This document shows, piece after piece, positions 1 to 64,000 of a stretch of 64,000 bases of DNA. The notes below the pieces were generated by a model. It made no database searches and was not told the DNA's origin. It worked only from the letters and a program-made list of their open reading frames with translations. The DNA is from Candidatus Hodarchaeota archaeon (GTDB taxonomy: Archaea > Asgardarchaeota > Heimdallarchaeia > Hodarchaeales > Hodarchaeaceae): NCBI GenBank assembly GCA_016839815.1, contig JAEOTM010000187.1, positions 37,214 to 101,213 on the forward strand. Reading direction: 5' to 3'. The position numbers and the translations under genes are program-made. Position 1 is the stretch's first letter. Every line of letters starts with the position of its first letter.

Positions 1-330
1 AAAAACATAAGTCATTGGAGAGACTAGAAAGTCAACTACCCAATGACTAAAGACAAGCAAACCTAATAAGAGACTAGTAACGGGATCTTGCCCAAAAAAC
101 ATGAAACCTATCATACCAACAGTTGACCAAATTAAAGCCATAAGTAAACTATGAGACCAAGGGGCTTCAGTAATATGGTCAGAACTCGGCATATCTTCAA
201 GACCAGCGAACATAAAGACCATAAAAAGTAAATCAAGAAGATATGAGCAAATCACTAGAAGAATAATTGAGATGTCAGGAAGGATTAGTTGGAACGCTAA
301 TCCAATCCCAAGGTGTGCTATACCTGCCAT
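1..330 (-). CDS. Membrane-bound metal-dependent hydrolase (YdjM-like), partial, runs off the window start
   Basis: Not in the ORF track. Manual translation from the ATG at 330 gives MAGIAHLGIG...LLDLLF...PWSHSLLMALIW...VFSHWVVDFL, a hydrophobic protein with the H, D, SHS and SHWxxD metal motifs. GGTGA SD upstream. Confidence 0.75.
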   Translation of the reverse strand, partial: MAGIAHLGIGLAFQLILPDISIILLVICSYLLDLLFMVFMFAGLEDMPSSDHITEAPWSHSLLMALIWSTVGMIGFMFFGQDPVTSLLLGLLVFSHWVVDFLVSPMTYVF

Positions 331-348
331 GAAATGGTCACCAAATTC

Positions 349-1083
349 TTACACTTCAACAACAACAGTTTCTGCTAAGATATCTAAACCCCGTTGTTTC
401 GTTGTTTTTTCTGGGTCAAATCGTTCCAGTATCATACCTAAAATAACATCTATTGGTAAAAATTCTTCAAAGATGAAAACTTTGGAGAAATTACGTATGA
501 TGGCTTGCTTCCAGGTAATTTTTATCCCAGATTGATCGACAACAGCTAAATGAAATAACTTTTTACCAATGGTTGTAGCATAACGATACTCTAAAACTAC
601 ATTATAACCCACAAATAAGAGAATAGCTAGGATGGTCATTATAGTAATCGAGAGCAATAACAAGATACCTTGGATTGATAAATCGACCGTACCACTTTCC
701 CAGTTAGAAAATTCAGTCATCAATTCGTCTAAAGGCATAATTGTGAGGATAACGAAACCAAAACCAAGAGCAAGTACGAATAGGATAAGAAATATTTCAA
801 GAATGAAATCAACTATCCATGCGAAGAAACGCGTTAACCAAGTTGCGCGTGTATTATGCCAATTTTGCCCTTTACTAACATTCAAAGCGACATTACGGGG
901 AGTACCAAAAACTGAAGTAGGATTGGTTCCACCAGATTCTTCCATAGCTGATTGAACGTCGATACGGAGTTCTTCTAAAGCATCATGTTTCATTTCATTC
1001 GAATAAGGAAGATAATAACTTACTTCCTCGATATACTCATCAATAACATTTTTTGTAGTATTTTTACCCATTTTTGTCAACAC
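349..1083 (-). CDS. RDD family membrane protein with N-terminal soluble (HAAS-like) domain
   Basis: WLTRFFAWIVD, TIGKKLFHLAVV, AIIRN and QRGLDILAETVVV motifs; directly downstream of a PadR gene. Confidence 0.8.
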   Translation of the reverse strand: MLTKMGKNTTKNVIDEYIEEVSYYLPYSNEMKHDALEELRIDVQSAMEESGGTNPTSVFGTPRNVALNVSKGQNWHNTRATWLTRFFAWIVDFILEIFLILFVLALGFGFVILTIMPLDELMTEFSNWESGTVDLSIQGILLLLSITIMTILAILLFVGYNVVLEYRYATTIGKKLFHLAVVDQSGIKITWKQAIIRNFSKVFIFEEFLPIDVILGMILERFDPEKTTKQRGLDILAETVVVEV

Positions 1084-1084
1084 A

Positions 1085-1438
1085 TCATTTAGTATCTATC
1101 ATTTCATGGACAATATTCAGAAATTCTTTCATTGAGAGTTGCAAAGAGGTTAAAAATTCTGTTCCTTCATCTGTCAATGAATAGATCCTTTTACGTGAGT
1201 CTCCTTCTTTCACTCCAATAATCAACCCACTATCTTCTTCTAGGTTTTTGAGAATTGGATAAATGTTGGATCCTTCAATCTTGATTTTATCCTTAGTCTT
1301 TTCTCTAAGTCTTTTTGAGATTTGAAAGGGATAATCAGGCTTTTCTGCAAGTATGAAAAGGATTAGTGGCTTAGAAAAGCCTTTTTTGAATTCTATTTCG
1401 AATTTTTCACGTATTTTGTCCAGATCCAATGATTTCAA
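1085..1438 (-). CDS. PadR family transcriptional regulator
   Basis: IYPILKNLEEDSGLI...RKRIYSLTDEG winged-helix signature. Confidence 0.85.
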   Translation of the reverse strand: MKSLDLDKIREKFEIEFKKGFSKPLILFILAEKPDYPFQISKRLREKTKDKIKIEGSNIYPILKNLEEDSGLIIGVKEGDSRKRIYSLTDEGTEFLTSLQLSMKEFLNIVHEMIDTK

Positions 1439-1603
1439 CTCTGTTTATAGTTTATATATTGATTCTATATATAGATTATGGTTACGGATCATTACTCAAT
1501 AATTGTGATAAACTCATCTCTATCGAAAAAACAGTATTAATAGTAGATTAATTTTTAAATGCTATCGTAATAATTATTGCTAATAGCTTAGGATGAAACA
1601 TGT

Positions 1604-2047
1604 ATGGTAGTTGGCTGGTTTGCAAAGCAAATTGGATCAAAACTGAATTCAGGGGTGATAAAACTAGAGGAAGAGCTAGTAGAAAGAGAAGATACCATCA
1701 AATATTCTCCCACCTCTACAGAAAGAATGTTGTTCAATCCCAAAGATATGTCTACAATGCGACCTCTTGTGAAGTTACGGTTAGTTCCCAAAATGTTTCG
1801 TATCATGAGTCCTATGATTAGTAATATGAACCTTTCATTAAAAAGTCTAAGTGAGAATCCTACGGATCCCAAACGACGGGTGGATGATGATTTCACAAAA
1901 AAATTTGAAGGATATGCCTATGAAATTGGCGTAGATGATATCGCATATACAGAGTTATCAGGAGATTTTATTTTCAAAGATAAAGCTGTCAAGTATGGAG
2001 GAGGAGTCATTGTATTATTGAGCTCAATTCTATTATTTATTGTTTAA
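1604..2047 (+). pseudogene. Probably truncated N-terminal fragment of a reductive-dehalogenase/QueG-like Fe-S protein
   Basis: AYEIGVDDIAYTEL...FIFKDKAVKY...VIVL resembles the start of the cobalamin-binding region. The ORF stops there and has no CxxCxxC motifs. Confidence 0.4.
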
Positions 2048-2320
2048 TATCGGTGACTTCAAAACTAGAAATGTAAATTTCACTTAGTATATCGACCTAT
2101 TTTTTTTTGCGGAGACTTTCTCTAGGTGAGAGGATTAGGGAATGTATATTAAGATTTAATCACTAAAAAAGCCTAAGACGGATGAATCTTTGATTACGAA
2201 AATGTCCTAAAACGGGATATCCCAATACCTTGTCTAATTTACCCTTATAAGACAACTTCATAATTGAGATTTCGAACTTCTCCAAATCTGATAATAAATA
2301 GTATGATGGAGAGATATATT

Positions 2321-5300
2321 ATGCGACTGAAAGTCTTACGTGTCCAACACATTATGTTGTTAACAGTATTAATGTTAAATGTTTTTGCTTTGATGATTAA
2401 TTTTAATAGTGTATTGGAGGGAGAAGTCGAAGGATTCACTGCAGACCTATTAAGAGGATTTGGAGTACCAATACATAATGAAGATCAAAGTGAATCAGTA
2501 ATCCCGAAATTAACAACTGAATCTCTTAATAAAATTGACGAAAGGAATCAGGTGAACTCTTTTCCCATCACAACATCAAAGATCGTCAATAGTTTTTCGC
2601 TTCCCTCTTGGGGAGGATTGGGTTTTGGGTTTAGGAAAAATATCACAATTGATTCTACTAAAGTTCCTACAGATTTAACTAATTTTCCTTTATTGATTGA
2701 TATGAAAGACGCTCCTGATATCTTTGGTGTTACTCAAGCTTCGGGAAAGGATATTATATTTACTGATTCATCAGGGACGATTTTAGATCATGAAATTGAA
2801 CTCTTTGATGACGATACTTATCATTTAGTTGCCTGGGTGCGCATTCCTTCCCTTTCAAGTAGCCTAGATACACGTATTTCAATGTACTATGGAAATGAAA
2901 CTATTGGTACTCAACAAAATCCCTCTGGTGTTTGGGACAACGACTATATGGCTGTGTATCACTTAAACGATAATCCTAGCTCGACCATCTATGATAGTAC
3001 TTCCAATGATAATGATGGGTCATCATATGGTTCTGTCATTCAAGAAGAGGGACTGATGGGAAATGCTTATTACTTTGATCAACAAGGAGGTACAAATGAT
3101 TATCTACAGATTCCTCAAAGCACTAGTCTTAATCTCGTAGGAAATCAGATGACCTTAGAAGGATGGGTGTACTTACAATTTACTCCTGTACTACATGATT
3201 CCATGGTTTTTGACAAGGCAGGTGATTTTTACAATACTGATGGATGGATGATGGGAGTTGATGGAGAGTACGTATCTGGTGGAGTCGGGTATCCCACACG
3301 GTTAAATCAACGATTAAATACTCAAAATAATCAAGCTATTCGAACAGATAATGGTGCAATTTATCCTGGACAATGGACTTATCTCACAGTAGTTTATAAC
3401 GGTATCACGACATCGTATACTGGTTATATTGATGCTTCAAGTGTTTATAATAATCCAAGCATCAGTGGGAATATTAGACCGGTAGATATGGATCTATTTA
3501 TTGGAAAACGCGATGAAGCTGCAAATCGAGTGTTTTATGGAAGTATGGATGAGCTTAGAATTTCAAATACTACACGATCAACTGGTTATATTACAACCTG
3601 TTATAATAATTACAACGATCCCGATTCATTTTATAGTATCTCCCCTCAAGAACCTAGTTTTTCATTATTTGAAAAACAAAGGACTCTTACAATTGATTCT
3701 TCAATTGTAGCTGGTGGTAGTGATTTAACCAACTTTCCATTACTTTTGAATTTATACCTAGAAAATGCTTCTCAGAATGTGTTGTTCCAAGATGCTTCCA
3801 CCTCTCAAACCCTTGATTATGAGATTGAGCACTTCGATGCAGAATATAACACAAGTCATGGCAGGTTGGTAGTGTGGGTAAAAATTCCGATATTATCTAG
3901 TACAGTTGATACAGAAATTATCATGTTTACAGATTCTACTATAGCACCTGTGACAAGTAATACGAATATCTGGAAAGGATATCGAGGAGTTTGGCACTTG
4001 AGTGAGAGTGTCGTAGATGAGAGTTCAGCAAATAATGTTTACTTTGATGCAACTGGGGAAGGAAGTTTAGGAAATCAGCATGGTAGTGATGATAGTGGGA
4101 GCTCACTTGGTAAAGGAGCAAGTTTTGATGGTACCAATGACTATATCGAAATGGGTTCCCCTAATATCTTGAATCTCAATGATAGTACTGATTCTGGAGG
4201 AATTGATCAAGTTTTTACACTTTCTGGATGGTTTTATCGAGATACCACTGGTACTATTGATGTAATTGTTGATAAATCTCAAGATGGAACTTATCCTAAT
4301 ATTCTAACTGGGTACATGGCATATATCGACTCAGATAACCGATTTAATTTTCGTCTTATGGATGATGATGATGATGGTTACAAAATGATTTCTGCATCAA
4401 CTTATACTAATCCTGGTTGGCATCATTTTGCGGCCACTTTCGATACATGTGGAGGTGGGGGGATATTCACAGAAAGTGTGAATTGGAAATTACTTATTGA
4501 TGGTGTTGATGACACGGGAACAAAAGGAAGTTGGGGTCCAGGTGGAGGAGCATGGGAGTGGATCAATGGTTATCTGCCTAATGATGGTTATTTCACAATT
4601 GGAGCAAATTCCAATAATTCCAATTATTTCGATGGACTTATCGATGAAATTCGTTTGATAGATTCAACCTTATCACCAGATTGGATCGCTACCGAGTATC
4701 GTAACGCCTATAATTTATCATCTTACCTTTCTATTAGCCCTGAAATCGAAAGCCAAAGATTATGGCATGATGATTCATTTGCAAGACGAAAGGATTTGCA
4801 GATCGATTCTTCAGGTTTTCAGGATGCGAATAATGAACATCATATTATACTTCGACCAGGTGCGCGAGGAACAGATTATAATCAATGGGGAGTATCAGGA
4901 GCTAATTATCGGCATGCAGCAGTAGAGGAAGTTATAGCTGACGGTTGGACAACGTATATCACCCATTCTAGTAATAATACCTATCTACGTGAGATGTTCT
5001 ATGCCGTTGGGTTACCTCCCACGACACCAAGTGGAACAATTACTAGTGTGAGGATTTATAGTACAGCAAGGACTTCTGGAGTCGTATCTTCTTATGCATT
5101 TCAACATTATGTGAGAGTAGGCGGATCTAACCAATGGTTTGGATCTCGGGGTCTTAGTGGTTCTTGGATTAAGGATTATGATGAACAAACAACTAATCCT
5201 GTTACTTCTCAACCTTGGACATGGCAGGATTTGGTAGATTTTGAATTTGGAGTCCGTGCTCAAGTTGTAGAAGGTGCTTCTGCAGGATATATTCGTGTAA

Positions 5301-8300
5301 CTCAGGTTTACGCAGTAGTTTCATATATCCCAGACTCCTCTTCTCTCGAAAATTTCCCAATATATCTTGATATCGATGATTCTGATCTTAAAACAGATGT
5401 TCAAGCTAATGGTAATGATATTTGTTTTTATGACGAATACGGCATGTTTCTTGCACATGAAATTGTTGAATTTGATCAAAATTTCAATTCTACTCATGCT
5501 CATTTATCTGCATGGATAGAAATTCCTACTTTATCAACAGGTGGGGATTCCTATATAACAATGTATTATGGAAATTCTACCTTAAGTTCTCAAGAACGAG
5601 CATCTGAAACTTGGGAGGATTTTTTAGCAGTTTATCACTTGGAAGAGGCCCCAACAGGGCCTGTATTAGATAGTACGTCTAATAATTTAGATTTAACCTC
5701 ATCAGGAACAATGACCACTGGTGATTTAGTGGTTGGCCAGATTGGTTCCTCTATTGATTTTGATGGTATTAATGATCAATTATTTACAACCCAAGTTGTT
5801 TCCATAGGGAGTTTCACAATCTCTACTTGGGTTTATTTCGACGCAGGAGTTGGATGGAATACAATTGTAAATTTCGATCGTAGTATTTCTGATTATCGGC
5901 AATTTGCGGTTCAAGATTGGGATCCTCGTTTTGATGGTGCAGGTTATTCCTATCCTTTTGGAGGGCCTTATAGTATTTCCACTTGGTATCATTTAGCTTT
6001 TAGTTACGATGCAAATACAACTGAATTTAACGTGTATGTAAATGGAGCTCTTTCAGGACCAACTCGCTATCTTAACATACCCGATTTAAGTGATGATTTT
6101 CAGTTGGGCGCATGGGGAACAGGTGATTGGTGGGATGGTAAACTAGATGAGATTAGGATTGCTACAGAAAAAAGATCAGAAGCATGGATCAAAGCTGAGT
6201 TTGCTAATCAAGAAAATCCTTCAACATTTATTACTATGGGTCAAGAGGTTGAACTCCTCCCCCCGACAGTGAATTCATTTGGAGTCGATGATCCAGGGAA
6301 CGGGAATCCCACTTTTTGGGCGAATATTACTGATCATGATTCCTCTGTGTCTTTCGTATCTTTTAGAGTAAATTCCTCAGATGAGATGATGTCTAAAAAT
6401 GCCAGTGGTATCTGGACTTATCAGCTACCATCGGTAAATTATGGTGATTATTATACTTATCAAGTTACCAATGCTTCAGATCTTAATGGAAATTATTTGT
6501 CAACAGCTTCCATCATCCGAGATGTCACATTTGACTACGATACCGTCTTACCAACTGTTTTAGATTGGGATTATGACCCCTATAAAGGCGTTAATGGAAC
6601 CTTTAACGCTAATGTTTCCGATAGCTGGGGAACTGTAAATACAGTAATGGTGAATGTGACTGCACATGATAATATGGGTGATTTAAGTGGTTTGTGGGGT
6701 ATAATGAGATATACTCCTGGTGGTTATGTAAATGATACAATTAAAATGCTTTCAGGAACCATTAGTTTTGTTGTTACTGTTACAGATATACGTGGAAATA
6801 GTTTCACGTCAACAGAACATGTATCTATCGTAATTAATCATGCACCAAGTATTGAGAACGTTTTATTATCTCGTGATATATCAAATGAGACACTCCTTCC
6901 AGTCTATAGCAATAGTACTGCGATATATTTGCATTATGATTTCAATGATGTTGATGGAGACTCACAATCAGGTACTCAGATTCGATGGTATAAATGGAAT
7001 GATACTGCCTGGGTGCAACAAGGAGCATATGATGACACTACTCAAGTTCCTCGGACTGCTTTAATTAAAAACGCAATATGGAGAGTTTCAGTTAGACCAA
7101 GAGATGGAATTGACTTTGGAACAACGGTCTACTCTGATAATATAACAATTGAGAATACTGTACCTCTAATTCGAGATCCCATCCTTTCCCCAACTAATCC
7201 AAAGACAGGAAATGATCTTACTGTATCATATACGTGGATTGATGCGGATGCACTGGATACAGATCAATCACTTATTCAGTGGTACAGAGATAATGGAAGT
7301 GGTTATTACTTACTAGACAGTTATACAAATGATACTTTACTTCCCTCAAGTGTTACAATAAAAGGAGATAAGTGGAGGGTTAATGTAACTGCAAGTGACG
7401 GGGATGGATTTGGAAATTGGATTGTAACATTGGAGATTATTATCCTAAATACAGCCCCTACTCTGGACGTAGATATTAATAATAAAACAATTCCTTCTAC
7501 TGTAGATGTCAATGACGATTTAGTTGCGAATTATACGTATTACGATGCCGATGGAGATAGCGAATCCTCGGTCGAGTATCAATGGTTGAAGTTCAATACT
7601 ACAAGTAATGATTTTGAAATCTTTACGACAGGTGTAGATAATATTAGTTATACAAACACTATTGCTGGTGAACTTTGGCGTGTAGAAATAAGAGTTAGTG
7701 ATGGAACAAATACAAGTGGATGGGTTACTTCTGCAACAATGAGTATTGGAGTAGCACCAAATAATCCACCATCAGCAATCAACATAAATCTGACACTAAG
7801 TAATGCTGTAGCAGGGGGATTTTTGTATATTAGCTACACTTTTACTGATCCTAATGGAGATAATGAAACAATTTCTCTTTACAGATGGTATCGAAATAGT
7901 GTATATCAACCCCAATTTGACGGATATCGCAATCTTACAAGTGCATCATTAGTGAAAGGAGATTCATGGTATGCTGAAGTAAGACCAAGAGATGAGCTTG
8001 ATTATGGAAATTGGAGTCAGAGTACGGTTATTGTAATTGGAAACACAGTTCCGACGGTTACTTCGACAGAAATATTCCCATCTGGCGATGCATTTACTAC
8101 AAATGTCCTGGTAGCAAATTATGAAACAAGTGATGTTGATGGAGACACAATTGTCGATTACAAGATTGTATGGAATAAATATAATGGAACTTCTTACGAG
8201 ATAACCTCTCTGGAGAATGAAACTGAAGTTCCTGGCTCTTCTACATCAAAAGGAGATATATGGACTTTTGAGGTTTTCATCTATGATGGAACAGATTGGT

Positions 8301-11300
8301 CATTAGGGGTTACTTCTCTCCAGAAACAAATACGAAATTCCGAGCCAACTATCACTGATATTTCTCTTTCAGGTGGAGAAAATTCGAGTAGAAATATCAC
8401 ATTATCCTATAAATTCGTAGATCTTGATAATGATACTGAATCTGGTACTTCGATTACCTGGTGGATAATTTCAGGTACTGGCCCAACTCAAATCCCAAAT
8501 GATCAATTAGCGTTGATTTTTACATCCTTCGTTGCTGGAGATCTTGTATATGCAGCAATTACCCCTGATGACGGTTCTGGCTCAACTGGTCTATTTTTAA
8601 CTATAGGTCTATCCAATGGCCTGATCATTGTAGGAAACAGTGCTCCCACATTGGATGACGCGCCCAATATCCTAGGACCAAATGATTCCACTTCATTTAC
8701 AGCTGGATTCCCTATTTACGTAAATTATTCTGCCTCAGATCCTGATCATGGAGAAGCTGATGCGATCTATGATATTGAATTAGATGGAGATGGATATGTT
8801 GTTGGTGCAGAATACCAATGGTACAGAAATGATCTTCTTGTTGCTACATTAACGGGTCCAACAGTACCAACCGATTATCTAAGTAAAGGCGATAATTGGA
8901 TGGTGAGAGTGAAACCTCGTGATCGTTATGGTTATTTTGGAGATTGGATAAATTCCTCACTAATAGTAATTGCTAACAGTAATCCTGAAATTTCAGGAGT
9001 AGAGTTTATCACCACTTATTTGACAACCATAATCGATATTCGTGTCCAATTTACTTATTCTGATATTGATGGTGATCCAATCCAAACTGAAAATACTTCT
9101 ATTCTATGGTATCGGAATGGTATCCTAATACTTGGTACAGAAAATCGAACTGTTGTTTCTAGCGAACTAATTGGGGATTCTTATCTCGTCATTATTACCT
9201 TAAACAGTATTAATTATCAGAAAAATGATAATATTTCAGTAACTGTACAGCCATTTGATGGAACTGACTGGTCCACAACAAGTTCCACTAGTAGCGAAAT
9301 TACCGTCCAGAACTCACTTCCAACGGTTTCTAATCTCAATTTGCTCCCTCATAATCGAAGTGGGACAATTATTTACACTACTGATCAAATAAATCTATCT
9401 TGGGTTTATTTTGATCATGATGGAGATAATGAGAGTTCCCCTATTATTATTTGGGAAAGAAACGATGTCATCCAAGGCTTATATAATAACTCATGGTTTA
9501 TTCCTTCAGTAGCAACAGCAAAAGATGAAAAATGGGACGTAATCATACAGACTTTCGATGGTACAAGCTACAGCGTTGGACTATCGATAACTATAATCAT
9601 TACCAATAGTATTCCCACATTAACAGATGTAATATTAGAGAATAATGAAGGTCTTACGAACATTACTTATGCCGATAATGGAATTTCAATTGACTATATA
9701 TACACTGATGCTGATTTTGACTCTGTTGATGAAAATTCGGGTTTCATTCAGTGGTATCGTAATGGTGTACATGTTTCTGTGTTAGACAACCAAACGAGTA
9801 TTTCTGGTAGTGAGCTGGTTAAGGGTGATAATTGGTATGCAGTTGTGCAAATACTAGATCGGGGTGGAGTAGTTTGGTCGAATAATCGTACTTCCCAGAC
9901 AATATTTGTTGTCAATAAAGCACCTGAAGTCATATCTATTCTCATCTTAGAGGAATTGAATCAACTTATTGAAGATGAAAATTTGACATTAATTTTGACA
10001 ATTACTGATCCTGATATTAATGATACTGACGCTTCTCTCATCGAATGGTTGAAAGATGGAATGATTCAACCACAATTTACTAATCAAATAGGAATCTCTT
10101 ATCTTGATACTTCACCAGGTGAAACCTGGACTATCAGAATCACACCATCGGATGGAATAGACAGCGGAGTAATTAGAAACAAATCTTACTTTATTCAAAG
10201 TCGTCCATATATTCAAGATCTAACTACAATTGTTGAGCAAGATACTGATGGCCACTTCACTTTTGGACTTCAGGTAGTCGATGCTTTAAATGCTATTACT
10301 TCAGTCAGATATCGGGTATTTCTTAATGGTAGTGCGCTACCTGAAATTGTCGATACATTAAATTCCCCCAATGCTACTGATTTCTGGAATCTTGACTATA
10401 TCTTATCGGATCCCGCGTACTATAATACTGAACTATTAATAGAAGTTTTAGCCACGTCTGTTCAGGATATTTGGGATCTTCGATTTTTCCATTTCACTAT
10501 TATTGATGGAGTAGCACCTCGTATTTCAACTGCTACAAGTTTAGGAGTATGGTTTGAGAAGAATAGTGACGATCCAACTCATCTATCTTTCTTTGCTGAG
10601 ATTGAAGAATATGGTGCTGGAGTTGCTAACGTCACCTTATATTATTATTACGACCCAGTTGAAGCTGGAGAAGGATCAGCATCCGTACAAGATTTTACGT
10701 CCATTCTTATGACTTTTAATAAATCAACCGGTGCTACTCTTACCTACGCAGTCACAGTTCCTTATCCTCAAGATCAAACCGATTATGAGATCTTGTACTG
10801 GGTTGCTACTCAAGATATGGATGGAAATAGTAATCCTGTGGCCTTTGATATTCGGAACTATCCTGAACGAATTAGTAATGAGAAAATTATCCAACTCACA
10901 ATGGGTGGTCTTCCAGAAGAAGTATTATTTATCGCTGGTGCAGCGGTTCTCTTGATTTTCGTCGGTGCAGTGGTATACGTTCGTTTCATTCGCAAACCAG
11001 AGATTATTGGATTAGACAAGGAACTAGTTATGAAGGGAGTTCCAGGTGTTGGAGACGAGAAAGTTTTTGCTGACATTGACCGACATACGTTGGGACTTGT
11101 AGTCAGCTTCTTCGATCAATTACATGGGCCAATCCCAATAATTGTCATTCCTGAAATGCTTAAGGATAATTATAGTAAGTTAGTGGCACTTTCTGATCGT
11201 TCATTTAGTGGTACTGGATTTAGTGATGATTATACAAGCGAAGTTCATTCCTCTTATGATTTTGTTTTGGCTGAAAAACTCAGGATTAGTGTTATGAGTT

Positions 11301-17251: not shown

Positions 17252-19408
17252 TTAGGGGTTTAATAATATACGAGTATCTACTGCTAGAACACCTTGATTC
17301 TGTTCAAATACTAATACTGGGTTGATTTCAATATCAGAAATATCTTTACATAATTGAATAATCTTACTTAACCGAAGAATGATGTCAATGCAGCCGCTGA
17401 TGTCTTTAGCTTCTTCACCCCTGACTCCAAGTAATAATGGATAAGAACGGATTTGTTGGATCATTTCAACAGCATCTGATCGTTTTACCGGAACTGCTCT
17501 AAAAGCGACATCTTTTAACACTTCAACATAAATTCCCCCTAAACCGAACATAACGGTGGGGCCAAATGTGGTATCAATTCTTGCGCCAATGATAGTTTCC
17601 ATAGCTTCGTCCATATTAATCATTCTGACAATTTCCACTCCCTCAATTATCGCATCAGGTTTATATTTTCGTACAGAGGCAAGAATGGCTTCATATGCAT
17701 CCAAAAGCTCTTCTCGATTTTCTAAATCAAGAGCTACTCCACCAGCATCCGATTTGTGTATAATATCCTTGGATACGATTTTCATGACTACAGGATATTT
17801 GACAACTTCTTCGGCGAAATAGATGACTTCCTCTAGATTTTTTGCCACATAACTTTTTGGTGTGGGAATTCCTGCTGCATCCATAACTCGTAATGCTTCG
17901 GGAACAAGTAAAAATCGTCGATTATCTGCTTTGACCTCATCAATAACCTTTTGAATAGTGTCTATATCGATTTCTGGATCATCTTGATCAGATATTTTGT
18001 CTTCAATGTGTGTTATATTATGATAATGTTTATACAAAGCACCAAGACAGCTTGCTGCCTCATAAACGTCCGAAAATATCGGAACACCTTTTGATTTCAA
18101 CGCAAATAATCCTTGTTCAAATTCTCCTCCTCCGAAAAATGAGAAAACAACTGGTTTATCAGGCTTATGATCCAAATATTGCTTTTGAACGACTGCTGCT
18201 AACTGATCTGCAGAAAATATGGCTGTTTCACATCCTAAAACGATAACAGAGTGAATATCAGGGCTATCTAAAGCTGTTTGGAGGGCTTGTTCATAAATCT
18301 CATTTGATGCTTGGCCTGTTATATCAACAGGGTTCTTAGTTGATCCAAAAGAAGGTGTTACCGGAGTAAAAATCTCTTTCAATACCTTATGGTCATCATA
18401 AAGCGTTACTCCATACAGCTCACATGCATCAGTAGCGAGAACACCAATTCCTCCTCCATTCGTGACAATGACGGTATTTTCCCCCGTGGGAAGATCCTTC
18501 TGGATAGCAAGGAATTTTGCCCAATTTAACGCTTCCTGTACACTTAAAGCTCTTAGTGCCCCAACTTGTCGTGCAATAATATCCGTAAAAACATTATCTG
18601 CTCCTGCTAAGGATCCAGTATGGGAGGCCGCTGCCATGGCACCTCGTTTGGATCTACCCGATTTGATTACTATTACTGGTTTAATCTTTGTTGCTCTTTC
18701 AAGAACCTTTGTTAATCGATCTCCATGTTTAAGACCCTCTATATACAAGAGAATTACTCTTGTATTGTCATCTGTGATAAAATATTCAATTAAATCAGCT
18801 TCGGCAATATCACTTTTATTTCCGACTGAGACAATAGCTGATAGTCCGATTCCTTCGGTAGCAGTTTTGCCAATCATTGCTACACCTAGAGCTCCTGATT
18901 GTGTGACAATTGCAACTGATCCATGCTCAATATGCTTGTAGCCGAAAGTTGCATTCACAGGGGCTTTAGCAGAGAAAATTCCAAAGATATTTGGGCCGAG
19001 TAATCGCATCCCATTCTCTCTTGCAAAATTAACTAATTCTAGCTCTTCATCAAGATTCCCAACTTCTGAGAACCCGCTTGTAATTATTGAGACAAATTTG
19101 GTTTTTTTCTTTGCACAACTTTTTAGTGTTTCAAATACGAACTTTGCTGGTACACAGATGGTTGCAAGATCAATAAAATCATCTATTGCCTCTATTGAGG
19201 GATATACTTTGCAACTAAGTATTTCTCCTCCTTTTGGATTAACAGGATAAATTTTCCCATGATATCCTGACGCGACAACGTTATCAACTACTTTATAACC
19301 GATTTTATTGGGATTCGATGATGCACCGATGATTGCTATTGATTTTGGTTCAAATAAATGCTTTATATGAGGACCTTTGGTTTTTGGCATACGATACTTG
19401 TTCTCCAT
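17252..19408 (-). CDS. acd: ADP-forming acetate/acyl-CoA ligase, fused alpha-beta
   Basis: IAIIGAS, GPNIFG, TQSGA, SHTGSLAG phospho-His motif, HKSDAGGV, EINP, DTR. Confidence 0.9.
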   Translation of the reverse strand: MENKYRMPKTKGPHIKHLFEPKSIAIIGASSNPNKIGYKVVDNVVASGYHGKIYPVNPKGGEILSCKVYPSIEAIDDFIDLATICVPAKFVFETLKSCAKKKTKFVSIITSGFSEVGNLDEELELVNFARENGMRLLGPNIFGIFSAKAPVNATFGYKHIEHGSVAIVTQSGALGVAMIGKTATEGIGLSAIVSVGNKSDIAEADLIEYFITDDNTRVILLYIEGLKHGDRLTKVLERATKIKPVIVIKSGRSKRGAMAAASHTGSLAGADNVFTDIIARQVGALRALSVQEALNWAKFLAIQKDLPTGENTVIVTNGGGIGVLATDACELYGVTLYDDHKVLKEIFTPVTPSFGSTKNPVDITGQASNEIYEQALQTALDSPDIHSVIVLGCETAIFSADQLAAVVQKQYLDHKPDKPVVFSFFGGGEFEQGLFALKSKGVPIFSDVYEAASCLGALYKHYHNITHIEDKISDQDDPEIDIDTIQKVIDEVKADNRRFLLVPEALRVMDAAGIPTPKSYVAKNLEEVIYFAEEVVKYPVVMKIVSKDIIHKSDAGGVALDLENREELLDAYEAILASVRKYKPDAIIEGVEIVRMINMDEAMETIIGARIDTTFGPTVMFGLGGIYVEVLKDVAFRAVPVKRSDAVEMIQQIRSYPLLLGVRGEEAKDISGCIDIILRLSKIIQLCKDISDIEINPVLVFEQNQGVLAVDTRILLNP

Positions 19409-19548
19409 GACCTAAAGCAAGTGGATCAAGATTTTTTTGATTCTAAGTAAATCTTAGCAGTAAATAGTAGGCTTTTTTTCGTTTATAATTGGAATTATCT
19501 CAGTAGTATATTTCTTTTGAGCTATATCTGAAAGTAATGAATCTCAGA

Positions 19549-21450
19549 TTAGAATGTCATCCTTAGTTCATAAACACCTTCAGAAAGTCGTTTATCAAGA
19601 TTAGGGAATAATTTTTCAAATAAAGCAAGCATTCCCCTATTTTCTAACAACACTTCAGCACTAAATCCAAGTAATCCAGCAGATTTCGCCAGATAAGTCA
19701 AATATTTCATTAATTCAGTGCCTATACCGTTTCTATGATGATCGTCTCGCACTACGAAAGCAGCTTCTGCGATATGGGAATGTTGGTCAATCCCATATTG
19801 ACCCACACCAATAATTTCTTGTGAGACACCTTTACTTAAGACTGCAAGAATGACCATCTCTTTTGAAAAATCAATAATACAGAAATCCTGTAATCGAGAA
19901 TGGGGAATATCCTTTCTAACACTCATAAATCGTCGATAAAGGGATTGGTCAGACAAATCATAAAAAAAGTCTTTTAACAAGGATTCATCACTAATTTTTA
20001 CAGGCCGAAGCATTATTTCAAGACCCCGTGAGGTTGTCCTCCATGTTTCTAAATGTTCTGGATATTCTCCTTTTTTTCCCGGGACGAAAGCCTGATCAGA
20101 GTAGATTAAATTGGCCTTTTTTGCTTCTTTTATCAACTGTGGTCTGAAACGTGGATGGGCAATAGAAATTAATTGCATGGCTCGTTCTCGTATGTTTTTT
20201 CCATGTAGGTAACCTATACCATATTCTGTGATTACGTAATGAATATCCCCTCGGTTGAGTGTTACACCCGCTCCTTCAGATAAGAAAGGGACAATTCTAG
20301 AGGTTTTTCCATTATCCGCTGTCGACTGAATAGTTAATATCGATTTCCCCTTATTAGCAAGGATAGCTCCGCGCATGAAATCTGCTTGACCTCCAATACC
20401 AGAATAAAAAGTTCTACCAATAGATTCAGAAGAGGCCTGTCCTGTCAGATCTATCTGTAATCCACTATTGATGGCGGTCATATTGGCGTGTTGAGCGATA
20501 TTTAATGGATTATTCGTGTATTCAATTTGTTTTAATTCAATTGAAGGATTATCATTAATAAAATCATAAGTCGACTGAGAACCCATACAGAACGACGCTA
20601 CAGACTTTCCACGATTCACCGTCTTTCTAGAGTTATCTATAACTCCTATTTTCATTAATTCAACAAGTCCATCGCTTACAAGCTCAGTGTGAACGCCTAA
20701 ATGCTTTTTATCTTTCAAATTTGTCATAACTGCGTTTGGTATACTTCCGTAGCCAACTTGTATTGTATCTCCGTCTTGAATTAATCGTGAAACATACTGT
20801 CCAATTTTATTTGCTACTTCGTCACTCGTAGGTTCCTGTATAAATTCTAAAATAGGTTCATCGTATGGGATAATATAGTCAATATCTTTTATGTGTAAAA
20901 ATCCATCTCCGTGAACTCGTGGCATTCTGCTATTCATTTGAGCAATTACAGTAGCTGCACTTTCGATTGCTGATTTAACAATATCAACTGAAACTCCAAG
21001 ACTAACATATCCATGATCATCAGGAGGCGTGACTTGGATTAAAGCGACATCTATCGGAACAAGTCCACTATAAAATAGACTTGGTGCGTTTGAAAGGAAA
21101 ATAGGTGTATAATCAGAAAGACCACTATTAACAGCTTCACGAGTAGGATTTGCAACGAAAAAAGAATTGTGACGAAAGTTTATTTGATAAGCAGTATCCG
21201 TATACGGGGTGACTCCCAAATTATACCAAGATAAAACCTCAGTATCAAAAAAAGCTTTTGGATGCTTTTCAAGATATTGAGCAAGTGAATTCATTAAGTA
21301 TTGAGGTTCACCACAACCTGTATGAACAAAGATTCGGTCACCTCTATGAATATTTTGGAAAATTCTTGCAAGTGATTCGAATTTTGATGGATATTGTTCG
21401 ATCAGTGCTGAATATACAGCATTTTTCTGATTTTCAGAAACCATTGACAA
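19549..21450 (-). CDS. Acetyl-CoA hydrolase/transferase fused to a C-terminal GNAT acetyltransferase
   Basis: LGVHTE and GIGGQADFMRGA; C-terminal RPVKISD...EAAFVVRDDHHRNGIGTEL. Confidence 0.9.
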   Translation of the reverse strand: MSMVSENQKNAVYSALIEQYPSKFESLARIFQNIHRGDRIFVHTGCGEPQYLMNSLAQYLEKHPKAFFDTEVLSWYNLGVTPYTDTAYQINFRHNSFFVANPTREAVNSGLSDYTPIFLSNAPSLFYSGLVPIDVALIQVTPPDDHGYVSLGVSVDIVKSAIESAATVIAQMNSRMPRVHGDGFLHIKDIDYIIPYDEPILEFIQEPTSDEVANKIGQYVSRLIQDGDTIQVGYGSIPNAVMTNLKDKKHLGVHTELVSDGLVELMKIGVIDNSRKTVNRGKSVASFCMGSQSTYDFINDNPSIELKQIEYTNNPLNIAQHANMTAINSGLQIDLTGQASSESIGRTFYSGIGGQADFMRGAILANKGKSILTIQSTADNGKTSRIVPFLSEGAGVTLNRGDIHYVITEYGIGYLHGKNIRERAMQLISIAHPRFRPQLIKEAKKANLIYSDQAFVPGKKGEYPEHLETWRTTSRGLEIMLRPVKISDESLLKDFFYDLSDQSLYRRFMSVRKDIPHSRLQDFCIIDFSKEMVILAVLSKGVSQEIIGVGQYGIDQHSHIAEAAFVVRDDHHRNGIGTELMKYLTYLAKSAGLLGFSAEVLLENRGMLALFEKLFPNLDKRLSEGVYELRMTF

Positions 21451-21584
21451 TCTTCTACCTATCAGTAAACTTTAATTAAGAATTAAAATTTGAATTCCGT
21501 GTATTGGCGAGAATATCAAGATGAATAAAGCTTATGCTTTACAATTTAGCCATTATAAACTTTTAAAATAACACACAAGTGCCT

Positions 21585-22682
21585 CTAATGTTTGTGCATC
21601 TCTCCCCCACAAAACATGCAATTAGACATATTTGTTTCTTTCATTGTTGAATAGCAATCAGGGCAAACACTTCGAAAACATGTAAGACACTGATAATGGG
21701 GATCTGCAATAGGTATTTCCCCCTCATGCAGGTAACATTTAATATTATTAGAACCAAGAATCAAATAATCATCTGAGGCAGTATCATAAGTTCCTGATGT
21801 GTCTAGGAATCCTTGAATTAATTGTTGTTCTACTAATGCTCTCAAAATCAGGTTTACTAGTGGAATTTCCAGTCTATTGAGCTGAGCAATACGAGATAAG
21901 GGTATTTGCTTTTCTCCTTCGATATCATGAATCATGGTAATTGTATCAAGAACAGCTTTTTTATGCTTGCTTATCTCCCTTTCTTGTTTCCTGAAATCAA
22001 GGAATGTTCGTGTATTATTCTTAAGGTCAGAAAATGACCATCGCCGTTTATTCAATTTCTTGATGTCGTTAAAGACTGATGAAGATACTTTTCTAACACC
22101 TTTAGTTGAAAGATTTGATTTTTGTGTCTGATAATAGTCTCCTAACGAAGAAACTGCACTTTTACGATCTACTAATGATTTTACATCTTCTTTCTTAAAA
22201 ATACGTGGGACAGGAATTAATTCGCCTTTACAGTAGGGACAAGTATCTGTTTGAACACTTTGATAACAGGAACTACAAATAAATCTTAAACAAGTTTCAC
22301 ATTGGAAGTGCAAGTTAAAAACAGAGTGTTCGGTTTGATCGATTTGGCAATAGTATGTATCTTCTTTAAGAACGAGAATCTGTTCATTTGATTCTGGATC
22401 TCTTTCAATGATCCCATCAATCAATCTTTGTGCAGTAAACTCCTGTATAATAAAGATAACATCATTTTCTGACAATTCAGTCTCTTTAACTACTTCTGTT
22501 ATTGCGATACGTCCCTCATGAAGTTTATGAAGCCGAGAGATTGTGATAAAAGTCCGTTTAATTGGATGCGAGGATATTTTATACTCCTTTTCGTAAGCCT
22601 GAAAATGTGTCACTTCAGAGTTGACGATTCGTGAGATTTTTTCAGATATTTTCTCTGAAAAGCTTCGATTAGGTTGATTCAT
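21585..22682 (-). CDS. Tandem (winged-helix + RING-like zinc finger) x2 protein
   Basis: CQID..CETC-x4-CSSC-x8-CPYC and CYLH..CLTC-x4-CPDC..CMFC, each preceded by a PCI-like winged helix ending LIxG. Confidence 0.6.
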   Translation of the reverse strand: MNQPNRSFSEKISEKISRIVNSEVTHFQAYEKEYKISSHPIKRTFITISRLHKLHEGRIAITEVVKETELSENDVIFIIQEFTAQRLIDGIIERDPESNEQILVLKEDTYYCQIDQTEHSVFNLHFQCETCLRFICSSCYQSVQTDTCPYCKGELIPVPRIFKKEDVKSLVDRKSAVSSLGDYYQTQKSNLSTKGVRKVSSSVFNDIKKLNKRRWSFSDLKNNTRTFLDFRKQEREISKHKKAVLDTITMIHDIEGEKQIPLSRIAQLNRLEIPLVNLILRALVEQQLIQGFLDTSGTYDTASDDYLILGSNNIKCYLHEGEIPIADPHYQCLTCFRSVCPDCYSTMKETNMSNCMFCGGEMHKH

Positions 22683-22956
22683 GGCTTAACTATTTCATAC
22701 ATTGAATTAATATTTAAGAATTGCTTTGCTGGAAAACGACAAGCCTTCAGATGCAGAATTCATACGTTTTTTTAACGGATAACCCATGAGCCACACTAAA
22801 AAACTCATTAGAACTTAATTTTCATTGTTATGTATTGTCCGAGGTGTTCCAATTCTACGTCTAAAATTAAAATGAAGGCCTCAAAAAGATCATTTCACAA
22901 AAAAACAAAATTTCTCTGTCCCAAATGTGGATTTATCAAAATGAAACCTCATTAAT

Positions 22957-23910
22957 ATGGTGAAACTCTTGGACTTGTCGCTTGGTGTCTCACTTAGTAT
23001 GACCCGCTTTCTTTCACAGGAGAAAACTCTCAACAGAGTAAATCAAATTAAGAAAGCTAAACTAAATTCAGTAGAATTCGGATTATTAAGTTGTGCCATC
23101 GGTCAAACAAGAATTCCAGGTATTAATCCATTTCCTACTGAAAAACAATCCAAATCTGTTGCAGAATTATTCGACAACTCTGAATATTATTTTTCTGTTC
23201 ATGCACCCTATCGAATTTCTGCTACAACTGAAGAAGAATCAAAGTTGAAGTATTCAAAATCAAACCTTTCAGCCACTTTAAAGGTTACAGACTGGCTTAA
23301 TGGACATCATGTTACGTTTCATGCAGGATCTTTTAAGAAAAAACATAACAACAGTCATGTAGAAAAAGTACTCAAAAACTGGGAGGAATGGAGGCAAGAA
23401 AAGGCTTATAATGCGAAATTAGCTCCTGAAGTCGGCGGAAAGTATAATAGTTTCGCTGATTTTTTTACTCTGGTAGAAATAACTGGAGGAATTGACAATT
23501 GTTTAATGACTTGGGATATAAGTCACGATTTTGCTCGTGGAGGTAATATTATTGATGAGGGAGCGATTTTAAATCGATTAGAGAAACTTGATCAAGCATT
23601 CGATCTTAATTCAACTAATCGCTTACCAATGCATTTTTCAGGCATGGTTGTCGGTAAAACTGGAGAGAAACATCATACACTTCTTGGGAAAGGAAATGGT
23701 GTCCCTTGGGAATTAGTTTTCTCCGTTTTGAAGGAACAAAACTTTCTCTCGAAAGTAAATCTTATCTGTGAAAGTAAAGTACCAAAAGGTGAAAAAATGA
23801 AAGGTAATTCAGTTTCAGACGCCCTTAAAGCGAGAGAGTTTCTAGAATCTAATCAAGTTGTTAAACAGTATAAAGGAAAGCCTGGGAATTTGGATTTTTA
23901 CTTTAATTAA
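22957..23910 (+). CDS. Endonuclease IV / AP-endonuclease family 2 TIM-barrel protein
   Basis: SVHAPY, TFHAG, APEVGGK, WDISHDFAR, MHFSG, KHH, ICES. Confidence 0.8.
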   Translation: MVKLLDLSLGVSLSMTRFLSQEKTLNRVNQIKKAKLNSVEFGLLSCAIGQTRIPGINPFPTEKQSKSVAELFDNSEYYFSVHAPYRISATTEEESKLKYSKSNLSATLKVTDWLNGHHVTFHAGSFKKKHNNSHVEKVLKNWEEWRQEKAYNAKLAPEVGGKYNSFADFFTLVEITGGIDNCLMTWDISHDFARGGNIIDEGAILNRLEKLDQAFDLNSTNRLPMHFSGMVVGKTGEKHHTLLGKGNGVPWELVFSVLKEQNFLSKVNLICESKVPKGEKMKGNSVSDALKAREFLESNQVVKQYKGKPGNLDFYFN

Positions 23911-23918
23911 TGGAAGAC

Positions 23919-25280
23919 CTATATTTTTTTCCTAAATGTTACGATTATGGTGCTTAAAACAAATAGGGCCACTATTTCAATCCCATAACTCGTTATAGAG
24001 CTGGTACTTTTCCCATTCGAAGAACTTTCATCCGATTTTGAGGTTGTGACTTCCGAAGTAGTTGAAATTTCTATTTTTGAAGATGTTTGATTATTGTCGA
24101 TTTTTTCAAGAATTGAGTAAATTCTTCCATCAAACGCACAAATGTAAATCTCTCCCTGATTGTCTAAACCAAAGGATGCAATATTGAGATTTGTATCTTT
24201 TACTAACATATTTTCGGTCGTAGTTCCATTTTTAGACAGCGCCCAGATTTTACCAGAACCATAGTCACCATAAATGTATTTAGCGTTTAAAGTTGGGTTC
24301 CGTAAACCATAATATACGTATCCACCAGTTATACTGTATCCCTCTAATCGATTATACTCCCAAATTGGAGTTATCAATTCTGTGGTATTACAGTTAGGAT
24401 TATTATAACAATGATTCCCCTCCTGCAAATTCCACCCATAATTTCCTCCCTTTTCAATTATGTCAATTTCTTCATACAGATTTTGTCCTACATCTCCAGC
24501 CCATAATAATGATGTATTATAATCAAAGCTCATACGCCATGGATTGCGTAAACCGTACGCATAGATCTCTTCACGAAAACCTTCCGCATTACCAACGAAT
24601 GGATTATCAGGGGGAATTGAATAATTTTTTTCTAAACTTTTTATGTCAATATTGATCCTTAGAATGGAACCTAAAAGAGATGTTCGATCTTGACCATTTT
24701 GATTTGGATCACCTGAACCTCCTCCGTCACCTAAAGCTATGTATAAATTACCATCAGGGCCAAAAGTTATTTCACCTCCATTATGATTACTGTGAGGTTG
24801 TGAAACTTCCAGAATGATAATTTCTGAGCTGATATTTGTTAGATTTTGATTATCCTCTCTCACTTTAAATTCACTAATTACAGTCCTTCTTGGAGAATCG
24901 CGGACATAATTCACATAGAAGAGACCATTCAAAGAAAATTCAGGGTGAAATGCTAAGCCCAATAAACCCTGTTCTCCTCCGTATAGAACTTGATCTTTAA
25001 TATCTAAAAAGACTGTGGTAGAATCATTACTCACAGAAGGGTCAATAATATGGACTTGGCCTGCTTGTTCAACCACGAATAATCTGGTATCGCCCGTATT
25101 GAATATCCCAACTGGTCTAGTGAAGCTGAGGTTGGGAAATGGCACTGAAAGGTCATAATCGGTTACTTCTTGGCGTGTAAATGAAGTAGAATAAGAAAAA
25201 TAACCTATAGCTGTAGTTAGAAGGAGAAAAGCTAAGAAAACAGATATTTTTTTAGCTCTAGTGATAGAAAAGTTCTTCAT
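23919..25280 (-). CDS. PQQ-dependent glucose/sorbosone dehydrogenase family, secreted, with C-terminal membrane anchor
   Basis: GLLGLAFHP, NHNGG, GDGG, YGLRNPWR; S/T linker + hydrophobic tail + RKK. Confidence 0.9.
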   Translation of the reverse strand: MKNFSITRAKKISVFLAFLLLTTAIGYFSYSTSFTRQEVTDYDLSVPFPNLSFTRPVGIFNTGDTRLFVVEQAGQVHIIDPSVSNDSTTVFLDIKDQVLYGGEQGLLGLAFHPEFSLNGLFYVNYVRDSPRRTVISEFKVREDNQNLTNISSEIIILEVSQPHSNHNGGEITFGPDGNLYIALGDGGGSGDPNQNGQDRTSLLGSILRINIDIKSLEKNYSIPPDNPFVGNAEGFREEIYAYGLRNPWRMSFDYNTSLLWAGDVGQNLYEEIDIIEKGGNYGWNLQEGNHCYNNPNCNTTELITPIWEYNRLEGYSITGGYVYYGLRNPTLNAKYIYGDYGSGKIWALSKNGTTTENMLVKDTNLNIASFGLDNQGEIYICAFDGRIYSILEKIDNNQTSSKIEISTTSEVTTSKSDESSSNGKSTSSITSYGIEIVALFVLSTIIVTFRKKI

Positions 25281-25408
25281 TCATAAAAACCAGATAAAAT
25301 TACCTTGGTAGAGATATAAGACTTGTTTTGCGAAAAAATTAGGTAGAGGTGGATTATCGAAACATTCTTGATTCCTTAGAATTTGAAAAGTCAAGAACAT
25401 TCTGAAAA

Positions 25409-26617
25409 ATGAAGGTGAAGAGAATAACCATTGTAAAGATCCCAGAACAAAGATTTGAGAAGCGTCAGAGGCATTTTCAAAAGATAATTAATGAAAAGGG
25501 CTTGGCTCATTTTATCGTGTTAAGTCCTAAGTCAATATATTATTTAACTGGATTTACGTTAATTCCTACAGAACGACCCTTTTTTCTAATCTTCAAAAAT
25601 GATGAGCTCAATTTTTTTGTCCCTGAACTGGAAAAAATACATGTATTGGAAGAAGTTCCAGGAGTAAAGGAAGTAGGGAGCTACTTTGAATATCCCGACG
25701 AAGTACATCCTTTGATCCATTTTTCAAAATTTCTCAAAAATTCTTTGAAAATTACGAGTAAGATCGGAGCAGAAGGAGGAGGCGCTTCAGGTTTATGGGG
25801 TTATCAAGGGCCATCATTTAAAGAAGTGTTAAAGATACCAGTAGCAATTCATCCAGAGATTATCACTAACATGCGAATTTTAAAAGATGCGGATGAACTC
25901 GCCTGTATTCGAGAGAGTGCGAAATGGGGAGGTATTGCACACGAATTACTCCAACAATATACCCATGAGGGAGAAAATGAAATCGATGTATCGTTTCAGG
26001 CATCCCATGAGGCCTCAAAACGGATGAGAGCAGAACTCGGCCCTGATTATTCACCGATTGGATATGGTTCTCGGCCTTGTGGTGCAGGCTATCGGGGTCA
26101 AATTGGAAGTTATAGTGCTATACCACATGCCATGACAAGGAATGCAATATTTCAGAAGGGCGATACATTAGTAACAGGGGCAAGTGCTAATATTGCAGGA
26201 TATTTATCCGAACTTGAACGAACAATGTTTCTAGGGGAACCAACTGAGAAGCAGAAAGGATATTTTGCAATAATGATGAAAGCTCAAGAAGTCGCGTTCA
26301 ATACGTTAAAGCCAGGTACCCCTGTATCGGAAGTAGATAGAAATTGTCGCAAAGTCTTTAAAGAGAACGGAGTCATGGATCTTGTCCAACATCATACCGG
26401 ACATGCGATAGGATTAGAAGCTCACGAACGACCATTTCTAGATAAAGGAATGACTCAAGTAATAATGAAACAGGGTATGGTGTTCACTGTCGAGCCTGGA
26501 ATATATGACAGGTCTATTGGTGGATTCAGACATTCAGATACCGTCATTATTACAGAAGATGGTAATGAGCGAATAACGCAATATCCTCGTGAACTTGATC
26601 AATTGACCATAATGTAG
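25409..26617 (+). CDS. Xaa-Pro peptidase (M24 family)
   Basis: HHTGHAIGLEAHE, TVEPGIY, GFRHSDT. Confidence 0.9.
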   Translation: MKVKRITIVKIPEQRFEKRQRHFQKIINEKGLAHFIVLSPKSIYYLTGFTLIPTERPFFLIFKNDELNFFVPELEKIHVLEEVPGVKEVGSYFEYPDEVHPLIHFSKFLKNSLKITSKIGAEGGGASGLWGYQGPSFKEVLKIPVAIHPEIITNMRILKDADELACIRESAKWGGIAHELLQQYTHEGENEIDVSFQASHEASKRMRAELGPDYSPIGYGSRPCGAGYRGQIGSYSAIPHAMTRNAIFQKGDTLVTGASANIAGYLSELERTMFLGEPTEKQKGYFAIMMKAQEVAFNTLKPGTPVSEVDRNCRKVFKENGVMDLVQHHTGHAIGLEAHERPFLDKGMTQVIMKQGMVFTVEPGIYDRSIGGFRHSDTVIITEDGNERITQYPRELDQLTIM

Positions 26618-26629
26618 AGGTGAAAAATA

Positions 26630-27010
26630 CTGTCGGAACTTCTACTACAAGGGATTGAATTCATAAGACATGTTGAGAATGAAAAAGCAATTGATGTATT
26701 AAAAAAGGCTATAGAAGTCGATCCGCAGAATCCCGAGGCCTATCGACACCTCGGATTAGCATTTTTTAACGTTGGAGAATATTCCAATGCCCTAGAAAAC
26801 TGGAATCATTGTCTAGATTTAGATCCGAAACATCACCCTACATGGTGGAATCTTGGTCAGCTACACGAGATTTTAGGTGATTTTGAAAAATCTCATCATG
26901 CTTATACAAAAGCAGAATCTACTGCTGACGATGATCCTGCGAAGGCTATAAGATACAAAGAATGGGCTAAAAAAATGCAGAATAAACTCAGTTTGAATAA
27001 GAACTACTAA
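26630..27010 (+). CDS. Tetratricopeptide-repeat protein (126 aa) with non-canonical CTG (or ATA) start
   Basis: Absent from the ORF track. Manual translation LSELLLQGIEF...AIEVDPQNPEAYRHLGLAFF...LDPKHHPTWWNLGQL gives ~3 TPRs. SD GAGGTGA at 26617-26623, with an in-frame TGA at 26621. Confidence 0.8.
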   Translation: MSELLLQGIEFIRHVENEKAIDVLKKAIEVDPQNPEAYRHLGLAFFNVGEYSNALENWNHCLDLDPKHHPTWWNLGQLHEILGDFEKSHHAYTKAESTADDDPAKAIRYKEWAKKMQNKLSLNKNY

Positions 27011-27029
27011 TATGATAGGTTATGGGTAC

Positions 27030-27548
27030 ATGAAGCAACAGGAAATCAAAGATCAAATAATTGAAATCATTCAAGGATTGCGAGTCTATGGCCATTGGAT
27101 GTTAGAGGATCTTACAAAAGAAGAAATACTTTGGCAACCTGATAATACTAATGCTCGTACAATTCAAAGTTTCTTACGACATATCGTTAATGCGGAGGTC
27201 TTTTGGTTAAAGCACTTAAGTGATGAAACTTTTTCTTATGAACCAAAGTCAATTAACTTTCAGAAATTATTACAAACTTATGATAAGCTGGAAAATCATT
27301 TTATTACCTGTATTCAGAATGCGAACGATACTGATCTTGAGTTTCACACCCCTAAGTATGAGGGAGAGGTGTTAGTAAGCCCAGGAACTATCAGTTGGGT
27401 AATTTTACGGACATCATTACATTCAATTCATCATTTCGGTCAAATCGCACATATCCGTTACTCAATGGAGAAACCTCCAAATAAAGAGACACAGAAAATA
27501 TCATGGGGAGAAGCAATGGATATTGTTGTAAAAGCCATGCTTCTCTAG
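27030..27548 (+). CDS. DinB/YfiT-like protein
   Basis: LRHIVNAE.FW and HSIHHFGQI metal His motifs. Confidence 0.8.
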   Translation: MKQQEIKDQIIEIIQGLRVYGHWMLEDLTKEEILWQPDNTNARTIQSFLRHIVNAEVFWLKHLSDETFSYEPKSINFQKLLQTYDKLENHFITCIQNANDTDLEFHTPKYEGEVLVSPGTISWVILRTSLHSIHHFGQIAHIRYSMEKPPNKETQKISWGEAMDIVVKAMLL

Positions 27549-27570
27549 AGAGGTATTAAAAATGATTTTA

Positions 27571-28734
27571 CTACTTGTAGCAGCCAATATATCTAGAAAT
27601 AACTAATCTTTGAATCTCACTAGTTCCTTCGCCTATTTCTAGCAACTTTTGATCACGATAAAATCGCTCAACAGGATATTCTTTCATAAGGCCATATCCA
27701 CCATGGATTTGGACTGCATGGTTAACTACTCTATTGGCAACTTCGGAGCAGTATAATTTTGACATAGCAGCATACTTCTTATATTCAGATCGTCCCTGAT
27801 CATATAACCAGGTTGCCTTATACAACAGATTTCGTGCAGCTTCAATTTCTGTAGCCATATCAGCGAGCTTGAAAGCATTCGCTTGAAATGTACTTATCTT
27901 TCGACCAAAAGCTTTACGTTGCTGGGCATATTCAAGAGCTAGCTCATAAGCTCCCACAGCACACCCCAAACCCATCGCAGCTATGCTTAAACGACCTTTG
28001 TCTAAAGTATCCAACATTTGATGAAATCCCTCTCCACGCTTACCAAGCATTGTACTTTCAGATACCTTGCAGTTTGTGAAGAAAAGTTCGGAGGTAATGG
28101 AAGCTCTCCACATCATTTTTCGATGCATTTCTTGCGCTTCAAATCCATCAGTTCCTTGTTCCACAAGAAAACACGTATATTCCTTCTTTCCATCAGGCCT
28201 TGAACCTGTAATAGTCTGTACAGTGACTCCTAACGAAGCTGGAGTGGATCCATTAGTTATGAAATTTTTACTACCATTGATTATCCACGAATCACCCTCT
28301 TTTACTGCTTTTGTTTTTGATGCTCCTGCATCAGAACCAGCCTCTGGTTCTGTAAGACCAAATCCCCATAATTTATCTCCAGTGGTTAATTGAGGGAGAT
28401 ATCTTTCTTTCTGTTCTTTAGACCCGAAATAATATATCGGTCCAATTCCCAATGAGTTATGAGCAGCAATTGTAGCAGCTTGACTTCCATCCACCCGGGC
28501 TAGTTCCTCAACTGCAACAATGTAAGCGAGATATGATAATTCAGCACCGCCGTATTCCTCTGGGAGATAAACTCCTAATAAACCTAAATCTCCCATTTTC
28601 TTAGTTAGGGAAGGAGAAAACTGTTCTTTCTCATCAAGGTCTCCTGCGATAGGAGCAATTTCTTTTTCAGCAAAATCACGAACTGCTTCGCGCATCATAC
28701 TTGCTTCTTCAGGTATATCGAATGAGAGGGTCAT
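27571..28734 (-). CDS. Acyl-CoA dehydrogenase
   Basis: FGLTEPEAGSDA, NGSKNFIT, QIHGGYG, IGEGTSEIQR. Confidence 0.95.
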   Translation of the reverse strand: MTLSFDIPEEASMMREAVRDFAEKEIAPIAGDLDEKEQFSPSLTKKMGDLGLLGVYLPEEYGGAELSYLAYIVAVEELARVDGSQAATIAAHNSLGIGPIYYFGSKEQKERYLPQLTTGDKLWGFGLTEPEAGSDAGASKTKAVKEGDSWIINGSKNFITNGSTPASLGVTVQTITGSRPDGKKEYTCFLVEQGTDGFEAQEMHRKMMWRASITSELFFTNCKVSESTMLGKRGEGFHQMLDTLDKGRLSIAAMGLGCAVGAYELALEYAQQRKAFGRKISTFQANAFKLADMATEIEAARNLLYKATWLYDQGRSEYKKYAAMSKLYCSEVANRVVNHAVQIHGGYGLMKEYPVERFYRDQKLLEIGEGTSEIQRLVISRYIGCYK

Positions 28735-29154
28735 AAATCTGTCACCATAGCTTGAAAACCATTCATTGAATAGAGTACTAAATTCTTATGTAAGTTTTCT
28801 AGGTATCTAGAGAAAAGTCAGACTGAAATCTCATAAAATGCCTGTATATAAGCTTACAATTAACTCAAATTCCAGAAAAAACTAGTAAAAGTGTGACACT
28901 AATATAAAATCCAGAAAGAGTGTGTAAAATGTAGCATTAGTTGTATATATTCTACCTATATGAATAACTTTAAATTTCTGAGCTAAATCGATTGCTATAG
29001 TTTAAATACTAAACGAGCGTAAATCGTCGTGTAATCTCGTAGACATATAAGAAAAACTAAAAAGCGATTTCTATATCTATCAAAACAGAAAATTGTAAAA
29101 AGTTGATTTTTATAAGATAGTTCTCCAAGTTTTCAATATTTTTGAGGATTTTTC

Positions 29155-31479
29155 ATGGCGTCTGAGAGTTCTAAATCTTTAGTTATTGTGTCGGTTGGTG
29201 TAGAGCACTCACCTTTACTAAAGAATTTCTTAGATGCGGGATTACAATTTTCTATTGTACCAAATACTACTGGTGATTTCAAATTAATAGATGAAAATGG
29301 GAGTGAGAAGGAAAATGAGGTTTGGTATCATCATGAAATCATTAAATTAGCTAGTTCAATAGTCCCTGATGATTTTGCTCAGAGTTCGCTTGCAAAGATA
29401 TTTACAAAACCTATATCGGAAACCCCGATGCCTCTTTCTGACGCAGAAAAATTCCTGATCCAGTGGGTATCAGAGCAACACAAAGCTAAGCATGACTTCA
29501 CCGATTTTTTTGTTGCTTTGAGTGAATATTCAAACAAAAAAATTGCTGTTCACCCGTTAAGACTGCCAGAGACAATTTTAACCTTAAAAGGGGAGGATTT
29601 TGAGATTCCTCTGAGGTATTTTCAAGTTACTGGCTTCTTAGATACAAAAGGAGAAAATAAACCTGATTTAGATGAGCTCCGAAACCTGCTAAATGAAACA
29701 AAAGAAGATAAAAGTAAGAAAGCCAAACCTAAAATTAAAGTCAATGGCCTTAGTGTTAAGAGAGATATTTTAGGAGAGCAATCGAAAAAGGCATTAACTG
29801 AAGCAGATGCAATTTTAATTCTTGCTAGTGACCCTTGCTCTCTGGGAATCTTGTTATTACATAGAGAATTTATCCGTGTCGTTAGAGAATCAAAAGCACC
29901 TTCAACTCTAGTATTTCCAATAAAATTCTCCTTTCGAGAGCAGTTCATATTGGAATTACTTTCCATTAAACCTAGTTTAGTCGGAATTGCTGAACTTTGT
30001 TCTGGTGCAATTGATCATTTAGTTGTTGGCCCTGATGATGCCAGTGAAGTTAAAAATTTATTAGATCAGGGTTTTAATGTTTTAATGGAAGATTTGTCCA
30101 AAGTAAAAGATGCTCAGGGATTATCCACAATTCTGAAAGGATTAGGGTTATCTCTGAAAGATTTATCGGTCGAAAGCGAGGAACCAGGGAAAAAACGCAG
30201 TTTGGAAGAATTAGTTACAAAATTAACCTATTCCACAACTGAAAATTCCTTAACATCAGATATTGCTGATAAAATCGAAGAAGCTGAGACAACAGTCGAA
30301 CTTCCCGAGAATCAGGTTGCAGTTCAAGAAAAACCGAGACCCACTGTAAAATTACAAGATACTGAATCCCGAAATTATGATTTTGATGATCCAGAGCTGG
30401 TTTTAACTCAGGAAATGATCGAATCATTGATGGAAGAATTATCTGAAGATATTCTTAATTCAGAAGGAAAACCTCAAATACCAACTCCTGAAAAAACGGA
30501 GGAAAAAATTGCTGAAGAAAGTCAGGAAGTCTTTACTGAGTCTCTTGATAAATTTCTAGATTTTGATGAAACCCTTAATCGAACAGAAATGATTGAGAGG
30601 ATAAGTGAAAGGATCACCAAGAATGCCGATATGGCAGGTTATGCTGCAAAAAAGCTTACTGCGGCCTTAATTTCGTCTAAGACCCCTCCACAGTTCTTAG
30701 ATGAGTATATAGCATTTATTAAGACAAGACCTCTTTTATTCATTAAAGAATTAGTCGATTGGCTGGTAACAGATATAGAAAGTCCTGATTATGTTACATA
30801 TTCCCAAAAATCCTTGGTAATTGTAAAAATTGGACGAATCGAAACCTCATTTGTTGAGCAAATCATAGAAAATTTAGTCAAATATAGAATGACCCAGAAG
30901 ATAGCTCCCAAAGAAAAGGAACACCTTCGTACGATTATCGGAATGATAACTGCTCGTGATGTGACCTTGCAGCGAAAAGCTATTCGAGAATACCTTGCTC
31001 ATTATGAAACTCTCAAAAAACCAGATGATGTATGGCTCGGACTTTTGAAGTATGATGCGGCTTTAGTTGCTCTTGAACTCATCGAGCATGAATCAAAACG
31101 AGGGATTAAAATTGTTCAAGATGCATTGACACGCGATTTAGGTAGTTTTGGCCATATTGTATATGAAGTCTTTGCAGCTTATCAAAAAGGCGATATTCAG
31201 AGTGTTCTATCAGCAGCGGGTCCTCTATCAGATGGATTAGTTCGAAAGCAGAAACGAGTTGAACTTGCAGAGAAAATTACCAAATTTGGAAGTGTACCAA
31301 TCGAAATTCTTGCTAACAACGTACATATGGATCCAAAAGAACTTGAATCACTTGTTTATGAAATGATACATGAAAATGAAATCAATGCAAAAATAGGGGT
31401 TGTGGAAGGGCGACTATGTATTGTACAATTAGGAGAGAACGAAGGGGAGCAGAATAATGATAAAACTAAGAATGGGTAA
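29155..31479 (+). CDS. Degenerate CofD/YvcK-like domain + acidic linker + helical solenoid + C-terminal PCI-like winged helix
   Basis: ALTEADAILILASDPCSLG...PSLVGIAEL...IDHLVV resembles the CofD C-terminal half; FGSVPIEILANNVHMDPKELESLVYEMIHENEINAKI is PCI-like. Confidence 0.55.
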   Translation: MASESSKSLVIVSVGVEHSPLLKNFLDAGLQFSIVPNTTGDFKLIDENGSEKENEVWYHHEIIKLASSIVPDDFAQSSLAKIFTKPISETPMPLSDAEKFLIQWVSEQHKAKHDFTDFFVALSEYSNKKIAVHPLRLPETILTLKGEDFEIPLRYFQVTGFLDTKGENKPDLDELRNLLNETKEDKSKKAKPKIKVNGLSVKRDILGEQSKKALTEADAILILASDPCSLGILLLHREFIRVVRESKAPSTLVFPIKFSFREQFILELLSIKPSLVGIAELCSGAIDHLVVGPDDASEVKNLLDQGFNVLMEDLSKVKDAQGLSTILKGLGLSLKDLSVESEEPGKKRSLEELVTKLTYSTTENSLTSDIADKIEEAETTVELPENQVAVQEKPRPTVKLQDTESRNYDFDDPELVLTQEMIESLMEELSEDILNSEGKPQIPTPEKTEEKIAEESQEVFTESLDKFLDFDETLNRTEMIERISERITKNADMAGYAAKKLTAALISSKTPPQFLDEYIAFIKTRPLLFIKELVDWLVTDIESPDYVTYSQKSLVIVKIGRIETSFVEQIIENLVKYRMTQKIAPKEKEHLRTIIGMITARDVTLQRKAIREYLAHYETLKKPDDVWLGLLKYDAALVALELIEHESKRGIKIVQDALTRDLGSFGHIVYEVFAAYQKGDIQSVLSAAGPLSDGLVRKQKRVELAEKITKFGSVPIEILANNVHMDPKELESLVYEMIHENEINAKIGVVEGRLCIVQLGENEGEQNNDKTKNG

Positions 31480-31504
31480 CATATTTCTTAATTTCCGTTC
31501 TTCT

Positions 31505-32512
31505 TTAAACTGGAAATACTCCTGCGCTAATTAAAATCAAAATTAGCAATAATGTAACTATTAAAATCCAAAGAACATTAAGACGACGAACTTTGGCGGC
31601 TTGACGCTTTGATAACCCACGACTTTTTACCCCAAAAATCCAAAAAACACTCGTGCATGATAAAATAATGGCTAAGATGTTCAAGAGGAGTAGATTAGCA
31701 GCTTTAAGAGCAAGATCAAATTCACCAATGGCACTCAATATCCCTATAGTTGCTGCGGGAGGGCATAAGGATGCCGCAATTGCTACACCGACAATGGAAA
31801 CATCTAATCCGCGTGCAACAATAATACCAGCAGCAAGACCTCCTAGTAGAGCAAGGGAAATCGTAGGGACTGTGAGAGAGGTTCGATTTAATACTTCAGA
31901 ATAGAGTTGGTTTCCCCCTTCAGTAGCATGAATATCTATTGTCTCAAATGAATTGAAAATATATCCAATAATGGCCCCTAAACTAATGGTGGTAAAAATT
32001 CCAGTAAACTCCGCAAAAATTCCTTTTCTAACGAAGGATGTAGTTTCTAGACTCAGTAATCCTAGAGACGTTAGAACAATAGGACCTAAAAGCGGAGCAA
32101 CAATCATACTCGCGATTATGACAACAACATCATTGTTCAATAATCCAAAAGCTGCTAAGGCAGCAGCAAGACCATTCATCAAGAGGTAAGTAAACGATAG
32201 ACCTGAGATCAAACCAATATTTGCTAAGATTTCTTCTCTATTTACTCCCGCACTTTGAGGAAGACTGCTTTCTCCCTTTTTGCTAGCTATCAAAAGGGAT
32301 AGAGGACGTACAACAATGTCTCCATAAGCAACTCCAATCCCTCTAGCTTTTAATTCTTCAATTAGCATGTTTGTTTGATAATCTTTTATGCGAAGCTCAT
32401 ATCTAATTGTTTCACCAAAGTCGTAAGTCGTGGCTAGAACAGAAAACTCCTTTAAAAACTCATCCATTAAGGTTTTTCGATCAGTTGGCAGAGTAACCTG
32501 AATTTCCTTCAC
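31505..32512 (-). CDS. TIGR00341/DUF389 family membrane protein
   Basis: VIIASMIVAPLLGP, VGVAIAASLCPPA. Confidence 0.85.
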   Translation of the reverse strand: MKEIQVTLPTDRKTLMDEFLKEFSVLATTYDFGETIRYELRIKDYQTNMLIEELKARGIGVAYGDIVVRPLSLLIASKKGESSLPQSAGVNREEILANIGLISGLSFTYLLMNGLAAALAAFGLLNNDVVVIIASMIVAPLLGPIVLTSLGLLSLETTSFVRKGIFAEFTGIFTTISLGAIIGYIFNSFETIDIHATEGGNQLYSEVLNRTSLTVPTISLALLGGLAAGIIVARGLDVSIVGVAIAASLCPPAATIGILSAIGEFDLALKAANLLLLNILAIILSCTSVFWIFGVKSRGLSKRQAAKVRRLNVLWILIVTLLLILILISAGVFPV

Positions 32513-32692
32513 TTTGGGGCCTCGAAATTGATTCCTTCAATGAGGATAAAAATGATTGAGAGGAAATTTATTAATCCTTTGAATCTCCTACCTTAATTAG
32601 TCAAACGTTTCTAAAAGTGCATTTATTTTGCTAAGGGTATTTTTAATTAAGTTTTAACGATAATAGATAGAAATCTGTTAAGATAGTGACAA

Positions 32693-34420
32693 TTGGAACT
32701 ACTACTGATGTTGCAAAAAGAGAGAAGCCAGCTAGATAGATTAACAATTCGATTAGCAAAGTTAACATCGAAAAGAGAATTCAATACGGCTTGGTACATC
32801 TTCATATTTCTTTTCTTCTTTGGATTAGTTTTATTCCCTACAATTTATGTTATTGGGAAAGTCGTTTTAGAATTTCTGATTAATCCATCAATCGGAGATG
32901 CAGTTCTTTCAAATACGGAAATTCAGTCCCAGATCGTAACTGCACTATTCTATTCAATCTCTGTTTCAATACTTGTGACAATAATCGATTTGATTTTTGG
33001 ACTCCCAATTGCTTGGACTTTGGTACGAAAGGAATTCCGATTTAAATCGTTACTAAACAGTTTCATTGAACTACCTCTTGCAGTACCAACTGCAGGATTA
33101 GGATTTTCTGTTGCACTCTTTTGGGGAGTGACCCCAGGTGTAGAATCGCCTATATTTGCAGTCCAACTAGTCAGAAATGCCCTCCCAATCTTGGTCTTGT
33201 TCCATTTTACCACAACATTTCCATATGTTGTAAGGTCTTTAACCGCAATTTTAGAAGAAATTGATGTGACACTTGAAGTAGCTGCTCGTACGTGTGGAGC
33301 AAGCAAATTCACAGCTGCTCGAACTGTCACATTACCAATGTTTCGGTCTGGTGTTGCTACAGCTATGGTATTGAGCTTAGCGAAGAGTTTATCTGATACC
33401 GGTGGTGTAGTAACATTACTAGCTACTATCCAAAGTGCGACAAAAACAGGAACCACGCTAATCAGTGACTGGAAGCATGCTTATGTAGATGAGGAAACTG
33501 TACAGGGGATTCCTTCTGAATTACTCCTCCCAAGTACTGCACTTCTCGCTGCAATTATGATTTTTATCGCTTTGATATTGGTATTTATTGCGAAAATGAT
33601 TGCAAAAAACGCGCGTCTCCCCTTCCGCAAGGTTTTCCCTTCATTTGAACGGAGTGTAAGTGAAGGAAAAGCTCCACAAGCTCGTCAAATTGTCGCATTT
33701 GGATTTTTAGTTTTATTTGTAATTGTTCCTTCCTTCTTTCTTGTAGCATATTTGATTCAGGGAGCCTCATTAGCAGCTTTTTCCTCTGCCAATTGGGTAT
33801 TGTTCGGCCAAAGCATATTTATGACAGTGTTAGTAGCAAGCGTAGCTACCATTGTTAATGTAGTTTTGGGGGTACCTATGGCTATCCTAATAGCAAGAAA
33901 ATCAGATAGATTTTCGCGAATACTTGATGCAATGGTTGATATTCCTTATGTGGTACCAAGCTCTGCTCTTGGGCTTTCCGTCGGATTTTTTTGGACAGAT
34001 CAACCTATATTACCTGTGAATGAACTTTTCTTTGTTATTATGGCGCATATAAGTATGACTTTTCCTTTCATTGTTCGGAACACTTTGGGAGGATTAGCTG
34101 AACTTGATTCTGCATATGAAGATGTTGCACGGACTTTAGGAGCGAAGCCTATGCAGACTTTTCGAGAAATCACCTTACCAGTGATTAAATTTTCAATAAT
34201 TGCAGGGGCAATAATGTCATTTACCAGAAGTGTTGGGGAAACTGGTGCTACACTAGCTGTTTCTCCTTCTTCAACAACGGCACCTGTTTTCATTGTTAAC
34301 TTAATCAAGGAGGATCAGAATTACTTTCTCGCAGCATTAGCTACATTAATTCTAATCTTTATATCTTCATTATTGATATTTACACTCCGAGCGAGTATTT
34401 CCCGAGCCAAAAGGAGGTAA
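32693..34420 (+). CDS. ABC importer permease (two fused TM domains; iron/molybdate/thiamine-type)
   Basis: Two EAA loops: EVAARTCGAS and EDVARTLGAK. Confidence 0.9.
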   Translation: MELLLMLQKERSQLDRLTIRLAKLTSKREFNTAWYIFIFLFFFGLVLFPTIYVIGKVVLEFLINPSIGDAVLSNTEIQSQIVTALFYSISVSILVTIIDLIFGLPIAWTLVRKEFRFKSLLNSFIELPLAVPTAGLGFSVALFWGVTPGVESPIFAVQLVRNALPILVLFHFTTTFPYVVRSLTAILEEIDVTLEVAARTCGASKFTAARTVTLPMFRSGVATAMVLSLAKSLSDTGGVVTLLATIQSATKTGTTLISDWKHAYVDEETVQGIPSELLLPSTALLAAIMIFIALILVFIAKMIAKNARLPFRKVFPSFERSVSEGKAPQARQIVAFGFLVLFVIVPSFFLVAYLIQGASLAAFSSANWVLFGQSIFMTVLVASVATIVNVVLGVPMAILIARKSDRFSRILDAMVDIPYVVPSSALGLSVGFFWTDQPILPVNELFFVIMAHISMTFPFIVRNTLGGLAELDSAYEDVARTLGAKPMQTFREITLPVIKFSIIAGAIMSFTRSVGETGATLAVSPSSTTAPVFIVNLIKEDQNYFLAALATLILIFISSLLIFTLRASISRAKRR

Positions 34421-34427
34421 ACAAACC

Positions 34428-35576
34428 ATGATAGATAGCCCACACATAGTCATCTCCGATTTAACAAAACGGTTTGGGAAAAAAACGGTTTTAAATAAGA
34501 TTAATCTTCATGTAAAGAAAGGTGAATACATAGTAATTCTGGGACCAACAGGTGCTGGGAAAACCACACTTTTAAAACTCATAGCAGGATTATTACCCCC
34601 TACTAAGGGTGAGATTTCAACCGACACAGGTGATATCACTCGATTGCCTCCTGAATTACGTAATCTAGCATATCTTCCGCAAACCAGCGATTATTCACTG
34701 TTTGCGTTCAAGAATGTGTGGAATAATGCGATTTTTGCTCTCAAAATGAAAAATGAGAAAACGCTCCCTGAGATCACCACCATTGGGAATGAAGTGTTAG
34801 ATCTAGTGAATTTACGTCATCGGTACAATGCGCTACCCCATGAACTAAGTGGAGGTATGAAGCAGAGAGTGGCACTTGCGCGGGCAATTGCGACAGATGC
34901 CAGCATTTTTCTTTTGGATGAACCTCTTAGAGCCTTGGATGCACGGTTAAGAATAATTTTACGCACAGAAATAAAGAAATTAGTGACGGATCTAAAGAAA
35001 ACGACTTTTCATGTTACTCATGATCAAGAAGAAGCATTAGCCGTCGCAGATCGTCTTCTAATAATAAATGAAGGCCAAATTATCCAGTTTGATACACCAC
35101 AGGTAATTTATAGAAGACCTAAGACAATTTTCGCTGCTTACTTCTTTGGTGTTACGAACCTCCTACCTGCAACAATGAAAGAAGAAAAAGATGGAAAGGT
35201 CATCTTTTCGATTGGTAAACACACATTAACAAGCTTATCGACGTTAAGAGGAGAATCAGAGGTTTCTGAAGAATCAATGGATGAATTTATTTTAGCTATC
35301 AAAGCTGATAGTCTTAAATTATCATCTGTCAGCCCTACAGACGAAATTGGTTTCAATGAATTGGTAGGAAAAATAAATGATTCGTATTATTTAGGAAAAT
35401 GGGTCCATTTAATAATTAATATTGAATCGTTCCCTAAAGATTTAGTCATTGCTATTCCTTCAACAGAAAAGAAAAAATACAAAGTAGGTACTGACATCTT
35501 AATCAGATTCGATCCCGAAGATATTAATTTCTATAATGAACCGTGGGCCAGAATTAAAGAACTGGAGGATAACTGA
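34428..35576 (+). CDS. ABC transporter ATP-binding protein with C-terminal TOBE region
   Basis: GPTGAGKT, LSGGMKQR, LLDEP. Confidence 0.92.
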   Translation: MIDSPHIVISDLTKRFGKKTVLNKINLHVKKGEYIVILGPTGAGKTTLLKLIAGLLPPTKGEISTDTGDITRLPPELRNLAYLPQTSDYSLFAFKNVWNNAIFALKMKNEKTLPEITTIGNEVLDLVNLRHRYNALPHELSGGMKQRVALARAIATDASIFLLDEPLRALDARLRIILRTEIKKLVTDLKKTTFHVTHDQEEALAVADRLLIINEGQIIQFDTPQVIYRRPKTIFAAYFFGVTNLLPATMKEEKDGKVIFSIGKHTLTSLSTLRGESEVSEESMDEFILAIKADSLKLSSVSPTDEIGFNELVGKINDSYYLGKWVHLIINIESFPKDLVIAIPSTEKKKYKVGTDILIRFDPEDINFYNEPWARIKELEDN

Positions 35577-35578
35577 AA

Positions 35579-36673
35579 TTGCCAACAGTATCAATGACAA
35601 ATCTCAGTAAAAGGTTTGGATATGTCATTGCATTAACTGGAATTGACCTAGAAATTGAAGAAGGGGAATATATCGCAATTCTAGGACCTTCAGGATGTGG
35701 AAAAACTACTCTAATTAATTGCATTACAGGCATTGTTGATATCACTGAGGGTGAAATTAAAATTGATGGGAAATCAGTCGAAGGAATACCTATTGAGAAA
35801 AGATCTTTTGCTATGGTCTTCCAGAACATTGCCTTGTTCCCCCAGATGACTGTTGCGGAGAATGTAACCTATGCACCCTTCGTTAATGACATTCCTCACA
35901 AAGACCTCAAAAAAATCGAATTAGAGATGCTAACACTTGTGGATTTATTGGAGCAAAAAGAACTATATCCACGGGAACTAAGTGGTGGGGCCCAACAAAA
36001 AACAGCAGTCGCAAGAGCCTTAGCAACCCGTGAAAAACTCCTTATACTCGATGAACCGATTAGTGCTCTAGACTACAAAGTACGTGTCACACTAAGATAT
36101 GCTATTCGAAAATTGGTGAAAGAACTCGGTTTAACTGCTATCCACATTACTCATGATCAAGAAGAAGCCATGTCAGTTGCTGATAGGATTGTGATTCTTC
36201 GTGCGGGTGAAATAGTGGAAGTGGGGACTCCAGAACAACTCTATAGTTCTCCTAAAACCCTTTTCACAATGAATTTCGTTGGTGAGAGTAATTTTCTAGA
36301 AGGTGTAGTTACAGAGGTAGTGTCAAGGAATGAAGTGCATGTTAGCTTTCGAAATAATCAATCCCTTGGATTAAATAATGGGGATCTACATTTTGAAGAA
36401 GGAGAGAGTGTAGTTGTTGCTTTTCGTCCTGAAAATGCTTTTATTAGTATAAAATCAGCAACTAATGCCTTAATCGGAGAAATTACAAACAAACAATTTA
36501 TAGGGGGGTATTTCCGCTATACTATATTTCTTCGTACCGAAGATGAAATTATATTAGATTCTCAACTCGATTTAGAATCTCACGGGAATGTTTTTATTCA
36601 GCTCAACCCTCAAGAAGCACGAGTCTTTCGTGCACCAACATACGGACTGAAGAAGGTGTTAACCCTTGAATAA
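35579..36673 (+). CDS. ABC transporter ATP-binding protein with C-terminal TOBE region
   Basis: GPSGCGKT, LSGGAQQK, ILDEP; GGAGG SD before the TTG start. Confidence 0.92.
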   Translation: MPTVSMTNLSKRFGYVIALTGIDLEIEEGEYIAILGPSGCGKTTLINCITGIVDITEGEIKIDGKSVEGIPIEKRSFAMVFQNIALFPQMTVAENVTYAPFVNDIPHKDLKKIELEMLTLVDLLEQKELYPRELSGGAQQKTAVARALATREKLLILDEPISALDYKVRVTLRYAIRKLVKELGLTAIHITHDQEEAMSVADRIVILRAGEIVEVGTPEQLYSSPKTLFTMNFVGESNFLEGVVTEVVSRNEVHVSFRNNQSLGLNNGDLHFEEGESVVVAFRPENAFISIKSATNALIGEITNKQFIGGYFRYTIFLRTEDEIILDSQLDLESHGNVFIQLNPQEARVFRAPTYGLKKVLTLE

Positions 36674-37367
36674 TGGTCAAAACGTAAATAGTTTATTACA
36701 TTGGTTTAAGGAAAGAAGAAATCAAATAATATTAAAAAGTTTAGATGAGCATGCTGGAAAATTGGTCGATACTTGTACCGCCAGTCTTAAATTACTGAAT
36801 TTATTAAAGTCACCTGACCAATCTAAAGCGGAAAATCTCTATAATCGGGTCAGTATGCAGGAAAGATCAGCAGACCATTTTCAAGATGATTTAGCAAATG
36901 AAATCGCCCGCGGATTACTTCCCCCTGAAATTCGTGAAAAATTATTCCGTTTAACACGAGTAGCTGATTCGGTAGCGAATTGGTTGAAGAGCGGAAGTAA
37001 GAATTTAGTTCTTCTCGTGAAATTAGAAGTAGATACATCAGAATTTGATATGATTCTTGATTATCTGATTGAAATAGTCAAACTCACTCATGAGAGTGTC
37101 ATTATCTTTAGAAAAATGGTGAAAGCACTAGGAACTGATGATCAATATATCCTAGATACCCGTCAGATTATTGAGGATCGAGAAAGGGAAGCTGATACTG
37201 CCCATTTTGCAGTGAGAGAAGAAATTCTTGCTATCAATGACAAACAGGGTTTCTCTGTTCATTATCTTCTCATTGATGCGGCTAAGTGTCTTGAAAATGC
37301 CTCTGATTCCGTTACAAATGCTGCAGATATCCTCTATACGATAGTTATGCTCGGTGTTCCAACCTAA
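36666..37367 (+). CDS. DUF47 / PhoU-like phosphate transport regulator family
   Basis: Two helical repeats with ERSAD and EREAD motifs. Confidence 0.75.
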   Translation: MNNGQNVNSLLHWFKERRNQIILKSLDEHAGKLVDTCTASLKLLNLLKSPDQSKAENLYNRVSMQERSADHFQDDLANEIARGLLPPEIREKLFRLTRVADSVANWLKSGSKNLVLLVKLEVDTSEFDMILDYLIEIVKLTHESVIIFRKMVKALGTDDQYILDTRQIIEDREREADTAHFAVREEILAINDKQGFSVHYLLIDAAKCLENASDSVTNAADILYTIVMLGVPT

Positions 37368-37397
37368 TAAAAGTGGTAAAAAAGAAAGAAGAAGTGC

Positions 37398-37853
37398 CTA
37401 TGGCAGTTTATCATAGATTTTTTCTTCTTTAATCAGAACTTCAATATTCTCAATACCATCGAATTTGCCTAATTCAGAAACGAAGTAGTCAAGATCGTGC
37501 TTTGATTTACTGAGAACTTCTAATATGAAATTACTTTCTCCATTAGCTCGATATAATGCTAATAAATCACAATTTACGCCTTGACAGATATAAGGGAGAT
37601 TGTCCATTTGTGCGTAGGTTTCATAAGAAGGTTCCATTTGGAAGCGAATAATTGCCTGTTTTTCGTAACCAAGGTTCACTGGATCAGTCACTACGCGAAA
37701 GCCTTGTATAACTCCTTTCTCTCGTAGACGACGAACACGATTTCGAACCGTTCCTTCAGTTCGCTTGATAGATTTCGCAATTGTTGTAAATTTGGTTCTT
37801 CCATCCCGATTTAATATTTCTAAGATTTCCCGATCAATATCATCATAAATCAT
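37398..37853 (-). CDS. Lrp/AsnC family transcriptional regulator
   Basis: DDIDREILEILNRDGR...TEGTVRNRVRRL. Confidence 0.9.
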   Translation of the reverse strand: MIYDDIDREILEILNRDGRTKFTTIAKSIKRTEGTVRNRVRRLREKGVIQGFRVVTDPVNLGYEKQAIIRFQMEPSYETYAQMDNLPYICQGVNCDLLALYRANGESNFILEVLSKSKHDLDYFVSELGKFDGIENIEVLIKEEKIYDKLP

Positions 37854-38085
37854 GGTATTTTTCTCCTTAACAATTGTTTATTGCTTACTTAACAATAGTA
37901 AATTTTTCTTTTAAAAAGATTTGGGAAAAACGTAGAAATTCGAGAATAGCAATCTTACGAAGATCGAAATCACTTCGAATATCGGAATTCCTTACTCCAG
38001 AAATTAAACATAATTTACTCAAAGGTATAAATGAGACCTTATACAATGGAAAAAAGCTACCAAAGTAAAATTAGTTGGTGAAACG

Positions 38086-38514
38086 ATGTTCGATACACCG
38101 ATAGAGCATAAAGTTTTAGTAAGAGCGGATCGACAGAAAGTTTTTGATGCAATGACAACTGCAAAAGGACTGGATTCATGGTTCACTAAAGGATCGACCG
38201 TTGATTTGCGCCCTGGAGGTAAAATCCTTTTCAATTGGGTGGAATGGGGTGTTGATAAGGAAACTTTCAAAGCTGAATGTCCTATTCTCGAAGTGATTGT
38301 TCCAGCGCGACTCGTTTTCAAGTGGTGGAGTGATCATTATACCACGGTAGAAATGGACTTTTCAATCGTGGAAGAAGGAACAGTTATCTCTCTTATTGAG
38401 AAAGGGTATGCAGACACCGAAGAGGGACATCATCGATGTTTAGAATGTGCTGTAGGATGGGGAGAAGCGTTAACCTTGTTAAAATTTTATGTAGAACATG
38501 GACTACGGTATTGA
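38086..38514 (+). CDS. SRPBCC / Aha1-like domain protein
   Basis: KVFDAMTT..GLDSWF, DLRPGG, GWGEALTLLKFY. Confidence 0.85.
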   Translation: MFDTPIEHKVLVRADRQKVFDAMTTAKGLDSWFTKGSTVDLRPGGKILFNWVEWGVDKETFKAECPILEVIVPARLVFKWWSDHYTTVEMDFSIVEEGTVISLIEKGYADTEEGHHRCLECAVGWGEALTLLKFYVEHGLRY

Positions 38515-38530
38515 AAGAAGTCTAAGATTA

Positions 38531-40279
38531 TCATGGGAACGTATCTTTCGTAGCACTTGATACTGCGAAATTTTGTCCAAAGATCCGCTCGGTTGAGTCT
38601 TCGAAAGATGAGTGACGTCGGGCTTTCAGATACTGATTTGTTCTCATCGCCACTGATTTTCTTTGGAGGGGTTCCAAGTCTTCGCCACGGGCTTTCCAAT
38701 CATCGATATGAGCATCTGGAGGAGCTTGGGCCACAAGTCCCACAGTCATATTTTGATTTCCATCCATTTTGACGATATATTTCTCTTTAGCATCTGTAGT
38801 AAAGAAAATTTCTTCAATTAAAAATTCCTGAACATTAAATGCCGTTTGGAAGAGATTAGATAATAAAGGATTAAGATTTGTTAGGAAAGTCATCAGAGTC
38901 GAGGATAGTGAAAGGGTAGGTTTTGAAAGGAAAGTGGTTACATTTGATTTTAGATCTGTTTCAAAGATTCCATCGATGCTATAATTTCCCTCTCGAAGTG
39001 TGTCAAAGGTATCTACAATTTGAATGTTACTAACAGCTTCGATTACTAAAGATTGGGGTAAGAAAGAAGCCTCTGTTGTAAATGAACCCTTTTTCGTTTT
39101 TCCTTCCTTAGGTTTTGCTTGAACAGGAGGTCTGGATGCTGTAGGTTCGATTTCTTCTTGCGTTTGGGGATCAGATTTACGAATTCTCCCAAATAATCGA
39201 CCTAGAAATCCCTTCTTTTTAACGGGTGTATCAGAAACCGTTTGTTTTTTCGGTGCAATAGGTCGGGGTTTAGATTTTTGTTCTCCAGTTAAGGTTTTTT
39301 TCCAACTACCTGCTTTGAGCTCCTCTAAACCACGTAAGTGAAGAATTTGTGAAACACCTGTTGAGTTTATATCTTCTGCGGGAGTTTTCATTATTATCAT
39401 GGGTTTAGCAGATGAAATTGGATCTCTAACAAGCATAAGGTGTTCTAGGGTATTAAGAATCCGTCCACGAAGCATAACAACTTGACTATTAAGGATATAT
39501 TTGCTTAAAAACGAAGTAACCCTTTGAAATGGAGTTTGGAGACTATTTACTTTCATAGATTCATCTTGATTCCACGAGGAAATTAATGATGATTGTTCAG
39601 TAGTAAAGAGGATAAAAGCTTGAGTCTCATTCATGTTGGCTATGGTGACGCTTGGATTTTGTGAAACGAGATGGAGGGTTTCATGCTCCTTAAGTATCTT
39701 CCAAATAGGGGTATTTAGTTCAGAGAACTGAGTATGATCACTCTTGATGTTAAGGGCTTGTATCTCTTCATTCACGTATGTTCGTTTGAGCGCAGCGGCA
39801 AGTAATGCTAATTCCCATCCACAAGGACCTTTGGTGAGATAATTTCCAACTCTCTTAAGATAAGGTGAAACAAAATAGTCCTTCAAGCGGATTAATGACA
39901 CATCACGAGGCATTCCTCTTCCACCCATGAACAAATCTTGGGATCTCATCTTTATGGCCGTTTTATATGCAACATAAAACACATGCATGAGTTTATCAGG
40001 TGATAAGTTACGATTACGGCCTGCAATGAAAGCTTTGAACACAGATTGATAACGATCTTCATCGGAAGCTTCTGAAGGTACTTCTGACGCAGTGACAATG
40101 AAATCTGCGACAAATAGTGCACGTGGTGCTTCATCCGCAGTTAAACCTGCATCAGTTGCTAAAGTGAGCAATTCTGGGGCAGCACTTGCGTATCTGCTCA
40201 GTCGGACTGGAATATCATATTCCCGTCCTAATTCAACTATTAATGAATCAATGTACGGGAGATTTGGTATACTTGACAC
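38531..40279 (-). CDS. Hypothetical protein with an internal amphipathic KKGFLGRLFG motif
   Basis: 582-aa ORF, GGTGA SD before the GTG start; no recognisable family. Confidence 0.6.
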   Translation of the reverse strand: MSSIPNLPYIDSLIVELGREYDIPVRLSRYASAAPELLTLATDAGLTADEAPRALFVADFIVTASEVPSEASDEDRYQSVFKAFIAGRNRNLSPDKLMHVFYVAYKTAIKMRSQDLFMGGRGMPRDVSLIRLKDYFVSPYLKRVGNYLTKGPCGWELALLAAALKRTYVNEEIQALNIKSDHTQFSELNTPIWKILKEHETLHLVSQNPSVTIANMNETQAFILFTTEQSSLISSWNQDESMKVNSLQTPFQRVTSFLSKYILNSQVVMLRGRILNTLEHLMLVRDPISSAKPMIIMKTPAEDINSTGVSQILHLRGLEELKAGSWKKTLTGEQKSKPRPIAPKKQTVSDTPVKKKGFLGRLFGRIRKSDPQTQEEIEPTASRPPVQAKPKEGKTKKGSFTTEASFLPQSLVIEAVSNIQIVDTFDTLREGNYSIDGIFETDLKSNVTTFLSKPTLSLSSTLMTFLTNLNPLLSNLFQTAFNVQEFLIEEIFFTTDAKEKYIVKMDGNQNMTVGLVAQAPPDAHIDDWKARGEDLEPLQRKSVAMRTNQYLKARRHSSFEDSTERIFGQNFAVSSATKDTFP

Positions 40280-40389
40280 GGAATCACCAAGTTACAGTAC
40301 TCGAGAGAACAAGGATGTTCTAAACTAAAACCTTTTGCTAAAAGAAAATCTCTATTCCCATAAAAACATTCAATCTACTATCTTTATCC

Positions 40390-40842
40390 TTACTTCCAAG
40401 TAGTTGTCTGTTGACGGGCCATATATAAAAGCCCAAGTGTTAATGCTCCACCAATAACTCCACCCCAAAATCCAATATCAGGCCACCAAGCATTGTCTTC
40501 AATGATGTTCACGAGTGCAAATCCAGAGAAGGCGACGAGTTGTGATCCGACCGCACCTAATGCAGCAAAGACACCCAGATTGGCGAAATTATCACTCAAA
40601 TTATCGGTCACTCCGAGATAAGAAATATAAGCGCAAAATGCGAGCAATCCAATAGCCACAAGAAGAAATGGCGACATTAATATATGATTAAAGGGATTAA
40701 TCCACCCCTCCTCTTCGATACCCAAATAGTAATTTTGCCAATACCATCCTGAAAAATCCCCAATTAATAAGATAGCTGCTCCAATTATACTAGTTATTAA
40801 GGAGCCTACATATAGACTGTTTGTATTTATTGTCGTAGACAT
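40390..40842 (-). CDS. Hypothetical 4-TM membrane protein
   Basis: Four hydrophobic segments; GGTGA SD. Confidence 0.65.
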   Translation of the reverse strand: MSTTINTNSLYVGSLITSIIGAAILLIGDFSGWYWQNYYLGIEEEGWINPFNHILMSPFLLVAIGLLAFCAYISYLGVTDNLSDNFANLGVFAALGAVGSQLVAFSGFALVNIIEDNAWWPDIGFWGGVIGGALTLGLLYMARQQTTTWK

Positions 40843-40933
40843 AAGTTTTCACCTGTAAATGTTTCTTAGCATGAAATTGGTTCTTGATTTATCAAGTTTT
40901 TACTTCTAAAAGCTCAAAATCAGATCCTAAAAT

Positions 40934-42094
40934 CTAATCACCTTCAGACGAAATCTCAAGTTTTGGACTTGGAGAGGTTGTTCTGAATCCATAGACAATA
41001 AGAATTAAACCTGTAATAATGAAAGAGATATTTATAGGTAAGATAGGCAACGTATTCCATACTGATTTACCTCTCATGAGCTCAACGTGGAGCGGGGAAT
41101 AGAGGAGATAAAAGAATGCGGACGAAGCTATTAATGTCACTCCATAAGAACTCCAAAAGGGAAGTAGGAACCTCTGCTTAGCTAGAAACGATGAGAAGAA
41201 ATACAAACAAACTATCAGAATTAATAACGAGAATATTCTCAATTCAACAGGGATATATTCATTATAACGTGCTTCTTCATAACCAATGAAAATGTAAAAT
41301 GGTGCTAACGTTAATAATAAAGACAAAACAACAATAAATTGACGAAATTGATTCTTTGAAGAGGTTACTGAAAAATTCTTAAGTGTTAATCGAAGTAAGT
41401 TAATACAATAATAAAAATATATTACCGTTGGAATAGGGATAAAGAATTTAACACGAAGAAGTGTGATAACTGTTAAATAAGAGATAAAGAAGAGTATAGG
41501 AGCTATAGATTGCAAACGTTCAAAAGAATCATCTTTACATTCCTCAGTATAAGATTCTGAAAGTGCAAAAAAGAAGAGAATACCAGAAATGAAAAATGAT
41601 GGAATAAAAATATATATAAAATAACCTAATCCATCGAAATAGGGAAATCCCATTCCAGATAAGAGTTCGAAGAAAAGATTTGAGCGTGCGCGAACTGTTA
41701 TACTAATAATTTGGACAGATTGTTGGGAATGAAATTGAAGGGTAATATCTCCACCAAGATTCCAGTCTGAGTTGCTTGTTATGAATTGACCAGGGTGGAG
41801 AGAATATGATTCTTCTATTCTATAGTCATGACCACTACCATAAAGAGTAAAATTAATATTTTCAGAATTTGAATCAAGAGCGAGAATTATAACTTCATCT
41901 ACTACTGGATAGTCAAAAATATAATAATTTATCTCTTCTCTAATTTCTAATATCTCTTCAAAGCTATAAGATTTTCCTTCAAGAGAAAAACTGACAAAAA
42001 CACTAATAATTATGATGAATAAAATGGTAGACCCAATGATTACTTTATTACGATGTTTTTCTGAAAGAAAACGAAATTCTGTCAAAATTATCAC
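40934..42094 (-). CDS. Hypothetical polytopic membrane protein with an extracellular N-terminal domain
   Basis: One N-terminal TM, a soluble loop, then ~7 TMs. Confidence 0.6.
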   Translation of the reverse strand: MIILTEFRFLSEKHRNKVIIGSTILFIIIISVFVSFSLEGKSYSFEEILEIREEINYYIFDYPVVDEVIILALDSNSENINFTLYGSGHDYRIEESYSLHPGQFITSNSDWNLGGDITLQFHSQQSVQIISITVRARSNLFFELLSGMGFPYFDGLGYFIYIFIPSFFISGILFFFALSESYTEECKDDSFERLQSIAPILFFISYLTVITLLRVKFFIPIPTVIYFYYCINLLRLTLKNFSVTSSKNQFRQFIVVLSLLLTLAPFYIFIGYEEARYNEYIPVELRIFSLLILIVCLYFFSSFLAKQRFLLPFWSSYGVTLIASSAFFYLLYSPLHVELMRGKSVWNTLPILPINISFIITGLILIVYGFRTTSPSPKLEISSEGD

Positions 42095-42217
42095 GTTGAT
42101 TAGTGATTCTTAGGGTGAAAAGAACGGATCACGATTTCTATGATTGGATCTTATATAGATATTTTTATAATTCGGAAATTCACAAGTAGTCATGAATCGA
42201 AGAAAAAGGTGAAAGCT

Positions 42218-42691
42218 ATGAGTAGACGTGTTTATGTCAAAGGTAAAAAGACTTATGCGAAAGGTCAAGCCCCAGATTTGAGTAAATCGAACCGTTATCA
42301 AAATATTATAGCATTGATGAGTATTCGGGTTGAGGATGTTCATGAACGTAATCCTATGGATCGTACTGGAGAATTTTATTTTGAAGTAGGTGGGAAAGGG
42401 TTACTTAAACATGATTATCGTGTTCCGTTCCATGGTGAAATTAAAATTAAGGAAAACCTAACCTACACAGCCAAACAAGATTTTACATTGTGGATTTCGT
42501 TCGATGAGGCGGATAAAGAAAAAACTCGGAGTATTCCTATTAAATTTCGTGAAAGGGATCCTACGAAAGATGATACAATCATAAAAACCGAGATCCCTAT
42601 TACTTTTGGATCAGGATCAAAGTATGAGGTAATAAAAGGACCTGGAATTTCTATTAAGTTAAAAATTTCAAGTCACAAAACTCGTTATTAA
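42218..42691 (+). CDS. C2-domain-like beta-sandwich protein
   Basis: DRTGEFYF...IKFRERDPTKDDTI pattern like C2 Ca-binding loops; GGTGA SD before the ATG at 42218. Confidence 0.45.
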   Translation: MSRRVYVKGKKTYAKGQAPDLSKSNRYQNIIALMSIRVEDVHERNPMDRTGEFYFEVGGKGLLKHDYRVPFHGEIKIKENLTYTAKQDFTLWISFDEADKEKTRSIPIKFRERDPTKDDTIIKTEIPITFGSGSKYEVIKGPGISIKLKISSHKTRY

Positions 42692-42706
42692 TTTGGTGTT
42701 CTTTTC

Positions 42707-43279
42707 ATGAACAAGAAGAATTCTAAACCAAAAAAAAGCTTTGTTGACCGTATCAAAGATTCAAGTAAGGATTTCGTTGAGGGTGTGAAAGCTGAATTTG
42801 ATGAAGTCGGACAATCTCAATCATCCAAAGAGAAATCCCCTTCCTATGTAGGGAGAAAACGCGAAGAATTTCAACAATCAGTAAGTAGACGTGTAAGTGA
42901 TACCAGTTCTCCAGAGGAGGTGTATTACTCTACTACAGCATGGTTTTGGGCGATGTTCTTCATAATCATAATATGTATCGCCCTATTCTTTTCTGGGATT
43001 ATGAATCCTCGTTTTTTCCTTGTGGGATTACTCGCTTTACTAGCGATGCCATTCTTGGTGGTATGGTGTTTAATTCATATGATTCCCACAATTCGAATTT
43101 TTGGATTTACGGTCTTTGATAGAAACCAGCTCTCTTTTAGGAGGCAATTATCGGTGGGTAAAGAAATTGCCCGCTTTTTTACCCGAGAATTTCTTGAAGA
43201 ATCACCTCTTTTTGCATTCTTTTTGTTCATGTTTATGTTGATATTTATCTTGTCGATACTCTTTGCTTTTATTCCTTAA
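42707..43279 (+). CDS. Hypothetical membrane protein (3 TM, charged N-terminus)
   Basis: Hydrophobic segments; 15 bp downstream of the previous gene. Confidence 0.6.
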   Translation: MNKKNSKPKKSFVDRIKDSSKDFVEGVKAEFDEVGQSQSSKEKSPSYVGRKREEFQQSVSRRVSDTSSPEEVYYSTTAWFWAMFFIIIICIALFFSGIMNPRFFLVGLLALLAMPFLVVWCLIHMIPTIRIFGFTVFDRNQLSFRRQLSVGKEIARFFTREFLEESPLFAFFLFMFMLIFILSILFAFIP

Positions 43280-43288
43280 AAGATCGCA

Positions 43289-43317
43289 GAGGGGTATAAA
43301 TTACCCCTCCATTTTTT
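43289..43317 (+). terminator. Hairpin + T-tract between convergent genes
   Basis: gaggggta-taaat-tacccctc followed by catttttt. Confidence 0.5.
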
Positions 43318-44962
43318 AAGTGTCTGAATTTGATAGACGATCAATAAAAATTTGTGGTTTATCCTCATATCTGAGTAAGACATCATCACATGCTAATATC
43401 TGGAGGTCTTCTTCACTTCCATCGGAATAGATAGTTCTTTGTAGAAGATTGCCAAAACCATCCTGTACATGAATGATAATCTGTTCAATATCCTCCTTAA
43501 TTATTTGAGGAAAATCCGTATTTATCATACTTGAATCCCATATAACTCGGCCATATGTTGTATTTTTCCAAAATATTGGATTTTTCATATTGGGAAAGTC
43601 AAAAATTCTTCCATCATTCAAATAAACGGAAGCATTGACACTTAATACATTTGAAAGTGAATCCTCAACGTTAAATCGTAGAAAAGTGTGATGAAGCAGT
43701 TGAGGATCTTGATCCCAATCCTGCTCTATATATCGTGTAGTAAGTGTTAGGTTAGATATAGAAGGAGGTGTTTGGTCGGTTATATTCAAATCACGCCAGA
43801 TAGTCACTTTCTGAGGAACACTTTCTGGAGTTATTTCCAGTAACAATTCCTTAGAATCCTTGTAATCCCTAATTGAGAACTGAGAAGAGAATTTATTATT
43901 GATTTGAGGATAAGGATTCTCCCACGATTTTGGAAGTAAAATTCCCATAGTTAATGGAACGTTGAAGATATCCGTATTAAGTTTAGGAGTTGAAAACTCA
44001 AATTCAAGTTTTTCGTCAAAATAGTTTATCGTAGAAAACTCGGTAAACTGTTTTTCAATCTCATAGGCAACGAGTTCACCCCAGGAAGTATACCAGACAT
44101 CTGGCCAGCCCGAGATACTTGAAATTGTCTCTTCATAGCTAGTAAAGTCGGTTACACCATATGTTTTCCCAGGAGCGTTCGTATGACCATATCCTTTGAA
44201 AACTTGATATCCTTCAGAGTGATATATCTTCTGAAGAATTGGTTCAATTTTATTGAGATTAGTATCTTCAATTCCACTTGAACTAATGGTAGCTCCCTCT
44301 AATGGCCATGAGGAAGGGGGCCATGAGGTCCCTCCTGCATTAATCGTTCGACCCAAAGTGAAGTATTTCTTTACAAAATTTGATCCCCCAAGATCTCCAA
44401 ATGGGTACGCAAAAACAATTGGAGTAAATCCGAAAAGCTCTTCTATGCCTGTACGACCCCATTTCACATAATATTCCCTTTCTACTGTGCTACATTGCGA
44501 AAGGTGAACATGTTTTCCACAATGAGATTGAACATCGTATCCTTGAAATAATTCATCCATTAAGAATGCATACCGCCAGTAAGACCGATTGGGGTAACTT
44601 CGATAAGAAGGAGCAAAAATAGTATGGGAAATACCGTACTTTTGGTCAATTGGAGCTAATTTTACATCATATAGACGAGCATCATCCCAGGAGAGGGTAA
44701 AAGTAGTATTGCAATCTTGAGAAAAATATGTGATACGGGGTTTATTAGGAAATTGACTGAAATTAGGATTGCTAATTGGAGGAGGTTCTTCAACTGGTGT
44801 CAGAAATGGAAATATTAACAATGAAATATTAGCAAAAATGATCAGAATACCAATCAGTCCTTTCTTTTCGAAGAAAGTAGTAAGAGTTGATCTTAATAAA
44901 AGAGCAAAACTCCATAAAAAGTGTAAGAATTGATTAAATAGTAGTAAATTCATCTTAAACAC
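43316..44962 (-). CDS. Membrane-anchored polysaccharide deacetylase (CE4/NodB) family protein
   Basis: TLSWDD, QSHCGKHVHL, FAYPFG. Confidence 0.75.
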   Translation of the reverse strand: MFKMNLLLFNQFLHFLWSFALLLRSTLTTFFEKKGLIGILIIFANISLLIFPFLTPVEEPPPISNPNFSQFPNKPRITYFSQDCNTTFTLSWDDARLYDVKLAPIDQKYGISHTIFAPSYRSYPNRSYWRYAFLMDELFQGYDVQSHCGKHVHLSQCSTVEREYYVKWGRTGIEELFGFTPIVFAYPFGDLGGSNFVKKYFTLGRTINAGGTSWPPSSWPLEGATISSSGIEDTNLNKIEPILQKIYHSEGYQVFKGYGHTNAPGKTYGVTDFTSYEETISSISGWPDVWYTSWGELVAYEIEKQFTEFSTINYFDEKLEFEFSTPKLNTDIFNVPLTMGILLPKSWENPYPQINNKFSSQFSIRDYKDSKELLLEITPESVPQKVTIWRDLNITDQTPPSISNLTLTTRYIEQDWDQDPQLLHHTFLRFNVEDSLSNVLSVNASVYLNDGRIFDFPNMKNPIFWKNTTYGRVIWDSSMINTDFPQIIKEDIEQIIIHVQDGFGNLLQRTIYSDGSEEDLQILACDDVLLRYEDKPQIFIDRLSNSDT

Positions 44963-45035
44963 ATCAAATAAGGATTTTAAAGACTTATAACTCTAAAATA
45001 CTTATAGAATTGACGTTTTTAAGACGATACAAACG

Positions 45036-45088
45036 AACAGATTGTTTTCTTTTACAAACGGATTGTTTTTATTTCGGAACAGATCGTT
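45036..45088. promoter_or_regulatory. Three palindromic AAC-N5-GTT operator-like sites at 21-bp spacing
   Basis: aacagattgtt (45036), aacggattgtt (45057), aacagatcgtt (45078). Confidence 0.6.
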
Positions 45089-45196
45089 CTAAGAATTAGA
45101 TGACCTGTTTGACTTTTAGAACATTAGATGGAATGAGTCCAAGTGATGGAATTAATCGAGTTAGTGATTAGAACACCTTACAAGAATGGTGATATT

Positions 45197-45646
45197 CTAT
45201 AGAGGTTTCATCTGGTAAGTTTTAATGGCCTCAAAACAAAAGATTACTGAAACAGCAGAACTAAATACAAGAAAAAGTACATCTATCAGACGAAGAGGTG
45301 AGTCTTGAGTGAAAATTAAAAGAAAAGTCAAAAAACAGAAAGTTAAGGAGAAAGATAGATAAAAAGTCATACGAGGGATTAAAAGTCGACCAAATCTGAT
45401 ATAAAGTCCCAATACGCCTGTTTTTACTTCTTCCTTGATGAAATATTTGTCAGTTTTGATATCTTGAACTACCAGCCCTGCATTGACCAGCTTATTCATA
45501 TGATAAGAAACTGTGGAGGAAGAAGGGATGTTTAAGTTTTTCTGAATTTCTCTGATTCCAGATTGACCATGTGACAACAGATACCAGTAAATCTGCATCG
45601 TTTTTCCTTTTAATAAGTCATCCACTGTAGGGTCTACTGCTTTCAT
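45197..45646 (-). CDS. Membrane-tethered HTH transcriptional regulator (ArsR-like HTH + 2 TM)
   Basis: GIREIQKNLNIPSSSTVSYHMNKLVNAGLV followed by two hydrophobic helices. Confidence 0.8.
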   Translation of the reverse strand: MKAVDPTVDDLLKGKTMQIYWYLLSHGQSGIREIQKNLNIPSSSTVSYHMNKLVNAGLVVQDIKTDKYFIKEEVKTGVLGLYIRFGRLLIPRMTFYLSFSLTFCFLTFLLIFTQDSPLRLIDVLFLVFSSAVSVIFCFEAIKTYQMKPL

Positions 45647-45667
45647 TTGTTTTCACCGTACAGTTTG

Positions 45668-46363
45668 TTAAACAGGAAACACGGAAAAAATCAATTCTGC
45701 CAAAGCATTCATACCAGCATAAATATTCGAAGAATCGGTAATCTCTAGAAATTGCATGTTATGGGTGTTATAATAAACCTGTACGATCCTTACTCCCCTG
45801 AATGAAATTTCAGTCTGCTCCCAAACACCTTGAAGAAATCCAAAAACCATCTTTTCTTTTGAGAAAGCAATGCTAAACGCAGTTCCATCCTCATACGCAA
45901 TATCCATCAAAAATGTAGGTGGATCTATGTCACCAAGATCATTAATTGTTTGACTGACATTATCTAAAGGAATTATTGTGGAACGAAATTGTACCATAAC
46001 CTCTTGAAGTTGTGAGCGATTTATTGGAGATATTGTCGCCGTTGGTTCATGTAATAATGCCATGGTAAAGGTTCCATTGATATCACCAACTTGTATACCA
46101 TCAATGAATTTAGAATAGTGTGTAGATATATTCACATTCAACCAAGTATTATTAAAAATCCAAACATAGCTGATATTGGCTTCTTTACTCTCCATTTCTT
46201 TGGCAATCGTGGAACCAGTAGTTTCTTCAACAGGTGGTACAAACGGTATTATATTAAACGAATTATATAAGCTTGATACTGCTAGAAAGAGAAGAATGCC
46301 TGTAATTCCTCCTGCGAAAATTGCGATTAGTCCTTGTTTTTTGAATGATCCATTTAGAGCCAT
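45668..46363 (-). CDS. Single-TM extracytoplasmic hypothetical protein
   Basis: Start set at MALNG (46363); N-terminal TM then a soluble domain; co-oriented 21 bp upstream of the regulator. Confidence 0.6.
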   Translation of the reverse strand: MALNGSFKKQGLIAIFAGGITGILLFLAVSSLYNSFNIIPFVPPVEETTGSTIAKEMESKEANISYVWIFNNTWLNVNISTHYSKFIDGIQVGDINGTFTMALLHEPTATISPINRSQLQEVMVQFRSTIIPLDNVSQTINDLGDIDPPTFLMDIAYEDGTAFSIAFSKEKMVFGFLQGVWEQTEISFRGVRIVQVYYNTHNMQFLEITDSSNIYAGMNALAELIFSVFPV

Positions 46364-46433
46364 TTTAGCACCCTTTTGGAAAGTAAGAATCAAGAAAAGA
46401 AAGGTTTTACCTCTCTTAAATACATATACCTTG

Positions 46434-46446
46434 GAACAGTCTGTTC
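46434..46446. promoter_or_regulatory. Perfect palindrome GAACAG-T-CTGTTC upstream of the TM protein/regulator operon
   Basis: gaacagtctgttc, same consensus as 45036-45088. Confidence 0.55.
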
Positions 46447-46562
46447 GTAAAAGCAAACGAGTTTAGTAAGGTATAACAAAGCCTACTTATACCTACACTG
46501 AATCCTAGTAAGAACATTTCTTTGTAATAACTAATTAACTAATATAAAACAAATCTAAAGTA

Positions 46563-47492
46563 TCAATCGAGTAAATCGCAGTATTTTAACGTTACTAATA
46601 ATTCGTAAGTTAGTTTTCCGGCCCATTCTTTCTCTATCTTGTTCCAAAGATCAGTCTCTCCCCATTTCCAGCTAGGATGTGACCCACCATCTGGGAATAA
46701 TCTATCAACCTCATTCTGGAGTAGGTTGACAATCTTTTTAGGAAATTTCCGGTATAAAAAGGAATTTTTTTCAGTAACTAACCTCTGGATCTTAACATCT
46801 TTGAGATTAGTGGTATTTAATAGCTCAGTATCCCTAAAGCTGTTTTCTAGCATGATAAAAATTTGCTTCTGTAAATCTTCAGATATTTGAGGTAAAAGAC
46901 GCTTAAAGCATAGGAAATCATAATAAGGTGATTTTCTAAGTTTTGGAACGAGTTTGAGATATTCATTCAGGTCTATTACTACTTCTTCAAGTAAAAATGG
47001 AAGTACAAGATCCGAATATTGTAATAGATACCCGATGACTTCAACAGAGGGGTTAGGCCAGCTTTCGATGTTTGGAGGTTCCAGTTTTTCAATTATCCAC
47101 CAGGGTGCTTGGGAGGAATGATTTATGATTCGAGGGACAGGATACCAAAAATACCTAAGGGGAAAATCCATTGAAAATTGTTGAATACTCTTTGTGAGAT
47201 AAGAAATTGCCCGTTCAATTATTTTATTTGGTTTTGACAATTTTAGTTCATTAAGATATTGCATAGCTACAGTGGTTGCCAATACAGATGATCTTTTTGT
47301 ACGAAAATCAGGTTCCAACGCCTGTCCGAACCCCCCATCATCATTTTGATAGTTTTTTAATAAATCTAGAACCATTTGAGGTGAACCATTATTAAATTCT
47401 AAATTATAAAGAGCTTGGTCTATTGGTCGGGCATGAGACCTAATGAAATTCTCTGCTTTTTCAAACTGTGATTTAGAAAGCATCAACCTCAC
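46563..47492 (-). CDS. Prenyltransferase/squalene-cyclase-like alpha-barrel hypothetical protein
   Basis: YQNDDGGFGQALEPD, APWW, NPS motifs. Confidence 0.6.
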   Translation of the reverse strand: MRLMLSKSQFEKAENFIRSHARPIDQALYNLEFNNGSPQMVLDLLKNYQNDDGGFGQALEPDFRTKRSSVLATTVAMQYLNELKLSKPNKIIERAISYLTKSIQQFSMDFPLRYFWYPVPRIINHSSQAPWWIIEKLEPPNIESWPNPSVEVIGYLLQYSDLVLPFLLEEVVIDLNEYLKLVPKLRKSPYYDFLCFKRLLPQISEDLQKQIFIMLENSFRDTELLNTTNLKDVKIQRLVTEKNSFLYRKFPKKIVNLLQNEVDRLFPDGGSHPSWKWGETDLWNKIEKEWAGKLTYELLVTLKYCDLLD

Positions 47493-47583
47493 AATATCAA
47501 GAATTGGTAGACGTAGATCTGTAATATTCTTTAAGAACTATATACTAGAAACATCACTTACATATATATGGATGTACCTGACA

Positions 47584-49017
47584 ATGGAAGATGTCCTAGA
47601 ATTTGCAGTGAATGAGGGGGAAAAGGCAGGGGCGGATTTTGTTGAAGCCCGGTTTGAGGATTTAAAACTTCAGACACTAATTCGCGAAAAAGATACAATG
47701 AAAGATGTACTGAGTTCACGTCGTCGTGGTATCGGTATCACAACCTACTATAAAGGAGTTCAAGGTTTTAGCTATACAGCTGCTCTCTCACAACCTGATG
47801 TGAAAGAAACAGTCCTCAGAGCTGTAAAAATTGCTAAGGCTTCTGAACCCACGGCAAGATTGAGATTACCTTTTGAAAAAGATGGAAATTTACCAGATTT
47901 ACGATCTCCTTTGGAATTTAAAGTAAATAAACATCCCAAAAAGTTTGATTTGGCTTATAAGAAAGAATTAGTTGATAGAGCTTCAAGTACCGCATTATCA
48001 TTTGATTCTCCAAAAGCAAATTCCATTATTGGCCGATATGGGGAGTTGAGTGGGATTAAGATGATCTATACATCTGAAAATCGGTTAATTAGTTATAAAC
48101 CACTCATTACTGATCTACGAATGACTGTGATTGTAAAGGATCCCAAAACTGGAGAACTGCTCAGAGCTGGAGATGGGCATGGTGGCGCTTTTGGCCTTGA
48201 TCGTTGGGAACACAAAGGCAGAACACCTGAAGAACTAGGGACTAATGCGTATAATTGGGCCGTTGAAAAGTGTGATGCCAAAAAACCACCCGCAGGAAAG
48301 CATCGCGTGCTAACTGACCCTGAACTAACTGCAGTATTGGCTCACGAATCCTTTGGACATTTAACAGAAGCTGATGGTGTTGTAGAGAAATCTAGTCCAC
48401 TTACAGGAAAAATTGGCCAACAGATTGCCACTGATATTATTAATGTCATTGATAGAGGTGTTAATCCTGGTGAAGGAGGATTATGGCTACCTTTCGATGA
48501 CCAAGGTGTTCCAACTGCTGAAACAAATCTCGTTGAAGCAGGTGTGCTCAAATCATACCTACATAATAGAGGGACAGAACATGCCGTACCTGATTCAGGT
48601 GGATTGAGTGGTAATGCAAGAGCTTTAACATATAGACATTCTCCCATTCCACGAATGAAAAATACTATCTTCTTACCTGGAGATGTGAAGACTGAAGAAG
48701 AAATGCTTGAGTTATTAGGAACAGGTATCTATTCCATTGATACCTCAGGTGGTTCTGTATCAATGTCTAATTTCCAATTCTTTGCTCTACGCGGATATTG
48801 GGTAGAGAATGGAGAGAAGAAATACCCTCTTCGTGATCATCTTTTAACTGGAAATATTCTTCAATGCCTTTTACAAGTTGAAGCCTTAAGTCAAGAAACT
48901 GTTCTTTTATCTGGTTACTTTGGAGGTTGTGGAAAAGGTGGTCAAAATGGCTTATCTGTTGGTATGGGTGCTCCTCACATGCTTTTCTCGGAAATTCAGG
49001 TTGGAGGAGAAAACTAA
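47584..49017 (+). CDS. tldD: TldD family metalloprotease
   Basis: AHESFGH zinc motif, FDDQG, GCGKGGQ; start set at the ATG at 47584. Confidence 0.88.
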   Translation: MEDVLEFAVNEGEKAGADFVEARFEDLKLQTLIREKDTMKDVLSSRRRGIGITTYYKGVQGFSYTAALSQPDVKETVLRAVKIAKASEPTARLRLPFEKDGNLPDLRSPLEFKVNKHPKKFDLAYKKELVDRASSTALSFDSPKANSIIGRYGELSGIKMIYTSENRLISYKPLITDLRMTVIVKDPKTGELLRAGDGHGGAFGLDRWEHKGRTPEELGTNAYNWAVEKCDAKKPPAGKHRVLTDPELTAVLAHESFGHLTEADGVVEKSSPLTGKIGQQIATDIINVIDRGVNPGEGGLWLPFDDQGVPTAETNLVEAGVLKSYLHNRGTEHAVPDSGGLSGNARALTYRHSPIPRMKNTIFLPGDVKTEEEMLELLGTGIYSIDTSGGSVSMSNFQFFALRGYWVENGEKKYPLRDHLLTGNILQCLLQVEALSQETVLLSGYFGGCGKGGQNGLSVGMGAPHMLFSEIQVGGEN

Positions 49018-49034
49018 GTTTAGGATGTGATTCT

Positions 49035-50426
49035 ATGGGTAAAGTTGAATTTGAAGATATAAAGGGATATCTACAGGGACTTGCTGATGATACGATTAAA
49101 TATGGGGCCTCTAAATATCCTAATATGGAAATAGAAGCATATCTACAGTATGGGTATGAAAGCGAGATTAGTATTGAAGGAGGATTACCAAAAGCACTCG
49201 ATGGTTTTGGTGGAGGAATCGGCATTCGGGTAGCGGACAAAAAATGTGTTGGATTTGCATCTGCCTCTGGTCTCGCAGAAGAAGGGCTATTTGCTACAGT
49301 CGATGATGCAGTTGCAACCATGAAAGCAATTAATGCATCGGATGAAAAATTTCAAGGCTTTTCTGATCCTGTTACACGTCATTCTGTTGACGGGGATCTG
49401 TACAAACCCATTCTCGATTTAACCTCGGCTGAATTAATACAAATGGTGAATCAAATTACTTCAGAAGCTCGTGAAGTCGATAAACGAATTGCTACTATTG
49501 TTGGAAACACTGGACTCGCTTATGGTGGTTTTGCTGTAGCCAACAATCGGGGTATTAACAATGCAAGTACCGCAGTTGCATCATTTATTGTGATTCAATG
49601 TATTGCGCAAGAACCTGGTTCTGACAAACGGAAAATTGGTTTCGAATTTGATGTGAGTCGATCTCGTGAATTGAAATGGGATGGATTAGCTGAAAAAGCA
49701 GCTACTCATGCAGTAAAGCTCTTAGAAACAAAGAAGCTCAATAAATCTGAACCAATGCCAACCGTTTGGGAACCCCGAATAAGTTCCACCTATGTTATGA
49801 GTAGTCTTTCACCGGCTTTAAATGGACGTATGGTTGTCGAAGGACGATCGCGTTTTGCTGACAGAATTGGTGAGGAAATCACACTCAAAGAATTTTCACT
49901 ATTTGATGATGGACAGTTACCAGAAGGTTTGAGTACTTCTGCTTTTGATGCAGAAGGAATTCCTACACAGAAGACTTCTCTTGTTGAAAATGGCGTTTTG
50001 AAGAATTTCCTGTTTGATACTTACTATTCCCGTGTTTTCGGAACAGAAAGTACCGCAAATGCCTCCCGTAGTGGCCAGGGATTCACTTCCACCCCACAGA
50101 TTGGAGTAACAACACTTATTGTATCAGAAGGGTCTACAGACGTTGATACTACGATAAGCGAAATTTCAGAAGGAATTTTTATTCAAGATTACGTCATGGG
50201 TTTAGGCCATTCAGATCCAATCAGTGGTGATTTTTCTGCAGTAGCCCCACAATCATTGTACATAAAGGATGGAGAAATTGCTGGATCTCTTGATCCAGTT
50301 ACAATCGCGGGAAATTTCTATAAAGGATTTAACGAAATTCGACAGTTGTGTAATGATGCTATCTTAACACCTTGGAATATTAAAATCCCAACAATGGTTA
50401 TTGATGGATTTACAGTTTCAGGGTAA
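49035..50426 (+). CDS. pmbA: PmbA/TldE family protein
   Basis: FDAEG, STANA, SGDFS; lacks HExxH; follows tldD; start set at the ATG at 49035. Confidence 0.85.
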   Translation: MGKVEFEDIKGYLQGLADDTIKYGASKYPNMEIEAYLQYGYESEISIEGGLPKALDGFGGGIGIRVADKKCVGFASASGLAEEGLFATVDDAVATMKAINASDEKFQGFSDPVTRHSVDGDLYKPILDLTSAELIQMVNQITSEAREVDKRIATIVGNTGLAYGGFAVANNRGINNASTAVASFIVIQCIAQEPGSDKRKIGFEFDVSRSRELKWDGLAEKAATHAVKLLETKKLNKSEPMPTVWEPRISSTYVMSSLSPALNGRMVVEGRSRFADRIGEEITLKEFSLFDDGQLPEGLSTSAFDAEGIPTQKTSLVENGVLKNFLFDTYYSRVFGTESTANASRSGQGFTSTPQIGVTTLIVSEGSTDVDTTISEISEGIFIQDYVMGLGHSDPISGDFSAVAPQSLYIKDGEIAGSLDPVTIAGNFYKGFNEIRQLCNDAILTPWNIKIPTMVIDGFTVSG

Positions 50427-50450
50427 ATCCTCCCCTTTTTTATTCTCAGG

Positions 50451-51026
50451 TTAATCTTTGTTAAAATCCTCAACGATAGTAGTACCATTCTCATATGTGG
50501 TTAGTTTTCGTTTTGGTTCTACTACTCCTGCTGAAGTTAGAAGATCTATTTCACCTGCAAGGCCCTCCTGATACTCAACGGCTGTTGAGTAGGATTCAGA
50601 TCGTTTAACTGCTCCTTGTGAGGATTGTATTCCATAACCGATAATTGCTAATATTATACTCGTTAATATTCCAAGCAATATATCTGGAAGTGCAAAATTC
50701 TCGCTTACATATAGAAACTCGATCATTGAAATTGGTACAATAGCGAATGTCAGAAAGATCAGCGTTACCATTCCAATACCCATGAAAGCAGCCCCAATTT
50801 CGGTAATTATTTCTTTTCTTGTTGAATTCAGACCAAATTTGTAATAAAATCCAATTGATAGCATCATAATTCCGAAAATGATTATTATACCAGAAATAGT
50901 TATTTCTATATCCTTAGGTGTAAATATGGTAAATTTAAAAATTGTCATAAGTCCATAGATAGCGACTAATCCCCCTACAATATAACAAAGGTATGCAATT
51001 CGTAAATTCATTGGAGTTCCTTCCAT
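50451..51026 (-). CDS. Hypothetical 4-TM membrane protein
   Basis: Four hydrophobic helices plus a soluble tail. Confidence 0.6.
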   Translation of the reverse strand: MEGTPMNLRIAYLCYIVGGLVAIYGLMTIFKFTIFTPKDIEITISGIIIIFGIMMLSIGFYYKFGLNSTRKEIITEIGAAFMGIGMVTLIFLTFAIVPISMIEFLYVSENFALPDILLGILTSIILAIIGYGIQSSQGAVKRSESYSTAVEYQEGLAGEIDLLTSAGVVEPKRKLTTYENGTTIVEDFNKD

Positions 51027-51180
51027 TTTTATGAGCTATTGAATTCTAAAAGTTACAAATTCTATACATTAATAGTAATTATGAAGAAATATTTTGGTTT
51101 TCTGTCTCGGAATAAACCCCTCACATTCATTTTTCAAGAAATTCTCCTCCCCTAATCAGGGAAAAGGAAAAAGAAAGAGG

Positions 51181-53025
51181 TTAATGTATTACGGAAATAA
51201 CAGATTTATTTCTGAGTTTAATCTCTTGGAGTGAGCCTTGATGGGCATAATACGTGTAATATAATTTTCGATATGGCCCTTCTCTATTTATGAGATCTGC
51301 GTGAGTTCCCTGATCGACAATTTTCCCCTCTTCAAGTACTAGAATTCTATCTGCATTTAAAATTGTACTCAATCGGTGAGCGATCACAATCGTGGTTCGA
51401 TTTGAGAACACTGTCTGAAGAGCTTTTTGAATCATATACTCTGTATAGGCATCCACTGAAGCGGTCGCTTCATCGAGTAAAAGGATTCGTGGATCCTTCA
51501 AGAGAATTCGAGCTAATGAAAGAAGTTGTCTCTGTCCTTGAGATAATCCTCTGCCTCGTTCACGAATAGGGGTATCTAATCCTTTGGGTAGTAATTTTAT
51601 AAAAGAATCGGCGTTTACTGCGTGTAAAGCCCACTGTAACTGATCTTCTGAAGCATTTGGTGACCCTAACATAATATTTTCTCGAATAGTTCCCGTGAAA
51701 AGGAATGGTTCCTGTAATACAAACCCGATTTGATTTCTAAGACTGTCTGCCTCAAGATGTTTTAAACACCATTTTCCATCTAATACGATCTCTCCGTCTG
51801 TATATTCATAAAATCGGGCTAAAAGCGAAGCAATAGTGGTTTTACCAGAACCAGTTGGTCCAACAATAGCTAATGTTTGTCCTGCGGGAATATGAAGATT
51901 GAAGCTACTCAAAATGGGCTCATCTTTTTTATACTCGAAATTAACATTTTGAAATTCAATTTCTCCATCTAGAGGAGGTGTAGGTAGTTGATCGCGTGAA
52001 TACATACTGATAGGAACATCCATCAGAGAAAAAATTCTTTCTCCAGCAGCAAATCCCCCTTGTAGGGTGGCATAAAAAGTAGAAAGCGCAATAAGGGGTT
52101 GAAATAGTCTACGTAAATATGTAATAAACAGATAGAGTAAACTAGCAGTTAATGTACCAGAAAGGATTGAATTTCCTCCAATCACAAGAAGAATAAAAAG
52201 GCCAAATGCAGCAATTAAATCGAAGAGGGGGCCAACAACACGAAAGAGAGTTGCCTGACGTATATTCACCCGTACTTTTTCCTTCTGAAGCTCTCCGAAA
52301 TTATCCAAAACAACTTTCTCCTGACCAAAAGATTTAGTAATTTGGATACCAGAAATCTGTTCTTCCACAAACGAGTTTAAAGAAGCTTCAGCACGTCTTT
52401 GAAGTAATGATGCCTTCCGGAAAACAGAACGAAACATATAGACAGTTCCGAATAAAATGGGAAATATTACGAGTGACGCTAAGGTTAATTGCCATTGCAG
52501 TAACAACATCATCCCTAGAATAAGAGAAGCACGTAAAATAACAGAACCAAGATCCATTATGGAGGTCAATACTCCACCAAGCTGGAATGTATCCCCTGAA
52601 ATCCGTGACATTATTTTTCCTGTTTTATTTTGATCAAAAAAGGCGATTTCATGTTTATTGACCCTGGAAAAAATATCCCGTCTTAAATCATATGTAACAT
52701 GCGATTGGAGTTTTTGACTATTAACAGTGGCCACATAGGTCAGTATCCACTCTAATGCTAGAAGAAGCATATATCCTACGGTAGCACCAATAATAATCGT
52801 TAAATTTCTGTCCTCTGGCTGTTTGAAAAGTTGATCCAATCCAATAGCTAACCCTAAGGGTACAATTATAGATACTAATGCGCTTAGAAGAGAAAAAGCA
52901 ATTACTAAGATTAGAAACTTCTTATGATTTCGTAGGTAAGGTAACACACGACGAATGATCTGACGTTCTGTATACTGTTTATCCCACTTTGCAGCATTCA
53001 AAGCGCCCATTAAGTGCCAGGCCAT
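51181..53025 (-). CDS. Heterodimeric ABC exporter subunit (TMD+NBD, canonical Walker B)
   Basis: GPTGSGKT, LSQGQRQ, LLDEATASVD. Confidence 0.92.
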   Translation of the reverse strand: MAWHLMGALNAAKWDKQYTERQIIRRVLPYLRNHKKFLILVIAFSLLSALVSIIVPLGLAIGLDQLFKQPEDRNLTIIIGATVGYMLLLALEWILTYVATVNSQKLQSHVTYDLRRDIFSRVNKHEIAFFDQNKTGKIMSRISGDTFQLGGVLTSIMDLGSVILRASLILGMMLLLQWQLTLASLVIFPILFGTVYMFRSVFRKASLLQRRAEASLNSFVEEQISGIQITKSFGQEKVVLDNFGELQKEKVRVNIRQATLFRVVGPLFDLIAAFGLFILLVIGGNSILSGTLTASLLYLFITYLRRLFQPLIALSTFYATLQGGFAAGERIFSLMDVPISMYSRDQLPTPPLDGEIEFQNVNFEYKKDEPILSSFNLHIPAGQTLAIVGPTGSGKTTIASLLARFYEYTDGEIVLDGKWCLKHLEADSLRNQIGFVLQEPFLFTGTIRENIMLGSPNASEDQLQWALHAVNADSFIKLLPKGLDTPIRERGRGLSQGQRQLLSLARILLKDPRILLLDEATASVDAYTEYMIQKALQTVFSNRTTIVIAHRLSTILNADRILVLEEGKIVDQGTHADLINREGPYRKLYYTYYAHQGSLQEIKLRNKSVISVIH

Positions 53026-54834
53026 TTAGACCGCCTCCTCTGGTATTAAAACATCATCAGGAATGGGAGGTAAATCTTCAAATTGGCGAAACATCTCAGC
53101 ATACTCTGTATTTCGAGCATATAATTTTGTATGAGTTCCAATATCTTGAATTTCTCCGCCATTCATTAATATGACAACATCAGCTTTACGGAGCACTGAT
53201 AAACGATGGGTAACAATAAGAGTTGTTCGGGATTCGAGTAAATTACCGATAGCACTTTGAATTTTTGCTTCAGTATAAGCATCAATGGCGGATGTAGAAT
53301 CATCCATGATGAGGATGGGTGGATTCATAATAAATGCACGAGCAATCGCTAATCGTTGTCTTTGTCCCCCTGATAAAGTAATTCCTCGTTCACCAATGAC
53401 TGTATCATATCCTTTGGGTAATTTAGATACAAAACTGTGGATTTGAGCTGATTTAGCTACCTCAATCATTGACTGAGTCAGATCATCCTCTCCATTCTTA
53501 CTTCCAAAAAGAATATTTTCCTTGATACTTGCAGAGAAGAGAAAGATATCTTGCTCAATTACACCAATCTGTCTTCTTAATTCCTCAATCGGATAGTCCT
53601 TAATATCCACATCATCAATCAAAATCTTACCAGTAGTAGGATCATAAAGTCTATGGATTAATTTCTGAAGAGTAGTTTTCCCGCAACCAGTGTGACCAAT
53701 TATTGCTACTGTTTGACCTGGGGCAATAGTAAGGTTGATATTCTGTAAAACGTCAGGTCCCTCCGAATTATAGCGAAAAGATACATCTTTGAATTGGATT
53801 TTTCCACGTAATTTTCTTACTGGATGATCTCCCTCTTCTAATAGTTGTTGTTCTGCAATCACAGAATATACTCGATTCCCACCAGCGAATCCCATCGATC
53901 CGAGAAAGATTGTAAACCGAATGAACTGATTGGGCGTTTGAAGTAGGAGAACTAAGCTATTAAAGGCAATTACTGTCCCAACAGTCATATCACCAGTATA
54001 AACAAAATAACTTCCCAGGATAAACAATATTCCCATGGCAAAATAAATGATAAGAGTGGAATAGTATCGTGCGGATAGTATCCCACGTTCAATAAGAATT
54101 TCTCTTACTGCCTGAAGGTCAGAATCATATTTATCGAATTCACTCTGACGGTTAGATAAAGTACGAAGGGCCCGAATACCTGCAAGATTTTCTTGAAGGG
54201 TTGCTTGCCATTGAGCAAATAACGCTTGACGTCGAATTGAAACAGGGCCGAGATTTTTGCCATACAATACAATAGCTAAGGCAATAAAAGGAACAAATAA
54301 CAGAAACACGAAGAATAGGGTTGGATCCAATGAGTACATTGCAAGTAGACTACCAATGGTTGTTGCAAATGCAAGTCCAAACATAAGAATGGAAAGTAAC
54401 ATCCATGAAAGTTGACGAGAATCGCTAGTTGCCATAGCTAACAGTTCTCCAGTTCGAGCACTATCATGGAAGGACATTGATTTGGAGTGCATGGATTCGA
54501 AAAATTCATTCTGGACATCTTTGACAACTTCTTCTGAAAACCACGCATTCACCCACGAACCAAGTGCTGAGGCCAGAAAATTAAAAATATAAAGAGAAAT
54601 GAAGAGTAAACTAGTGCTTAGGATTAACTCGAAATCACTCTTGATCGCTTCATCAAAATAGAATTGTAGAATTAAAGGGATGATAATTGAAAGGGCAGTT
54701 CCAAGAAACATTAACAGAAATCCAACAAAGAACAAATATTTGTGTCTTAGAAGATGACCAAAAATCCAGGTTATGAAATTACGATAATACCGAGGGTGAA
54801 GGTAAGTAGTGCTTTTATATGTTGAATGACTCAT
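53026..54834 (-). CDS. Heterodimeric ABC exporter subunit (TMD+NBD, degenerate Walker B)
   Basis: GHTGCGKT, LSGGQRQR, IMDDSTSAID (E to D). Confidence 0.92.
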   Translation of the reverse strand: MSHSTYKSTTYLHPRYYRNFITWIFGHLLRHKYLFFVGFLLMFLGTALSIIIPLILQFYFDEAIKSDFELILSTSLLFISLYIFNFLASALGSWVNAWFSEEVVKDVQNEFFESMHSKSMSFHDSARTGELLAMATSDSRQLSWMLLSILMFGLAFATTIGSLLAMYSLDPTLFFVFLLFVPFIALAIVLYGKNLGPVSIRRQALFAQWQATLQENLAGIRALRTLSNRQSEFDKYDSDLQAVREILIERGILSARYYSTLIIYFAMGILFILGSYFVYTGDMTVGTVIAFNSLVLLLQTPNQFIRFTIFLGSMGFAGGNRVYSVIAEQQLLEEGDHPVRKLRGKIQFKDVSFRYNSEGPDVLQNINLTIAPGQTVAIIGHTGCGKTTLQKLIHRLYDPTTGKILIDDVDIKDYPIEELRRQIGVIEQDIFLFSASIKENILFGSKNGEDDLTQSMIEVAKSAQIHSFVSKLPKGYDTVIGERGITLSGGQRQRLAIARAFIMNPPILIMDDSTSAIDAYTEAKIQSAIGNLLESRTTLIVTHRLSVLRKADVVILMNGGEIQDIGTHTKLYARNTEYAEMFRQFEDLPPIPDDVLIPEEAV

Positions 54835-55045
54835 GATACGACTTCCTAATACTAGAATCAGTGCCTAGAGAATATCAAAGAATTTTTCTTACAAGTGTAC
54901 AGTTTTTACTCCCAAATTAGGCAATGTGAAATAGTAGAATAGGAGTGACTTAACAATTGTTATACGAATGTCATCAGTGAGGTTGCCCCAAACACATTAT
55001 TAAAAAGTCAATCTTGGAATTCAGAGTTAAATTTCTTTTACGAAG

Positions 55046-56005
55046 TTGATATCATTGAAGTCTAGAGCACACATTCTAATTTTACTAGTAATTTTCAGTC
55101 TTTTTTCTCTGATAATACCTTCCATCCAATCGAAAATGTTGGATGAATCCCTAACATCGCATACTATAGATGTAGGAACTGAAAGTCAGTCCTACTACTT
55201 ATATTCACCTTCTACTCCAAAAGGAGCAATACTAGTGCTTCCAAGCTTTTCTGCAGATCATACTGAGGTGCTAGATGGAACAAAATGGGGAGAACCAGAA
55301 CAAAGTATGGAAAACTCCCCTTTTATCCAAGCTGCGCGGGAGTACCAATTTGCAGTTGTTTTTGCCGAAGGAGAAACACATGACTGGTACTCTCCTGACA
55401 ACGGAGAAAAGAAGGTATTAGCATGCTTAAATGATGCTAATATCACGCTGAACATACCAAATGGATCATGGTTCGTATATGGATTTTCTATGGGTGGAAC
55501 TGGAGCATTAACCATGTCAATTCGTTATCCAGAACTATTTAGTGGATTATACATTGGTGATGGAGTGATGAATTATACAGACCCAGGATTCATCGAAGTT
55601 TATATTACTGGATTATCAAACTGGAATACTACTGAATTTCTAAATGATGCAAATCCCTTTCGACAATTAGAATCCTTTCGTAGTAAAGCTATTGCTTTAG
55701 CATCTGGAACTTCTGGAATTAATGTACGTAACTGTGATAATTTCTCTCAAACACTAGATTCGGTGAATATTCAACATTATTATCATCGAGGAGATGGTGG
55801 TCATGATGTCTTCCTTTTATTTAACTCGATAAACCAGACATTCAACTTATTTTCACATCAATTGGCTGGAACTGTTGATCAATTTTATGAGGGATATGTT
55901 TCTCCGTTAAAAACCGCTTCTACATCTTCTTGGGGAGTCGATTTGATAGTTACCGTAGTATTACTCATTTTTATAAGCTCTAAACAAATTAAAAGAAGGA
56001 AATGA
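55046..56005 (+). CDS. Secreted alpha/beta-hydrolase (esterase) with C-terminal anchor
   Basis: GFSMGG nucleophile elbow, GGHD; signal peptide; hydrophobic tail + KRRK. Confidence 0.8.
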   Translation: MISLKSRAHILILLVIFSLFSLIIPSIQSKMLDESLTSHTIDVGTESQSYYLYSPSTPKGAILVLPSFSADHTEVLDGTKWGEPEQSMENSPFIQAAREYQFAVVFAEGETHDWYSPDNGEKKVLACLNDANITLNIPNGSWFVYGFSMGGTGALTMSIRYPELFSGLYIGDGVMNYTDPGFIEVYITGLSNWNTTEFLNDANPFRQLESFRSKAIALASGTSGINVRNCDNFSQTLDSVNIQHYYHRGDGGHDVFLLFNSINQTFNLFSHQLAGTVDQFYEGYVSPLKTASTSSWGVDLIVTVVLLIFISSKQIKRRK

Positions 56006-56097
56006 TATAATAGTTGTTACTCATATGGTAAGAAATAGGCATTAATAACTCTCTTTCTTTGATTTTTGTAGAAGTTTTTTTTTCCGAAGTGGATACT

Positions 56098-58419
56098 ATG
56101 GCTGTAGGTAAACGTTTAAAGCGGAAAGATGCAGATACTAAAGTAACTGGAGAAGCTCCTTATGCATATGATCTTTCATTCGCAGATGAACATTATTTGA
56201 AAGTAATCCGGAGCCCCTATGCCCATGCGCGAATTTTAGAGATAAATATCGATTATAAGAAACTTGAAGCTCTCAATGTTACGTCAGGAACAGTCAAGGA
56301 TATTCCAGAAAAGGGAAAAAATATCTTACATGTGATTCATGATGACTGGCCTTTACTCGCAGAGGAAGTCGTAAGACATGTAGGAGAACCTGTAGTAATA
56401 TTAGTAGGAAAGACATTGAAGTCGGCAGAAGATGCGAGTAAGTATGTATCAATAAAATATGAAGAATTACCAGTAGTATTTGATCCTGTAGAGGCGAAAG
56501 ATCATCCTACCATACACATCTTTGAGGAAAATAACGTTTGTTCCCATTGGCAGCAGAAGAATGGTGATGTCGAAAAGGGATTTGCGGAATCAGATATAAT
56601 AATCGAGAATGAATACCGAACACCAGCGCAGGAACATGCATACATCGAGACTCAAGGGTGTATAGCTGTCCCACAAGGAAATGATTCCATCACTGTATAT
56701 GGAAGTATGCAATGTCCTTTTTATGTCCAGCGGTGTATAGCCGAGGTACTTGGATTAGACTGGAGTAAAGTTAATATTATACAAACAACCACTGGAGGAG
56801 CCTTTGGTGGAAAAGAAGACGTTCCTAATCAAATAGGTAGTCTCGCCGCCCTTGGATCGTGGTTGATTAGAAAGCCAGTGAAATATATTCTGACGAGGGA
56901 AGAAGATATTGAGACAACATCGAAAAGACACCCAGCAGTCATTCGGTACAAAACTGGAATTACAAAAGCAGGTGAACTGAAAGCAATTAAGGTGGAAGTC
57001 TTTCTAAATACAGGAGCTTATGCAACGCTTGCACCCGCTGTTCTTTATCGAGCTGCAATGCATGCAGCTGGGCCATATCGATGTGAAAATGTAGATGTTC
57101 AGGCGTATGCAGTCACAACAAATCTTGTACCTTTTGGAGCGTTTCGGGGCTTCGGTTCTCCCCAAGTTCTATTTCCAGCAGAAGAACAGATGGATCGTGC
57201 CGCTGAAAGCATTAAGATGGATCCAAGCGATTTTCGTGAAATGCATATTCTCAAAGTCGGTGATAAAACTACATTTGGCCAAACATTGCATCAATCTGTG
57301 GGTTTAGAAGAAACTCTAAAGAAAGCACGAGAAGAAAGTGAGTGGTATAAAAAACGAAAACCAACCCCAACTATAAAAGAAGTATTAACTGATCAGAAGA
57401 AAGGAATTTACCGTCGAAGAGGAATTGGGATTGCCACAATATTCTACGGATGCTTCTTAGGAGCAGCAGGGAAGATTATGTCACGATCTGGTGCTTATGT
57501 TCAAGCAGAACCAGATGGAAGTGTTCGATTTGCGGTGGGAACTACAGAAATGGGACAAGGGATGATCACAGTTCTATCCCAGATTGTAGCTGAAGAGCTT
57601 GGAATCGAATATGAAAGAGTTCATATGACCCCTGTAGATACAAGCCGTGTTCCTGATTCAGGCCCGACTGTTGCTAGCCGTGCAACCATTATGTCGGGCC
57701 GTGCACTTCAGAATGCCTGTGAAAAACTTCGTGCCCTCATTTATGAAAAAGTTGCAATGAAATATAATGCAAATACCAGTGATTTACTGATTAAGGATTA
57801 TGAAATTCAAGATCAATCCACACAGAAGGTAATACTCTCAGTTACTGATGCGATAAAGTTAGTTTATCAAGAAAGAGGTCAAGTCGCTGTTGCTGGATGG
57901 GATGTTGCACCATCGACATCTTATGATAACGAAAAGGGGCAAGGAGATGCATATTCAGCCTATGCCTGGTGTACTAATATTGTAGAAGTCGAAGTTGACT
58001 CACAAATAGGAACAGTTGATATTTTAAATATATGGGCTGCTCATGATGTAGGAAAGGCGATAAATCCGCAAACTCTTGAAGGGCAGATAGAAGGAGGAAG
58101 CTTGCAGGGTTTAGGTTACGGACGGTATGAAGAAATTATATTTACACCTAAAGGACGAGTGTTATCCAATAATTTGGGAACATATTTGATCCCCACAACG
58201 AAGGAAACTCCCAAAATTCATTCCATCATTATTGAGGATCCTTGGTCCGAAGGCCCTTATGGAGCGAAAGGAATCGGGGAGCAACCATTAATGGGCATTG
58301 CCCCTGCTCTAACGAATGCTATTACCAATGCTGTGGGTATAAGATTGAATGCAATTCCAGCTACTCCTGAACGAGTGTGGGCGGCTATTCAAGAGAAAAT
58401 TAAGGAGGAAGAAAAATGA
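56098..58419 (+). CDS. Xanthine dehydrogenase family, molybdopterin-binding large subunit
   Basis: GGAFGGK, AFRGFG, EMGQG, GAKGIGE; start set at the ATG at 56098. Confidence 0.92.
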   Translation: MAVGKRLKRKDADTKVTGEAPYAYDLSFADEHYLKVIRSPYAHARILEINIDYKKLEALNVTSGTVKDIPEKGKNILHVIHDDWPLLAEEVVRHVGEPVVILVGKTLKSAEDASKYVSIKYEELPVVFDPVEAKDHPTIHIFEENNVCSHWQQKNGDVEKGFAESDIIIENEYRTPAQEHAYIETQGCIAVPQGNDSITVYGSMQCPFYVQRCIAEVLGLDWSKVNIIQTTTGGAFGGKEDVPNQIGSLAALGSWLIRKPVKYILTREEDIETTSKRHPAVIRYKTGITKAGELKAIKVEVFLNTGAYATLAPAVLYRAAMHAAGPYRCENVDVQAYAVTTNLVPFGAFRGFGSPQVLFPAEEQMDRAAESIKMDPSDFREMHILKVGDKTTFGQTLHQSVGLEETLKKAREESEWYKKRKPTPTIKEVLTDQKKGIYRRRGIGIATIFYGCFLGAAGKIMSRSGAYVQAEPDGSVRFAVGTTEMGQGMITVLSQIVAEELGIEYERVHMTPVDTSRVPDSGPTVASRATIMSGRALQNACEKLRALIYEKVAMKYNANTSDLLIKDYEIQDQSTQKVILSVTDAIKLVYQERGQVAVAGWDVAPSTSYDNEKGQGDAYSAYAWCTNIVEVEVDSQIGTVDILNIWAAHDVGKAINPQTLEGQIEGGSLQGLGYGRYEEIIFTPKGRVLSNNLGTYLIPTTKETPKIHSIIIEDPWSEGPYGAKGIGEQPLMGIAPALTNAITNAVGIRLNAIPATPERVWAAIQEKIKEEEK

Positions 58420-58871
58420 TTATTAGAATTACGATAAACGACAAATTCATTGTAAGAGATGTGTCCCCAAATCGACGATTATTGGATTTCTTAAGGGAAG
58501 ATTTAGGCCTTAAGGGAACGAAATATGGATGTGACCAAGGAGAATGTGGGGCGTGTTCAGTAATTCTAAACGATAAAATTGTTACCTCGTGCATTGTTCT
58601 AATGGCTCAAATACCTCTTAACAGCACTGTACTGACGATAGAAGGAAAAGATCCCACATTGCAGTTACTCCAAGAAAAATTCATGGAATTTGGCGCCGCT
58701 CAATGCGGAGCTTGCACTACAGGCATGTTAATGGCTGCTACGTCCCTTCTTCATCACAATTCTCAAGCTAATCAGGAAGAAATAGAAGAGGGTTTATGTG
58801 GAGTGTTGTGTCGCTGTACAGGCTACACTAAAATATATGATGCCGTTAAGGAGGCCCAAAAACATCTCTAG
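58416..58871 (+). CDS. Xanthine dehydrogenase family (2Fe-2S) small subunit
   Basis: GCDQGECGACSV, QCGAC, LCRCTGY. Confidence 0.92.
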   Translation: MIIRITINDKFIVRDVSPNRRLLDFLREDLGLKGTKYGCDQGECGACSVILNDKIVTSCIVLMAQIPLNSTVLTIEGKDPTLQLLQEKFMEFGAAQCGACTTGMLMAATSLLHHNSQANQEEIEEGLCGVLCRCTGYTKIYDAVKEAQKHL

Positions 58872-58879
58872 GTGGTATT

Positions 58880-59683
58880 ATGAGAAATCTCTTCATGTTA
58901 ATTGACCAAGAAATCAATGCTGGTAAACCAGTATCTTTAGTAAGTGTGGTTGATGTAAAAGGTTCGGCACCACAGCGAGTAGGTGCTAAAATGCTTGTTT
59001 CTGCTACTGGAGAATTATTATGGGGAACTATAGGAGGAGGAACAGTTGAATCTCTAGCGTTAAAACAGGCAAAATATCAAATTGAATCGAAAATACCCAT
59101 CCTGAAGACTTTTGAGCTACAAGAATCAGGCGAGGATGCAACTGGCATGTTGTGTGGTGGAGAGATGCAGTTATTCTTTGATGTATTTGGGACTTCAATA
59201 AAGGTGTTCATCTTTGGTGCGGGCCATATTACTCAACAAATATTGCCATTGCTCATGAAATTAGGATATACTCCTATAGTAATTGATGATCGGGAAGAAT
59301 ATCTGAAACAACATATTATATCAAGATTTAATGTCGCTACATATACTGGGGATTTTCTAGAAATCATAGAATCCCTGTTTATTGAACAAGATAGTTACAT
59401 CGTTATTTTGACTTATTCTCATGATATGGATGAGAAAATTCTATTTCATCTTCTCTCTCAGAAAATTTCGGATCTTTCTACAATAAAATATTTGGGAATG
59501 ATTGGTAGTAAACGAAAAGTGAAAGAAATCTTTTCTCGATTGGAGTCCAAAGGCATTTCTCGTGAGACTCTAGATTCTATTCATTCACCAATAGGAGTTC
59601 CTATAAACAGTCAAACCCCTGAAGAAATTGCGATTTCAATAGCTGCAGAATTAATATCTGTGCGCAATAAGGAGGAAAAATAA
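58880..59683 (+). CDS. xdhC: XdhC/CoxI molybdoenzyme maturation factor
   Basis: GTIGGG, CGG, FGAGH, YLGMIGS, TPEEIAISIAAE. Confidence 0.9.
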   Translation: MRNLFMLIDQEINAGKPVSLVSVVDVKGSAPQRVGAKMLVSATGELLWGTIGGGTVESLALKQAKYQIESKIPILKTFELQESGEDATGMLCGGEMQLFFDVFGTSIKVFIFGAGHITQQILPLLMKLGYTPIVIDDREEYLKQHIISRFNVATYTGDFLEIIESLFIEQDSYIVILTYSHDMDEKILFHLLSQKISDLSTIKYLGMIGSKRKVKEIFSRLESKGISRETLDSIHSPIGVPINSQTPEEIAISIAAELISVRNKEEK

Positions 59684-59684
59684 A

Positions 59685-60548
59685 GTGTACACAAATGAAA
59701 TCCTCTCACCTGCGAGTATAGAAGAGGCTCTAACGCTAAAGGATCAATATGGAAGTGAAATCTATCCCCTCGCTGGTGGAACAGATGTTCTAGTAATGGT
59801 ACGAAATAAGCTAGGAGTATGGGGTGACTCACCTCCTCTGTTGAATCTTAATACCATCCCAAATCTTAACGTTATTCAAGAAACTGAGGATAGTATCGAA
59901 ATTGGTCCGTTAGTCACTCATACTCAAGTTCTAGAAAGTCCTCTTGTTAAAAAATTTATTCCCACATTAACTAAAGCTGTGTCTATCATTGGTTCACCTC
60001 AAATACGTAATTTAGGTACAATTATTGGGAATATATGTAGAGCTTCTCCTGCTGCTGATACATTAGCTACGTTATATTCACGAGAAACATTAATACAAGT
60101 CCAAACGGTAAATAGTTTAGAATTGGTCCCCATTAACAAATTCATAACTGGTCCAGGTCTGATCGACATTCCTAAGAATGGATTAGTCACTAAACTTGTT
60201 GTTCCCAAGTTAGAAGGATATCAAGGTGACTATATTTCATTAAGACAGAGATATGCACTATCAATAGTTGTTGTTTCCATCGCAGTTGAGGCCCTTCTGG
60301 TGAAAGAAGAATCAAGAATTGAGGATATTCGAATTTCGTTAGGAGCTGTTGCACCCACCATAGTCCGAGCTACCCAAACAGAACACCTTCTAAAATCCCA
60401 ATTGTTTACCAAGGAATTAATCGAACAAGCCGAAGGGCTGATTGTAGAGGAAACTAAACCTATCACTGATATTCGGTCAAATAAACGTTATCGAAAAGCG
60501 ATGACTGGAGTCCTTCTTGGACGAATATTGAAAAGCCTTTTACCCTAG
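59685..60548 (+). CDS. Xanthine dehydrogenase family FAD-binding subunit
   Basis: LAGGTD, QIRNLGTIIGN, ASPAAD, PITDIRS. Confidence 0.92.
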   Translation: MYTNEILSPASIEEALTLKDQYGSEIYPLAGGTDVLVMVRNKLGVWGDSPPLLNLNTIPNLNVIQETEDSIEIGPLVTHTQVLESPLVKKFIPTLTKAVSIIGSPQIRNLGTIIGNICRASPAADTLATLYSRETLIQVQTVNSLELVPINKFITGPGLIDIPKNGLVTKLVVPKLEGYQGDYISLRQRYALSIVVVSIAVEALLVKEESRIEDIRISLGAVAPTIVRATQTEHLLKSQLFTKELIEQAEGLIVEETKPITDIRSNKRYRKAMTGVLLGRILKSLLP

Positions 60549-60580
60549 GATTGAGAATTCATAATATATCTGGTAGATGA

Positions 60581-61282
60581 ATGAATGTGAAGAAGTTTTC
60601 AGTTGCTGAGTTTCGCAATGATATGATAATCGAAGATGATGTTTGGATTAATGGAAGTTCTACCGCTTATGGACAGTTCAGAGCATTTTCACTTATTCTC
60701 GATGATAACTTCCAAGTACAGAATGAATTAAGAACCTCTAAAGGCAAAATCGAAGCAAAAGGAGATCTAATTGTGGGAATGGATCTTATTTCTGCTGATG
60801 ACATAATCGTACAGAAGAACTGTCGAGTTGGTGGAAATATTAATGGGGGGAAAATAAGGCTATTTGGTCTGAATAATTCTGCAGTATCCATTGGAGCGTC
60901 TACCTTACACCTAGAGGGTAACATAAACGTACAAAGTGGTATTACTGCTTCGGAATCTATATTTCTCTTTTTAAATCCTAGAAGATGGTCAGTGAATATC
61001 GGGGGGATAATAAAAGCCCCTTTCATAACAATTAAATTTGTGGGTTTTTTTACTAAATGGACATTACTCTCAGACAAGATTTTTAGAAGAGTTGGAAGAA
61101 ATGATATTAGAGTAAAAAGACAGTTCGATCTTGGGAATTTAAAAATTTCAACAAAGAAGCTCATAATCAAAACACGTTTTCCTCCTGAAAGAGTAGAAAT
61201 CCTATCAAATCAAGCAGAAATAATTGCTGATGAAATCGAAATTATTCAAGTTGATGACACTCAAATTATGATGGGAGACTGA
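60581..61282 (+). CDS. Polymer-forming (bactofilin-like) beta-helix protein
   Basis: Repeating short beta motifs (VWINGS, IEAKGDLIVG, CRVGGNING, LHLEGNINV). Confidence 0.5.
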   Translation: MNVKKFSVAEFRNDMIIEDDVWINGSSTAYGQFRAFSLILDDNFQVQNELRTSKGKIEAKGDLIVGMDLISADDIIVQKNCRVGGNINGGKIRLFGLNNSAVSIGASTLHLEGNINVQSGITASESIFLFLNPRRWSVNIGGIIKAPFITIKFVGFFTKWTLLSDKIFRRVGRNDIRVKRQFDLGNLKISTKKLIIKTRFPPERVEILSNQAEIIADEIEIIQVDDTQIMMGD

Positions 61283-61534
61283 AGGTACAACGAGAAGTAT
61301 AATCTTCTGGATAATAAATAAGGCTTATAGACCATTACTTTTTGCCAGGATACTTTTTAATTAAATGAAGATTTGTTAAGATCTTTAATAGGCTTGGTTA
61401 GACATTCAGGGCATGATACAAATTAAATCAACCATATAATGCTCCTTCATATTCCTAGAGAGTCTACATTTAAAGAATTAATTCTCTCATATATAAAGAA
61501 AAATTAAAATCCATATTTTTATACGAGAAGACGA

Positions 61535-63676
61535 TTAGAAAAGCTTTTCATCATCTAGGAGTAGATTTAAATATTCCTTCAGCTTATCCGAGGTCTCTTC
61601 TTTCTTTTCTTCATGTTTTCTGGTAGCTTGCGGGTCTGAAATTTCCTTAAATTGCATGGCGGTTTTTATTGAAGCATGAATAATCTTGCATGCAAATCGG
61701 ACTGATCCCGCTGATTCTATAGGAATTTGCATTGCTTCTTTCAATAATTTTTCAAGTTGGAGCTCTGATATTGTTTCAGAAATGTGTGCCTGTCCAATAG
61801 GAAATCCTCGTTGAGTGAAACTGAGGATAAATCCCTTTTTTACAGATTCTAGATTAAAAGCAACTTTTTCACTATCTGGAAGTAAAAGATTGTTTCCACT
61901 AGTTTCTAACTCGATTGGAATTACAAATTCAACTAGATCCGCTCTAACTCCAGTTTCACTTCGAATTCTTTTTGTAGTGACATCCTTCGTAGAGCTAATT
62001 TTCCTAGCCTTTAACTGTCTGATTGATTCATAAATTATTTTTGCAGCGAAATACATTGATGAAATACCATCTTCAAAAACGCCAATACTCATAAAGTTCT
62101 TTTCATAGGCTAGTAAGTAAAGGATTTCCTCTTCAGTTGCTTCAGACGAAACTAAAGAACTTCCAATCAATTCTTTTTGACCCATACTACTCCGTAGCTG
62201 AAAAGAAATAAGAGCATTAAAACCATCATCAACTAAATCTACTTTAAAGCCCATACCCTGAGTATTTGGTAATGCAATAACCCCTTCGCTGCTTTCCATT
62301 TCAACTGGAACATCTAAATGTGCATATTCTACTGTTTTCTTTTTTACTTCTATCTCTTTCCTTTGAACTATTTCTTTAGAAGGTATGATATATGCTTGAA
62401 CTATTTCTCTTATACTAAATTGTGGTTTTTCAGATGCTAATACTAAGCATTTGACAATATCTTCTTCATTTAATTCTCCCTTAAGAATCAATGAAAATAA
62501 TCCAAGAAGTTTATTGTGATCAATAGTCCGATACTTTTCTTCCCCTTGAGATTTCTCAATAAATGGTAAGTACTTTAAGAATATATCACTTACTAACGGT
62601 ACAGGCATTCCAGAAGTAACACCCATTTCAAATAATTGATTCCATCCACTATTTACAAGTTCATTAGCTTCTCCAAAACCGATACGATAGAATTCAATTA
62701 GGTGATTAACTTCAACCGAACTAGTCGGAGGAGTCAATTGAGGTTCAAATTCTCCAGAAATTTCTTTAAGCGGTGGTGAAGTTAAGCTTTTTGCTTCTAT
62801 TTCTTCTAAATTGGGATCTCTGTGTATTAGGGTTGTTTCTGAAATAGATTCTTCGCTTGCTGCACTACCAAGAAAGACTTTAGCTTCGTCAGAAACATCA
62901 TTAGATGTCTTCAAAGATTGTTTCATAAGAAAACGCAATTTCTCTACAACGGTAGTATCTTCATCCGATTCTGTTGGTATTAGTCGTGTTTGAGCTATGG
63001 TAGCTACTGGTTCAATTTTATCTGCTAGTGTCATCTTAATTTCATGATGTTCCTCTATTTCCCCAATTAATCGGCCATTTACAAAGTCGCTTTGAGAAAG
63101 CTCTGGAAGACAAAGTTCAAAAATTCGTCCAAACGTATCAATAACACTTTCAGGTTTAAAAATTGTGGTTCTAAAAAATTTCAATTGATTTGAACATTCA
63201 ATTTGGAATTGTTCCTTTAATTGCTCATGAATTGATTCATAATTAGGGCTATTTCTAATTAAATCATTCTTGTGTAAGAATACGAAGATATTGGCTGTTG
63301 GAGAGAATTTGTTCAATTTTTCTAAACAAGCTGTGAAATATTGAATTGAGTTATTTCGTGATGTTTTATTTGCAACATCAATTAGAAAAATAAATATTTT
63401 AACATTACTAAATACAAATGGACTAAATCCACTTAGAAACCGTTGTAAAAAGATCTTTTGTCCACCCAAATCGACAATAGTGACTGGTACATCATTCACT
63501 GTGAGAGACAATCTCTCGTAATTAATTGTTGCAGAAAGTTTATTCACGTCTTCGGTTTGCTGCTTTAAAAAGAAAATTCGTTTTACCGCAGTTTTTCCTG
63601 CCTCACTCAAACCAGCAATTAGGATTTTATATCCAAGTTGTTGAGAAATCTCGGACTCCGAAACCCATCGTGACAT
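61535..63676 (-). CDS. Paralog of the long Rag-family GTPase at 11598..13793
   Basis: Same GLSEAGKTAVKRIFF, SATINYERL, DLGGQ and HKND motifs and the same C-terminal architecture; start set at MSRWVS by alignment (track start 63682). Confidence 0.88.
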   Translation of the reverse strand: MSRWVSESEISQQLGYKILIAGLSEAGKTAVKRIFFLKQQTEDVNKLSATINYERLSLTVNDVPVTIVDLGGQKIFLQRFLSGFSPFVFSNVKIFIFLIDVANKTSRNNSIQYFTACLEKLNKFSPTANIFVFLHKNDLIRNSPNYESIHEQLKEQFQIECSNQLKFFRTTIFKPESVIDTFGRIFELCLPELSQSDFVNGRLIGEIEEHHEIKMTLADKIEPVATIAQTRLIPTESDEDTTVVEKLRFLMKQSLKTSNDVSDEAKVFLGSAASEESISETTLIHRDPNLEEIEAKSLTSPPLKEISGEFEPQLTPPTSSVEVNHLIEFYRIGFGEANELVNSGWNQLFEMGVTSGMPVPLVSDIFLKYLPFIEKSQGEEKYRTIDHNKLLGLFSLILKGELNEEDIVKCLVLASEKPQFSIREIVQAYIIPSKEIVQRKEIEVKKKTVEYAHLDVPVEMESSEGVIALPNTQGMGFKVDLVDDGFNALISFQLRSSMGQKELIGSSLVSSEATEEEILYLLAYEKNFMSIGVFEDGISSMYFAAKIIYESIRQLKARKISSTKDVTTKRIRSETGVRADLVEFVIPIELETSGNNLLLPDSEKVAFNLESVKKGFILSFTQRGFPIGQAHISETISELQLEKLLKEAMQIPIESAGSVRFACKIIHASIKTAMQFKEISDPQATRKHEEKKEETSDKLKEYLNLLLDDEKLF

Positions 63677-63911
63677 CTTCAATTTTATCCTTGTGTATTG
63701 AGTGACAATTACAAATCAGAGAAGATTATTATTCAATATATTCATGTTTAACTGTGATTAACATTTTAATAAGACTTCTAATTAACTCATCCGAAATTAA
63801 TTGGGAGAATCTATTTATAATTATTGATATTATCATGCAAATTAGTAATTAGTTAAAATTTCCCTGAAGGTAAATACTTCACTTGAATTCAGAGAAGTGT
63901 TGTGAGTATAA

Positions 63912-64000
63912 ATGCAACAGACTAATCAACCTAATAAAGTATTATTCATGGGATTGGGAGCAAGTGGAAAAAGTAGCATTAGATCGATTGTATTTGAAGG
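63912..64000 (+). CDS. 5' end of a second RagA/Gtr1-like GTPase (partial, runs off the window end)
   Basis: Manual translation MQQTNQPNKVLFMGLGASGKSSIRSIVFEG is nearly identical to the N-terminus of 14110..15006. Confidence 0.85.
   Translation, partial: MQQTNQPNKVLFMGLGASGKSSIRSIVFE

Follow-up and report, generated by a model that had tools for sequence, protein, structure and literature searches.

The window, as the whole 64,000-nt stretch analysed here is called, derives from a Candidatus Hodarchaeota genome (contig JAEOTM010000187.1) and carries a giant gene for a predicted single-pass surface protein, followed by two Rag-like GTPase genes and the gene of a soluble 352-aa protein. The features of this locus are, in window positions:

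2264..11578 (+), giant gene of a predicted single-pass surface protein, 3104 aa from a TTG start; alternative ATG starts at 2303, 2306 and 2321
2342..2398 (+), N-terminal hydrophobic stretch, aa 27-45, hydropathy 2.1
2744..6190 (+), three pairs of DUF2341 and Laminin_G_3 (ConA-like lectin fold) domains, from Pfam
6281..10918 (+), repetitive stalk of ~100-aa units, with a weak Big_13 match and a W/DG pattern recurring in the family consensus
10922..10981 (+), single transmembrane (TM) helix, aa 2887-2906, hydropathy 2.7, followed by a basic RFIRK stretch (positive-inside)
10994..11086 (+), two juxtamembrane helices with a conserved GLDK, part of the domain in the model and kept in soluble relatives
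11087..11542 (+), longin domain of the FLCN/SMCR8/NPRL2 type (β1 β2 α1 β3 β4 β5, C-terminal helices), without DENN module
11111..11137 (+), β1-β2 loop with F2950 (equivalent to FLCN Phe10), the GP motif G2955-P2956, and P2958
11330..11332 (+), R3023, candidate arginine finger in the β4-β5 loop, supported by conservation and, via homologues, placed on PF11704 column 61
11498..11500 (+), R3079, second near-invariant Arg (98% conserved), in the last helix (model helix 158-183)
11598..13793 (-), Rag-like GTPase, 731 aa, convergent with the giant gene across a 19-bp gap; Gtr1_RagA 4.6e-30
14110..15006 (+), Rag-like GTPase, 298 aa; Gtr1_RagA 2.3e-36; catalytic Gln64 at 14299-14301
15023..16081 (-), soluble 352-aa protein, GP at aa 36-37 and Arg104; HHalign to the tail family 76%, E 2.4e-5

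Orthologues of the giant protein measure 3079-3125 aa in three genomes of the genus. Hydropathy analysis revealed two strong hydrophobic stretches, of which aa 27-45 probably represent a signal peptide or an anchor and aa 2887-2906 the TM helix. A further hydrophobic segment, at aa 2082, falls inside a repeat unit of the stalk and was for that reason not accepted as a second TM helix. The DUF2341/Laminin_G_3 pairs were identified by Pfam at aa 161-238/276-440, 506-567/648-809 and 1049-1120/1177-1309, the second DUF2341 falling below the cut-off when taken alone, and the stalk units are probably Ig-like. Across the whole ectodomain, 61 N-glycosylation sequons were counted vs. 38 expected. Hydropathy, the positive-inside rule, the sequons and the lectin-fold domains together predict a single-pass topology with the GAP-like domain inside, and we infer that the tail is cytoplasmic. 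Membrane anchoring of the tail, as put forward in the original prediction, is supported, with a single strong C-terminal hydrophobic helix located upstream of both motifs discussed below.

These motifs, which had been read as the signature of folliculin (FLCN) and SMCR8, lie where they were predicted, with FDQLHGP at 11111-11131 and the Arg codon CGT at 11330-11332, corresponding to residue 3023 of the ORF 2264-11578. F2950, G2955 and P2956 provide a GP motif with a Phe10 equivalent in the β1-β2 loop. Of the eukaryotic motifs quoted there, FLCN 9-16 and R164 (6ulg_L) and SMCR8 R147 (6lt0_B) agree with PDB chains, the FLCN and SMCR8 numbering having been checked with short query peptides against the PDB. 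A loose two-motif pattern was found in 2 of 3272 ORFs vs. 0-4 in shuffled sequences, which is chance level; therefore, short motifs alone prove nothing and their significance by themselves was rejected. A family-shaped pattern, itself derived from the tail's own family, occurred in one ORF and in none of 10 shuffles. The real support is found in fold and conservation rather than in short motifs.

The 194-aa tail was modelled with AlphaFold2 using 52 homologues (pLDDT 91.7), placing FDQLHGP across the β1-β2 turn and R3023 between β4 and β5. Its top structural match is the Lokiarchaeal longin 8yqg_B (VIA Z 15.2, rmsd 2.8, 141 aligned residues) and its best eukaryotic match is FLCN (8dhb_J; Z 13.8, rmsd 2.7, 135 aligned), with further matches to Lst4 (Z 13.4), the GATOR1 chain 9o5d_D (12.3) and C9orf72-SMCR8 chains (12.1). 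Longin-GAP subunits score at Z 11-14, whereas generic longins (DENND1, TRAPP, adaptin) reach 9.4 or less. In the Atlas, structure matches comprise archaeal longin-GTPase proteins, an archaeal Folliculin cluster, C9orf72, SMCR8 and an Avl9 cluster, the latter at a TM score of 0.62. The comparison with the FLCN and SMCR8 longins that had been proposed as a check thus yields a match at the level of the fold. Searched directly by sequence, the tail gave no match in Pfam or the PDB, while 25 of the 52 homologues match PF11704 (Pfam Folliculin) at E values up to 1 (best 3e-6). A profile of the full tail retrieved unrelated helical bundles only, a core-domain profile retrieved 8yqg only (E 0.19), and a bridge through the soluble PF11704 protein of the genome (C147) did not reach FLCN.

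The register of the arginine was obtained by way of the Pfam family. FLCN 153-176 occupies PF11704 columns 50-73 without gaps, and R164 therefore corresponds to column 61. The 24 residues around R3023 align gap-free with FLCN 153-176, and the equivalent Arg falls on column 61 in four homologues, three of which are membrane-bound tails whose placement assumes a gap-free stretch from the match start to the Arg. Through homologues and PF11704, the conserved Arg of the β4-β5 loop thus appears to occupy the R164/R147 position. Neither a C-terminal DENN module after the longin nor a cDENN subdomain of the Avl9 type was found in the tail, by sequence or in the model: the ORF ends at 11578, ~70 aa past β5, and the membrane-bound homologues end likewise. 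With regard to the proposed folliculin/SMCR8 signature, the longin fold and the Arg at the R164 position stand, but the motifs mark a wider class of longin GAPs which includes FLCN, SMCR8, NPRL2 and published Asgard longins, and the β4-β5 Arg is also found in Avl9-type GAPs.

Conservation was analysed in 150 representatives at 50% identity. In agreement with the role assigned to it, R3023 is near-invariant (145 of 147 aligned), as are F2950 (142 of 143), G2955 and P2958 (143 of 143 each). The other Arg positions of the tail are conserved at 1-45%, with the exception of R3079 (98%), which is absent from the named contacts of the modelled GTPase interface and is probably structural. The GLDK of the juxtamembrane helices is conserved as well (G 99%, D 96%). 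Across 65 homologues, the R3023 equivalent is encoded by CGT, AGA, CGA, AGG and CGG; with five Arg codons (CGN and AGR) in use, it is therefore the residue and not the codon that is selected. The longin fold as such does not need the Arg, since 8yqg, the nearest Asgard longin of known structure, folds in the same way with no Arg between β4 and β5. No eukaryotic proteins were obtained among the best 150 representatives of the tail family.

Of 21 other genomes of the genus, 19 encode the tail, in as many as 8 copies, and it also occurs in other families of the class. A TM helix is located upstream of the domain in 122 of 132 representatives, and the proteins reach 5,800 aa and more. Between orthologues, the tail shows 81-87% identity and the ectodomain a patchy 34-80%. 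Along the chain of one orthologue (L053), compared with window 2264-10918, ectodomain identity jumps between 38% and 80%, which suggests exchange of ectodomain segments among paralogues. The ectodomains vary, LamG and DUF2341 being found in 6 of 21. In these sequences, an inner module that stays fixed is combined with variable outer parts, a pattern that would suit a family of adhesins and one of receptors alike.

Several relatives depart from this arrangement. The same domain including its first helices occurs in short TM-less proteins (~10 of 132 representatives; P0070, P0115, P0127, P0134 and P0148), one of which, P0148, has lost the Arg. A second TM-longin paralogue of the genome (G000 C195:2-3007, + strand), with 47% identity over 979 aa, keeps the Arg; it is cut by the contig start and has no adjoining Rag gene. 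A soluble 442-aa protein (L111:956-2284, G000 C147) matches PF11704 over the cut-off and keeps both GP and Arg, and an NKxD-type small GTPase gene is situated ~4.4 kb beyond it. At L041:1065-2003 (-), an Arg-bearing longin is fused to a C-terminal domain that appears V4R-like by eye. Finally, five genomes of the genus encode Arg-less TM proteins of 960-1030 aa with signal peptide, TM helix and a degenerate tail without F/GP and Arg. Their genes are found downstream of one or two tandem Arg-bearing genes:

L093:6415-9303, Arg-less TM-longin gene
L096:6414-9374, Arg-less TM-longin gene
L097:6373-9396, Arg-less TM-longin gene
L098:5751-8753, Arg-less TM-longin gene
L099:5877-8954, Arg-less TM-longin gene

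An apparent Arg in the L097 paralogue was traced to misalignment. In the tree, the Arg-less tails form a separate, well-supported clade, and the Arg-less protein can be considered a candidate pseudo-GAP partner subunit.

Both Rag-like GTPases beside the giant gene exhibit intact G1, DxxGQ and HKxD motifs. The 731-aa protein consists of a G domain, a low-complexity linker and a ~400-aa C-terminal part; these last 400 aa (window 11598-12790, -) are conserved among homologues and gave no match to a Pfam family or Atlas cluster. At the position of Ras Tyr32, three residues before the switch I Thr, the 298-aa Rag has Tyr38 (14221-14223, +) and the 731-aa type a Leu, and linked loci usually combine one Tyr-type with one Leu-type Rag. 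The soluble 352-aa protein, in which GP and Arg are kept in 7 of 7 homologues, carries a probable second longin domain and is a candidate for a second GAP or a partner subunit. With its two Rags and two Arg-bearing longins, such a locus is reminiscent of the pairs RagA/GATOR1 and RagC/FLCN.

The four-gene set of giant gene, 731-aa Rag, 298-aa Rag and 352-aa gene is kept in three orthologous loci. More generally, among the 63 homologous genes for which sufficient sequence was available downstream, 18 are followed by a Rag-like gene within 300 bp, spread over four families, against a background of 7-9 Rag-like ORFs per 3272 in the genome; this supports the proposed tie of the tail to the neighbouring Rag-like GTPases. 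On the tree, Rag adjacency undergoes 6-10 changes, its rows not being independent, and the two deep branches both show it, in keeping with an old linkage that was lost on duplication. About 70% of the homologous genes have no Rag neighbour, the loci are interrelated, and ~45 other small-GTPase-like ORFs exist in the genome. In Lokiarchaeal relatives, an Arg-bearing longin is fused directly to a Rag-like G domain, and a longin-Rag-roadblock fusion architecture has been described before in the available passages of Tran et al. (PMC10933270). A Rag-like GTPase of the locus is the most likely substrate.

A complex of two tails with the G domain of the 298-aa Rag, GTP and Mg was predicted with a score of 0.79, the best of three controls scoring 0.01. 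In the calibration of the tool, 58 of 80 solved complexes attain the score mark, as do 2 of 110 mismatched pairs; this prediction differed from the calibration in its own alignments and ligands. With no other GTPase among the controls, the value of 0.79 does not speak to GTPase specificity, and it may reflect memory of 8DHB, 7MGE or 7T3B in the predictor. The runs share at least 93% of contacts at a partner pLDDT of at least 89. In the model, the dimer docks onto the catalytic face of the 298-aa Rag, the F2950-P2956 loop contacting Gln64 and switch II and R3023 contacting Ala40, next to the switch I Thr. Both tail copies touch the GTPase, the score covering tail-GTPase and not tail-tail contact. 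The modelled geometry repeats that of the active FLCN complex.

Folliculin (FLCN-FNIP2, a GAP for RagC/D; 8DHB, 6NZD, 6ULG; Lst7-Lst4 in yeast) shares with the tail the longin fold, the Phe10/GP loop, the β4-β5 Arg in R164 register and the modelled docking on a Rag G domain. However, identity is 16%, the tail has no DENN module, an FNIP-like partner was not identified, and folliculin is recruited to the lysosome, whereas the tail is joined in one chain to a TM helix and an ectodomain of 2,880 aa. The giant protein may thus be a folliculin-type GAP subunit in its mode of action; it would not be a folliculin orthologue, because the DENN module is missing. SMCR8-C9orf72 (an Arf GAP, R147) and NPRL2-NPRL3 of GATOR1 (a RagA GAP) likewise share GP motif and arginine finger (Z 11-12), but, unlike the giant protein, are soluble heterodimers in larger complexes with other substrates and no membrane span. 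The monomeric DENN GAPs Avl9 and DENND6A resemble the tail in carrying their arginine finger between β4 and β5 of the longin, but bind the GTPase switches via cDENN, which the tail lacks, and have Arf substrates (10.64898/2026.01.05.697756). The Lokiarchaeal Roadblock-Longin (8YQG), which was solved as a homodimer, shares the GP motif and is the best fold match, yet is soluble and without the β4-β5 Arg.

The tail is probably a membrane-anchored Rag-type GAP, and a combination of cytoplasmic tail, longin pairing and arginine-finger catalysis on a Rag-like GTPase is, taken jointly, a reasonably likely reading. In this model, the protein would be exported and held by one TM helix, with the lectin/Ig-like arm outside and the longin inside. 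Two longins, most simply two tail copies, would pair and grip the Rag-like GTPase in its GTP-bound state; helix α1 and the F2950-GP loop are modelled to pack on switch I and II beside the catalytic Gln, and R3023 to enter the active site, as FLCN Phe10 and Arg164 act on RagC. Faster GTP hydrolysis would then switch the Rag off at the membrane carrying the giant protein, while the outer arm would set where the GAP concentrates, e.g. at sites of contact or attachment. FLCN contacts RagC through Phe10 and the 10-16 loop, and its GAP activity is abolished by F10D as well as by FNIP2 V146E (PMC9473554). The Arg at the R164 position is kept, but the catalytic competence claimed in the original prediction goes too far, as the tail has no FNIP2-type partner or cDENN in cis. 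Since FLCN needs FNIP2 and Avl9 uses its cDENN, the tail would therefore have to pair with a second longin. No measured activity of Asgard longins of this type was found in the literature searched.

The tail could instead serve as a non-catalytic adaptor that uses its Arg for binding and tethers to the membrane either a GTP-bound Rag or, in the manner of the lysosomal FLCN complex in its inactive state, a held one. Conservation and the modelled interface suit binding as well as catalysis, a DENN module is missing and the partner subunit is only a candidate; however, all tested longins with such an Arg and GP loop are GAPs (10.64898/2026.01.05.697756 and the available passages of PMC12290439), and the existence of Arg-less tails as a clade of their own points to a chemical role retained by the tails with the Arg; an adaptor is regarded as unlikely. 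Catalysis on an Arf-related or Rab-like GTPase encoded elsewhere, as by SMCR8 and Avl9, appears rather improbable. SMCR8, Avl9 and DENND6A do apply the same Arg to Arf-family GTPases, the genome has many NKxD-type GTPases, most paralogues are without a Rag neighbour, and the longin-fused G domains in Lokiarchaeia score to Arf too. Yet these fused domains score best to Gtr1_RagA, all adjacent GTPases found are of the HKxD Rag type, and the β1-β2 loop is similar to residues 10-16 of FLCN, the determinant of RagC specificity (PMC9473554).

The need of FLCN, SMCR8 and NPRL2 for a second, different longin raises the further scenario that the tail is one half of a heterodimeric GAP, inactive until the 352-aa protein or an Arg-less membrane paralogue joins. 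The 352-aa gene is found in 6 related loci, and in five genomes the Arg-less TM-longin genes lie downstream of Arg-bearing genes in tandem. Against this, most Rag-linked loci lack the 352-aa gene, whose product carries an Arg of its own, the queries used retrieved no close relative of the Arg-less gene's tail from the genome (89.5% complete), and a homodimer sufficed in the complex model. This scenario is considered quite improbable. A GEF-like regulator, comparable to the longin/DENN GEFs Mon1-Ccz1, TRAPP and DENND1, is very improbable: longin platforms are often GEFs, these three are among the fold matches, and such a function was proposed for Asgard DENN modules in the available passages of Liu et al. 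(10.1101/2020.10.19.343400), but the match to these three is weaker (Z 7-9), and longins that are not GAPs reportedly lack the GP motif (available passages of PMC12290439). Lastly, a coincidental motif match in an unrelated anchor tail, to which the chance frequency of the loose motif pair and the lack of a direct Pfam or PDB sequence match for the tail would point, has next to no probability. It is largely refuted by the fold model, the structure matches with FLCN at the top of the eukaryotic ones, the invariance of the key residues, the Pfam Folliculin matches of 25 of 52 homologues and the Rag linkage.

If the tail is a Rag-type GAP, its activity might also be under ligand control. Such a true receptor-GAP, in which the variable lectin/Ig-like arms would bind surfaces, glycans or partner cells, is as a whole a tentative reading by analogy, possible rather than probable. 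Binding would pair or re-orient the tails, complete the two-longin GAP site and turn the Rag-like GTPase off; speculatively, a two-longin active site offers a simple route to ligand control by dimerisation, as in plexins. Plexins, the animal semaphorin receptors, are single-pass proteins with a large ectodomain and a cytoplasmic arginine-finger GAP that is switched by dimerisation, and provide a working analogy should the receptor reading hold. Their GAP, however, has a RasGAP fold unrelated to longins and acts on Rap/R-Ras, and their ligand is known. If true, the receptor-GAP would be a forerunner of the FLCN/GATOR1-Rag module that consists of a single protein and acts at the plasma membrane, with the Arg-less paralogues prefiguring the partner subunits FNIP, C9orf72 and NPRL3.

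The host, an Asgard archaeon, is a close relative of eukaryotes. Asgard genomes encode dozens of small GTPases whose controls and inputs are little understood, and gene layout is a poor guide to which regulator belongs to which GTPase (Tran et al., PMC10933270, passages available). Here, a candidate GAP, candidate substrates and a surface input domain are located at one locus, and the link recurs across families of the class. The small soluble pair of 194-aa tail and 180-aa G domain could bear on whether arginine-finger longin GAP chemistry predates eukaryotes, and the arrangement suggests that, before there were lysosomes, the ancestral Rag switch was linked to the cell surface.

Earlier work had described Asgard proteins resembling FLCN and NPRL2 (Liu et al., 10.1101/2020.10.19.343400), and an Asgard longin domain with GP motif and arginine finger is already known, GAP activity having been proposed for it (Novak Vanclova, Jackson, Dacks 2025, PMC12290439), as far as the available passages of these sources extend. 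The tail belongs to the same domain type, arrangement and lineage as the latter. The novelty appears to lie in the surface form with its single membrane pass, in the expansion of this form and in its linkage to Rag genes, set apart from published Asgard longins by description: the available passages of PMC12290439, Liu et al. and PMC10933270 contain no TM or giant extracellular form, paralogue family or Rag linkage. A transmembrane Asgard longin was not found in the literature, where coverage of subscription papers was thin, nor were the publications behind 8YQG and 9M28 in the literature searched.

Elsewhere in the window, one further Rag-like gene was identified:

61535..63682 (-), third Rag-like GTPase (715 aa), closely paralogous to the 731-aa gene (G domain E 3e-90); Gtr1_RagA 8e-32

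No longin gene was seen in the ORFs just downstream of it. Metabolic genes occupy window 16193-21450 (-), coding for a DRTGG/AAA protein, an acyl-CoA ligase and an acetyl-CoA hydrolase-GNAT fusion, and genes resembling xanthine dehydrogenase were recognised by sequence inspection at 56059-60548 (+).

What the first reader, a model, noticed from the sequence alone, without database searches (positions are those of the whole stretch)
61535..64000. The divergent Rag pair is duplicated as a unit ~50 kb away
A paralog of the long Rag (61535..63676, minus strand) again sits head-to-head with a RagA-like gene. Its start (63912, not in the ORF track) encodes LFMGLGASGKSSIRSIVFEG, identical to the first copy. 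The G-domains are highly conserved, while the linker and intergenic DNA have diverged. This indicates an old duplication with selection on the paired arrangement and supports the two Rags being a functional unit. Here the long Rag is convergent with a bactofilin-like gene rather than the receptor.
Basis: seen in the sequence. Interest (0 to 1): 0.75.

Follow-up and report, generated by a model that had tools for sequence, protein, structure and literature searches.

The report
Second Rag GTPase gene pair
An Asgard archaeon (Hodarchaeales) carries two old copies of a head-to-head pair of Rag-type GTPase genes, and across its genus the two genes are inherited, copied and exchanged together, which gives matched pairs for testing whether they work as one switch.

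Summary
Window 61535-63676(-) encodes a 713-aa long Rag, 48% identical to the first copy (11598-13793). Head-to-head at 63912(+) a short Rag begins. Only 29 codons are present because base 64000 is the end of the contig; it is not a mutation. Sister species have this gene intact (298 aa).

In 32 loci of the genus, long and short Rags give the same well-supported clades (Mantel r=0.89; 16 of 17 nearest neighbours agree). A 16-nt intergenic motif is shared by both copies. The pair was therefore copied whole, at least twice.

Single-pair relatives have one locus with a folliculin-like gene, the receptor and a CetZ-like tubulin operon. In two-pair species, copy 1 keeps the folliculin-like gene and receptor. 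Copy 2 keeps the tubulin operon, which relatives show beyond the contig end; no recognisable longin gene lies there.

One result was unexpected. Copy 2 has dS 0.29-0.40 between three species whose other genes show 1.0-2.4. That points to recent exchange of the cassette between species.

Physical interaction of the two Rags is inferred, not shown. The long Rag has no roadblock domain. The scan had already noted copy 1 and the long Rag.

The parts
61535..63676 (-). Long Rag GTPase, copy 2 (type B), 713 aa, stop codon included
   Evidence: ORF. Pfam Gtr1_RagA at E 8e-32. 48% identical to copy 1. 87-88% identical to orthologues in YT1_021 and YT2_065. Clade B has support 99/98.
63110..63631 (-). 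G domain of long Rag 2 (residues 16-189). G1 GLSEAGKT, G3 DLGGQ and G4 HKND are all intact.
   Evidence: AF2 model. Best structural match is the Asgard LokiRagO structure 8yl2_A, Z 18.6. The motifs are invariant in alignment A2. dN/dS against copy 1 is 0.065.
62723..63049 (-). Disordered linker (residues 210-318), the most diverged coding part
   Evidence: pLDDT 25-38. 31% identity between the copies, omega 0.44.
62387..62722 (-). Helical domain (residues 319-430)
   Evidence: Eight helices, pLDDT 71-87. In copy 1 the same region gives a weak GatE helical-domain hit, E 7.5e-5.
61625..62341 (-). Two homologous beta/alpha repeats (residues 446-562 and 563-684), found only fused to Rag G domains
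   Evidence: hhalign of repeat 1 against repeat 2: 98.5%, E 1.5e-15. No similarity to the short Rag or its C-terminal domain. A profile search of 1.84 billion representatives found only Rag-fused proteins, plus spurious LRR matches.
63677..63911 (.). Divergent intergenic region of copy 2 (235 bp, 25% GC)
   Evidence: 94% identical to YT1_021 and 86% to YT2_065.
63770..63785 (-). 16-nt motif TTAATTAGAAGTCTTA, 93 nt upstream of the long Rag ATG. It is shared with copy 1.
   Evidence: The motif occurs only twice in the window, once in each spacer; 0.01 matches are expected by chance. It is present in orthologues of clades A and B. The pattern was derived from these two sites.
63912..64000 (+). 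Start of short Rag copy 2 (29 codons and two bases), cut by the contig end
   Evidence: 87 of 87 nt are identical to the intact 298-aa gene of YT1_021.
11598..13793 (-). Long Rag, copy 1 (type A), 731 aa
   Evidence: Clade A has support 100/100.
13860..13875 (-). The same 16-nt motif in the copy 1 spacer, 66 nt upstream of the long Rag ATG
14110..15006 (+). Short Rag, copy 1, 298 aa
   Evidence: Pfam Gtr1_RagA at E 2.3e-36. 64-66% identical to the copy 2 orthologues.
60581..61282 (+). 233-aa beta-solenoid-like gene convergent with long Rag 2. It is a neighbour, not part of the cassette.
   Evidence: Homologues in 13 of 21 genomes of the genus. Sub-threshold Bactofilin and FapA hits. Absent at this place in YT2_065. 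Its dS against YT1_021 is 1.6, the background value.

Best explanation
This is the second copy of a two-gene Rag GTPase module in a Hodarchaeales (Asgard) genome.

Each module has two genes sharing a short divergent promoter region. One is a canonical short Rag of about 298 aa, with a RagA/Gtr1-like G domain and a Rag-type C-terminal domain. The other is a long Rag of 713-731 aa. It has an intact G domain, but in place of the roadblock domain it carries a disordered linker, a helical domain and two family-specific beta/alpha repeats.

Shown: the long and short lineages split once. After that, the whole pair, spacer included, was copied or moved as a unit several times within the genus, and the partners co-diverged.

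Shown by synteny: relatives with a single pair have one locus that carries both neighbour sets. These are a folliculin-like gene with a giant receptor, and a CetZ-like tubulin operon. In species with two pairs the sets are divided. Copy 1 keeps the folliculin-like gene and the receptor. Copy 2, inverted, keeps the tubulin operon.

Shown: the copy 2 cassette was later exchanged between three species.

Inferred: the two Rags act together as one nucleotide-dependent switch, probably as a heteromer formed in a non-canonical way. After duplication, each copy became dedicated to one input or output.
For: - Family membership. Gtr1_RagA matches the long Rags, the short Rag and the copy 2 orthologue. 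The nearest solved structures are Gtr1/RagA and Asgard LokiRag.
- Copy 2 short Rag in relatives. It is intact at 298-301 aa in YT1_021, YT2_065 and FT_5_011. The YT1_021 start is identical to the window's fragment.
- Single origin of the pair. In a joint G-domain tree the 28 long Rags fall on one side of a branch (99*) and the 23 partner short Rags on one side (94).
- Co-divergence. The same clades A, B, C, D1, E and L056/L067 appear in both trees. Mantel r=0.89, and 16 of 17 nearest neighbours agree.
- Arrangement. 25 of 32 long Rags have the divergent short partner within 158-594 bp.
- Shared spacer motif.
- Selection. omega is 0.06 for long A, 0.024 for short A, 0.18-0.24 for long B, and 0.05-0.12 for short B.
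- Partition of neighbours. Genomes G002 and G013, which lack pair B, also lack its tubulin gene.
- Co-absence. Neither the long Rag nor the partner-type short Rag was found in G006 and G010.
- Cassette exchange. dS is 0.29-0.40 for both genes in all three species pairs, against 1.0-2.4 for more than 15 background genes, including genes on the same contigs.
Against: - No interaction, expression or activity data exist.
- The long Rag has no detectable roadblock domain, so the canonical way Rags dimerise is not available.
- Both partners are RagA/Gtr1-like. Neither is RagC-like.
- Adjacent genes co-inherit whether or not they interact, so the mirrored trees alone do not prove a complex.
- Seven long Rags lack an adjacent short Rag, and several partner-type short Rags are orphans.
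- The order of clades A, B, C and D is unresolved. AU tests do not reject A+B as sisters (p=0.27) or A+L051 (p=0.18), so the date and place of the duplication are open.
- In this genome the second short Rag is known for only 29 codons.
- The species tree rests on one marker.
Confidence: 0.65

Rival explanations
1. Copy 2 is not a duplicate made in this lineage. It is a xenologue: a Rag-pair cassette, perhaps with the adjacent tubulin operon, acquired by lateral transfer from a related Hodarchaeales species and still moving between species. The pair would still travel as a unit.
For: - dS is 0.29-0.40 for the cassette against 1.0-2.4 for the background in all three species pairs.
- The jump in identity coincides with an indel at window 60581-61502.
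- Window 63400-64000 is 95-100% identical to YT1_021.
- Pair B and its tubulin gene are both missing from the sister species G002 and G013, where ABC transporter genes follow the beta-solenoid gene.
- A type B pair exists in FT_5_011, outside the window's species clade.
Against: - Pair B sits next to the same tubulin operon that flanks the single pair of other species, which fits vertical descent of an old locus.
- The low dS can equally come from homologous recombination at a locus that all three species already had.
- Loss in G002 and G013 explains their absence as well as gain does.
- The A/B split itself is old in any case.
Confidence: 0.3
2. The two Rags are only neighbours that share a bidirectional promoter. 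They are co-regulated and co-inherited through tight linkage, but they act separately. For example, the short Rag could act as a homodimer and the long Rag as an independent scaffolded GTPase.
For: - The long Rag has no roadblock domain.
- Orphan long Rags and orphan short Rags exist.
- Solved Asgard Rags include a homotetramer and a monomer, by the PDB titles of 8yl2 and 8zla.
Against: - The adjacency survived several duplications, an inversion and a transfer, while the surrounding genes were reshuffled.
- Stem-branch lengths of the six clades rise together in both genes. Spearman correlation is about 0.76 with n=6, computed by hand, and is weak.
- Neither partner was found in the two genomes that lack the other.
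Confidence: 0.25
3. The end of the contig is an assembly or binning artefact, and the second pair belongs to another organism.
For: - The cassette lies at the contig end.
- Its dS differs from that of the rest of the contig.
- Per-run contigs of the source samples carry several variants of the cassette, 3-9% divergent, while pieces from the flank are identical.
- The YT1_021 copy sits on a 3.7-kb contig.
- The MAG has 7.8% contamination.
Against: - In YT2_065 the same cassette lies inside a 47-kb contig, directly next to the same four-gene flank as in the window.
- One per-run piece, 61812-62020, is identical to the window.
- At 48% and 64% identity to copy 1, this cannot be a collapsed or duplicated repeat.
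Confidence: 0.07

Closest known systems
Eukaryotic Rag heterodimer (RagA/B-RagC/D; yeast Gtr1-Gtr2)
   Same: Two paralogous Gtr1/RagA-family GTPases are kept together. The short partner aligns over its full length with Gtr1/RagA chains.
   Different: Both partners are RagA/Gtr1-like and neither is RagC-like. The long partner has no roadblock domain and carries unrelated C-terminal domains instead. Heterodimer formation is untested. By the published RagGtr phylogeny, the eukaryotic A/C split lies on the eukaryotic stem (10.1101/2024.02.28.582541), so this duplication is independent of it.
Rag-like gene pair in an operon of the Lokiarchaeon MK-D1 (Tran et al. 2024, PMC10933270)
   Same: Both are adjacent pairs of Rag-like GTPase genes in an Asgard archaeon. 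That paper predicts a Gtr1/Gtr2-like heterodimer.
   Different: The MK-D1 genes are co-directional, and both proteins have roadblock domains, through which the predicted dimer forms. Here the genes are divergent, one partner lacks the roadblock domain, and the pair exists as several co-diverging paralogous copies.
Solved Lokiarchaeota Rag-like GTPases LokiRagO (8yl2) and LokiRagM (8zla, 9m28)
   Same: They are the best structural match for the long Rag G domain: Z 18.6, rmsd 2.3 over 165 residues. They also match the short Rag profile.
   Different: They are single proteins of about 340-385 aa, described in their PDB titles as a homotetramer and a monomer. They have no long C-terminal extension. 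I found no paper on them in the library.
Copy 1 of the same module in this window (earlier scan notes e1-5649367 and e1-5649370)
   Same: Same architecture in both genes, same head-to-head layout, and a shared spacer motif.
   Different: Identity is 48% for the long Rags and about 64-66% for the short Rags (via orthologues). The neighbours differ: receptor and folliculin-like gene for copy 1, beta-solenoid gene and (in relatives) a CetZ-like tubulin operon for copy 2. Only copy 2 shows recent exchange between species.

Membership tests
Gtr1/RagA GTPase family (Pfam PF04670) | G domain scores above the family's gathering threshold | tested here: met
   Long Rag 2 scores 110.9 bits and long Rag 1 scores 105.2 bits; short Rag 1 scores 125.8 bits. 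The cut-off is 22. The copy 2 short orthologue scores 131.6 bits. The window's own 29-codon fragment is too short to score.
Gtr1/RagA GTPase family (Pfam PF04670) | Intact nucleotide-binding motifs (G1 P-loop, G3 DxxGQ, G4 HKxD) | tested here: met
   Long Rags have GLSEAGKT, DLGGQ and HKND, invariant in 25 sequences. Short Rags have GLGASGKS, DCGGQ and HKxD, invariant in 22 sequences.
Canonical Rag architecture (G domain plus C-terminal roadblock domain) | C-terminal roadblock-fold dimerisation domain | tested here: inconclusive
   For the short Rag, Foldseek aligns about 300 columns to full-length Gtr1/RagA chains at E 3e-12. However, the C-terminal part of the model has pLDDT 25-55, and HMM alignments stop near residue 200.
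Canonical Rag architecture (G domain plus C-terminal roadblock domain) | The long Rag also carries a roadblock domain | tested here: not met
   The model shows a linker, a helical domain and two beta5-alpha2 repeats. The repeats are homologous to each other but show no profile similarity to the short Rag (probability 0.2%). Structural searches covered the G domain only, so a very remote fold relationship is not excluded.
RagA/B-RagC/D type heterodimer | One RagA/Gtr1-like subunit and one RagC/Gtr2-like subunit | tested here: not met
   Short Rag: Gtr1 at 2e-25 against RagC at 4e-11. Long Rag: RagA at 4e-19 against RagC at 1e-5.
RagA/B-RagC/D type heterodimer | The two proteins form a physical heterodimer | not testable with these tools
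   The structure tool folds single chains only. Only genetic linkage and co-divergence were measured.
Bactofilin (PF04519), for the neighbour at 60581-61282 | Score above the Pfam gathering threshold | tested here: not met
   13.8-18.7 bits against a cut-off of 27.9 in the window protein and three orthologues. FapA scores about 17 bits against a cut-off of 31. The hits fall on the same region each time, so a beta-solenoid fold is plausible.

The most novel reading that the evidence does not exclude
The paralogous pairs are insulated two-GTPase switches. Each long Rag recognises only its own short Rag, through the family-specific repeats instead of a roadblock domain. One pair reads a surface receptor through folliculin-like proteins. 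The other controls a CetZ-like tubulin filament system. The whole cassette can move between species. This would be a prokaryotic precedent for Rag paralogue specialisation, in the archaeal group placed closest to eukaryotes.
Probability: 0.2. Interest if true: 0.8.

Novelty: new variant of a known kind. Interest (0 to 1): 0.55.

Why it matters
Rag GTPases work as obligate heterodimers in eukaryotic nutrient signalling, and how that two-GTPase logic arose is not known. This Hodarchaeales genus offers naturally matched long and short Rag pairs, in up to three paralogous versions per genome. Partner specificity can therefore be tested directly, cognate against non-cognate. The way the neighbour genes are divided after duplication points to two candidate connections: folliculin-like proteins with a receptor, and a tubulin-like cytoskeleton. 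The low dS of one cassette is also a clear case of recent gene flow between Asgard species that involves eukaryote-signature genes.

Tried and rejected
- Continuation of short Rag 2. tblastn of the whole assembly found no continuation on another contig. The orthologues of the tubulin operon are also missing from it; only paralogues on C147 are present.
- The protein atlas did not hold the window's protein. With the B3_Heim homologue, no structural neighbour exceeded TM 0.31.
- The AF2 model of the short Rag was poor in its C-terminal part.
- The wide structural search with the 713-residue model reported only G-domain matches.
- Sequencing runs: no RNA holder was listed. Per-run contigs were too fragmentary to bridge 61.2-61.8 kb or to extend past 64000.
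- Downstream longin gene. The 312-aa gene of the tubulin operon gave no significant profile match to the folliculin-like family (E 0.31) or to the receptor tail (E 0.035, probability 1.4%). This was left open.
- An apparently truncated long Rag in bin272 is an assembly gap, seen as a run of X. It is not a pseudogene.
- Multi-stretch hits of the repeat profile are LRR proteins and were judged spurious.
- No paper on the LokiRag structures was found in the library.
- dN/dS between the two copies is unreliable because dS is saturated (2.9-4.1, or undefined). Orthologue comparisons were used instead.
Full report
**Where the window lies.** The window is G000:C168:37214-101213. C168 is 101213 bases long, so base 64000 is the physical end of the contig. 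Titles of related records place the organism in the Hodarchaeales (Heimdallarchaeia, Asgard). The genus includes Ca. Hodarchaeum mangrovi FT_5_011, B3_Heim and the closed genome bin6, CP070695.

**The observation.**
- The ORF at 61535..63676(-) encodes 713 aa from the ATG. It matches Pfam Gtr1_RagA at E 8e-32.
- It aligns end to end with the first long Rag (11598..13793, 731 aa) at 48% identity.
- By region, identity is 76% in the G domain (48 of 200 residues differ), 31% in the linker and 43% in the C-terminal part.
- At 63912(+), 235 bp from the long Rag's ATG, an ORF begins. It contains the 20 residues LFMGLGASGKSSIRSIVFEG, identical to the first short Rag at 14110..15006.
- Only 29 codons are present, because the contig ends there. 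tblastn found no continuation anywhere in the 206 contigs.
The question of whether the ORF is truncated cannot be settled in this assembly.

**The orthologous locus.**
- Three relatives carry orthologues of copy 2: YT1_021 (long Rag 88% identical), YT2_065 (87%) and FT_5_011 (67%). In all three, an intact divergent short Rag of 298-301 aa lies next to the long Rag.
- The YT1_021 gene begins with the same 29 residues as the window's fragment, and the 87 nucleotides are identical.
- The orthologue matches Gtr1_RagA at E 3.9e-38.
- Its profile finds Gtr1/RagA at 7e-34 and RagC/Gtr2 at about 1e-15.
- A low-confidence model of it aligns over about 300 columns with full-length Gtr1/RagA chains.

**The long Rag.** The model shows the following parts.
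- A G domain at residues 16-189. Its best structural match is the Asgard LokiRagO structure 8yl2, Z 18.6.
- A disordered linker at 210-318.
- A helical domain at 319-430.
- Two beta5-alpha2 repeats at 450-558 and 569-680.
- A terminal helix.

The two repeats are homologous to each other (hhalign 98.5%, E 1.5e-15). They show no profile similarity to the short Rag. A profile of repeat 1, run against 1.84 billion representative proteins, found only proteins with an N-terminal Gtr1_RagA domain, plus spurious LRR matches. The C-terminal region has 41 relatives among 5.8 billion proteins, all of them long Rags from Hodarchaeales.

**Is the pair copied as a unit?** I collected 32 long-Rag loci with up to 10-kb flanks.
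- 25 of the 32 have the divergent short partner, 158-594 bp away.
- In a joint G-domain tree, all 28 long Rags fall on one side of a branch (99*) and all 23 partner short Rags on one side (94). The long/short split therefore came before every duplication of the pair.
- Separate trees give the same clades: A (window copy 1, YT2_065, MAG_8, B3_Heim; 100/100), B (window copy 2, YT1_021, YT2_065, FT_5_011; 99/98), C, D1, E (long Rags of 560 aa with a single repeat) and L056/L067.
- Pairwise distances of partners correlate (Mantel r=0.89, p=2e-4), and 16 of 17 nearest neighbours coincide.
- In the three genomes with two complete pairs, partners group by pair type and not by genome.
- A 16-nt motif occurs in the window only in the two spacers, 66 and 93 nt upstream of the long Rag start codons. 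It is kept in orthologues of A and B but is absent from the other clades. The motif was derived from these two sites, so its count in the window is partly circular. Its conservation in other genomes is not.

**Selection.**
- Between the two copies dS is saturated, so those ratios carry little weight.
- Between orthologues, omega is 0.06 for long A, 0.024 for short A and 0.18-0.24 for long B. For short B it is 0.12 (YT1_021 against YT2_065) and 0.05 (YT1_021 against FT_5_011).

**Distribution.**
- A long Rag was found in 19 of the 21 other genomes of the genus. It was not found in G006 and G010.
- The partner-type short Rag was not found in G006 and G010 either, nor in G008.
- Genomes carry zero to three pairs.
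- There are also orphan long Rags and orphan short Rags.

**Neighbours.**
- In single-pair species (bin6, WORE3, DZ1M_253) one locus reads as follows: a folliculin-like gene, the short Rag, the long Rag, and then, convergent, a tubulin-family gene, a 1141-aa helical protein, a 311-aa protein and the giant receptor.
- The tubulin-family gene matches Pfam Tubulin at 8.5e-19. Its closest solved relatives are 4b46 and 4b45, which I recall to be CetZ proteins.
- In two-pair species, copy A keeps the folliculin-like gene and the receptor. Copy B keeps the tubulin operon, with the Rag pair inverted in place.
- By synteny, the tubulin operon is what should follow base 64000.
- G002 and G013 have pair A only, and they also lack the tubulin gene that goes with pair B. 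In G002 the syntenic flank runs from the beta-solenoid gene into ABC transporter genes.

**An unexpected result.**
- On one marker, G000, YT1_021 and YT2_065 are distinct species, with dS 1.2-1.4.
- More than 15 background genes, including those flanking copy 2 on the same contigs and both genes of copy 1, give dS 1.0-2.4.
- Both genes of copy 2 give dS 0.29-0.40 in all three species pairs.
- Nucleotide identity jumps from 78% to 89% at an indel: window 60581-61502, holding the beta-solenoid gene, is absent in YT2_065. Identity reaches 95-100% against YT1_021 over window 63400-64000.
- The cassette has therefore been exchanged between species since they diverged, by transfer or by recombination.
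- Per-run contigs from the source samples hold several variants of the cassette, 3-9% apart. This may be why assemblies break here.
- A chimeric contig end is unlikely, because YT2_065 has the cassette inside a 47-kb contig next to the same flank.

**Timing.** The order of clades A, B, C and D is unresolved. AU tests do not reject A+B as sisters (p=0.27) or A plus the divergent FT_5_011 pair (p=0.18). The split is old, but I cannot say whether it arose by duplication within this lineage or by an ancient transfer.

**Mechanism.**
- Shown: the two genes form a heritable, duplicable and transferable unit under purifying selection.
- Inferred: they act together as a two-GTPase switch, and each copy is dedicated to one neighbour set.
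- The canonical roadblock-to-roadblock dimer is not available to the long Rag, and both partners are RagA-like. Any complex would have to form in a different way.

**Comparison with published work.** The literature I could search describes Asgard Rag-like GTPases and one co-directional Rag pair in MK-D1 that is predicted to dimerise through roadblock domains (PMC10933270). It also places the eukaryotic RagA/C split on the eukaryotic stem (10.1101/2024.02.28.582541). I found no description of the long Rag or of paired paralogous copies.

Noticed in passing
L064:12265-19827, L065:12271-22199 and L042:309-6099 (relatives); own genome C147:11193-16099: A conserved operon lies next to the Rag pair in seven species. 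It holds a 311-aa protein, a helical protein of about 1140 aa and a CetZ-like tubulin-family protein. The window's own genome has a paralogous couple of the helical and tubulin genes on contig C147 (54% identity for the tubulin).
   Followed up: partly
window 61503-64000 compared with L041 and L042: The copy 2 cassette has dS 0.29-0.40 between three species whose background dS is 1.0-2.4. This is recent gene flow between species, limited to the cassette. The left border falls at an indel.
   Followed up: yes
window 60581-61282: A 233-aa beta-solenoid-like gene (sub-threshold Bactofilin and FapA hits) is present here in G000, G002 and probably YT1_021, but absent in YT2_065. Homologues occur in 13 of 21 genomes of the genus.
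   Followed up: partly
L059, L060, L062 (type E long Rags, 560-564 aa): This subfamily of long Rags has only one of the two beta/alpha repeats. Each still sits head-to-head with its own short Rag clade.
   Followed up: partly
window 56059-60548: Four co-directional genes look like a xanthine or CO dehydrogenase-family set: a 786-aa molybdopterin subunit, a 151-aa 2Fe-2S subunit, a 267-aa XdhC-like protein and a 287-aa FAD subunit. This was judged by eye only. They are syntenic in YT1_021, YT2_065 and G002.
   Followed up: no
L052:3627-10259 and L054:2252-8614: In two species a long Rag is separated from a very divergent short Rag-like gene by a co-directional gene of 1022-1065 aa with no recognised family. 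This is a different layout of the module.
   Followed up: no
L069:9995-10702 (bin272 chromosome): The long Rag looks truncated at 235 aa, but the reading frame runs into a stretch of N (masked or a gap). It should not be counted as a pseudogene.
   Followed up: yes
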